Assembly: GCA_013115145.1 (NCBI GenBank)
Contig: JAAPAO010000099.1
Coordinates: 14,397 to 78,396, forward strand
Source of the DNA: Perkinsus chesapeaki ATCC PRA-425
Lineage: Eukaryota > Protista > Perkinsozoa
DNA length: 64,000 nucleotides
Direction: 5' to 3'
A model generated the notes under the pieces. It was not told the origin of the DNA, did no database searches, and was given only the letters and a program-made list of their open reading frames with translations. Shown piece by piece: positions 1-64,000 of the stretch. Within the stretch, counting starts at the first letter, position 1; the number at the start of each line of letters is the position of its first letter. A program made the translations under genes and the position numbers.

Positions 1-825
1 GAGCTGCTTTTGAGTTTATGAGCAACCGATCCAAATGTCTGTTTGTGATTTCGGGCCAGGTCTTTACCTCGTAAAGATGGGTGGGGGCCCCAATCTGAGA
101 GTCTCAGACTGAGACCAATGGGTCCCACGAGAGGACTATCTAGTTGAGTCAGAGCCAGTGGTATTGCCAGTTAGGGCAATCACACACTAAAGGCCGAGCT
201 GTCTCAAAGACGGTGTCTCTCAGAGAGATTCTCCCTTAGCTCCATTAGGACCTCGCCTGTGCTCCTTGGGCCTCGCCAGGGCGGCCCTGGCAGGGCCTTT
301 TTCCAGTCATAGACCGGGACAGGGGCTGCTTGGTGATGCTCAGTCTCAGAGCGGCCCAGATTGGGCCTGATTCCTAAGGAGTTGGGTGGTCCGTGTTCCA
401 TTGAGGGGTTATCGTTCTGTCGTCATTGACGAATCGTCATTTTGATGGCGTCGAAGGACGTGAAGTCGACCTCTGCCTGCCTGGGTCTCAGGCTGTGGGG
501 CCGGTAGTCACGGGCTGGTTAGTAACAGGCAGTTTACATCTGGGCGATGTTGGCAACATTATGCTGCCCAGTTCTCGCAAGAGGGGGATGTGTAGAGTTA
601 CAGCCTCTGGGCCAGAGGCTGTGGCTTTGTGTAGTCGCCTGCTGAACGAGTCCCGCTCCCATACCTCCCCATCGTTCTCTGTTTTTTTTTCTCCTTTTTT
701 CGCAGCTCAGCCGCTCCTTTCTTAGGCCCATTGGTCCACCCCTAGTCACGTCGGGGGAGGTTCACAAGCATCTGCAAAACATCGCCGACCTCGTTAGCGA
801 CAACGCTAGAGAAGAGGAGAGGCTT

Positions 826-2929
826 TTGCTAGAGTCCTTGGTGGACGGCACAGGCGAACGTGGCGTACTTTCGCGAGATGACTTTGCAAAACCTACTGAC
901 TCCATGACACATCTTGTAAATATCTTCCTGGAGGAGGTGGAAATCTTATCCTCACCGCGTGTGGTCGAGAAGATCATGTCGTGGGCCGCTCTGGATCGTG
1001 AAAGCCAATCTGAGAGTACCGTCTGGAATGAGCTTGAGAGTTCTATCCAAGTCTGCGCAGAGCGAATAAGGAACTCGTGGGGTGCGGTCTTGGGGGTTCC
1101 CACTCGGTCCGCCTTGGCGGGTGGTCCTATTCGCGCTCCGCTTGTAGAGGCAGTACTCCGAAAGATGCAGAAGGAGTCTCCCCAACGAAAAATTGACTCG
1201 GATATATTCCCGGAATATATCCGAGTCAATTTTTAATATTATATTATTCCGTCTGATTGATGTCGGAGTGCCTCTGGGGACATCATCCGAGGTGGCCGTC
1301 AGTGGCGCTTGGCCTACTTACCACCCCAAGCACAAGCACGACTATCAGCTCTCGCGCGATCTCTGGCGAAACTATGAATCCGCGGAGCATTATAGCGAGG
1401 AGGTTACTAAAACTATCGAGGCCGAGATCACGGCTGACCGGATGGCGGTCATTGACCGAGGTGACCTTGGCCAAGTTCGAGCCGTGACTCGACTAGCGTG
1501 CATCCCGCATTTCAAAGAGGATGGTACTATTCGGAAAGTCCGGTTAATCGATGATATGAGGCGAAGCGGTGCGAACTGTCTTAGAGAGCCTAACCTGCAG
1601 GAAACTATCCTGCTTCCATCTATACGTTCGGCGGTGGCCGCTGTGCTGCAGGACGAAGGTTCGCCAGGTCCTAGTTCTCCAGGCCGCGTTTTCTGGCTCG
1701 AATCAGATATCCGGAGTGCCTTCCGCCTAGTGCCATTGGCCGAGCCCGACACTTGGTTTTGCGTGAACAAAGTTCATGAGGGTTTTGTGAGGCATTTGAT
1801 GTTGCCCTTCGGGGCTACCAGTAGTCCTCTAATCTTCGTGAGGGCATCTTCAGGTGTCGCTCTCATCGAATGTCGAGTCCGGCGACAGGCGGAGTTGCAT
1901 CCCCGCGTGATCATATACGTAGATGATAGAGGTTCTAAGGCTCGTGCCAAGCAGCTAGCGAAGGCTACACTAATATCAATATTAGTCGACGCAGTCTGCG
2001 GCGTTCCGACCGCCACGGAAAAGTTACATGCCTCTACCACTCCACACTGCCTGGGGTTCGTCATGGATCTTGACAGGGGGGTTCTCACCATCCCGCACGA
2101 GAAATGTACCACAATTGGAGACGCACTACTCCCTCTGACTACCGTAGGCTCTCTTGCAGTTGTGAAAGATCTCGAGCGATTGACGGGCCGGCTCAGTTGG
2201 GTGGCCGGAGCTTTCAAGAGAATCAACCCTTTCTTGTCCTCCTTCTACAGTACTCTGAAGGTTGCCGAGTCCAAGGGTTTAAGGTCTATAACAGTTGGCC
2301 GCAATCTAGCCTACGCGGCCCGTTTCCTCCGTCATTTTATTTCGGCGGACTGCTCTATTCCCTTCAACAGCCTCCTACCGGAGTTGGGAACGCTTGCGCG
2401 AGCTGTTGTCGTATTCGATGCATCTGGTGGCTTCCTCGGGGGTGTTGTATTTGAGCGCAATCCTCCAGGCTGTGGTCATTCGTTCTACTGGTACCACCTC
2501 GATTTGAACGACGAACGAGTCGTTAGCAGCGTAAAACAGATTCTTGGCTATGGCGACGAGGTCTTGGAAGGGATTTGCTTCCACGAGCTCCTTTCGGCAG
2601 CTCTCGGCATACTGCTCACTGACCCATCCCAGCCCGTTGTTGTCGTTTCCGATAATGTGGCCTGTGTGAGAGCACTACAGAAGATGCGGAGTAAGTCTGC
2701 GGCTCTCAATTGTATTTTGGAGCGACTTATGCTCGTTCGTCCTGGCTTGGCAGCCCCATCTCTATATGCGCAGCACCTTGCCGGGGAGCTCAATATCCTG
2801 GCAGACCAGATATCGCGTAGTGATATACAAACTAACCGGAGTATTTTCTACAGAGTTGACGGTGCTGTAGAGCGAGACGCTTTGCTCGAGTTGGCGAAGC
2901 TTACATGCGCAAGGACCGGCGGTTTCTGA
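826..2929 (+). pseudogene. Reverse transcriptase / RNase H polyprotein, frameshifted at ~1207-1243
   Basis: RT motifs DIRSAF, LPFGATSSP, YVDD and CLGF. RNase H acidic motifs VFDASG, HELLSA, VSDN and LADQISR. ORFs 826-1236 and 1193-2929 join in frame if 37 nt (1207-1243) are removed (..KIDSDILFRLIDVGVPLG..). Confidence 0.88.
1188..1234. repeat. Perfect 47-bp palindrome (23-bp arms, 1-nt centre)
   Basis: AAAAATTGACTCGGATATATTCC-C-GGAATATATCCGAGTCAATTTTT. Confidence 0.97.
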
Positions 2930-3062
2930 GTAGGTTGTTTCTCTGTGATGCCTCAGTCTCACAGCTGTTTCAGTCAGAAGGGTCCTGAGTTCAGTCCGCT
3001 ATTATTGAGCGTTCAATCAAGCGATACCGTTCCCTTTTCCCTGATTTGATAGACAGATTGGG

Positions 3063-4196
3063 ATGGTCCCAGCATTCACCCCTCTGAAGGCTTGCCAGCG
3101 CGAACTATCAAACCGGAAGTCATTCGGCCGGCCCTCACTGACTCGTGCGGATAGGCCTCCAATCGTTCGTGGGACCATCAGTCCCAAACGACGAGGCTCA
3201 GCCAAGAAGGCCTCATATGTCTCGAAACGTCTGTCGCGTGAGGACGTGAATGCGTTTGTGACTGAAGCCAGGGCCCCCAGTACGAGGAGGTCATATGAAG
3301 CAATAAGGAAGGCTTACGTGAGAGTTATGGAGAGCGCACAAATTGTCCCATATCCGCTGGTGCCGGCTAAAGCTATTCACTTCATAGTATCGCTAGTTAA
3401 GGGCGATTATACGTATGAAAGTGTCAGAAACTATGCACAGCGCATCAAATCTTTAGCGAAAGAGGAACGTGGCGATGTTTTTGATGTCTAGGGAGAAGAG
3501 CGGTTCAAGCTGGCTCTGCGTGCTGCGTCCAAACTGTGCCGCCAGGCCAGTTCAATTGAACAGAAACGCGCCGGGACTTTCACAGCAGACGAAGTCATTG
3601 CTATTGCGCATATCCAGGACCCCTTACACGAAGGAACCGTATGTGCGATCCTATGCGGAGTCAGCTGTCTGTTGAGAGTCAATGAACTGCTGGCGCTATC
3701 TAAGGGCGATATTCACTTCAGCTCTGACGGCCTGTCGGCCCAGATCATCGTAAGGAGGAGCAAAACAGACCCCAGCGGGCGGGGTTGTCAGCTCACGGTG
3801 GGCTGCCTGTGCGGACAAGGCCCTGCACGTGACGAATGCGCGGTGCACAGGCTGAGGTGGTGGGTATGCGTGACATGCGAGGCGGAAGACAGCCTCCTGT
3901 TCCCGTACACGAGAGACCGCTTTATTAAGGACATGTCCGATCTAGCATCCAGAGCAATTGGTTTTCGTGGTTGTGTCGGACGGTCGTTCAAAGGGCACTC
4001 TCTTAGGCGGTCGGCAGCCCAGATCCTCTTTCATCATGGAGTTAACATCGAACACATAGTTGAAGCCGGGAGGTGGGCCTCGTCGCGCTCCCTGTCGATG
4101 GCATACTTGAGAGAAGGAGCATATAAACCTATCCGTCAAGCTGAATTGACGAGGATAATGCTGGACACCTCTCGCTTCCAAGCAGTGAGGACGTAA
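3063..4196 (+). pseudogene. Tyrosine recombinase with a single in-frame TAG at 3489-3491
   Basis: ORFs 3063-3491 and 3672-4196 are in the same frame with only one stop between them. Catalytic R-K-H-R-W-Y pattern: LLRVNE, RRSKTD, HSLRR, GRW, AYLR. Confidence 0.9.
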
Positions 4197-4220
4197 AAGT
4201 AAGAATAGTGGAAAGAGGTT

Positions 4221-4881
4221 GGGAGGAGCTAGGTGTCTGATACCTTTAGCTGACGGCCTTGCAGTCGGCACGTCACAGTGATAGAGTCTTGTGGCTGACT
4301 CATCCGTTCAGGTATCGACGCCAAGCTCGCGACTTTGCCTCCAGCAACTGCTCTACATTGCTGCAAGGCAATGTCGCCCTCTTCCCACTCTCCCGAAGAG
4401 ATAGCTATTTATGCGGAGCACAACTTGTTGTGTGTAGAGTAAATACGCGTATCGCAGGGAGAGCATGTCCGTTGCGCACCAGAGATGTGTCGCACAAGTA
4501 TATATATATATATATACTTTTTATATATATATTACGGGCCAGCGAGTGCCCATGCGACGACGGCCAAGGGTTGTGTTCAAGTAGTGGTTCAAGGCCACCA
4601 GTGTAACCACATGGGCTTCTCGCTAACCTTCCGGTTCATCCTGCTGTAGCAGTATTGTGCCAAAAAAGGCAAATTTTTTTTGTCTCTTTCGGGAGGAGCT
4701 AGGTGTCTGATACCTTTAGCTGACGGCCTTGCAGTCGGCACGTCACAGTGATAGAGTCTTGTGGCTGACTCATCCGTTCAGGTATCGACGCCTAGCTCGC
4801 GACTTTGCCTCCAGCAACTGCTCTACATTGCTGCAAGGCAATGTCGCCCTCTTCCCACCCTCCCGAAGAGATAGCTATTTA
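4221..4881 (+). repeat. 191-bp direct repeat pair (4221-4411 and 4691-4881), 189/191 identical
   Basis: Aligned by eye; the only mismatches are at 4323/4793 and 4389/4859. Confidence 0.97.
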
Positions 4882-4909
4882 CTCTACACACAACAAGTTG
4901 TGCTCCGCA
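4412..4909. repeat. Perfect 34-bp inverted repeat (4412-4445 and 4876-4909)
   Basis: TGCGGAGCACAACTTGTTGTGTGTAGAGTAAATA and its exact reverse complement. Confidence 0.95.
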
Positions 4910-5400
4910 CACAAACGAGGGTGCACGGTGTCAATACACACATTTTGGTTAGTGATCGTGTTGGCGAATTACCGTCCTCTTGGTCAAGTAAACCACTGGA
5001 CTAGTGAGCCAAAACTTGGTCATGTTTGAACAATTCTCCGTTTATAGACTATAGATCTCTCACTCACGGTGTCATGACGTATATAAAGCTAGTAGCTCCG
5101 GCTATATGTGACCAGCCTGTGGGTGGCGTTTAGTGCTACGAAACAGTGGCAGTACTGCTGCAGGTTTGAACAGTGCAATACTTTCAGGTTCCTCGACATT
5201 ATTGCAGGGTTTAACTCCCATAAAGTTTGAAGGGATTTATACGCCGCTTGGTAAGCTTTTGAGTTTCACGTTTTTGACGTGTCTGTTTGAGTTTCACTGA
5301 TTCGCTCCCCTAACAACGTGCCCCAATGGAGTGCGTGTGCACTTAGTTTGACTATTATTTACTTTCAAACACCAGTCATACTCCCTCAGAAACCTTTCTT

Positions 5401-7588
5401 TTAAAGTTTAAAATTTTCAAGCCATGCGCGTTCGATGCCAGCGCAATGTCCCATGCCTACCACCCCCACCATTTTACGGTAATTAGATCGACATAGGTAA
5501 CCTGACCAGTTTAAGAATCGCATCAGGAAGAGTCGCCCTTATCTCACCGGCCATTGTCCGATCTCGGTCTTCAATCATAACCTCGTAGACATGCGGCGCG
5601 CACTTCTGCATGATTGAGTTTATCTGGCCAGCTTTCTCACGACTCTTCAATTGCTCAGCTATACTGAGTATACCTGTCAGTCCCAACTGATTGTGAATAT
5701 TCGCTAAGATGTACCTCCAGTATGATCAACGTCGAGGTCTTGTAGTTCTCTACATGCCAGCATCTGCTGCCAGTCTTGCTGAAGAGCTTTTGTGAGGCCC
5801 TCCATGGTCAAAGTGATATCAACGTCCCCGGTGATAACCTAGAAAAATAAAAGCATTTCTTACATAAAAATAACCTGCAAAAACTCAGCACAAAGAGATA
5901 ACCTTTTCGGTTACGAAGCCTGAGCTCGGTCGTTCACAAGAATCAACAGGGAGGAACGCAGAGAGGAAAGAGCCTTCCATTTTTCAGGAGCTTGTCCCCG
6001 ACTAATATGCAACTTGTGAAACGCTAAAACTTGTCCATTCGACCTGCAACCGTCCCACTGGGACCGTCTCAGGGTACATATAAGAAGCGAGGTTAACTGC
6101 TAACCCACCTATCGCCATTAATTAGACAGTCCCTCATTCGAAGGAAATGTCACCCTACCCACCCTGGCTCCAATCTCCTCCGCGGTCTGGACCGCGGTCT
6201 TGAACTCCGCTCCCGGCTCTATCCCCATCGACTTGAAGTTACCTTGAGAAATAAAGTATTTGAGAAGGGAGGATCGAGTTCCAAGTGAACTCAGTGCTGA
6301 TTGTCTTTGAGTGATATGCAGTATTGGAATGTATGCATGCATTCAACTATGTTGGCAAGACAGGAAGAATTCGGGAATTTTCCACAAAAATGGCCCCTAA
6401 CATCGCGTAGCAGTAAAGTGTAAGTTCTATACTTAATCGAAGGCCGTTATAGTCATCATCATGCTCAAGCTGATCTAACATGTGTATTATTATAATCGAG
6501 GTTTTGAGAACCCGCATGATACTATTATAAGATATATAATCCTTGGTTTTATTGTACCATAGAAGCCTCGAAGCCCTTGCTCCAACATAGCCTGCAGAGG
6601 GAGGCCTCCACCGGAGCCAACTCCACGCAGGAGGACTTTAAGCATTTCCGCGAGGCCACCAGGAGTGTCACCGAAACCACCGGCACGCATCTGAAAGAAG
6701 TATAGGGGCTTAATGTTGAAAAGCTCAAGTGGAGGACGAGGATCAAACGCATTATAATATTCGATAATGCTAATATTCATCGACTAAATTAGACTCTCAA
6801 GCGTCGCCGGATTCGGATACCTTCTGCAGTCTCTTTGGGCATAACTCCACCATTACACCTTCAGGGCGCTCAGTCAGTATCATATCTCGAACTTGCTCTG
6901 CACTGGATGACGACACATGAGCTGTTCCTAAATAACACAGCTACAGAGAATCACCCGAAACTGTCTGTGACATCTCCCAGCAGCATAAGACGGTAATCGA
7001 TTCTATTCGTTCTGGGCTACTGCTGGCCGAGCCAACCTATCCAATCCTACATTGAGTTAAGACTACGCCGGAAGATACTGAAATACCACCCGAATTCACC
7101 GCTCGAATAATATATAACTTTTTTATGAAAAGTTTTTATATTGGTTATGTATGACAGATCTTTAAAGCAGAAAATCTCCCTTTCGTGGCGCTCAACAGTA
7201 AAAGCCATTGGCTTCAGCTCTTTGCTGAAACGCTCCTTATTTTCGTGACTCCGTTATATTCACCAAATTGCCCCCCAAGAATGAACCTTCATTGAACGCA
7301 TATCATTTTCCTACCCCAAATTCACAGAGTGCGCATTCAGCTACGTCATTGTCTCAACCGGGTTCAAAGACAATCCTACTGCATGTTCTTCGATCTCGCA
7401 TGGGAGAGAGATGCAGCAGTACCCCAGACCTCACCGATGAGAACAACCTCTCTCCCAGATGCTCTTAGATAGCTGACTGTTGGGTTCCTAGTACTGTGCT
7501 CTACCGATGCTCCTACTATAGAGGAGGAAAAGCATCTTAATGCGAAGCTTAATGCAATGCGAGGACTGTGAAGATATGTAGATATCAT
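5401..7588 (-). CDS. TraB/PrgY/GumN-family (TRABD-like) protein, multi-exon
   Basis: Spliced exons read VVLIG|TAHVSSSSAEQVRDMILTERPEGVMVELC, GIEPGAEFKTAV, VITGDVDITLTM, DRDRTMAG|YL and MVGVVGMGHCAGI, ending at TAA 5401-5403. The start codon is tentative. Confidence 0.85.
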
Positions 7589-10500
7589 TCAACAAACGAC
7601 TGTATAAACTACGTAATTTTCAGTTTGAGTCTCGGCGGCTGCCCGACTTGGATTTATGGTCATTCGAGTGCGCCTTTGAGCCGTGAAAAAGTTGCCCGCC
7701 TTTGGCACGCATTCTCAGATGACACGTGCTGTAAACATATAAATATTTTTCGCGATTAAAGATAACGATTTTTTATGGCGACAGAAATGATGAACTTGAT
7801 CAATGATGAACTTTTGGCCGAAGTGCTCGCCAGTGAATTCAATATTAATGATACTACTAAAATCTCACCCTTCTTTCTTGGGGGAGCTATTCAGAGAAAT
7901 TAACAGTGGAATTTCAGCATCAAACGAATTTCCTGTTCCCTCCATTTTGTTGCGATCCAATCTCTGCGATATGTCCCTCCGGGTCGAACGCTCTCTCTAT
8001 CCAACAACCCTAGAGCTTCCCTATCTGTCCTAATGCCCACAACAACGACTTTACTAACTCAACAACTTCTCAGTGGTACTTACGTATTCAACTATGTAGC
8101 ACCGATACTAAAATGAGTAGCAAGTGTTAGCAATTGATTGATCGGCTCCTAACTGACGGAGCCTGTAATGAGTACAGAAATGTTAAATTCAATGATAATA
8201 ATAATATGAAACTTATATCGACATTGCCCGCATTCTAAACGTCGCAAACGACACTCGATCCTCGTGCCTTTCTCGCAGTTGTTGCTGAACAAAGCACTTC
8301 TTGAGGAATGTTAAACTAGAAATATTACTTGTTTCCAAACCCATTTCCGCATCCGATTGAATTCTGCAACTGACATTGGATCTCGTGGAGGATTGAATGA
8401 TGACTCGCAAGGATGAGTCCGCCGCTCGAGGCCCACTTCTGAAAGGAAAAGGGACAGAGTAATTTTATAAACCGCAAAAACCTAAGTGGTGCGATATAAA
8501 CACATGCTTGTCTAAGGAAGGCAATTTCATGAATGATTCATGATGGGACAACATCGAACATTGATGATGTTGTTCAAAATGGGATTCATGATGAATTCCA
8601 TTTTAATCCCGAGGATTGTATAAACAAATACTTATTATATAATTATAAAGATATGTACATCATCCTACCGCAGCTTCGAACTCCATGACTGGAAGACATA
8701 TTTATCTTGACATTGCATACTTTATATATTTTTCTATTGTACGTATATTTCAACTGTTAATCACCTATATTGTATAGTCTCCCCTCTACTATTACTACCA
8801 TTAAATGACACATGATGCTTGCCATGTTCATTTATTCTCTCTCCATTTCTATCATACCGTAACGGCATCAGTAAACTATGTACCCTATCTCGAGTCCTCC
8901 TGTTCTCTTCCAAAGCAAGCTCATCAAATGAACCTTAAAACCAGCAAGATCTTCAACATCCCACTTGAGATTTCTCCTACTTGTCTCGGCAGGGGCTTCA
9001 CACGTTCGTTTCAGGATGCTATACACTGGCGTTTTGCACTCATGTGCCACATCTTCAGGCTTTACCACCGACCCATTGGCGCCACGCTTGGGAGGATGCA
9101 TTGCAAAGAATCCCGTATGGGGACAGGTTGTGTTGGAAGCTGTCCTGATAGATTATCACATGACCCCTCTCCATGGAATGCCATACAGCAGCAATCGGAA
9201 AACACCACTACGTGACGTTGTAAAGTTAATAACGCAATCGAAGGGACCGATTAAATCTTAATGAAGTCGATACTCGACACTGATTGAGAATAATAAACCG
9301 CTTATTATAATATTGAGACCTTTCAGACATTTACATAATCATTAATAATATATCGGCTGTATTGAACGCATACAACTGCAACAATTGTATTCTAATTTGA
9401 CGGATTCAGTGAAAGCTCCTAGCCGAGAAGAAAAGACAGGCCTACAACTTCTAGGCTTCAAGTTTCGGCCCGGACTTGACATCTGATCGGTATCATATCC
9501 ATCACTGCCAGCGAAACCGAGTACTGCTACTTTCCCTTTATAAATATCAAATCGTCTTTCCCTCCCTTCCCCCGTTTCCGTCGCTCCACCGTATTTCGAC
9601 GCTCTAATTTTTAGATTCTCTTTCCCCTAGTACTTCTTCGGGCTCTTTTCTCCAGCACTTGCCGGCAGTCCACGATGGGGCAACCCAGCATGTCGATGAT
9701 GACCCCCGCCCGCACTCCCTGGACCTCCAGGCTGCTCCTGAGACACCACCTTTATAGATTACTGTTTCAAAGCTTTGAATAAAGAACAGGTTACTTTGAA
9801 CAGATCTCTCACATATCACCAATCAACAAAACAGCATGTACTTGATAAACAGCGAACATTCGGGTTGGCATATCCACAGCGACTGTCGGACAGATTCCTT
9901 TTTTAAGGTTTCCTTCTCCCTTAAAACTTTATTAACATAATCATATCCTGCAGCCTATTCGAGCATTGGCTATATTAAGGGGTTGTTATACTATATTCTT
10001 ATAAGTCATTATTTACTTCATTATCACACTTATTTATTAAACATTTTATAACTCCATTCAAGAAGATCCAAAAACACCCGACACCTTCTCTAGAATTGTC
10101 CGCGCCTCCCCAACTACCTGCACAGCATCGTCATCTAATGACAACGATATCCCTTTCTCTCTAACTTTGGGTCTGGCTCCTACAAGCAGGGATACCACAT
10201 ACTACAAAGCAAGAATTGTAGCTAAAGTGGGTGCATAGTCGCAAGTACGGATTGTCTCTCCAAGGAAGAATCAACCACTCGCCGCTCTTCTCAGTAGTAC
10301 GCTTATGACAAGCATTATCTCCCGAGACATGGAGATTCTTATATTGATAAAAAAGAGGAACGGCCAAAGAGGATGTATTATCAACATGCCTACTGTACTT
10401 GCCCGAGCCTCTCTTTAAAGACATTGAAGATAATTTTGCTACAGTAGTTTCCGAAAAACCGTATCTGTTCTTTACAGGGACATCCCCTCCTTTTTCACTA

Positions 10501-11314
10501 CGTCCTGTCTCTTCATTCCCTTTGCGCCTATCCCTTTCAATTAGGAGTCTAAGTCCCCTCGAACATGCTCCACAGCAATTCTCAATCGGTGTACTAGACG
10601 ACAATCGCCTTCGAGATGGTGACAGCGGCATTGGTGTCATCGCATATGATAACATTAAAAACACAATCCTGAAATTAGTGGTTCGATCGTCTACATGCGA
10701 GGAATTTTTCACCCGATAGTAGCAATACTATTATCACCATTTTCACATGATAGCCGACACGTAGCTCAGAAGCAGGATTATTGCAGTAGTTCCTTACGAG
10801 ACGAGGATGAATAATATTCCGACTTTCGGGAACCTGTACGTCGAGGGGAGCTCCAAAAACGATGCTCTGATCGTTACTATGTAGCCTTTTGATTATTATC
10901 AACCAGGTGAGTGGCGCTAGAACGAACCAATGTCCAGGATGAATCTCATCAATAGCTTGCTTGAGAAGGATATTTACTATCAACATTATCACAATATTAA
11001 GCACATTGCATCCTCCTTTTCCTGCCCGACACTCTTAATGTTATTACTCATTCAGCCCCCTCGCACTCCCTCCTACGCCCCTAGCATGAATGTTCCTACA
11101 CCAACAACCACATTACTACTAGTAACTCCTGAAGCCCTCGCGTAAATATAACAGTTCTAGCTGAGGAATGCATTCACTAAAAACTCGGCAAACCGTTGAT
11201 AAAATACCGAAACGATTGCAAGCATGCTCAAAAACTGAATAATCAACATGGATCCAGCTGAATAAGAAGAATAATAATTTAAAACTGACCCAGCAAACGA
11301 TGTTACCGCCGCGC

Positions 11315-14300
11315 TCATGCGTTGCAAGCTGTTATGAGCCCACTCGCAACAGTCTTGCCGCCTTCTCGAAGGGCAAAACGCAAACCTAGGGGGAATCATT
11401 CAGAGAAATGCAGAGACGTATAGGACTTACCAACTTCAACGGCTTGAGGTCTGTCTAACTTCAGTGTAGCTTTGATGCTATCACCTAGAAAAATAATAAT
11501 AATGGTGAAATAAAACACCCATGCCAGCAGCGCATGTGATATTGTACCATCTATAGTGGACATTTTATATCAACAAAAAACTTACTCCATCAAAAAGTTC
11601 TTCCTTACTTTATCAATGCTAATTACTAGTATTGATAAATACGCTAATTCATGCCCCTATACGAATGAGATGCGTTCCCTATGTACAGTCCTACGGTATA
11701 GTGTATGGGTTATATTGCGACCTTCTAGCTGTAATCTAGATCTGGTGAATCGACAATAAACACTCTGAAAAGTGGTACAGGTCCCAAACTTACCAGGCAT
11801 AGCCATGTCTATCCCATCAGGCAATATAATCCTACATGAGCAATCACCAGTTCTGATGTAGGCTTGGGGACGATACTCACTATGGAAGGGGTTCTTACGT
11901 CCACCTAAATGTGTTGGTAAGAATGAAGCCCCCCAGTCTTAGCACATTGGTTACAACGGAGGTGTGTTCAGCAAGCAAATGGTAGGGAGCTACTAAAAAA
12001 GTACCACGCTAATCAGACTTGTCGTTTCCATCATCATCAACAAGGGCGAGAGGGATTTCCGCTCCCCTATCGAAGATGAGCAAGCTTATCAAAACCGCTC
12101 ATTGTCACGTGAAGTCGATGGCATTCGTGCACACGGTAAAATTGTGTATCATTATCTGCACAGGTGAGCCGATGGTAATGGTTCCTACCCTCATCCTCCT
12201 TCAATACATACAAATCTGTCTCGAACTCTGTATAGGTCTTAGCAGCACCGGGCTTGGTTAGTACCATACCGCGACGGATCTAATAAAGGGATCCCATTAA
12301 ATTAAGTAATATACAACTCAACGAGATTATCCTAGTTAAGAAGGGCACACGAAAAGAAAAGCTTTGAGAAGATGATTTCCTGAAAAAGAGCTGAAAAAAT
12401 ATTTTTTTGTGAATAATATATTAAAATAGTTGATAATATATTAAAATAGTTGATAATATATTAAAATAGTTGATAATATATTGAAACAGTTGATAATATA
12501 TTAAAATAGTTGATAATATATTAAAATAGTTGATAATATATGAAAACAGTTGATAATATANNNNNNNNNNNNNNNNNNNNNNNNNNNNNNNNNNNNNNNN
12601 NNNNNNNNNNNNNNNNNNNNNNNNNNNNNNNNNNNNNNNNNNNNNNNNNNNNNNNNNNNNTAATATATTAAAATAGTTGATAATATATGAAAACAGTTGA
12701 TAATATATTAAAATAGTTGATAATATATTAAAACAGTTGATAATATATTGAAATTGATGATACTGCTAATAGCCCCTCACAACTGCCACTTGTTAATACT
12801 ATATACGCTTACCTGATTCTTCTTCACCCCCTTGAGCATCACCCCACACTGATCACCCGCCATGCCTTGATCAAGAGTCTTATGGAACATCTCAACACCC
12901 ATACACTGCGACTTGAACTTCTCTTTACCCTATCAATAGAACACCAACATAAAGGAATAACAGCAGACATAACTCAGCAGCAGGTTACAAAGCCAATATC
13001 GATTCTACTATATCACCAATGGAAAAGAGGGATTAATCTAGCGTCACTAAATGTGTTCATCGAGATTTGGAAAACGAAATGGGATAATGCGAAGTCTTGC
13101 GACTACGATATAGTACAGCATATTTCCGTAACTTATTGCTGTACAATTTTTCCCTCTGTTATTAGTACATAAAAAGACGTTTCCATTTTGCAAGTAACCG
13201 AAAGGTCTGCTTTGCTATAAATCAGTCTTACCTGACCAACAATCTCCAGCGGGTCCCCGACTTTCACCAAGCCCTGCTCAATCCGGCCAGTGACAACATA
13301 GCCTGATCGCTAAAATCATCGAGCCACAGTGAATCACAGCCCACCTTTTCCTTGAATATTAACCACCGTTTCGATAGGCAGCAAAAACGGTTTGTCTTGA
13401 AGTCGGGCTAATAACATCAATACGTCATAGATGACCTAACACTTGTCTACGTGGCTCTGGAATGTATTCATCAACCGCATCCATCAGCTTCAAGATGGCC
13501 TCTTTACCGTACTCGCCCTCCTCACCACGAAGGGCCTTCAATGCCGAGCCCTTCACAAAGGGGGTCTCCTCACCTAGAACGCAAGATATAATATATATCG
13601 GACCTAGTATCCATATAGAAATATCCATACTCGACATTTATTTAAACACGCAAGCGATTGAGAAATCAATCTAGGTATACAATCTACCATCACGGGGATG
13701 CTTTGTCCCTAACACGGAGACACAATGAAATGTTCTTTAGGAAAAATATGTTTCTATACCAAAAGTAAACATCATTCCTCCTGTGAGCTTGTGATGCTCT
13801 TTATTACTCGCTTACCTGGGTATTTATAGAACTCCAGCAGCTCTCGGACCTCCAGCTCAACGAGCTCAACCAACTCGGGATCGTCGACTTGGTCCATTTT
13901 ATTCAGGAATACGACAAGTCTAAACAGGTTGAAAGAACGACTCGGGAAATTCCGATTCGAGAACTAAGAATTTCGTGAAGAGACAGGAACTTTTCAAGAT
14001 GTATAGTAACAAAAATAAAGCAAATAATAGTATCCCCCGAGAGGATCGAAACTAACATGACCGGCTAAAAACAACTAAAACGCATAAAACTCGAGTTGAA
14101 ATGTGACCAGAGTCTTTCGAGTTCGGAATGCAGTAAGAAGAGTAAGATTGAAATGTAAAATGTGCCCGATAGACTGAAGAACTCTCGACTGGAGTGCACT
14201 TCATAAATCCAAACGACCTTACCTCGGCACCCCAATTTGCTTAGCAAGTAGTATATGTTCCCTCGTCTGAGGCATTGGCCCGTCAAATGCCGATACCACC

Positions 14301-15331
14301 AGAATGGCTGGAGTCGAGCTTTACTAGACAGATATGATAATCATAGCTCACCTCCATCAACTTGGGCCGCACCAGTAATCATATTTTTAACATAATCTGC
14401 GTGGCCAGGGCAATCAACGTGACCGTAGTGACGCTTTTCGGTCGAATATTCAACGTGGGTCTGGTTGATGGTGATACCTGCGGACATACGCCTTATTAGA
14501 GGAAAATACGGGGGAAATTCGGTATAAAAAATTACGTCGCATTGAGAAAGGCGTTACTAGCTTGAATGTTGTAAACGAGTAAGGATATGAGCTTGAGGGC
14601 TCGAAAAGACCCTCCGAAAGAGAGAGAAAAAATGACGATAAACTGAGGGTGTATTTGAGCGAAGGCAAGGCATACCTCGTCTCTTCTCCTCAGGTGCTCT
14701 ATCAATAGCTTCATAGGTCTGGAAATCTGCCAGACCTTTGTCACTGAGGATCTTGGTGATCGCTGCTGTGAGGGTCGTTTTACCATGATCAACGTGACCT
14801 GAGGAAGTCAATGATAAACAATTAAATGTACGTTACTATAGGAAACCCGCACTATGGACAATTGAGAATGCACAAGCCCGAAGGTTTATATACAAAAAGG
14901 GATTATAATCCATTATTGTATTAGTTGATGATATAATACTTATATACCATACGAGGAATAATATGTACCCATCAAACCTATCACGATAAATTCATGCGCT
15001 CTTCATTATCATTACAAAGTAGTTAATAGTTAATACTAGCGCTAATAAGGAAATATATAATAACTCCGCTCCTACTTTATATGGAGCGGAAAGAAGGAGG
15101 GCACGAAGTTTTCCAAGAAATAAAGCGACGGAACTTGCGAAAATAAATAGATTCCGGCGAAAGTATCGATGCATTGTACAACTTACCAATAGTGCCCAAA
15201 TTCAAATGAGGCTTTGTTCTTACAAACTTGCCGGTTGCAAAGCCCCTCAGCGATATAAGCGCCGCTGTACTTAGACGGGAGGATAATGATCGATTGACGA
15301 TGCTAGGGGAGCAGTAGGTAGCAGCAAACAT
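11315..15331 (-). CDS. TUFM: Mitochondrial elongation factor Tu, multi-exon
   Basis: Motifs [64 protein letters not shown] and [14 protein letters not shown]. The S/R-rich N-terminus ending ..RGFA resembles a mitochondrial presequence. Introns are spliceosomal GT-AG. Confidence 0.95.
11965..12042 (-). ncRNA. Possible intronic box C/D snoRNA
   Basis: ATGATGA (C box), CTGA (D' box) and CTGA (D box) over ~70 nt, with a short terminal TGT/ACA stem, inside an EF-Tu intron. No target was identified. Confidence 0.25.
12413..12750. repeat. 20-bp AT-rich minisatellite (TAATATATTAAAATAGTTGA)n in an EF-Tu intron
   Basis: About 7 copies before and about 4 copies after the N run, with minor variants. 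Confidence 0.95.
12561..12660. other. Assembly gap (100 N)
   Basis: Run of exactly 100 N inside the minisatellite; the true size is unknown. Confidence 0.99.
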
Positions 15332-16111
15332 TAGTAAAATACTAAAAGGAATTTTAACGAAAATAATATGCTACAAAAGTACTGTATGAAAGCACAGGGT
15401 ACTATTAAATCACTAAACACAAAGTAGCTCCTGATTTACTGTATACTGTATTCAGTAATACCCATAGTATTAAGGTTTAAGAGGTCATTTAGCCTTGACG
15501 GAAGGACCAAAGCGATGTGATCAGGTCTTAAATAATACCATTTATTCCTTTACGAAAAAGGCAACGTTGCCCAAAGACTTAGCCATTTCCTTAGCAGTCT
15601 ATATTATGCTCTAAGAATGCTACCTGCGATCCTAACCTCCCTCGAATGCACGTCCCTGCTGTTGCGTTGTTCAACGACGTAATCGATTAGAATGGCGAGC
15701 GCTACTTACAATGCGCACGTCCAGTACTGTAGTGGCATACATGACTTTAGACAAGGCATTGACAGAGCTGGCCAGGTGTATTTGTGATGATAGTGATGGG
15801 AGCCTATTGGGACGGATTAGGGCTGCTAATGCTGAGCTTATAGTAATATAACGGACTTTCACTTATTGACAAACAGTTTAGTCTCCTCAGCAGCTTTTGC
15901 CGTTTTTTGTGGCTTGACGTACTTGGTATTGAATAGGCCGAGTGCTAATCATCAATCTAAATTTTTTCTCCTTCCAGTGGGACACTATGCAAGTATACTT
16001 CTAACCCGGTAAACTTCCGGCTTCAATCGATTGTAAAATTCGTATATTTCAAATAATGTCAAAATGAATAGATTTTCATTAAATTAAGAATAGTGTTACT
16101 TTTGTTTCGTA

Positions 16112-16459
16112 ATGGATTATACTTTTGTTATTTTTCAGAAGACACAGTGTGTAATTGAAGAACTCAGTAAACTGCGCTGGGCTGTCCAACAAGAGGAAAA
16201 GAAGAGGGAAAAGGAGGCTGCAAAAATCCAGCTCTCTCAACCGATTGAAATTATCACTCCAAAAGAGCGAAAGCCTTTGGCGCCCGAGATCCTAGACCCG
16301 GTGGAAGCTATGTTGAAGAAGGCTCGTGAAGCTCTAATGGCTGAGCGAATGGAACGGAAAATTGACAGGTGTGTACGGATGATGAATGTATGTAATGGAG
16401 TGAGGGGGAGAGGGCCGTATCTCAATAGTTTCCAGAGGTTTTGCTCTCACGGCTTTTGA
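16112..16459 (+). CDS. Exon of an uncharacterised multi-exon gene (charged, coiled-coil-like)
   Basis: E/K-rich frame bounded by a plausible TTTCAG acceptor and a GT donor. No family was recognised. Confidence 0.4.
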   Translation: MDYTFVIFQKTQCVIEELSKLRWAVQQEEKKREKEAAKIQLSQPIEIITPKERKPLAPEILDPVEAMLKKAREALMAERMERKIDRCVRMMNVCNGVRGRGPYLNSFQRFCSHGF

Positions 16460-19400
16460 TTCAGAAGTTTCTTTTCAATTTTACGCTCCTTGTATATATC
16501 AGTACATTTGATCATGTCGGCTATTGAATTGCTTAACATTTTTAGACATTCGTATACTGTACATTTTAAGTTCACAAACAATCCAATCTCGAATATCCTG
16601 TTGTACTACGTAAGTCTTCACTGCATTAGGCGAGGGAATTAATGACAGGCATTCCTGGTCATGTATCGCCTAGACTGGATTGTTGCCAGCGTACCGTTTT
16701 ATGACTAAAAGCTTGCTTTTAGACCTTCATATAAGCGACCGACTCCTCGATCTAGTAAGGATAATGAGACCGGGGGGACAGACAAGAGTACTAAGACGGG
16801 GAACAGGACGGATAATAAAATGATGGGGAAACTCGAGAGTGATGTGACAAGTAATCTCAAATGCGCTGATAGGGAGTTTTCAGAGTCATCGTCTTCGACT
16901 AACAGCGTGGATAGTGGGAGATGTAAAGTGGATGGATCCCAGAATCCTGGTGATGGCAGGAACGAGGAGGTAGTATGTAATAGGGGGCTTAGTGGTTATT
17001 GGGATTGAACGGTATGTAGTCAATAGAATACTGATGTAGTCATCTGTTCAAATGATCACAATCCTAGCAGCTAGATATTCTTCAGATGAGCTTTATATGT
17101 TGGTTCGAGAGTCAACTTCTCTTCTGCTCGGCTGCTCAGCAACTATGCATAGTTCGAGTTTTCACGGCATAATTTATGCTTCAGAAACTATGCCATAACG
17201 TTCGATCTCATTCGCAATGTCTGCATCGCTGTCTTTTTGTAAACCGCCCAAGTTTGGGAAGCAGTGAGCAGTTTGCATAATGAGGCACCGCTCGGAGGTT
17301 CAGAATTGGGATGCTACGAGTGGGATTGTTGTAAACGCCGAGATAAATTTCGGCTGAGCTATATAACTAGCTCCCGATTGTAGTAATTCCGAGGCCGGGC
17401 GTTTCTGACGCAAAGTGCCCTGATTTGAATGGGGGGGATGTTTCATGGGACGATACGATGCTTGTTCTAGAATTTGAGTGTGTCCGAGAAGGTAATTTTA
17501 AGAGAGAGTACGACGCTATTGAGGCATGTTTGGAAGTGAATAGAGATCGCTGTTAGCGACCTCCGAAAATGACAAGTTGATAGCTGAGATGTCAGAAAAG
17601 GCTATTACTGGAAAAATATGCCTCATCCCGTGCGGATCCGATCCGCCGGATCGCTGCTCACTACTCGAGTATCTCGTCGCGCAATTCGTTTGTGGCTCAC
17701 GAGAGACGCGATGTCATTGCTGACAGTGCAAGCTTCGCCTAGAAATTTCGAGATCTACGTAACTTTCACCACTATCTTCATTGGATACTTGGCGAATGAA
17801 GCTATGATGCAAAAGGGTTAGAGGCTGGCTGAACAAAAGTCTGTTAGTGTCGATGTTTCTATCCATAATCGGCAGCTAGTAAAGGTGTTGAACGTTTTCT
17901 GAGGGTTAACGTAAGATATGGTATGATTGGCGGAGATGTTTATTATGCCTTTATGAGAGATACGAATATTTATAGGAGACTTTTTATGAGGCCACGAAAA
18001 AACACTTTCGGCCCTACTGATGAATTGCATGCTCGAGAAAGCATTGATTGGGTATTGCACTGTACAGTAGACGTGCATGTTCTAGAGCATTCTCTCCGTG
18101 AAGGAACTTTTTTTACGTCTTGAGTTGGTCTCTCTGTGTTTCGACAAATATACAGTCTGACTGTGCAGACTATATCTCTACACTCGATGTGTGAAACTCA
18201 ACTCTTGGCTCCGCTCTTCAAATTCCGCGTAGTGTACCAGTTAAGTATACTTGTTCTCTAACTGACTTTTCTACGCATTTGAAAATGAGATTTTCATTCT
18301 TTATGGTAGGCGATCATAAAGGCATCAATGGCATCCTTCGTAGACGATAACAGAAGTCGCATCTCCAGGTTTCGACGTGATGTTTCCACAGCACGTCGGC
18401 GAGCCTTTGGGGAAGTTGCTGTGTCAGGTAGGAAATACCATTACTTAATCGTTCCCTTATTAGCGATATGATTCATTCCTAAGAAGTTATGCTAGGTTTA
18501 TTCGAGCATTCGGTGCCTGAGTGGGAGGAAGATAGATTCCGAGCAGAATTGTTGCGAATGGCCTTACCTGTTCTGCAGCAGTTGAAGAGTGAAATAGACA
18601 TGCAGAGTGGAAGCGAGGTATAATCGACAATTGAATGGCTAATAGCCTTCTAGCTCCATCTGTCTCCCAAATCAGTATGCAGTGAACACACTTGTGACGG
18701 GTTAATAGGACCTAGTTTTACTTCTCGGATCTTTCAAATTCTAACGAACATTGTTTAGAATTCCGAGCAGAGTAGTTTTCTGCACTTTGCCCAATTTAGG
18801 CGCTCCCCTCTATGATGCCATGCAATGTAATTTCCAAGCACACTCCTGGGGTCCCTAAAAATGTGCTGCGTAATTTTCTTACGTGACTGCGTAATCGTAA
18901 AACTGTTATTATAAGGATATTTGTGCAACATTTGCTCAGCTTTCATCTTTCAGATGTATAACTCAAATTTTCAATATCCACGCATTAGGTTAGCCCTTCT
19001 ACCTTGGAGGAGTGGTCGAAGATCCTGAGTTGCATGTGGTATGTTCGATACAGGAAGCGACTGTCTGTCTGGCTGCCTAGTGAGGGTAGGAAAATGGATA
19101 TGTCAAGTTGGAAACCTACCTTCCAGATTCTGGTGAAGCAAACTGCATGGATGATGATGATAGCGAATTAGCCTCTTTTTCTGGAGGATAGATTGCAAGA
19201 GCATTGTGTTGGTTAATTAAATGTGGGGCAGGTGACATGGTTGACACATTGATACTTAATAGTTACTCTGTGCGGCTAGTAGTACTAGCCTAGTACTTTT
19301 TCCCCTTTATTTGTGAGGACTAGCTTAAGTCGAGTTGATTAGAAAAAGTTGGATTTCAAATCCTGAAGGGGAGTCACTTCAGTTTCAGACGATAAATTCT

Positions 19401-19571
19401 AGTCGAGATTTCTTCTAACCATCAAAGAATGAGGATATCGAATTTTCTAAAGAGAAGCATTGCATCTTCCTTCGCTCTTCGCCTCCGCGCTGGAATCCAG
19501 TCCATCGAGAGCTAGCTCGAACTCGCTGGCCGAATAAAGAAGTCCCATTTGTTGTCACAGTCTTCCTTCAC

Positions 19572-20304
19572 ATGGCTGCTAGGCAAAATAATCGTCGCAA
19601 AAAGCGAGGAGAATATAAAACCCATTCTACCTCGGTGAGAGCAGAAATAGTAGAGGCCGCCTTAGAGGGGAAGGGGCTGGCTGAAGGAGAAACCTGGCGA
19701 GACCGAGCAAGACAGCTGGGGGTCAATGTTAGCACCGCGCGAGCGTGGGTGAAGAGCGGCCGGGTAGCCCCGCTCCCGAAAGGGGGACGGTTGGCTGACC
19801 CGAAGAGGAAACTATCCGATACACACGGGGACTTCATTTATACACTTCTACAGGAGCGACCTACAACTCCATTGACAACTGTGAAGAAACTGTTGAAGGA
19901 GAGATTCGGGATTGAGATTGATCCCACTAATATATCTCGATACGTTAAGAGACAGGATAGATTCACCGAGGTGAGTCTCTGCGCCAGAATAACGGATTTA
20001 CCGTTATAACCTGGCTAGTAGTATGGACGACTATTCTGCTCACACGGTGGTCTCTCATACCGTCTAATCAAAACGTTATGTGCTTCTACTTCCGATGGCC
20101 CTCGTATGAGTAGAGCTCTACTATTATTATATTTTTACATCGGACGACATAGCTTCTTTTGGTACTTGGTCGGTTTATTGCCTTCAGATCCTCAAGGTAC
20201 GTCAACTTCGGCCGAAGCGCCAAGCCGCCATCGAGAGTCAGCCTGTGGAGCCGCCACCACCAGTACAATTGTCGCTGGGATTCACTGCTGTTCGCTCGCT
20301 TTAG
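19572..20304 (+). CDS. Tc1/mariner-IS630-like paired helix-turn-helix protein without a DDE domain (~171 aa, 2 exons)
   Basis: HTH1 WRDRARQLGVNVSTARAWVK, linker PKGGR and HTH2 LLQERPTTPL..LKERFGIEIDPTNISRYV. A phase-0 GT-AG intron (19971-20187) joins to exon 20188-20304. Confidence 0.6.
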
Positions 20305-21258
20305 GAACGATGAGCCGCTTTCTGATTCTAATAGATTCTCATCGCGTTTCCTCCTGTGTGTCGCCTTGTATTCAGGCACTTCGTTACACTAGCGGCACTC
20401 GACTAACAGATGAGCTTCTCCGATCGGGGCCGATACAGTCCTTTGGAAGGTTTGACCAATTACCGATGATATCCAGACGACCGACTAGTAGCACTGAGCA
20501 GTACATTATGCCAAGGTTTAGGAAGAGCAGTCGATTGCTTAAATGAACATATGTGAGTTTCCTCAATCTATTACAATACACTCGCTGTTTGCCAAATGCT
20601 GCTGGTCTCATACTACTATTACATAACAGTGATTCCTCCAACGTGTCACCAGACGAACAAAACTGAAATAATCTTACCTGCGCAACTAAAGTGAAGTAGC
20701 GCACAAACTGTATTAGATCGGGGAACTGAACGAGGAAGTTTAACTCTTGGAATTAACTGATACAGGTCTATGCCTAAATGAGGCAGCCTCCTAGCCATGG
20801 AATGTGACTCTTATCAGTTACGCGTCACTGAGGAGCCTTCCGGAAGATAACCCAAGAAGTGCTGCCTCTCGAAAAGTAGCTTCAGTTGTATCCCCACTGG
20901 CAGATGCAGACGTAGTTGTAGACGATGCACGGTTAATCAGCTGGACGCAACCTTAGAAAGCGAGGGCCCAGAAGGTACGTAAAAGTATGTGCGCAGCTGC
21001 TCCATAGCAATGAGTTCAGGCTAGAGCTCTCCTAGTCGCTTCCACCGCGAAACGGCCAAGGTTCGGCAATGTCGGCGAAAGTCGCTGAGCTGCGATGCTG
21101 TAGAAGAATCGATAATGTTTAAACAACATGCAATACTGTGTAAATGTCTCACATCATCTGGTTGCTTTGGTTTCCACGAAGGGTACATGCTATCGCTGAG
21201 AGACCATCAGTTCTAGTACAAACGCCGACCGAAAACGAGTGATGGCAACCATTTGTAA

Positions 21259-21330
21259 AGGTTCTATCGGGATTTGAACCCGAGTCGCTGGATTCAAAGT
21301 CCAGAGTGCTAACCACTACACTATAGAACC
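21259..21330 (-). tRNA. tRNA-Gln (anticodon TTG)
   Basis: 72-nt cloverleaf GGTTCTA..TAGAACC, anticodon arm CTGGA-CTTTGAA-TCCAG, T-arm TCGGG-TTCAAAT-CCCGA. Confidence 0.97.
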
Positions 21331-21370
21331 AATAGTTATGCCCTGGGACTTCTCATGACGGCAACGTACT

Positions 21371-21712
21371 TTGGTACAATGCCCTCCAGGGAGTCACAGA
21401 GCCTGGCGAGCATTTGGACATTTCAGATTGTTAATGTCACCGGCTTTATTCAAATGTTGCGGTCCAGGCGGCCAGGTATCGAGGCGAGGGCTGCCACCTC
21501 TCTCCAAGGACGGGCGCCGCAACGGGACCCTCTCTTCTGGCGACTCGGTGATGAGCAACATTGCATTCCTCAAAGTGTTGATGTCCATGCTTCAGGATGA
21601 GGATATAGAGGACGCCGTAATGCGGCTGAGCTTGGCAACTATACATGGTGGATCGAATTGTGATAATGCAGCAGATGTTCTTGTGAAGCTAGGAGTTTTA
21701 GAAGTGAAGTAA
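21371..21712 (+). CDS. Small hypothetical protein; C-terminus weakly CUE/UBA-like
   Basis: C-terminal helical segment EDIEDAVMRLSLA..GSNCDNAADVL. The 5' structure is uncertain. Confidence 0.3.
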   Translation: MVQCPPGSHRAWRAFGHFRLLMSPALFKCCGPGGQVSRRGLPPLSKDGRRNGTLSSGDSVMSNIAFLKVLMSMLQDEDIEDAVMRLSLATIHGGSNCDNAADVLVKLGVLEVK

Positions 21713-24168
21713 GAGATACAGCTTTAACTATGAAATGCAAATAGCTGATACCATTGCTGGGCTGTTCGGCGGCACTTCCTTATCGAATAGTCATTATAAA
21801 TACACCATTCCGCAGTGCTGGAGGCACAAAAACTAACCGTAGGACTTTCCCAAATTATTCTCAGTCGCCAACATGTGTAGCCAAAAACATGCATATAGTC
21901 CAACACTGGGGAGAAAAGTTATAGTATAGTATTAACTTGATTGGTAAATAGAAAGGAATTTGCTACAGGCTGTATCCTGTGGGCTACATGTCATTCACAT
22001 ATTACCGAATTAAGTGAACTATGGTGAAAACATTATACTACTTGAGATGGGTATGCTGATAGCCGTTTAACTTGAGGTTTATTTAATAGTCGTTTCACCT
22101 GGACGGTGCTTATCTATTGTAATATTCTAGCCTACTGTAGTGTATTAATGCTTCATACAGTGCCCGGTGTAGCTCGAAAGCTCCTGTGTATCCCTCCATA
22201 CAGGTCAGTGACATGGCCGCAAGACACCAGAATGCTTCTACATCATCGCAGCGGATGTGTTTTCACCAGAGTGAGCTGACCGCCTCCTGTTGCTGCGTCC
22301 TTCTAGCCGTATGTTATCAGCACTTTCGGATCCGTCCCGAGCCTGATCATACCACCTTCATAATGCGACTCAATTGCGAAGTCAACATTATGTGCGACTT
22401 AGCGAAAGTAAACAGCCAAATGCGGTTGATGGAATTACAAGAGTTCCCTCTCAGGACTACCTCCTCAACTATTGGAGGGCCCTAGGTCACCTGGTGCATC
22501 CGGAGACTGTGGAGATCGAAAGACTATATCAGGAGCGACGACTGGTCAGTCACGGGCGTCTCCTTACTTTACAATGGTCTCAGGTGCGGGACGTTCTTTT
22601 CCATGGATCATCCAGCGCGATACTAAGCGAATTTAGTAAGTCTCGAGACCGTTTGTTGCCCGATTCCCATGTACTTTGCAGTTCCCTCTAATGGACCTTC
22701 CGAGCCGCTTGGGTCAGATTCTCGGGAGGTAGGCGCTGTGTGAATTTGGTTCCATGTTTCAGTGCAGCTTCACCTAGGCGATGTTATCTTCTTTGTCAGT
22801 ATCTTCTCTCTTTTTGCTTTTGCATCCGGCATGATCAATCAGTGTATGAGCGTTATATTCAATCGCAGTTATAATTCCTCATGTTTTCTAATTCCCTTTC
22901 TATTTTCTACTTAATCGACCATACCATGCCACACAAGACGTTTTCTTGTAGCTACACTAAGCTTTCAAGCTTCTTGGCCATATTGTATCTAGATCTACGG
23001 CTCTGTAGCGGTAGAGTCACCAACGCTATATCAACCGTCCTTATAGGCACATCACTTTGGATCCCAGGAGACTACCCGAGAGAGAACGACCCATCGATTG
23101 CAGACAGCTAACAGTACAGAGCCCCGTCCTTCATCATTGCCTTGCTATCTTATAGGCCTACCTCGTATGCGACGTCCAGTACTAGCCAAGCCGACCATTC
23201 TACTTCGAATAAATGTTGAAAATGACAGGTGAACAGGCTGATGGCGGTGGATGGCCAAGTGGATCCAGTGCAATATCTGTTCTCTAGCCGACTTAGCTAG
23301 AACGATACTGAGTGTTCTCTGGATTTCCTATCGCAGTGGTATTCTCTAAGGTACATTATACGTCGCGAGCCTGAGCAGGGTGAGGCAATCGAGTCTACTG
23401 CACATGGAGATAGCAGTTTGTGGCAAATAGTGGAAGGTGGTGGATCATAGGAGACTGTCCTCGCCGAAGACAGTCATATCCTTCAGTTAATAGTGAGATT
23501 AAACCACCAACGAAGGGGCTGATGTCGGACACGATGGGTCGAGCCCGTGCAAGCTTAGCAAAGTACTACCGCCGCGGCATCTGATCGAGAGGAGCGCAGT
23601 TGTGTATTTCAGGCCGATACAGGCTGCTAGACGACAACTTCCAGGAAGCACGAGCCCACATGCCCCTGTATACCTGGAGAAGGACGACATTCTGAGGTGG
23701 GCCACGGATAGTGTCATAGTAGATATTTTACAGCCCCAATTGCTTCATCGTAGCCTGGTTTGATATAACAAAGTCGAGTAGTCTATAGGAAGGGCTACCA
23801 TTGCTCTACTGAACCACTGTTTGAGCTCTGTACCCTATTGAAGGGGGGTGGGTCTCAAAGGTGTCTCCAAGTGTTCGTCTCGGAAGTTAAAGTGCCCGTT
23901 GTTCGTATTGATGGTACAACACTTGATAGGGGATAGGCTCGTAGTCGGAGGAGAGTTGAATACATTCCTACTGGGGGCGTATCACTCATATTTATGAGTG
24001 ATATAAATTATAGCACTGGCTCGATCTGCTGAGGGTTCAGTAACTATTAAAATGCATGACTGTTCCATCCGACATGCATAATCATACGAACATGATACTA
24101 TCACAATGTTGTGCAACGACCTACAAATACGTCCACTTCACCAACTTGAATATATGCTCTTAATGCAG

Positions 24169-25811
24169 ATTCGGCTCGTTCCGGCTCACCGTTACTGATA
24201 TTGTCTTCGACTCCTGTGGTCGCTGTTCTTCAAAGCCTAGCGGAGTGCTCGGAGACACCATTGGGGTGACCCCGAGCGATCAAGGTGGAACTGCAAGCAC
24301 ACCTCTCCACCAGATTTCTCTCTCAGTCGACCCCTCCGGGGAAATATCACCGAGCAGCAGCTCTGACACCTCTAGCCAAACCTCCTACGAAGCTGCTCCA
24401 GTAAGTGCAACTTACCATTGGTGACCACTATGTATTAAACGCACTGTGTAACCCTGTTGCGGAATATAAGATACCGTTGATGGAAGAACACCTGCCTCCC
24501 CCTTCCCATGTGCTCGAAATGTCTCCCGGGAATTATATCAGTTTTATGCATTTTACGTCATTACAGCCTGCTACCTTACATGCTAAATTATGTTTATCAG
24601 GTTTGTCGTATTTGTTTTGACGAGGGGTCCCGCGAGGATAAGCTGTTGCGGCCATGCGACTGCAGAGGGAGCGTCAAACACATACATCGATCCTGTCTAG
24701 AGTGAGAATCCTCTCTGCTCGTATATTGAAATTGTCATGCATTCCTTAGGAAATGGGTAGAGGGGCAGATGAGAACTCGGCGATTGGATAACGGTGGGGG
24801 TACATACCTCTTGAGACCCCTCAAGTGCGAGCTATGTCGAGTGTTCTATCGTAATGAATCCTACTCATCTGATCTATTACCGAGGTAAACTCGTCGATGT
24901 CGTTGTGATGAATTCAAAAGATGTCATTTTAGTGCGGCGAGCTGTACATTCCTCTGTAGATTCCACATGCCACCGCTGCATTCATTATTGTAATTTTCAG
25001 GCCGGCTTGTCCCCATGTTGTTCTAGAGGAGGTCCAACCATCTCACAACCATCACGTTCGAGACCAACACTCCGAGGCTCGACGGGTGAATCTGCTGATG
25101 AATGCACATATCTAAGGTTCATCCTCAGATTCACATTGTAGCATTCCCAAAACCGAGCTATGTTGGAACGATAGGGAGATCCAAAGACTGCGATGTTTTG
25201 CTCACTGATATCAGTGTCAGTCGAACTCATGCCGCTATGAAGTGCGTGTAATTGGAGGACTACTCTTTTCATATTATACAAATAGTTAGTACACCGGATT
25301 TGCTTGCTTGATCATTTTCGAGTCATTACTTACTGTGATCCTCGCCTTCCCTGTCTTTTCGGATGGCTACGATATGGCAGTATATTGGCTTACCAAGCGA
25401 TAGTGTCTTACAGCATACTAACAATTTACTGACAGGTGATGCGCGTCAGGATTGGGATTGGATTATCCACCAACATTCATGGCATGTGTTAGAATTTGGT
25501 AGATAGTCGATTGATGGTGCATTTGTTATATGTCAAGTCTGCTGCTCACTGTATTGCTCTCTAACATTCATATCAGGCTCACTCGGAATCGAATTCTTCT
25601 AGTTGACAGAGGCAGTAAGTTTGGGACCCTTCGAAAGATTGGAGACAGAGTTAGTCGAAGGCCGGCTATCATCTGGTCTATTTGGAATGCTCCTCAGGTT
25701 GAGGTGCCGCCGAACTGCACATTCGTACTTCAACATGGTTCCAGTATGTTTTCGTTCACTGCGTCTAAAGCCCTGAAGTACCGGTTATTCCCTTTGCGAT
25801 ATCTCTCACCG
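24169..25811 (+). CDS. RING-CH (RINGv) E3 ligase with FHA domain; gene probably extends beyond these bounds
   Basis: VCRICFDEG..LLRPCDCRGSVKHIHRSCLE..KW..KCELC gives a C4HC3 RINGv. FHA motifs TIGRSKDCDVLLTDISVSRTHA and LVDRGSKFGT are present. Confidence 0.88.
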
Positions 25812-28800
25812 GTGAGTTGCGTACTTGAAAGTCTTTATGTGAGAATGCCTGTTAGTAAAGGCGCGATTTGTCCAGCTAAGTTCCTCCTTGCTTTTGACGA
25901 AATAGAAGGGATAAGCCTCATCGAACTTGAACGTTTGATGAGATTTATCTACCGAAGTTCGTTACCTAGCGAATGGTATTGTGTATTTGGTTTATATGAA
26001 ATGGCGAAATGTTCCCTATAGGAGGACAAATACTGCTTGTTTGGAATAACACTTGGTAGGCTTTGCCGCCCAAGGAGAGAGAAGTAGCTCGACTGAAAGC
26101 GTACGCCGAAGGCTTGAAAGATGCCGGGATAGCTGATAAGATTGACAATATGGACGATGATAAAATCATTGCGGAGCTTAAGCGCGTCTTCCCCGAAACT
26201 GGCGTCAGGTGAGCGGACTTGGGTTCACCAGAGGGATATCTTACCATATCAGAATGTATCGCTCATGTCTACCACGTTTGGCCATGATAGAAGAAGCATG
26301 GCAGCATTCACGAACACTCAATATCCCAGCCCACGAGGGGGACAACCCTCGACCAACAATCGTGAGCACGCTTGTCGCCTGCCGTACGAGTATGTGTGCA
26401 ACTAGGCGAGTGACGGAGACATCCGAAGAGAATCGGACAGGGAGGACGAGATCAGTCCCCGTAAGCTGGCACCTTTTTTTCATTTTATCTTCAATAAACT
26501 TCAGGGCCTTTGGATCTGTCTATGCTCGGAGCTATTCAGCGGTCTATTGTAACCCCTCTCGCCCGAAGACTAACGTTTTCCGAGGTTGGTGTAAACATAC
26601 CTTGTCTGTGGTCGTGTAATTGCTCCTTTGCATTTGGTACTTACGGTACGCATGCCATTTCCGAGAAACTGCACTGAAATTTGCTGGGGAAGATCGAGTC
26701 TTACCAGAAGAGCTCGCTGGAACTCTTATGGTTGCCTCGAGTTTCCTCTGCGAGAATAGCCAGTGGCTATTAGCCACAGATATACTAAGCCTATGCCAGA
26801 TGATATCTTCCTACTGGCCCGACTCCACTCTGCTCAGGTTTTACCTGTGGAAAGCCAGCCCTCCCGTGACAGAGCGTTCAGCGTTCCTCGCCCATCTGGC
26901 TTGCGGCCATCACCGCGGACACCTCGCAGAGCAAGCATCTTTTTGCCCTTACAAGTATCTGTTTCATCGTGTTGACATCAGTATCACTGCGTTTTCGCAG
27001 ATTTTAGGAATCGAACGGCAAATGATTGATGAAGCCGAGACTGCCCGCGCGGGTGACCATGCGCCGGCAGCCCGGAATATGGTAGATGACATTCTTACAC
27101 CGCCACTGGTGGTCTTTTGCCGTTTCAGGATCGAATTCTAACGGAGCTCACGTCTAACGCTTCGAGATCCTCTGTGTTCCCAACTGGAATTAGCGAGGAC
27201 TCCGGGGATATCAATGAATCGAGCAGCCCGGCAAATTGATTATTTGATTGAAGCCTACTTTACCGAGTTAGGTTATTTATTACTCACATTGGTCGTACAT
27301 TATTTATTTGAGATATCATTGCACTTCCTGTACTGACATTGCCATGATGCTGCCGTTGGTGTTACCTCTTATGGTTTTGCGTGCAGTATGTTATACAATG
27401 ATTTCACACGGCCTTGTACCGTTATCCACAATAGCTCTCAGCGAATTGAGAACTACTCCAGGAGTGTGCGGAGATTACTCGGGACACGTGTGGCCTGGGT
27501 GATCAAGGATTGGCCGGTCAAAATCATGACGACGAAGCATTGCCACTGCCTTTGCGGCAGTGGACGCGCGCGGTATATTATGGCTGCGTAGGGTAGCATA
27601 TCCCGCGCGTCATATATCTTTCAGTTTCAGAGTCCTGGGGCCGATTTCACAACGCTGCCTCTCACTTCGCTCCTTACAAATAGGTGCGAGACGCAAGGTG
27701 CCTTGAGCTGTGAGGCGACCTATATCACACCTTACACCTTATGCACCTAATCATAAGGAGCAAGGTGAGATGCACCTCACCCAACGCCTTGCGCGCGAGA
27801 TTGAAGCACCCAAAAAGGCGATTTTTTGAAACTTCACCAACTCCGGGAGGTTCAAGCACCAATCGAAAGTGCATGCCATCCTGATTACAATGGTGCCTTG
27901 GATGATGTCAGATTCGATCAGGTTGCGGAGAAATGCGAGATTAAGGTTCGATGATTTATGTTGGGCCGCCAGAAATTTTCTAAAATTATAATTTATCCGG
28001 GGATAGGGCCCGTGCGCAGGTGGATCGTATACCACTGGAAAGGGCTACGAATTTCTGATCCAATGCTACCTTTTTCATCCTCAGACTCGATCGACATCAC
28101 ATTCAGATCGGCGCTGGACCATTTTTTTGACCAGTCTGTATAATAATTACCAACATTAATATACAATACAACACAGTGTACAATACAGCTTGCCAAATAA
28201 TCATAGATTATGGCGTATATTTTGTAAAAATTCTCGGCTATACACGCTCATCCGTGATCCACACTCGAATACATACGTGAATAATATAGTAAAGAAACGC
28301 TAAGATATTATATCTTCATTTGGGAGGCTGCTGTATATCCCAGTTAAATGCCTTGTTAATATTCGTCTACTACTATTGATTATATTAGTCGAATTAGTGG
28401 TAAAAAATGATAATTTCTCATTGGGACCAAGTTGGTCCCTGTAGTCAAGTTTTTTACGAGCTGCTAATACGATATTCACCGCTATTCTGGATAGTGGTGC
28501 GTCCTTGTCGTTGTTCCCTTATGACTTGATCCATTCTGTATCACCTGCTCCAAAGATTGAGCATACAGTGCAGACTCGGCGAATCCATACTGTCATGAAT
28601 GATGTCAACTTGGACCTCACTACTGTACTGGCATTCACGCTGTCGGGAAGACAGCTTGTACATATATTTTATATTGTAATGAATACTGCTCTAAGATTTC
28701 CCTTGCTATGATTGATTTTCAGTCAACCTATACGCTTTCCCTAGATTTTAGTGTGAAGCCACATACATATTCGGTGCGCGACACATGTACTACATGTTTA

Positions 28801-30046
28801 TAATGCTAAACCACATAATGCGCTGGGACATAAATGTCTATATGAAGTATTGTTCGGAAGAAGCCCAGCCATACCTGACCTAGGACGAAAAGGTTATGAT
28901 TTGCAAGAGCTTTATGATATATGGGATGAAGACCTCATGTCCGCACCTCATCATGAGGTACAGGTTAAGCAAGAGGAGCAATCTTGTGCCAACAAGTTGC
29001 AGTGCGACAAGCACTACAAGACCCAACCAAGATTTAAACCAACCATGATTTAGAAGATTATGCGGAAGGCAAAGTGGTCATGTGGTACACTAGAAGAGTT
29101 AGTTCAATGCGAATAGTAAGCTTGAGGATATTTATGAAGTGGGATGGAGAGTGATCGACCTTCTACACGGTTTCCTAATACAGCAGTGATATCTAGTGGT
29201 AGTGTGAAGAAGATTATAAACTGGAGATATGTTAAGCCTGATAATCACTGGGGAGAAGACTTCCCAGTAGTAGCGGATCATACAGCGAGAAGCAGTTATA
29301 AGGATAAGAACGATGAGAAGACCCCTAATTATGTTGTCGATGTAGACAGCGATGATGATAGAGAAGAAGAAAATGAACTACAGGGATGCGTGCAAGACTC
29401 GAATGAGCTACAGGTTCTAGCGTGGAACACTGTGTTTGTAGTTAGACTTTAATAGATAAGGTTGTTATACCCCTATAAGTTGGGTGTTGAGTTAACCACT
29501 AGCTATATACTGTTGGTCGCCAACGCGAAGCCGAGCAAGATCTATCTCTGAAAACGATTGGTCAGAAGTCACAAGGGCAAAAGCTCAGTATGCGAGCTGT
29601 TATGTGTAACCAAAAACTGCCAATGTTCCGCCCTCTTTTGCTTGCTCCCGGGAAGTGGAGATATGAGGTGAAAGCAATTAGGAGCAATGCCTTCGTGATA
29701 CATTTGACAACCAGTACGGCTACGGCACTGACCATGGATGCCAACACTCACTGAGCGCCTCGATCGTCGGCACAATCGCATGACCGCCCCCGTGCATCGG
29801 TATTTAATCGTCACGTCTTGCCGCGGCATTCGTATAAGTTTCGAACTCAAGCCTACATGCCACTGAAAATCGAAGTTGTGTCTACTGGCTACATCTAAAC
29901 GTCAGATTCTACAGGCCATGTTTTGTAGTGCAGCTCACTCGTACGCCATGGTCATGAGATAAAATATGTATAAGGAGAATAGACCAGAACTCCACGAGAG
30001 TAAGCATTCTAAGATAGGATGTTAGACTGAACCAGTACCAGTATCA

Positions 30047-30475
30047 CTAAGTGTGCTCAAATCGTCCTTCCCATTCCTCCGTGGTGGATCTCAACTCGAT
30101 AGCATTCTCGTTGTCAGACGGATTGAAGTAAAACGTCATTTCAGCAAAGTCTCCGATAACGATGCGGAGATCGCCGCAGGCATTCACCTGCTGCACGAGG
30201 TTAGTGCCTGTATGGTCGACCTTCACATTGTACGCTTCTTCCTTTAAATGGACAACTTGATACTGTAACCCTTGAACGGCAAGAGGACATCCCAGAATCA
30301 CGACATCCATTGAAAACGTGGGGTGACCAGCATTGAAAATGATCTCACCAGTGGCGTCTGGGACGGTACCCCCATAGACGCCGCTGGGGCGAGGAGTAGC
30401 TTGAAGGAGGCCTCTGAGTCCTTCGACGATTAAAGTGGAGATCATGAGAGCAAGGAAGGTGAAGAGACGGGTCAT
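30047..30475 (-). CDS. Intronless predicted secreted protein (~142 aa)
   Basis: The internal ATG gives a signal-peptide-like MTRLFTFLALMISTLIVEG followed by a beta-rich mature region. No introns. Confidence 0.6.
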   Translation of the reverse strand: MTRLFTFLALMISTLIVEGLRGLLQATPRPSGVYGGTVPDATGEIIFNAGHPTFSMDVVILGCPLAVQGLQYQVVHLKEEAYNVKVDHTGTNLVQQVNACGDLRIVIGDFAEMTFYFNPSDNENAIELRSTTEEWEGRFEHT

Positions 30476-30623
30476 TAGTGCGAACGTGACTGGAGCTGAA
30501 AACGGATACCGCTTGAGACTGAACTCTAGGAATGCTAGGTCACCTAACCTCGGCGCCACTGTCTTGATCCCTCTGAGGCTTGACTCGTGAAAAGCGAGTA
30601 GCGAAGCACTTTGCATACGCAGC

Positions 30624-30712
30624 GAACATCTGCGTGACGCGCGAAAGCCTTTCGCGCGCCACGCAGATGTTCCTAAGGTAGCGCAGGTAGCCTTCCGAAA
30701 GGCTACCTGCGC
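30624..30712. repeat. Twin GC-rich hairpins (24-bp arms with 1 mismatch; perfect 14-bp arms)
   Basis: Arms at 30624-30647/30649-30672 and 30681-30694/30699-30712. Confidence 0.95.
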
Positions 30713-31635
30713 GGGACTCCCTCCAGGTAGGTAAGGTTTCCTTGTGCCATCTCACCGAGTATACTGGGGTCAATTCCACGCTAAGCATGGAGGTTCTGTG
30801 ATTGTAGCCTCGGCCCAACTCAAGGCATTGAAGAGACAAACATTTCGTTACACTGGAGCACACCAGGTGAAGGGTCCTCACTGAGGACTTGCAGTTTCAA
30901 GATTATTCACCATACGTAACATTTTCCGTACGACTCAGTGTCTGGTTGGAAAGAATTCAGTCTTCACAATAAATCAGGATACGCTGGATTTTGATTATCT
31001 TTCACCCCCCGTTGTACCCTTGAATACCGCGATATAACTGCGTTGGTGGAGTGGAGGGCTCCACTGGAGCAGTAGTGGTAGGAGGATTGCGTATCCCTTC
31101 TGCAATTGTCGTTGGTAGATGACATCTACTAGATGTGTGCATGCTCTACTGTATGCGAATCGTTTCAGTCTAACTGCAGCAGCTCAGCCATGTCCGCCTG
31201 TGAATTCCTTGCATTCCTTTGTTGTTGTAGTAGTTCGTGGGCGTGGCGCTCCTTTCGTTGATGAGCTTTTTGCGTCACAAGGGTTTACTAACCGGACTCT
31301 TTTATCCGTGCTTTTGGTAAGAACTTCTTACCATCTGATGGTAACCATCAAGCTTGTCTCGCTTCATTATTTGTCTTTGAGGTCTCAGCCTAACCTTGAA
31401 GCTTGCCCGTCCGCTAAATTACAATTTGTAATCTTGTACTGTACAAGGCATGTGGGGTTTTGCTACCTGATTCGGTCTTTGTCTAGCGTAGTACCAATCG
31501 TCTTATCGATCATGACCCCCCTCCCCCCCACAAGCTAGAAAGCCTAGGTTAAGAGGCAAACCTTTGGGAAGGCTGTTTACGGCAACGTGATTCGAGTGAT
31601 TTGAATCTTCTGCTATAGTGAAGCGTTTCGTGTAG

Positions 31636-32337
31636 GTGATTGTTGATGTTATGTGCCCTCTCTATATCCGTATACCTAGTGGTGAGGACTTGCAGAGGTC
31701 TGTGGATTGTTTCCGCCAGTTGAGTGGCATGATGGACGTTTGGGCAGTGCTGGACGGGACTCACGTCAAAGTCCATCCTCCATCACAGCTGGAAGGAGCG
31801 TTCGTCAATAGGAATCATGAGCACTCCTTGAACTGCCAGGTTGTGTGCACCCACTACCTCGAAAATATGTAGCCTCTCGTCTAGATGGGGAGGGTCGGTT
31901 CACGACAGTCGAGTTTTTCGGAACTCGGCGCCTTGAAAGCGGGTGGAGGCCTGACGGTTTGAACCTCGTTCTGCTTGGCGATAGCGCGTATTCCAGCGCC
32001 TACTTGCGTACGCCACACTCTAGAGCGGCTCTATCATAGAGTGCTTACTGTCGATCAGCAAGAGTTTAACAATCGTCAACGGAGAGCCAGGACGGTCTTC
32101 GAGAGGTGCATTGGAGTACTCAAGATCAAGTTCAGGTCGTTGAAGGACTTCCGTATTAGGGGACCCAGGCAGACTGGTGCGAACTCCATGGAGCTCACTG
32201 CAAACGCTATTCGCCGAACATGCCCGAATAGTATTCGCGCATGTGTGGCTCTCCGTAACTTTCTGATCGTAGACAGGGCCGAGCAAGTAGAAGATGTTGA
32301 CTCTGATCTTGGTGATTCCAGCCCCTCGTCGGGGTAA
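31636..32337 (+). pseudogene. Decayed PIF/Harbinger (DDE_Tnp_4-type) transposase
   Basis: Motifs LDGTHV, HSLNCQVVC, LLGDSAY, FN..RARTVFERCIGVLKIKFRSL and ACVALRNF are spread over three frames, with stops upstream. Confidence 0.88.
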
Positions 32338-33469
32338 ATTGTGTATGAGCTATGTACTTTGTAACTTATTTGTAACGGATTTTGTGGAATCGTTCTTATC
32401 TTGAACCGAACTAGGGCTTGAGTTAGCTTTAAGGCAAAAACACTAGTGGACGGCACTTTTCCTAGTGAGGATGACGTTCCGAGCAGTTACTGGGAAAGTG
32501 AGAATGCACTTGAACACTGTGAGTGGGCACCCGTGCCGAGTACTCGGCCAAACATCTCGGAATACTCTCCTTTCCGAGCTGTTCCACTTGAACAGAGACG
32601 TGCTCGGATTTGGCGGGCTCGGACTCGGAACTCGGAGGTCGTTACTCAGACTCGGAACTCGGAGCAGTTGAGCACTTTAATGGGCTCCAGGAGTCCACTC
32701 TGAGGGCCTCTCCATTGTAGCCCTCATGTATTAACAGTTTCCAACCTTTTCACACTACTGTACGGCTTCGTCCACCATCCCATGGAATATAGCAAGCCTA
32801 TCCTAATCAGGTCCACCACAGCTGAGGTTATTTTTCGTGTAATGATTAGACTTGTCCCATTATCGTATGAGCTTAGTAGACCGAGTGCATCTGAAAGTAT
32901 TTTAAGTTGGAATTCCCAAGGTATCGTTATATGTTTGAAAACGCGTCCTCGATAGTAGGCAATGCCTCGCATATTGTATCGCGCGCAGTAACTCACTTCA
33001 ACACAACACTAACCTCGTCGATGAAGTTACCTCATATTTTCAGCATCCCGTCACGATCCATTGCCAATGTCAAACGGGCAGCATAAACAATAATCTAGAG
33101 TAAGCTAAAACAACAGTTCCACTGTCGAGTGGACTAGATCAGAATGGTATCGATCGGTGGTCAAATGGATGAAGGGGATGCGAGGATGATGATAATAATG
33201 ATGAAGGAAATGCCAGGAGCGACCTAGCGTAACTATTCGTAACGGCTTTTTATTAGTTTAGTATTATATGTACACTTAGGCAGATCCAAAGGATAAGCAA
33301 ATCCTGGTGGTGGTGGTATCAATCATAGAGATAACATAGCTTGAGCTTGTACATCTCATTACTAGGAAACATCGCACATGATGAGACCTTATGCAGACAA
33401 ACTACATTCAAGAGTATTAATAATAACAACTTACTACTACGAAGAAAGATACAAAACTATATCGAATGT

Positions 33470-36417
33470 CTAGCTGCCAACAAGGACAGTGGGAGATCTC
33501 AGTGGGACTCCCGATTTCGGGACGAATACTCGTCTGATGTTCGGAGGCATCGTGCTTTGTTTACATTTCTTCTTTCGATCACTTTGCTGAGAAGCTGCAG
33601 ATCCTCCAGAGAAATATCTCCTGTAACTTGTTCCGCGATGGACGCATGGTTTTGTCGGAGTAGAATAGCTACTTGTTAAATGTGAAAATGCCATAGCGAA
33701 GTGGTCCCATAGATAGCGAGAAGACGGCCTTGCACGGTCATCGGGAATCATCTGAAAGCATTGTTATTCAACGTACACACATTTATCCCAGAAAACCGCG
33801 GCAGAACGTTGAAAAATTCTTAGAAATTGACAGACTCGACACCAAGTGCGTTGAATAACGAAGACCAAACCTGGATGCGTTTTGTAGATCACTAGGTATA
33901 GGTAGAACAGGTCGACGCAGTCTTTTATTGTATGATGAACAATTGCTGAATTTCAGTTACACGAGAACTTCCAGTAACGCAAACAAGAAAAACAATGCGA
34001 GCAGAGCATCAATACTATAGTGATTCAGTGACGTCACATACTAAGACCACTACAAGGTTGCTATGTTCGATTAGAATGCAATTTGAAGGTACCCTCTTAC
34101 GCAAGCGTCTGCAACATCCATCATGTCAGCTAGTTGGGCGTTTGGCGGATCCCTCAGATTCAGCCTGTCCTTAGCTCTATAAATATCTATTAAATACACA
34201 ACTTGTACCATTACCAAACCAAGTGAGTAGATATCACAACTGCACTGTTGGCATAATGGATGATTCGGGCATGCGTACCTGAACCATGACATACTGAAGC
34301 CGGCAATGGGAATAGATGTACTCGACAGTAGCACATGCTGCAGTAGCGGCGCCATTATCCAGCTCCTTTACAGTAAAGCATCCACCGAAATCACACAACT
34401 TAGCTATGTATGAATGTGACAGAAGTACCTAAAGACCGACCCATATCATGAATAGGCATCATACTAGCAGAGTTGCTGATATCATATAGGGCAAGATCAC
34501 TGGGTTTAGAGTTCGGAGTTCTCACTTTCATAGACAATGGCGACTCACGGTTATTGTCAGCAAAGAAATATCAATTGTCATTGACAAGAGTGCTTGTCAA
34601 AAAACGTGATATATCTCAAATTTATTTGGAGGACTGCATAACCGAATAGACACTAATATGTCTATAATACGATGATGATGATGATGATGAAGTGATATCA
34701 GTAGTAGTTGTATTATAACACATCATAGGTGAATCTCAAATAGGGTTCTGACTCGGGAGATCCTCCTACATTAGCTGGTTTGATGTCTCGATGGACGTAT
34801 CCTTGAGAATGCATAAAGTGTAGAGCTGAGCTAACATCACGTAATATACCAATTCTGGTGAGGGTAGAGGGTACCTAATAAACAACAGGTATTAAGTTAT
34901 ACTATTGGCACTATAATCTGTCATGACAACTATACTCTACCGCTCAAGCGAATAAAACGGAATGAAGTGCATTTTATAGATTTCACCATCAGAACCATAG
35001 AGAAAGTAATAGAGGAACATTAGATGTTCACAGAAGGAATGCATTCAAAGTTCCCTTGTTCTAGATCAAAATTGGACATTCGTGCTAGAGGCACCTTGCC
35101 GTTCCTAGTGGGGGCATAATTCCGTCAGGGTAGATGACTCCTCGATGCTGAGAAGGATGAGATTTTAAACACCAAGTAAAGCTTCACTTTAAACGCGTAT
35201 CATTGATAACACAGTATTTTGCCACATGTCTTACTGTTAAATAACAAACTCTATCGGAGCCTACATAGACAGTTCAACTGTCACAGTTGAAAAAGGCTCC
35301 CTGTGGTGAGTGACCCAACAGGAATCCACTGGGTTATGTCCCACTAGTACTATTACCGGTAATGGGCCAACACCCTCAATAACAGCCTGTAGTGACGTAG
35401 CCATTTCTTCCATAACTATCAGACATGAGCCTTGTCCAGCAGCAGCAGCATCCTCATCATCAGCCTGTCCAGCAGCGACAAAACCAAGCATTGTGACTAT
35501 GTTAGGGTGAGACTGCAGCTTGGAGAGTGTGGTGACTTCTCGGACGAATTGGGGATCTTGTCCGCCCATCGCCGGAGAACGGCCCAGTCCACGGCTGACC
35601 TGATAAACACTCCCTTCCCGTGCACGACTGAGACCAAACCGATGGTAATACAGCTTCCAACCGTACAGCTCATATGTGAATCACCACTAACTAGTTGCTG
35701 GAGCACGCCCATCGGAGACGTCATGTCCATTTTCCTAGCTTGTCAATATTTCTTAAGAGTCACGATTTTCGGTATCCTCATTAGAATACAGGTCGTAATT
35801 AGGTATAGATAGTGCTACTAATATCATATACAACTGCTGTGGATTCACAGTACTAATAGTGTTATCAACCTATATGATAGTATATCCCAGGTTACCCAGT
35901 CTGGGTTGGAGCTTTGTAGAGTGATGATGACTATGATGAACGACTGACTAGACTGCTTAATATCGAGTATATTATTAGAATACACGCCTGTGAGTAGTCT
36001 CCTATAATTATTTATTATTACCTTGATTGCACAACGGTTGTTGCCATGAACCATACCAGAGCATACATATCCGAATGTCCCACCGCCTAGATAGCCTGGA
36101 TGATGATGCTGCTGGTAATGACCACGAAGAGGGAGCGACGATGGATCAGGCGCCCTGCTCATCTGTACCTGTGATATCATTACCACTGGCAGCCGGCTGG
36201 CGACAATGTTATTTGTTACATCCGATCTGTTCAACTGAAATTTCTTTATTTCATCTGTAATGCTGTCTTTGCCGAGCATCATGTCGCTCGTAACACCAGC
36301 AGCAGGGGGAGGAGGAGGAGGAATTGCTCCATCGTAATTGATATTTTGCTGGCGCAATTGCGCCACTTGTTGTGCATAACAGCCAGTGGCGGCATGACGA
36401 TGATCTAGTGGATAGAA
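33470..36417 (-). CDS. Ser/Thr (TKL-like) protein kinase, multi-exon; low-complexity exons up to ~38400 may be its N-terminus
   Basis: Subdomains GGGTFG, AIK, FVREV..HPNIV, HRDIKPAN (~34770-34800), KLCDFG (~34390), DIYSLG and DRARPS. Confidence 0.88.
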
Positions 36418-39173
36418 CTGCGCGCAGTGATGTGGGTTTAAAGCGGGGCCCTAAAACGGAACACCTCGGAAACCGTAATGGGCCTTTAAGAGGTCAGAAA
36501 GTTGCCACTGTAGAGAGCGTTTATAGAATGAAGAGTAGATCTAAGCTGTAGATAGATGCATAGACGAGCATACAGCGATGGAGTATGATACAATTCCATA
36601 CTACGTCATCGAGTGCTACTGCAGTTTCGAGTAAGCCTGCGATAATCTCTGTCGGTTATATGTGTTCAATTATATGGTCGATCCAGGTGGATGGAATAGG
36701 AAATTGTTAGAAAGCTACTATGGCCATCGCCCCTCTTTACCATGGCTGCTGCTGCTGGTGGTGGTGGCGGGGGTTGGATTAGATTACCCGAGTGATCGAA
36801 AATAGGGGTACCTGATTATAATAGCCTATCTGAAGCAGCTCCATGGTAACTACTCAAAACCGGAAAACCCTCATATACATAGTTGTCTCTGAGTTGTCCA
36901 ATAGAGGCCGTAACCCGAAATAGTACATGCCTTGTCGATAGAGTAAATACTGTATTGGTTATAGGATATAGAAAGGTGCATAATATTCCGGCAATCGCTT
37001 ATATATCGGGACGGCATTATAGCTATATGAATTATATAACTATTAAGTAGTATTAGTATAGATAATATATAGTATAAGATATATTAAAATAACAACGTGT
37101 ATAAGTCTAAAATACTAGTGTGTATTACACCTATAATAGTAATAAAATAACCACTAATAATAGTATATACTATAATAGTAATAATAGTAATTAAATATAT
37201 AACCAATATAGTGTAATACCCACTATATTTTACCGGCTTTTGGACTAATACTGACTTATATACGTTGCATATTACAATTAGTCACATATTGGCCATTATT
37301 TGCCATAATAAAGGGAACACTCCCATCCTGCTGCTGCTGCTGCTGATGATGATGTCGATCTGCCGTTTGATACTGTCCATTAAATTGATGATGCGCCGAC
37401 GAGTTGGGAAAACTGTGGCGATAATCGATATTGGTGGTTGTGCAATAGTACATGGAGGAGGATGATGAGGAGCCTGAAGGGGAGGAATACCTATATAGGA
37501 GATATTGGTAAAGGAGTTTATTAAAAGTACAATAATGATGTAAGTTTTATATTGAGAAAATATTTATTAGGAAGAAAGCGGTACGGAATAAAGGATTTCA
37601 TTTTAACTAGGAATGGGAAATAACCTTCTTGTGCCAATTATCAAGTTGTCGTATCATATTAAAATGATATCGTAAAAATTGAAAGACCCAACCCGATAAA
37701 ATACATATCCGTTAATGTGTTGGACACACCAGGTAAGCTACTATGACAAATTATTGAATATTTATGTGAATCGTCCTCTAATAGTAGCACAATATGTACC
37801 CATTCTAGCTCTGAAAAATTATAATTTTCCCGAAATTTTCATGAAATTTCCTTCCCTCACATTTTGACTGAGCCATTCACCGTATCATCCCAGGCACTTA
37901 CAGTTTCTAAATAAATATGCTTGCTGCTGTTGCGGCTTATATCGTATACTAATCGGACTCAGCTGTCCTTGTGGGCGAAACACCGGCTTAGGTCTCTGCC
38001 AGAACTCTTCTTGATAGGACGGAGCGTAGCACGCTCGTCTCCCACTGTCTCGATAATCATAATAATAATTGTTCTCCGATACTGACTTGTCGTAATATGG
38101 CGGTTGTTGTTCATACGTATTGAATTGATTAGCATGAGTAAGCCCACTTAGTTCAGGAACAGGAGAGTTACCGAAAGTGTGGTAGACAGCAGCAGCAGCA
38201 ACAGGTTGTCGTTCTTCTTCTTGGCTTGTTATCGTCGTCGTTGCCATCGTCATCATCATAGTTAATAATACGGAGGGGTGTTAGATGGCGACGTATTCTC
38301 GGTAAATAATGAAAAACTGACAACACCAGTGACTTTATTATAACCCCAATCAACCCCACAAGAAAACGCAGAACCGTGGTTCGGGTGCAAGAGAGGGATA
38401 TGGCAATAACGACTCTCTAATAGATAATTGATATAAACGAATTTATTATATATACTAATACTTATAATATGCATTAACATTATGTATATATAACCTCGAA
38501 TTTAATACATGATCAATAGTATCATCCTTTTACTTGATATCAAACACTTTTACACTAGCAATGGTGAATATACAAGATAATAGAAATACAACGCGATGAA
38601 ATTTCCGGTGAAATCCTGATCCCTCAATAACATACATAGGAACCAAATTCCATCAGTGAGCAGTAATAGTGATATACACAATCCTACAGAAAATGGGGAA
38701 GAGTACAATAGTAGGAGATAACCTAATAACACACCTGCGGAAGGTGATACAATTGAAGGACTTGAAGGGTACTACAGGCGAAAGACAACATACTACGGCA
38801 TTGTATACTCTACAAACCCAACAAACAGTGCAGATAACAGAGCATGGAAATCTACTGCTCATGAGGAATCATAAGTTGATGAGTGCAGGATACTCGGGAG
38901 CTTGTTGTGATATCATAGCTATTGGGACAATAGCACATTTCTGAAAAATAAACCAAGTATCCGCAGCCTTCTAAGTATTTCTAGCGAGAAATTCTAACAA
39001 TTGCTAATGCTCCTTCCTCGATGTTCGGCATGCTAGATACAATAGGATGGAATCTGAGCTATCGCATTAACCTGGAATACGGCTGCAATTCATATTATAA
39101 AATATATGAAGGAGTTTTGCCTTTTGGGTTTGCGATCCATTATTAATCGAAATATAAAGATATTAGTACCAAC

Positions 39174-39680
39174 TTATATTACATCAAATTCGTCACCCAT
39201 TTCCTTCTTTTCCCTCACAATACTTTTCCATTTTATAAAATAAGACTTCACCAAATGCCTAGAGTTTCGCCAAGTCTTGAATACTCCAGATAGCTCTATG
39301 AGTTTATCAAATGATGCCCCTCGGTCTCTAGAGCTCAGCAAAAGGTCTCGTTCTTCCATTGCATCCTCAACAATCCTACATGCCGACCCATACACGGCCT
39401 TCTTATTGCCCTTGCTGATAGTTATCATTATACGGCATATAAACGATCCTTTATTCCACGTTATGTGATGAGGTAATGAAGTCTTCCGCCGACGACTGCG
39501 AACCAATTTACGCAAGTCCTTAGGAGAACCACCTGCCTTCTTCATTGCTTTCATAAGAGTTAGATCTACAACAGATTCTTCAACAGATCCCCTTAAGTTA
39601 CCATATATCCGATGACCATCAATGTATATACTCGATATTAACTTACCATTATTAATATTAATACCACTAGGAACTGACAT
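39174..39680 (-). CDS. Intronless basic protein with two tandem AP2/integrase-type DNA-binding-like domains (168 aa)
   Basis: Internal duplication (PSGINI..ISSIYIDG..IYGNLR..EESVVD and PHHITW..ICRI..VYGSAC..EDAMEERD) and clear homology to 40666-41338. The family assignment is from motif resemblance only. Confidence 0.6.
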   Translation of the reverse strand: MSVPSGININNGKLISSIYIDGHRIYGNLRGSVEESVVDLTLMKAMKKAGGSPKDLRKLVRSRRRKTSLPHHITWNKGSFICRIMITISKGNKKAVYGSACRIVEDAMEERDLLLSSRDRGASFDKLIELSGVFKTWRNSRHLVKSYFIKWKSIVREKKEMGDEFDVI

Positions 39681-39795
39681 TTAAAGACGTTTAAACTGCT
39701 CATGAAGGTGCTCATTAAGAGCAAAACATCAATGGATCTTTCACAAGGAGAATGCTCTTTATCATTACTGTGTTCCTTAAAGATCTAACCTAGAT

Positions 39796-39842
39796 CTATT
39801 GAGGCGAGTCCCTTAGATCATCTAAGGGACTCGCCTCAATAG
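39796..39842. repeat. Perfect 47-bp palindrome (23-bp arms, 1-nt centre)
   Basis: CTATTGAGGCGAGTCCCTTAGAT-C-ATCTAAGGGACTCGCCTCAATAG. Confidence 0.97.
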
Positions 39843-40665
39843 TGATAAAGATGATCTTTTAAGGGGTCCCCTTGGAAACTCTTTTTTAGTGGGAATAACA
39901 ACAACAACGCCCCCCCTGAATTTCCTGTTAAAATATAAGATAAAAACAACAGGATTGCCGACCGTGTTTGTTACCAAATGACACGCTTCTATATTTGCAT
40001 AAGGCTATTAATATTTAATGTGGACCCTCAGACAAATGATACAGGGTGTTCCTGGGCCCACCCTCACAGTTTCTCAATATAATAATCCAGATGAGTTGAA
40101 TGCAAGGCTAACGCAAATATCGCACTAGATATCTTCTAGTGTTCTTTTGAATCACTGCTGCCACCTCGAGGTACGGATATTAAGCGATGAGTTGGCCGCC
40201 TACATAACCCCGTTTGAATCCCTCCCTCCATTTCCCTTCACTACTATTAAACATTAGTCCTACCAACTCCACAGTCTACAGCAGTGTTAATGCTTCTCAT
40301 TGAGAAGTGTATATGAAAATATGAGATAACTATCATGCATATTCCATCGGTGATAAAATGATCAATTTTTCAACCGGTTGAACTTCGAGATTCCAAGGCT
40401 TGCTGGGAATCTTGCAACCTGTGAGGTTGAACCTGAGCAGTCATATGCGGTATCCAGAACCATTCTCGCATTAATGCTCGGAAGTGCATTGAGCCCGTGG
40501 AAAACACGACCTGGATGACAACCGTATACCTGACTTATACTAAATGGCTTTCTCGAATTTCGGGCACAACATGCATTTCTGTAATTTTACTCTCATAAAC
40601 AACCAATTATATAGCTAATCTATCAAGCATGCCCAGTGACTCGAGTAACTATCACTCACCTACGG

Positions 40666-41338
40666 CTACTCTCTGATGCCAGTGGTGGCTGCTGCTGTCT
40701 TCTCACGTTTCTCTATCATGGCCTGTCTGTACCGAATATTCTTAAAACTTGTGGCGATGTCAACAAGCTCCTCATAGGACTTCCCGCTGCTCCTAGCGGC
40801 CAATAACACGTCCCGTTAGGCAATGGCTTCATCGATTCCAATGCACCAAGATCCATAGATAGTCTTTTTCCCACTACCAACAGTTTTGAATACTCTACAT
40901 ACATACCCGCCTTTATTTTTTGTAATATTATTAGGCATTGCTTTACTTCCTTTTTTAATCAGGCTTTTAACCAATGCTCGGAGATCTGACAAGGAGGAAA
41001 ATACCAAAAATACAGTTCAGGGACAATTACAGGCGGAATCTGATCCAGAAATGACCGGAAATAACCCAACTAACTGGGTATATAGAGTAGAGAATGCCCC
41101 TCTGAAGTGCACGTTAGACTGATTCAAATAAGTCCCCTAAATTTTAACCTTCAACTGTGAACCCATCACTTTTAGCTTTCTCGAGGCACGCTCTGTCGTC
41201 TATGGCTTGCTCAAGCCCTTCCCGCAGAGGACCATAGACTCTCAGTAATTTACCATCGGCTTCATCATCTTCTACATATATATTAGCGATGTATTTACTA
41301 CCATTAAGGTTTACACCTTTGGGAATTACCCGGGACAT
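40666..41338 (-). pseudogene. Paralogue of the tandem AP2-like gene, with one intron (40986-41148) and a premature TAA (40816-40818)
   Basis: The spliced frame MSRVIPKGVNL..FTVE|DLRALVKS..EAIA*RDVLL aligns throughout with 39174-39680. Confidence 0.75.
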
Positions 41339-42366
41339 TCAAGTGACCAACCAACTGATGTTCAAAGTAAATATTGGTACCAAAGAGGGAATTTACTTTG
41401 GCAGGTGATACTGCTCGAGAGAGCTCAAAATCCTTCACGGTTTTCAATAGCCTACCCCACCTGAAATTGAAGAGCTCTCCTAGGATTGGATTTAACGTAT
41501 AACAGTCGCTCCTGGGAGCGCTTCTCGGAGGAGGTCTATCGAGCCGCCCCAATATTATATACCTGTATGCTATACCAGTCTTGCATTGTCGAGGCGGATG
41601 ATATTTCGTGGCGCGCGCCATTGACTTTGAAGTCGCGCCCGCCGATCACCTTACCAATTTAGACATGTGAATGAAGGGGTGGCATACACTCTACACAAGC
41701 TGGATGTTACTAGGGGGTCTTAACCCCTCCAGTCCTCGAAGCGAGGGGCTCCGCTTGAAGATAACGAATCATAGAATGAAGAAGTTCAACCGTTATTAAT
41801 TCAATAAATTATACATTAGCAGTTATTACAGTCGTATCAAATATCTTTAATAAATAGGAAACCTCTATTTGGTGATATCCATACGTTATTAACCAACATC
41901 TACTCAGATCTAACCGTAAAACTACTTGTATTCCCTAATAGCTGTTGGTTTGAGTCCTGATGCCTCCTCCTCCTTCCCCAACCCCTCGACTCAAGGTTAA
42001 TGGCCCTACTCCTCCTCCACCACCAACAGGTCCTGTGCCAAGACGGGGGGATATAACACAAACTGATAAGGCTCGACAACAACAAAGGGAGGGTGTCTCA
42101 CCAAGGTACTGCTGGGGCATACACGGTTTGGGGGAATTGTCGGTATGACTTAATTTCGAGTTAAAAGTTTAATGTTTTTAATGTTTTTCTCAGTTATGGA
42201 CTCTTAGGTCTTTTAGGTTAATTTTGCACTCAATTCATCTCCACAGCGTAATCTTTTGTACTCTGGTCTCCTTGTCGCCTAATTTAATACTAGTACTGTA
42301 CCCCCCTATAGGTCTGCCACCAGTCCACGTGCGGACAGTGGACTCCTTCCCCTGGAGGTATCCAAA

Positions 42367-45300
42367 ATGGTAGAGATCAACCCAGACGTTATAGGCAGAC
42401 CCGAGCGGCGCGCCAAGGTGCGGTGGTGTCATGTGGAGATTTGTTAATTAATCATTAGGTCTACAGTTTGGATGTTGGGGGCACATGGGTTGATAGAGGC
42501 ACAGGTTTTGTCGATATTGTTGTTGCTGATGATAGTGAAGCAATAGACCAGATAGAGGAGGGGAATGCATGGATAGTGGTAGTTATATTAGGACGGGGGA
42601 CGGTTAAGTGGGTGACATGCTTCAGGTGGCACCAGAAGTGGGTCGAAAGAGCTCGGAAGCTGCCAGAAATGGCAAAGAAACCGGCGGGGATAAGTTGATT
42701 TTGCAATCACCTATACAAGCTAAGGATTGCTATAGTCGGCATACGCCTTCTATATTAATATGGACTGAGCTTGATCAGAGACAGGTAGTAGGATGGTAAT
42801 GATATTGCGGGGTTAATTCATTGGAGGGTATTTCAACATACTAGGCTATTCAATCTTACTCTATATTGGCGCATACACGGTGCAGTTGCGACCTCTGTAC
42901 GTACTTGGATTCCCCTAGTTACCGGGCAATGTTTGAGTTAGCTCCTTGTGAAAAAATAAATGAAGTTGGTATTCAGCGGTTGGATATTAGGTGTCAGTAT
43001 GCTTTAATGCCTCAGACCGATATTGCTATAAGCTTTCAAGATAGAGCTGGTGCAATACAAATATGGAATATGATACAGGAGGTTAATAAGGAGGTAAAAT
43101 GGTGGTACTGTGATAATAGTTATTCTCGACGATTGTAGATGCTGAATGGATCTCCTAGATCCAGTGGTGGTAGTAGTACACCAACCAGTTCCCCTCGATC
43201 AAGTGCTGCGGGGGCGTCTAAAGAACGATCGTTGTCTGCTGATAGTAGCAGTAGGAGTAGTAGGACTGCATCGTGGGGCGCTACACCTGATGATGATGTT
43301 AGTAATGGTAATATAAAGGGAAGGTTGATGATGGGGTTGATAGGTAATAATAGTAGGTACACTTGGACCACAGGAACCTCTTATACCATATCCAACAATG
43401 AATAACATTATGCATGTAGTCAGTGCTTTAAAGGAGGCTGGTAGTACTATATGGGATATTACCGCTATTACTGCTGCTTCTGCTGTTATCATCCTGAATA
43501 ATAAAATAGGCTCATGAAATCGGTGTTATAACAGCTCTTATGTATATCTATTAAAGTATCTGGACCACACGGGGGCCATATTTCCGGCAGTTGAGAGTGA
43601 CCTATATGATATGGTTGCAAATAAAGGAAATTTACATATTAATGAAATACAAGTCGAATCCTCCCCTTGTTGACGAGTCGTTCATTGCGTATGGTTACCG
43701 CCAATGCTGGCTGCTTTTTAGGCGAAAAGTTCCCGATTACATTTCATCGTCGAGTGGTAGAAGAGGTAGTATTGTTAATTATAATATCTATCCAGGTCTT
43801 GGTGCATGGGGGATATTAGGTTACATCACCCGAATGGAAGGGATGCCTATGTAGAGTATTTCATGAAGCTGAATCCAGTGGTAATGAAGATGTCTGTGCT
43901 GGCACAGCGGCAGTGGTAGTAAGGGCACTGGAGGAGGGATACTAATCGAGTATTACTTATGCCGAATATATAGAATTGAAACTTGCACAATGTTCTTGCC
44001 GAGAATTGGGAGGTTTATCGGACTGTGGCGCCACCGAATCGGTATGGAAAATACACCTCTAAATGTTGGGCGAAAATGGTAGTAATTGATCGCAGTTCCT
44101 TGGGGACGGTATGTTCGTAGGAGCACATGCAAATACTGAAATATAGTATCATCCAAGGCTCTTTTATACCAATACATTCGGTACTCTGCCTGGGCAACTG
44201 AGAGGCAGCTGCAGACGATGAGCTGGTTAGTATCGTGAAGTGTATTATCATTTCTCAATGGCAGCGACGTTGCACCATTAGTAATGCTGGAGTCCCCTTG
44301 CGCATCCACATCGCAATCATGTAGAGATACAAACCTTTCCACAACGTATTCATAAGCGCGCTATATAGATGTGTTATAAGGTATTCCCCAGGGCGGATGA
44401 TCATCACTGTCTTACTTAGGATTTTATTATTTCTCAAGTGGTGGCATTTCAGGTTCGAGCATTAATCGGTCAGAATGAGGCAGATGTACTGTATAGCCTT
44501 ATACAGAGTGAGGATATCTATATGGATATATTAGGGATGTTAGAGCATGACGGTAATAGGGAATGGCAGGGGCAGTGCAGCAGCAGCAGCAGTAGAGTAG
44601 ATGAGTTAAACAGTCATTGATGGCTATCTCAGCTACGTATCGTCAAGCAAAGCATCGGTCATTTGTAAGCCAATACCATCCTCCATCAAATAGGGTATGT
44701 TTCCCTCCTACTATATTGGACTGCGTACATCTGAACTATCGGATTGGATATCTAAGAGATTCAGTATTGGCAGCACTCATTGATGAGCAGTCCTTCACGA
44801 CATTTGCAACTCTACAGTAAGACAACGGGTGCGGGTTTCGGGTTTTAATTCGGGTTTTGGGTTTTATTATGCGAAATAGATGGCAATCGTAGAGAAGTAC
44901 TCCATATCAGTCCGGAGTATTGTGTATGCCGGATGCATGGGGGTGTTTTCGGAGTAACATCGAATGGTGCGCGAAGTATGGGAGAATTGTCTAGTATCTA
45001 CTCTGAGAAGGGCTGCTATACTATTATATATAAACTTAACCGCTACCGATACTACTACCAGCTAGTTCCCATGCCCTATAAGTAGCGTCAAGTACTGTTT
45101 TAAGTGTTGTTAGGGACTCTGTCCCATTATAGCCTGTATTATTATTTATTCAGTAGTAATAGGTGTTTATTGTTGCTTCAATGTAGGTACTCAAATAGTC
45201 TAGCAATATTGGACTACATTACTAAGAATTATTCTTCAATCTTTTCCAACCTTTTACCTAAGGAATCTGAACGGAAGGGGGACGAGGAGCATTGGCGAGA

Positions 45301-48300
45301 AGAGAGGAATAACGGCATTAGATTTGTAAGGGAGGGATACGCTGGGACGTTTTTACACGTGTTACATCGTTTGAATATTGCAGGTATTGGAAGTATTGGT
45401 AATGTGCCGTTTGATGCCGCCATTGGATAGGAAGGGAACCACAGATATGATGAGTAATAATTACACCGGGAAGATGGATCTACTAAGATTTCCAAATCTC
45501 TCACTGAGCTCTCGTTGGAGGGATACCGCTGTCATACACAAGGTTTTAAACTAAGGAATATCATTACATATCTTGGAGCTCTCTTGAATCTCCCGCCGAC
45601 AGGATATTTTTAATACTGGTTTAATTGCATTTTCACGTTTTAATGCCCAACGTGAGGATGATACCATCGGGCACATCTTCACTACCGCGGATGGATGGAT
45701 CAGTTTTGACCAGTATAGTTGTGTAAATCCTACCAGGGGGGCTGGTGAGCGTTTATCTACCCGAGGCTCATCTCTATGTGGTTTCATCTATACTACTTCT
45801 CAGAGCGTCCTGAAGTTTATGAATCCGTGCTCCGAGCGTGCACAGATGTGATAGCTGAAATGGATGATCTAGCCCTCGATGCTGCGGTGGAGATACTGGT
45901 TACTATGGCCTTGGCTTGCCCTGTGGCAGTATGGGACTTCTGTGACTCTGAAGGGGGCAATACTAGTCCGGAGGAACTGGTCCAGAAGAATAGGAGTAAT
46001 GGTATAACTCATGATAAGACAACAACAACAGCACAAGGTAAGATTTAGTGTAGAGCAGTGATTTATTAATATGATATTATTATACGGATTACTATCGACG
46101 ATATAAGCTATGCAACAGGAAAATGAGCTTATTAACGATGTAAATGTTTCAGTGACCCATCAATATGTCCGTGATTTAGCATATTTATTTGGATCCAGTT
46201 GCTGTTGTCCTTACCGTTGCTTTATAATGTATTATTCTTTCAGTGGATACCCCATGTGATGACCAATCTATTCATCCCCCTCTCCCAGCCCTATTAGTTG
46301 GCCTTTTATCATCTCCTCCCAGTAACAGCAGTGTAGCTGATGAGGGCATACTGTCACAAATAAGGGATGTTATACAATTACTATTGGAGCCAGCATGTAC
46401 TAGTGATGATGATGGTATTCAGGGATGATCATTAACCTGTTTAATGGTTTTAGTTTCGGATACAGTGTTAACTGAGAATCTCATGACCACCATGTATTCG
46501 GATACAGGATTGGTAATAGGGAGAGGCAGGCTGCCGGACAATCAGTCGGTTTAGTCGGGCACTGGGGTTGTTATTAGCGAAAACCCGAGAGCCGGATAAA
46601 TCCAGTTAATTTTATCAAGATTATCTCTAGTTCTACAATGTTTAGTATTCGGATCCAATGGGACAAGTTTGATTAGATATCTCTGAAAACTCACTCGGTA
46701 ATATTGCCGTTTGCCACGTACTACCTGTTATAAAGCCACAGTACATTGCCAGAGCACGCTTCTAGCTCCGTCAAATTAAACTTTTAAACAAGTAGAAGAG
46801 TTTTTCATTCAAAACCATTCATGCTTTTTTATCATCAGAAGTATGGATGTAATTCTATCCGTATGCGGTGTGAACTATGAGTCACCTAGCCTCACATAAG
46901 TGTGCTCCTAATGCCAACATACAATGGATATTCACCCGTTTGGTTAAAACCGCTAGTGTAAAACGCTTAAAGCATAGCGCTTCGCGAAACGAGTGCATTT
47001 TAACGCAAAAAGGCGAAAAACGTTTTTTTCCAAAAAACGGTTTTCGCTTCTCGCGAAAACCAGGTGAAAATCCAATATAGATTCCGCGAGGAAATGTGTT
47101 CCTAGACAGCAGCAAGGAACCCTAGGAGCAGGGAGTCATTTGTGTCTCCCTGCTCTTAAAGTGTTGTTACTAACTTGTAGCAGTAGCAGCAGCAGTATTG
47201 GTGATAATACTGTATCGTCGTGTCTTGTAGGTATCAACCTTGTTAAGAGTCCTTGCTAATCCAACGGGGAGGCAGCCTTATGGTATATGTGCATGTTATG
47301 AGTTATTAAGTTACTGTGTTAGAGTGCATAAGAGTAATACTCGATAATATAGGCTAATATTTCACGTTATATTTCAGCGGGTCGAGCGAGGTATCTATTG
47401 AGTCACCGTCTAGGCCAAGTTGTTGATTATGTAACAAGAAATGTTAGGAATCTCGAAACAGATCTATCTGCTCCCAAGACGGTAATAAGGGACTAATAAT
47501 TGTCCTATATTCTTCTTCTTCTTTAAGGTTGTCGTTGCTGGTCTCCGTTTCGTCCTTTCGGTACTATATACCAAAGTAGGATGAACGAGGGGTGGGGCTA
47601 CTGGATATTACTGGGCTATCAGGATCCGATATTTGCCCCAAGTCTGGAAGGGATAATACCAGCAGTGTTGGAGTACCTGCATAATCGACAAGAGACCGCT
47701 CGTTCAGGAGGTTTGATACCAAATCTATGCCTTGGCATAGTATATGAAATTAGAAATATTGAATCGGTAGTAATATTAGGGAAGGTGCTGCTGCTGCTGT
47801 GGTTTCCGGTTTGAGGTTACTAGAGACTGGTCATGGAGGTTAGGTTACTAGTCTAAATTACACCCAACGGGAAGCACTAGCAGCAGCATCAACCATTCAG
47901 CCATTTACACCATATTGTGTAAATTGTATTGCTCATTATTGTTATATTTCTTAATAATATTCTTGAAAATCACTGCATATTAAACTGGTAGAAGATAGAG
48001 CATTTTGTGAGGATATGCATTATAATATCAAGTGGGGTTTTCCTTACCATTCATTCCAACTATCATATTGGATAAGACATCTGGACTAAATCAAGCATAG
48101 AGTGATCGTTCACAGGGTAGCCGGCCCCTTCTGTGGAGTTTATGGGGCAGTGACTATCAAATAATCAGTCCATATTTTCTATATAACTGCCTGACCACCC
48201 TCCGCATTTCACCAGTTATTTCAGTTACTAAGAAGTACATTACGCAATCCCAAGACCTACTCCTATCTCCAGAATCTGGACAATTCTGCAGTAGGGGGGG

Positions 48301-49565
48301 GGGAATAAAGCACAGAATAGTGCACAGTGCATCTAGTGACAGAAAAACACAACAGAATGAGTGGATCTTGATCACTGCTTACTTATTCTGTTCTGATTTT
48401 TCGCTTAACGGCCCTCCATAACAATCCCCATTCGTTACGGAAGATGGAAATGTGTGAACTTAAAATAATATTTTTCCGTCTTTTTCACTTGGGTTAATTT
48501 CAACCTTGGCCTTACGTTGTCTCTCGAATGGGACATTATATATTGTTAGATACAAAATTTAATACCTCAATCCGTTCGCATGAACCACGATGACATCCGG
48601 AATAGTGGATCAACACCAGCCACTATGGTGTCAGGGAAGTCAGATAGGTTTGGAGATGATATTGAGGAAGAACAATGGTTTGAATCGGATGATGAGGAAG
48701 ATGCGGTTAGTGGATCTGATGAGGGAAGGAAGGTACTGGATCAGGGGAGGGAAGCATTTCTGGAACCGGTTCGCGTGCACCTATATAGTGAGCAAACCGA
48801 GAAAAGTGGGTCGCCGTCCTTTTCTATTGAGCTGGTATGACATAGAGTGATATGTGTTCTATGCTATTACTAATAATGGCATCTCAGTTATAATGGTCCA
48901 TTATAGTAAGTGTGGTAATAGATGTACCCATGTTATATAGGTGTGTATATATTATACATTACAGCACTCATAATGGATATAACATCTCATTTTATTCCAG
49001 ACATCATCATCGTCGGGGGAAAGAGGAAGGAATTACTTCCAAGACTCCCCAAGACCAACTAAGAAGACTTCTGGATCTATATTGGCATCACCTATAGAGG
49101 AGAGGCGGACACCAAGGAAGAACTCTAATGCAGTTGCTAGTCTATTGGAACAGTAATAATTTGCGATATGGATAAGAGCTTTATAAGGGGGATACTATGC
49201 AGCTATTGACGGGAGAGTTGTGGTTCATAAGTTTTGGTATGGGCTTCCCAGTCGTCTGTATTTCAGGTATCTGGAGGATATAGATGCTGATGAGGATGGT
49301 ATGATTGGGCAACAGCAACCCAGTAAAAGATTGAGGATGTCATTTGATGAAAATGATGATGATGAATTCAATGCTTCATTGAAGGTGGCCCCTAATGAGC
49401 ATCATCATCATCAACAAGAAGGACAAGGAGTAAGTTTATAGTAAGGTGCTGCTTGCGTCCATTGCTAAGCTTTAGGAGCATTCTCTGCAATTTGTGGGCA
49501 ACCTGCCAACTCTGGTCACCGAAGGCCTAGCTGTTGAGGATTCTGACTCGGAGAATGAGGGATAA
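42367..49565 (+). CDS. PPP4R3: Protein phosphatase 4 regulatory subunit 3 (SMEK/Psy2), multi-exon; 3' end approximate
   Basis: EVH1-like RRAK|VYSL..WVDRGTGFV, LILQSPI..ILIWTE and DIAISFQDRAG..IWNMIQ. SMK-1-like ILGMLEHD and HLNYRIGYLRDSVLA..DE, then AGLRF and an acidic tail. Confidence 0.9.
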
Positions 49566-50744
49566 GTGCAACCGTGAGTAGGTTTTAGGCTCATCAACCT
49601 TTCTCGTAGTCGGCATATCTTCTTCACTTTGGCTATAGTGCGGTAGTACCTGTCGCCGCCCCGTTGAGTTTTCCTGACCTAATTCTCGCTTTAGTAGCGC
49701 CTCTTATATGTTCGATAGCATATTGCCCATATGTCATAGGATACTCGTTGAACCGTTCCACCTGCCATTGAGTGAATATCGCTCTGAAAGTGGCTGTAGA
49801 CTATCGAAGCACTTAACTTGGCGGGGTATTGTTATATAAACATTATCCATCTTATTATTGTCAGATATCCTCATCATCAACCTTTTCCATCTCATCTTGC
49901 TCCCCCTCCCCAAGTTACACTATTACCATTACTATACACCGGTATTATTATTATTTCACTATTACCGGTCATTACAGACGAGGATTGGTTATTGCTTAAG
50001 ATTAATAGCCCTGTGCAGCAGCAGCAGCAGCAGCAGCAGTTCCAAGTACACTCTGTTCAAGTTCTATGCCATATGCTCTTATACCATATATGCATCATCA
50101 TCATCACCACCACCATCACACCTAGTACTACTATATCCTTATTCTTCTTCTTGGTGCGGTGGCGGCGGTGGCAATTCCCTATTGTCATCATCATCGGCAT
50201 TACCGTCACCCGTATGCTATCTCTTAATGCCTGCTGTGATGTCTAAGAATAAGGATAAGTAGTTATTATTGTTATAGTGGTGATGTTACGTTTACCTAAT
50301 AAGTATAGGTTAATTACCACCGTTAGTATCAGTAACAATAACATCATCATCATCATCATCACTTGGGTACAGTACATTCTTCTTGTTGAGTTTAATGTTC
50401 ACTATTATTTATTTATAATTTTACTTTGCAAGACTCGTAGGTTGCTGTCCCTCGGAGTGGTCTCTGACTTGGTTTTTTTGCAACAAGATTAGAAGGATGC
50501 AGTCGAGCGATATACCATCATCCGATTGAATACAATTCACTTGAACCAAGAAGTCAAGATGCACTTGAGCCTATTACGAGGTCTCTAGAGCATAGCCCCC
50601 CGACAAATGTGAACTCTGAAGGCTTGCTAACTTGCTAACAACTGCCAACAATGTGGCTTCACCTTACGTGTAGTTATGTGTAGTATACAACGACAATGCC
50701 TGTGGTCGTAGTCTTGTAGCTTTTGGCTTTATTATTATATAGTT

Positions 50745-51620
50745 ATGTCATCAGCACCAATATATAACTTCAATCAGGCAGTATCAGCCGATGCATTTGA
50801 AGTAGAGGAGTTTAGGTAGTAGTCAGTAGTATTCACTGGATACAGCAGTAGCAGCGGGAGTGGGGTATTCAGTATATATGGATATGCCTACTGTAATGTA
50901 TATATAAGGAGGGAGGGGAGGCATACAGGGAAACATCGAATAGAGGGAGCAGCAAGAATGTGTTTGGTGTTATTTTTTTGGTCTAGGATCACACTTCCAA
51001 CTAGATTAGCATTTTCGGCTTTTAAAGAATACAACTCTCGTGAGCTTAAATGTATCTGCGGTATTAATAATGTTGCTCTTAGACGTCGAACAAGGTTGCA
51101 TGAGGAGGCGACAGCAGAGGCTGAGAAGTCTATTAGCAGTATTAAGCCATCTCGACGGATAAGGGTTAAGAAGAATAACAAAGAGAAGGAGGACGAATCA
51201 CAACCAGCTGCTGAGGATGATGAGGGTGGCGTAATAACAAAGGGATGGGTTGATATGATGGGAGGGGGTATTATCAACAAATAGTGAGTGCTGATATAGG
51301 GTACTACTAGTAGTAGTAGTAAATCTATGATACATACATCTTACATTTTAACTTATTAATAAGTATGGAGATATAAGTACTATAGTATATATTCAACATT
51401 CGAGTCGCCGGTAGTTTAGAGTTTTGTTATAATTTTCTTTTTGTATAGAAGGATTGTCAGTGTATATATAGTTCTTGTTGGTATGCAGTGTACTCTATTC
51501 AGTGCTGCTGTTATTATTATTCAGCCCACATTACTTGATCTCAAGCATCGGCATTTGGAGAGTATGAGGAAGGATAAAGAAGATATGCAAGACCAAGATG
51601 GTGGATACAAACGATTTCAG
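50745..51620 (+). CDS. Uncharacterised multi-exon gene; 3' end approximate
   Basis: The frame is maintained across a GT-AG intron (MSSAPIYNF..EEFR|ITLPTRLAF..). No family was recognised. Confidence 0.45.
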
Positions 51621-51805
51621 GTAATAAACTACACATGCCTTTTGTCTTCGCATTGCCATGGTAATGGTATAGAGAAAGTGTGAATAGGCCTTATATTAGA
51701 GTTCAAAGGGGGGCATGCGTTAGTTTTGTGGTAAGAAGACACTTTCTGGTTATTATTACGTTATGTCGGATTTGCTTAAGCAATGGACAATTGTTTATGT
51801 TTTAG

Positions 51806-52890
51806 ATGGAGGAGTACACTAGTGAGGATAGTCATCTAAAGTCCAAGGGGAAGCTTATACAGTTAGCCATATTGAGGGCATGATGAGACGGAAATATGGT
51901 ATGATTAGATACTATTGCTCACTGTGTGGGCAGATGGCATTGGTCACAGATTGCCCTTTGAACGAGCTACCTAGAAGGTCCACAGATAATGCTGTAGCCC
52001 TTGATGAGAACAAGTAGTATACTTGCTTAAGGATGGGGCTTCGAGATGACCACTGGGAATATATTCATTTAATTATATCGGTTGTCTATTGGAGGTTTCA
52101 AATCACTGATAGGTATTATTCTTCTGTGCATGTACTCACCACGCCAGGCAAAACTGTGTCTGGCAGTGTGGGAGTAAAGATAGTTGAGCAGCTTACAAGG
52201 AGCTAAACAGCTTAGCTGGGCCTCAGTAAGGCCCAAACAGATACGCGGTAAACAGATTAAAATATTATGCAACTATTGTTGATAAAAGCATAACTTTTAC
52301 TACTTTAACTAGGGAATATTCTATACTGTTGATGTCGTCTTATTCCGCAAGGCTGCTGTTGCTACTCTTGCTTGGTGGAGTATCGTCTCTTCCTTGATTC
52401 AGGCATTTCCATAAGAAGTATCTAGCATTGGGTCAACGTGTATGCCTTGACCGGGGGAATAATAAGATTGAGATACAGTATCGGTATAACTGTAAAAATA
52501 ATAGATGTGGGTAGTAATAATAATGGACGGGCTAGATAACGAAGCAAGGTTTGTCTACATAACGTACTTTGAAGAATAAGATTTTGGGGTTTTGTGTTCT
52601 TGCCAATTATATTGACCATATATGACATGCCGATGATGATGATGCTTTTAAACATATTGAGCCATATTGAATAGATCGATTAACCGTTTAATGCTGTGTA
52701 TAAATGTACTTCTTCGATCATTGTTATCAGGATACCCATTGCTTATAGGACAACACTAGAGGACACTGAGGAGAGTGGATCTGCTCTATTCACGTAATAA
52801 TAATATTGTATATATCATTTATTATATGTTATTACCAGGTATATAATAAAGGGGAGCTTGCTTAAAGAACAATCCAAGGCTGCTAGGTAG
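51806..52890 (+). CDS. STEEP1: STEEP1 / CXorf56 (UPF0428) homologue, multi-exon
   Basis: Exons YTSED..YYCSLCGQMALVTDCPLNELPRRSTD, DRGNNKIEIQYRYNCK..CG, IAYR and YIIKGSL match the family pattern as recalled. Confidence 0.8.
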
Positions 52891-54004
52891 TATGCACGGG
52901 AAGACGGGGGAATGAGGGCAGCACCAGCAGCAGCCACCTGCCATACGTATCCATTGTGCAGCGTTAATACTGGTGCTGGTTAGGTTGGTGCAATATATCC
53001 TACGCAAAAGGCTGTTATCTCACAGTTTGTAACCTTTTGTGAGCGTGAGCGGGAATTGCTATGAGCCGAATGAGGGGGTCTTGAATGACGGTGTGTTTAC
53101 TAGCATTATGGTCGTCAGCGTCATCATCATCACTATCATGTCTACTAGCATTTTATTAGTATTCCCAGGGACAGCAAAACGGTTGTCATTAGCAGACTTT
53201 TGTCGATAGGGGATCGAGATAATGATATATGCATGTCGATATTAGATGGCTATACATAGCCCCCCTCAGTTACAAGCAGATTGTCTAATCATCTCTTATT
53301 ATCATTAAGCAGCATTGTCAATAATAAACACTCATAAGATTCAATAAAACTGTGGTATACCTGTAGAATGTACTTTGGTATCAAAATTAGTCCCCAGTTA
53401 TGAGGTTAGGAGTATATTAATTATCAGGTTTAATGCCACTACCCGTGCTAAGTTCCTCGATGCTGATAGTTCAGTTGCAGCATCCAGTACTGAAGAGGAG
53501 TAAATTACAGCTTCACCTGTTTACTAATAGTTGTTGTTGTTGAGTAGATAAAGTCCTCTGTTTGAGGTCTCTATACAGGGTGGAGAAATATTGAATGTTA
53601 CTATGTTACATAATTCACGTATAGTCCTTAGGGACAGACTGTATTATAAGTTACAGTGTCATATTATAGATCATATAATTACAACTATTTATCAAAGTTA
53701 CAACTACTACGTTACTATCATGTAACAATAACTAGGCTAAATTAACTGTTATTTAATTCTATAAATTAACTAAGGTACTACGTTATATTTAAATATGTTA
53801 TCATTACTAATACCATCATTAATTATTATTATATTATTATTAATAATAAACCTAATAAGTGAAAGCACGTGTGTATTTTGTAGTTACTTATATTGTTAAT
53901 ACTTGTAGATATCCTTATTCGTAGCTTATTATTATGATAGCTTTATATTTACTGCATCACTGTTTTAGTAAGTTGTCTACTCTGTTTGATAACCCTCTTT
54001 ATCG

Positions 54005-55203
54005 ATGTCTTCCTCTTCACCACAGAAACAGCAGCAGCAGCATCCACCACAACAACAAGCCGTCACTCTACCATCAAAGCTGGTTGACTGGATAGACAGC
54101 AATGAGGAGGTAGTGATCAATGCACTATTGGACGGCACTTTAGCCTTATGTTAATATATCAGTTGGAGTTTGTCCTTATGCGAGTCCCTGGCGATATGGA
54201 TTTATCACAGCTTAATGGAGTAGCTATTGAACCTACAGAGGATTCTCAGGTAGCAGTGATATCCAGATAAGAGAGTGAATCGGAGCGTACATTGGCTTAG
54301 CCAATTTGGCTACTGGAACAACTATTAAATTATAAGGAATGTTCAATGGGTTGGAACAACGACCCTGTTGTTGTTACGGAACACTTTTTACAGAGAACCT
54401 CTGTACGTAGCCCTTGCCTGCTGTTTTTAACTGAAACAGCTGTTTTTTATATTGAGTAGACCGTATTTAAAGTTACATAAATTGGTTATTACAGGAGTCG
54501 TAATTCTCTGTATAGAAAACTGGATGGGTAGTTGACATGTTTCGTATGTAGCCCATTCCCCTTCCTGATGAGGTCTATGAGATAGATGCCCAAAAGCATC
54601 ATATGATAGCAGTTGCATCATCTACAGATGATTCAGCAGGGATATTAGGACAGGTAATGCTGCTGCTGCTCTGGTTGTTGTTGTTGTTGTTGTTGGTAAG
54701 AGTGATATAATACCAATTATTCAGGTGTTCCCATTGTTGCCGGATAAAGCAAAGGAAGGGACAAACCCTAAGGTAAGTTATTAGATGTGTTAGAGTCGAA
54801 GGGCTATCGTCAAAAACAATAACCTTAGCATGAGCTTCAAACGTTATTATTCATAATACTGGTAATTACAGAAGTACTCCACGGATGCTGAGATGCTGAG
54901 ATTGATCTTGTATAGCTTGACAAATAGACTAGAAACTCCCTATCAAGATATTATTATTATTATCGCTTTGTGGTGAAAAGTGCTGGTACTTGATTGTAAA
55001 TGAGCGCTATGTTCCTCATGGCTTCATCATCATCATCAGCAGCAGCATGAGTTAAGCGGTAATGTGTAGGTCCTGAGTTGCCGTCGTTTAAATCGATTCT
55101 CCCGTACTATATCGATACATAAGGCGAGTAAGAGTGAACGGACTAAGAAGAGGAGGAGGTCTGCTGGGAAGAGTGTTAAAAAGGAAATAGTCAAAAAACA
55201 GGT
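54005..55203 (+). CDS. Uncharacterised multi-exon gene; boundaries approximate
   Basis: Several short GT-AG-bounded open segments (MSSSSPQK..WIDSNEE, LNGVAIEPTEDSQ, VFPLLPDKAKEGTNPK). Confidence 0.35.
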
Positions 55204-55858
55204 AATAAGCCATCCTACTTATTAAACACATAAACCCTGAACCCCAATTTTATAATACGATTTAATGCTAAATAAAGGCCGTCGATATTCGCTCGCCAAA
55301 CAGCGAAAGTTTCTGTCCCCCCAGGGCGATAAAAAGCAATGTAAGCTCTGTCATTTGGGGAAATGGTGGTAATGGTGGCATGCAGTTATCGAAGCGTTGT
55401 TGTATTCAAGCGATACTCTATTTTTCCCAGCAACTCTTGCATCACCACGTTACCACCGTTGTATATATCCCATCACCCCATTCGTCTCTGTAATGTTTGT
55501 TATCCCCTACCTTCAGGAGCTTACCAAGGTGGAAGAGTGAGCGTGGGTGGAGCCAGCATCATCATCAAGCTTAGCGTTTACTGCCCATCCTTATACGTCG
55601 TTTCTACTACTGCCAATAAACATGCTTCTTGTGTTGTTGCACAGTGGACCAATAGGATGTGCTTTAGTGGTATGATAGTACGAATGAACACTTATTCCTG
55701 TACCATCGCGATCACTATAGCCTTTGTCAAGGCAGCATTTACTTGATAACAGGTTTGTAAATAGAACATGTATGAGAGGATATCTCAGGAGAATACAGGA
55801 GGGATTACCTTATTCAATAGGCCTTGTTCTTGTTGTTATTATTAAGATTGCCTGTTAA

Positions 55859-58800
55859 ATGTCCTCCTTCCCGTTTGATCCCCGTATATTACTGGACGTA
55901 TCACAGCCATATACCCCAGAGAAGGTCCAGGCCTTGGATCAGGTTGTTGCTGCAATGTAATACTATACAACACTATAAGAACCTTCCTTCACATAAGAAA
56001 GAAGTGAAAGACTGGATACCATTCTCTGAACTCTTCTCCTCATGTTGCCTTCTTTATACAGTAGTGCATATCATTCAGCTCCAATGGGTAGACATATTGC
56101 TACTGCTAATAACCTATATAACGTTCTACGTATAACCCTTCTTTAATGGAGTCTAGAGTTTAATTAAATAGGATATCGGTGAAACGCTAGAAAGTTAGAA
56201 ACCGTAGAAGAGTCAAACATAATACCTTTTGCGGGGAATCCGAGCCATTTAGCTTCAGAGGAAGTAGGGGTAATTTATTATAACAGGTACAGTGGTAATG
56301 AGGACCAACGACGTATTTCCGATGAGATCCTTCGAACGTTAAAATCTAATGAGGGATCATGGAGGCTGGTGGATGGCATTCTATCAATGAGTCAGGATGC
56401 AAATACTAAATTCTATGTAATACGGGAAGTACGGGGCAATACTATGATGAATCACTAAAGCGAACCTTGTACATATGCCTTTCATTCAAGGGCAGCCTCC
56501 TCTTGGGGGGTTAACTAGTACAGTGTATTTTACAAACGGAAATTAGTTATGCTTGAGTTACACCTGACCAACTAAAACCATTCGCAGTCACTTTTGCTCT
56601 ACGAAGGCTATTGTTCTCGGACTTACGTGACGTGCGTAAAGGAATATCCAAGAAGGTGTCACTGGAGGTTTTAACATGCCTTATGGTTTGATGATATCAA
56701 GTTATACTACTCTATTAGTGATGTTGTACCAATGAAAGGGGAAACGGTATTGAAGATGATGATGTGTTAGGGGGGAGCAATCTGTGATGCCTTCGTTTAT
56801 TCCGATTTATTTGCCGTTTGCGCCGCCGCCCCATTGTTGTCTAGTCGCTTATCACTTCAATCAGGATACCTGATACCTATCCGCAGTATTTACTGTTTAG
56901 GCATTACAAATATTAAAAGAAGCTATAAATACACGATGGAATACAATAGAGAAAGTGAATCAGGTAGTATAGTAGTAATTAGGGTCATAGGCCCCCCTTA
57001 CCACTGATTACCTATTTATTACTACTACCACAAGGAGCTATCTAGCTTCGTGGAATAATGCTCCTACTAGGATATAATGGGCCTATATTTAGCCAGCACA
57101 TCTGCTTCTCCTACAAAAAACGGCTGCATTCCTTGTAGTATCGGCTGACATTAGCCCTCTATAACTTGTTATCGTCTATGTAGTGAATATATGATTTATG
57201 TCTTTATTATTATTATTATTACTGCAGGATGGCATCAAGTCATATGTGGTATCATTGAATATTGAGTTAGCCCAAAGAGGATCAGATCCTCAGACCCGGC
57301 ACTTTCTCATGAAGCTTAATGAGACTTTAGTATGTCTAGTTAAACAGGTAATTAGCTATTCAGTGTTTACTGCCGTATGCGCCTTTGATTTGCGTTAAAA
57401 ATTCTGATCTATGAACAAGTCGTACTGGCATTTATTGGACAGAAATGATCTTATGCAACCTTGCAATGGATTGAAGTATTTTTGAGGAGAAATTATAATC
57501 ATTTGTTGATGTATTTTCTCAGGAGTGGCGGCTCAACGAGTGGGAGTCGTTCATACCCGATTTATGTAAAAGGCTCTCTAGCATCGGCGCTCCACATTCC
57601 TTCTTTCAGGCACATCTGCAAGAAGCTCACAGAATCTCTGTGAGAACAATCTTAAGATTCTCCAAATGCTTTCGGAAGAGGTGGGTGCCGCAGGGTTGTT
57701 CTCATGCGTGGCTATTTTCCAGTTTCTCCCTGGTGATTCCCACGTCTTCCACGCCACACGATTGCTCAAGCTAGGGAGTAAATAAACGCTTGATTCAGGT
57801 ATTCGATTTTGGCCCAGAGACTATGACATCGAGTCGGGTATTGAAGATGAAGCAAACCATGAGCTCACAGTTTGCTTGTATATTCGACCTATGTAAGATA
57901 ATATTAGATTATCAGATCATCAAAGACAATCATGATGATAATGCCCATGTCGATTTAGAGCAGTTACCAGCTATTCTCAGGTATGTTCTTATTCAAAAGC
58001 TACATAGCAGATAAGAGCTCAGTCCGAGAGAGTCTTATCAAGACAACCTTAACAACACTGTCTCACTTCTTAAAGTGGATTCCTCTTGGTTATGTAAGTT
58101 TTAATTATTGGTATTCATTAGTAAAATCTAGATATGCACTATATTTGTTCTACTAAATATATTACACAGGAATATAACATTCAGGTGGAGAGTAACCAGC
58201 GGCTATCAGTTTGAGTTACTTTGCTAGCAAAGAGCTTTCTAAGTTTTGCTAGTCCCTCGTGCTGGGTGCTATCCAAGCATATATGGTTCAGGTGTTTGAG
58301 ACCGACCTCCTCCCTACTCTATTGGGTCATTTCTGGGATCCGTTATGTTTCCGTATAGAGTGTGCTCGATGCCTTAATGAAGTAGCATGCTTAAAAGTAG
58401 AAGATGATCCTGATTCGGGAAAGTAAGCCGGTCGAGGATAACGCTATTCGGAGCGCCTGCTCGAACACCCCTCTCCCACGGAATCATTCACCTTCATGAC
58501 CGTGCTACCCAGCGCGTTCGCGTACTCTTTAAGAGCGCTAGTGTCATTGCTGTAAAGGTGTAAACCCATTTTGGGCTGGTTGTGGCTAGAGTCGTTGTTG
58601 TTTTTCAGGTATGAGCCGGTGCTCTTACAGTGTTTTGCTGCCGTTGTTAATAAACTACACAGCCTTCCACTGGAGGTGTTTGAAAATTTCGAAGGTCTGC
58701 GTGGTCAAAATCGACTCTACTGGGAAGTCTTCATTAACCAAGTAGGGCGGCGGACTTTAAGATATTCAATTTACTTGTCATGCTATTGTCTCAGTTAGCG

Positions 58801-61800
58801 CTACTTCTCACTAACTTCATTCGCTGCAACATGAAGGCTGTGGTCGGAGTGAGTATCCTAATTTAATAGATAGATTTGATAGACATTGTATTGGTCATCA
58901 TTTTAGGCCTACGAGATTACAGGACCAGCCCTAGCAGCCTTGGCAAGGATTACGGCTATACCTAACGATGAAATATTCAAAATTTGTGTGGAGTTTTGGC
59001 AGATGTTTGGTGCTCAATTGTAACCAGATTTGGTTTGGGGCTTTCATAAAGTGTCGATGGTTCCTAGGTACCTTGATCGAGAGAAAGCTCGAAGAGAGAA
59101 CGCTAAGAGTGCCAACTCGCAACAGCAGCAGCAACAACAAGCACCGTTGATGCTCAGGTAAGCTGCTCCGATGACTTGAAAATATATTCTATAGTTTGTA
59201 ATAAGTATGTGGTATTTCCTAACTCGCATGATTCTCCGCTGAATAGTATACATTTCTTTCTCCAGCCTGACGGTATAACACAATATTTAGCTTCTACTTG
59301 TCTCAGTCTGAGTGGTTCGACAGGGATGTCTGTCGATGTTAAGGCCATAAACGGTGGTGACGAGGATGAGATAGTTACAAAGTATCAGCCAATACTGGAT
59401 AACGTAAGCCTCATCTTCTTCCTCCTCCATGCTTTTATCATTTATACTTAGCTCATCACTGTCAGGTTAGGAGAGTTATGATTACACGAATGGCCAAGCC
59501 ACCAGAGGTTACAATTAAAGAGAATGAAGACGGAGAGATTGTAGGTTGTTGAAGTTGAGGAAGTGATCGTCGTTAAAATTCCTTAAAGACCGAACTGGGC
59601 ATGAATAGCATCTAACACCTTTTTGTTAACATCCGGCAGTATTCGACTAACTTGTTCTTTTCCAGGTACGAGAAGGTGAAGTAGACACAGATGAGTTGGG
59701 CATGTACCGTATGATGAGGGAGTGTTTGATATATCTCACACATCTCGACCCCGCTAGCATGGTGAACATCATGATGGACATACTCACCCAGTGAGCCGCC
59801 CCCGCCGCCACTACTTTCCATGTGTTCTTGTCTTCATATCTTCGTTTTGTCGGGTATACAGCATCGGGGTTTCTTAGATTCGGTACGAGCCAGATAAATG
59901 CGGACCACAAGAAGAAGGAATCGCCATCGGACTGGAATTGCGCCTTGCTCAATCGGCTGTGCTGGTGGGCTTTGTGTTCATAGAGTTCTGTTATCCGACA
60001 TGTACTGCTGCTGCTTAAGGTCCGTGGGTTCCATTTCGGGTGCTCTACCTGAGAGGGAGGAAAAGAGCTTCGTGGTATGTTATAATACCTTTGGACGTTA
60101 ACATGTTAACCTCCTCTGTCACTTTCAGGTCAACGTCATCAAGGACCTGCTAACATTATGTGAGGTTAAAAGAGGAGTCGAAAATAAAGCTATGGTTGCT
60201 TCATGTTTAATGTGAGTTCCTTTCTTAGTAGTCTCTCCTGGCGAAAGGGCTAAATCATTTACCTTGTATGATATGAGTCGTATCTTATTCGGTTATAACG
60301 CAGTAAAGTTATGTATTCGGGGATTGCATTCTCTATGGAAAAACTACCCAGGCTACTGGAGCTGCTGCACTCACGACTGAAAGCTATCTTGAGATTATAT
60401 AAATGCTATCAGGTATGTTGTTGGACAATATCCTCGATTCCTGAAGGCACACTGGAGGTTCTTAAAAAGTGTCGTCAATAAGCTCTTTGAGTTTATGCAC
60501 GAGCCTTTCCCTGGAGTGAGAGAAGTGTGATTGAGTCTCCTCTTATTCTGTGACTGTCAGGTCAAAGATATGGCTACTGACACTTTTCTACGCATTTGCC
60601 AGAAGTGCAACAAAAAGATGGTTATTCTACAATCTGGTGAGGCCACTCCTTTCGTCAACCAGGTGAGACCTTTCCACTTACAACAGTCACCCGAGACGGG
60701 TGTTGTGGGTGGTGGTTTGAGCAACGGTGGATTGGTGTTCTATAGGTTATCAAGGCGATTCCCCAAGAGACAGCCGATCTTGACGTCCTCCAGCTTTGCA
60801 ATTTCTATGAAGCGATGGGGAAAATTATATCTGGTAGGACTAGTTTAGCTGTGTTCCCAACGAAGCTCGTTTGTGGTCATTCCACTTTGTGTTTGGGGCA
60901 CTTGTTAGTAACAAGCTACATCCCCCGTAGGAGCTAGGTGTTACCCTAGCTCCTACGGGGGCTGAAGCGCTCTTACGCGTCGTGCGATGTCCTTTTCAGG
61001 TGTTCCTGACATTTCTAAGCAAACTGCATTGGTGAACGAGGCAATGATGGATGTGCGGTCAAAATGGAGCGCGGTGCTTCAAAGGGCGTCCTTCGGCGAT
61101 GAAAGGATTCTTGCAGAAGATCAGCAAGTAGGATGAAATCAACCCGCTTCTCTCATCACTGTTACGTTTCTAACAGGCAATCCGGACGATATCAGCAATT
61201 CTGCGTTGCTACGAGCGCATGGCGGTGGGTGCTGGGATCGCTTGCGGGGACGCTATCAAGGATATCTACGGGGATGTCTTACTAGTAAGCCCATGTGCAC
61301 TCAGGAGATTAGGCCTCCGGGAGCGAGTCCCATTCTGGAGCAGCTTTTTCTGATATATTCTATTGTGTGTTTTCACAGTTGTACGGCACTTAGACCAGAA
61401 GACATCTTTTTTGATGTTTGGAAGGATTTCATTAAAGTTTGTCCGCAGGTGTACAAGCTCTACTCGCAATGCGTCGGAGCTTCTAGTGGCTCATCAGCAT
61501 TATTTTCCTGGGAAAATGTAAAGCTCATGCGCAAGGTGATACGGACTCGTAAACTGTGAAGCGTCTTCTATAGAATTCTCATTTATCCAGGTCAAGCGAG
61601 ACGTTCTCCGACTTGTTCGCTCCTTCGTAGACTCGGCGGTATCGGAACAAGATCGAATGAAATCTGCTCATATTCAGTTACCGAGTGAGTCTCTGACCAA
61701 GCTGGCTACGTTTTCATTACTAGTCGTGGTCGGACCTGACTCTTACGCAAAAATGTTCACCCTGAAACTGACGATTTCATATTTGTTTAGGTGATGTGCG

Positions 61801-63492
61801 AGTCCTCATCTGCTCACACTTTATACCACCTATGCTCGAACCCGTCTTAGTGGACTATAATCTAGCTCCTGTTGAGAATAAAGACTCAGAAGTAAGCAGA
61901 TACATGTCTCATCGTATGTGTCGCCCCTGAAACTCCGCAATATTCTATAATTGGGTGAGGGCGCTATGTCTGTTGAAGAGTGCTGTGAGTCTGTACGTAT
62001 TAGCTTTATACCCTTGAATGCTCTTAGGTTATGAATCTCCTTACAACCATGTGTTCGCGGTTATCAAGCTCGGTGGTTGGCATGCTGCCTATGATGTTCG
62101 ATCAAGTATTCGAATCTACTCTTGGAATGATTAAAGATGATTTCACGTCGTGAGTCATTTTGGGCTGTTTTCAGTCCCATTTTGCAAGGAACAGACCTAC
62201 TTTGTAGGTTCCCAGATCACAGGCTTGCTTTTTTCGAGCTGCTCAGTGCTATGAATGAGAACTGCTTTGAGTCGTTATTCCTACTACCAAGTCACGACTT
62301 GAGACTATTTGTCGAGTCCATGGTCAGTAAAATGATCAGCCTGTTAGTATAGCTTTGTCAATAGTCTGTCATTCATAGGTCTTCGGAATACGCCACGAGC
62401 ACCCCACCATAGCGGAAATTGCTTTGAAACTCCTTGCAAGGTAGGATCTGGGTCCTGGTGTGGGGCTTGAAGCTTGTAAATTACATGTGGTGAAAAATGG
62501 CCATAAATAGTGGCCATAAAGTCCCGATGCGGGGCTTGCCATTGTCCGTCTTTTAATCGTTGTTCCTATTATGCAATGCTGACCAGTGTCTGTGTTAGGT
62601 TCCTCGCGCAGGTCACGGCTAATCCTACTCTAGCTCAATCGTTCTTCTCGGAGTACTACGAGAGTCTTCTGAAGCAGGTATGCTGAACTCCCCCGTCAGT
62701 ATGGAAGTTTGAGCAGGTTCTTCTGGTTATGACCGATCGGCATCATAAATCCGGGTTCCGACAGCAAGTGGAGATATTATCCAAGCTCATATCAGTGTCA
62801 GCTAACTCGCAGTCTCTTGGTGTGCCGAACAAGGATCGTAAGTGTCCTATTCTACTCAGTAACACCTACTTGCGTAGAAGCGGGATTTCCCACTACTCAC
62901 AGAAATTGTCCCAACGAGTTTCCTTAGTATATGCGCTACTCAGTATGCCAGGTACCATGCAATTTTTGTTGGAAGTACTCTCTTCGTCCTTCAACACGAC
63001 AACCAGGGTATCGTCCCGTTACGTTTGATTCCTCAAAATCTATCCCTCAGGTCGAGCTCGAAGCGTTTGTCATTTCGCTGTTCGCCAAGTGTAATGGGCC
63101 AGCTCAAGATTTTGCTCGATGCGTAGAGAACCGCTTCCGCGTATTCTGCGTTATACGTAATGTAGGTGCAAGACTTTCTTGTTGGCCTTCGGGAGTTCTC
63201 TGGTACGACGCCAGAGGAAATCGATACGTATGAGCAGGATAAACGTAAGCAGTGGGCTGTTGTGTTGGAGTAGCCTATTATCGCGTTCGGTCGTGTCTGT
63301 TATAGAAGATGGGTCTTCAGGGAGGGCACTCAACGAGCTTCTGCAGGGTCGATCAGTTCGCAATGAGGCTGCCAAGGCCGAGTTCCGGCAAATGGACAAG
63401 ATGGTTCCCGGCCTCGTCCCGCAGTACAGCTTTGATTTTCGTATTCATCCATTGGACTTGACAGGTACCATCCCCTGCGCGATGAGGAGTAG
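55859..63492 (+). CDS. XPO1: Exportin-1 (CRM1), multi-exon
   Basis: Exons [30 protein letters not shown]|[93 protein letters not shown] and DFLVGLREF. Confidence 0.97.
60922..60961. repeat. Perfect 17-bp-arm hairpin in an XPO1 intron
   Basis: CCCCCGTAGGAGCTAGG-TGTTAC-CCTAGCTCCTACGGGGG. Confidence 0.95.
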
Positions 63493-63634
63493 GGGGATTG
63501 ACGAAGCCGCATATTTGGTCCAGGGTTGTGTGATTCTGACGGCTGAGGTTGATACTTCCAATATGTTTCTCTTGCCACAATTTGCTTGTTGAGTAGATCC
63601 GCAGGTGGGGTCCTGTCTCTTCCAATATGAGGCA

Positions 63635-63681
63635 TTAGAATTAGCTCGCCGAGAGCTTAGAATTAGCTCGCCGAGAGCTTA
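63635..63681. repeat. 22-bp tandem duplication downstream of XPO1
   Basis: TTAGAATTAGCTCGCCGAGAGC x2. Confidence 0.9.
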
Positions 63682-64000
63682 AAGTTGGTACCTTGCTTCA
63701 CTCGTAACTCTCACGCCAAAAAATTATGAGGTTATCTTTTTCCCCATCACCCTGTATATTAGGCGTCCTAAAATGTAGTTATCACCTGAGATAGCATTCG
63801 AACGCAAATCACTGAGCCTGACAACTGGAGACGCGACATCTGGGGCGACAGCTTAGATCAAGTATGCTCAGTGAATAAACAACATCCGAGCGACTCCCTG
63901 CAACAGATGGCTGATAAGTTATTTTACTTAAGACCTGCGGTCAGACTCTGATCATCAGAGGCTAGGACTCAGCGACTAGGTAGATATGATTGAGCAAAGA

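Follow-up and report, generated by a model that had tools for sequence, protein, structure and literature searches.

To our knowledge, the tyrosine recombinase (YR) retrotransposons are the least understood of all retroelements. A methyltransferase domain is present in the DIRS1-like and the PAT-like elements, the latter having the layout A1B1-[ORFs]-A2B2. Ngaro elements, which belong to the DIRS order and are described, for example, from zebrafish and Cafeteria burkhardae, show an A1-[ORFs]-B1A2B2 layout (PMC8547959). Integration of YR retroelements has been proposed to proceed by recombination between a short sequence at the junction of a circle and one identical to it within the target, without target-site duplication (PMC7192593, PMC3266345); in DIRS elements, the shared sequence is a species-specific trinucleotide, one copy of which is left at each end (PMC3266345, PMC7192593). 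DIRS-1 from Dictyostelium reportedly prefers DIRS-1 sequences as its target (cited in PMC7192593 and PMC3266345). As of 2020, there was no experimental study of the specificity of its recombinase (PMC7192593), and no experimental test was found in the literature that we searched. For Cryptons, which are YR DNA transposons, the short direct repeats at the ends have been read as microhomology between circle and target and not as true duplications (PMC13465315).

The window analysed here, a stretch of 64,000 nucleotides (C3492:14397-78396) from the 41.7-Mb Perkinsus chesapeaki assembly, opens within a YR retrotransposon of 6,954 bp (L031:1524-8477 = C3492:12324-19277). P. chesapeaki is a perkinsid alveolate that lives as a parasite of clams. 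The A1 repeat of the element begins outside the window, 2,073 bp upstream, and was read in locus L031 (C3492:10801-20800), which adds 3.6 kb upstream of the window and in which each position equals the window position plus 3596. On the forward strand, the element has the order A1-gag-RT/RH-YR-B1-A2-B2: A1 (L031:1524-1789) matches A2 (L031:8008-8276), while B1 occupies window positions 4221-4411 and B2, the 3′ end of the element, positions 4691-4881. With these A1/A2 and B1/B2 repeats and with its RT and YR domains, the class given in the original prediction, a split-direct-repeat YR retrotransposon of Ngaro layout, was right, and we assign the element to the Ngaro type (DIRS order) by its split-repeat layout and domain content. 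It shares with Ngaro the split direct repeats, the gag-RT/RH-YR order, the lack of a methyltransferase, the lack of a target-site duplication (the target halves adjoin exactly, both here and in C2947) and the presence of scattered solo A-B units. It differs from Ngaro in its host, a perkinsid alveolate, in its very divergent RT and in a conserved dyad-symmetric architecture at the junction, CTCTCCC-N11-(T/G)ATTTA...TAAATA-N11-GGGAGAG. A PAT-like assignment was rejected, as no B follows A1 (B occurs only at L031:7817-8007 and 8287-8477) and no methyltransferase domain was found. A DIRS1-like assignment fared no better, as no terminal inverted repeat exists apart from the 28/34-mer in this copy, which we read as target DNA and which other copies do not have.

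Upstream of the window lies a gag-like ORF pair with a zf-CCCH motif (Pfam; L031:1764-2934, forward strand), and a 1.85-kb spacer separates it from the RT; window positions 1-1192 (forward strand), an internal part of the element, comprise the spacer between gag and pol, which is non-coding, and pol's broken 5′ end. The RT ORF (1193-2929, forward strand, 578 aa) matches 'hypothetical protein FOL47_011361 [Perkinsus chesapeaki]' with 100 % identity and gives an RVT_1 match (E 5.7e-4) that falls below the Pfam cutoff; a word-based protein search with it returned only Perkinsus proteins and one weak, unnamed ENA match. The ORF is presumed to include an RNase H, to judge from a P. olseni homologue of 33 % identity that carries RVT_3 (RNase H-like) at the matching C-terminal position. 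Pfam searches of this copy's ORFs, extended to E values as high as 5, found no RNase H, protease or methyltransferase, and the RT ORF ends at 2929 with the YR starting at 3063. The YR frame (3063-4196, forward strand, 377 codons) matches Phage_integrase (E 1.4e-7) and displays LLRVNEL, KTD, GHSLRR, GRW and the Y of AYL, which are the catalytic motifs of the Cre/Int family; its nearest solved relative is Cre (best PDB match), albeit weakly (E 0.04-0.1).

This copy is dead. Its YR frame contains one in-frame TAG (3489-3491), where the copy in C9 has a sense codon, the 5′ end of its RT is broken by a 40-nt palindromic insertion (1205-1244), and its gag carries a palindrome. Internal sequence is kept in only three genomic copies (C3492, C9 and C630), the one in C9 being 98 % identical to the present copy; most A/B copies throughout the genome consist of a solo A-B unit some 450-500 bp long. 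The palindrome in the RT region (window 1188-1244, L031:4784-4840) has perfect 23-bp arms around a single central C, breaks the pol frame and owes its existence to the 40-nt insertion, which is missing from the C9 copy with its 98 % identity; this palindrome has the appearance of a fold-back or template-switch scar. A second perfect palindrome, with 25-bp arms and likewise a single central C, lies at the end of the gag-like ORF (L031:2628-2678 = C3492:13428-13478), and two palindromic scars within one 7-kb copy suggest a process that recurs in the P. chesapeaki genome.

The B copies differ by two substitutions in 191 bp (direct reading); the repeat search had reported a direct repeat at 4221-4432 and 4691-4902, the true copies being narrower. 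Of the 279-bp spacer originally described between them (4412-4690, forward strand), positions 4412-4680 are indeed A2 (A being about 269 bp), whereas the last 10 bp (4681-4690) are a linker that is absent from A1 but does occur in solo A-B units. Inside A, a (TA)n microsatellite (window 4497-4532, L031:1609-1645) differs in length between A1 and A2 and constitutes their only indel-type difference. The 28-mer that starts A, followed by TAAAT, occurs 31 times in the genome and the B end 29 times, each against 0 in the control; the upstream flank is different at each of the 31 A starts, and TGCGGAG.. is therefore the true 5′ terminus. Genome-wide (loci L037-L093), at least two families can be told apart, which have the 28-mer A start and a CTCCCGAARAGATAG B end in common and are otherwise different: family 1 carries TAAATACGCGTATCGCAGGGAG.. 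in A and ends B with GCTATTTA, family 2 carries TAAATAAGCGTAGTGCAGGGAG.. in A and ends B with GCGATTTA.

The first 34 nt after B1 (4412-4445) recur with 100 % complementarity at 4876-4909 and share there the final TATTTA of B2 (4876-4881). This inverted repeat, which holds a small palindrome of its own (TGCGGAG-CACAAC-TT-GTTGTG-TGTAGAG-TAAATA), cannot be due to chance. TATTTA closes both B copies, which end CTCTCCC-N11-TATTTA, and TAAATA closes the 34-mer. The repeat search and direct reading have accordingly borne out what had been described for this region, namely the positions of both B copies in a B1-A2-B2 layout, the perfect 34-bp inversion overlapping the last 6 bp of B2, and the hexamers at the respective ends. 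We rejected the view that TATTTA is a target-site duplication of 6 bp, given that every B of family 1 ends in the hexamer and that the internal B1|A2 boundary has it as well.

From the last hexamer of B2 onward, the copy reads TATTTA-CTCTACAC..GCTCCGCA, and the 28 bp at 4882-4909 (reverse strand) are the inverse of A 1-28 (28/28). In one of two readings offered in the original prediction, the normal end of the element would be an inverted copy, 28-34 bp long, of its own start, so that split direct repeats are combined with short terminal inverted repeats, and most copies would end in ..GTGCTCCGCA. The first 28 bp of this copy and the 28 bp after its B2 do form a perfect terminal inverted repeat; however, the arrangement is unique to it among 27 external B ends. 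The inverted 28-mer follows 0 of the 26 others, among them the C9 copy (98 % identical) and the solo units of family 1 that lie in C2889 and C3014, and unrelated sequence is found in its place. The claim about most copies is thereby refuted, and a hybrid terminus of this kind appears extremely unlikely; it would, moreover, leave unexplained why the element is preceded at its 5′ end by A 29-98 in inverted and diverged form.

On that side, the flank reads ..CTACGATACGCGTATTTA. At the 5′ junction (L031:1502-1523, CTCCCTACGATACGCGTATTTA|TGCGGAG), it is the inverse of A 29-50 with 21/22 bases matching, and the left flank as a whole (L031:1456-1523), which lies some 2.1 kb before the window begins, matches inverted A 29-98 with 80 % identity (BLAST). 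The 5′ flanks of the other family-1 copies are unrelated to inverted A. The two target halves, A 1-28 and A 29-98, adjoin without a base gained or lost, with one TATTTA per junction. An inverted remainder of A at the 5′ end was what the second reading had predicted, according to which the circle integrated via TATTTA into an older, inverted copy; the reciprocal junction found upstream of the window supports it. We thus consider it very probable that a younger Ngaro-type element inserted into an older, diverged and oppositely oriented A fragment of the same superfamily, which is a known kind of event in a known kind of element and involves no new terminus type. The 34-bp inverted repeat would exist because such nesting pairs the start of A2 with the start of the older copy, and the gapless fit of the two halves agrees with conservative YR recombination. 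The target is taken to be the older partner because of the 20 % divergence of the left flank and the single-copy nature of the sequence farther out. Conservation of the first ~52 bp of A between families accounts for a 28-mer that has stayed perfect in a fragment otherwise diverged. Beyond about 100 bp, alignment to A+B and A+gag revealed no convincing similarity to an older copy, and a genome-wide search of the assembly with the left flank, which might have turned up an empty site or an uninterrupted older copy, returned only this locus. The pre-insertion state is hence a reconstruction, since the assembly holds no empty-site allele.

A rearrangement might also be held responsible, that is, an inversion or ectopic exchange at TATTTA/TAAATA between two opposed resident elements, brought about by the YR or by host recombination. 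Every copy indeed carries inverted TATTTA/TAAATA cores, YRs can invert DNA between inverted sites, and inverted-duplication scars exist in the genome, two of them within this very element. Yet an inversion across two elements would produce chimeric elements carrying intervening host DNA, whereas here a complete A1..B2 unit lies exactly between two adjoining halves of one ~100-bp fragment, which makes such an origin very unlikely. A purely intramolecular inversion (A1 TAAATA × B2 TATTTA) was rejected because it would strip the 28-mer from the 5′ end, where it is present. We also regard as highly unlikely a fold-back or template switch, in which repair or cDNA synthesis would have used A2 as the template for the inverted 28-mer, and a misassembly of repeats. 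The perfect palindromic scars in gag (25-bp arm) and RT (23-bp arm) may speak for the former, but both are directly adjacent palindromes, while the arms in question lie 430 bp apart. Copying, furthermore, cannot make a 20 %-diverged inverted A 29-98 across a 7-kb element, and the two junctions match each other to the base.

The preferred nested insertion can be pictured as follows. The older target would have read ..CGATACGCG-TATTTA-CTCTACACACAAC..GCTCCGCA-CACAAACG, and the incoming element would have been a double-stranded circular cDNA with the junction ..CTCTCCC-N11-TATTTA|TGCGGAG-CACAAC.. (B|A circle junction: ..GATAGCTATTTATGCGGAG..), identical to the internal B1|A2 boundary at 4411/4412, which would be its templated copy. 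The tyrosine recombinase would then have exchanged strands within or next to TATTTA with the identical TATTTA of the target, leaving inverted A 29-98 on the left, inverted A 1-28 on the right and TATTTA at each junction. We infer the circular intermediate, the catalysis by the YR and a crossover position within TATTTA, while the anatomy of the element, its reciprocal junction, the singular arrangement of this copy and the biases in the flanks were observed. The choice of target could be explained if the inverted start of any A acted as a built-in pseudo-attachment site.

A comparison of the two sites illustrates this point. By direct reading, the B|A junction (CTCTCCC-GAAGAGATAGC-TATTTA-TGCGGAG-CACAAC) and the inverse of A 1-57 (CTCTCCC-TGCGATACGCG-TATTTA-CTCTACA-CACAAC) agree in 19 fixed bases with identical spacing, CTCTCCC-N11-TATTTA-N7-CACAAC; the first 57 bp of A are, in other words, dyad-symmetric to the B end. 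As the start of A mirrors the end of B, an inverted look-alike of the attachment site is present in every resident copy, and it is this look-alike that was used in the present insertion. The second family keeps the architecture with different N11 segments and a B ending in GATTTA, and its retention across two families suggests a functional constraint. No description of such an architecture was found in the Ngaro/DIRS literature searched. It is possible, though we would not count on it, that the dyad CTCTCCC-N11-(T/G)ATTTA, 28-bp centre, TAAATA-N11-GGGAGAG represents the recognition architecture of the recombinase. Alternatively, the dyad-symmetric junction could have a role in reverse transcription instead of recombinase binding; as single-stranded DNA, the region does adopt the hairpin one would expect, but its fold is only modestly better than that of shuffled sequence (z = -2.0). 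If the candidate architecture were real, the inverted pseudo-attachment site in every copy would steer new copies into old ones and thus provide a built-in safe haven. The Ngaro-type crossover core would then comprise 5-6 bp, and ATTTA upstream, C at +1 and ACAA around +8 would give a Ngaro-type recombinase its first target rule at the level of sequence.

The flanks of the other insertions bear on such a rule. In 30 independent 5′ flanks, the last 5 nt match ATTTA at 76 of 150 positions, as compared to 39 ± 5 under the null, a value that was reached in 0 of 20,000 resamplings; the bias is limited to positions -5 to -1. Among the 27 3′ flanks, C comes first in 14, and ACAA occurs at +4 to +16 in eight (1.4 expected; 0/20,000). 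Three of these cases have CACAAC at +7 or +8 (C3492, C2889 and C2947), and 5/24 remain when they are set aside (126/20,000). Judging from these biases, insertion targets are inclined to look like the junction to either side, with ATTTA upstream and ACAA about 8 nt downstream. Strict identity of the core was rejected as a rule: besides C2889, which has TATTTAA, the exact hexamer stands upstream only in C3014 (TATTTA) and C332 (GATTTA), i.e., in 2 of the 30 other 5′ flanks, and most family-2 insertions, including a nested one in C2947, lack GATTTA in the 5′ flank. Since the core is often absent, neither the exact crossover position nor a need for homology is established.

The case in C2947 (L007:1500-2390 = C2947:19087-19975) is a family-2 solo A-B unit of 485 bp with a B ending in GTGATTTA, which nests in an inverted, family-1-like A at about position 158, again without gain or loss of a base. 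It inserted 7 nt upstream of CACAAC and represents a second self-nesting in inverted orientation. Two self-nestings in about 30 insertions amount to a strong enrichment, because A/B sequence makes up only about 0.04 % of the genome (rough estimate).

As in the model for DIRS-1, the YR of the Perkinsus elements is proposed to integrate a circular cDNA, which leaves a single copy of the junction sequence at each end and no duplication, and insertion favours resident copies of the element itself. DIRS-1, however, has inverted terminal repeats, an internal complementary region, a methyltransferase and 3 shared bp, as opposed to the direct split repeats and the 6-bp shared core (5 bp in the population bias) found here, and the Perkinsus elements show an additional downstream preference for ACAA/CACAAC. 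As in Cryptons, the end repeats can be understood as microhomology, although Cryptons move as DNA and have neither an RT nor split direct repeats. Parallels also exist to Cre/loxP and to the secondary sites of phage integrases, namely the Phage_integrase domain family and a core of about 6 bp (the overlap of Cre is 6 bp); look-alike sites with a common core and part of an arm are likewise a feature of phage integrases. The 28 bp between the inverted cores, however, are far longer than the loxP spacer and thus point to two separate sites rather than one, and, unlike in Cre/loxP, the binding arms and cleavage positions are undefined.

The present case is hence an instance of published ideas on YR integration, found in an element of the Ngaro type, in which the core is longer and a downstream motif is suggestive. 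Its base-perfect, conservative nesting amounts to a natural experiment on integration without duplication or loss and puts the exchange at a 6-bp sequence common to junction and target; when some 30 further insertions are considered as well, a likeness between targets and the junction of the element itself is suggested. Defined substrates for a recombination assay are thereby at hand, namely the junction site and the second, inverted site within A, as is a lead to the site of the recombinase. In all other respects, this copy is an ordinary decayed transposon with no evident bearing on the biology of the parasite.

A further solo A-B unit, of family 1, is located at C2889:11692-12159 (L002/L043). 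Its 5′ flank ends in CCTCTCTTCCCG-TATTTA-A, which resembles a B end plus one A, while its 3′ flank starts with CTTGAACACAAC, 12 nt of which are identical to inverted A near positions 154-168. What this unit inserted into may have been a transposon remnant itself or else a strong pseudo-site.
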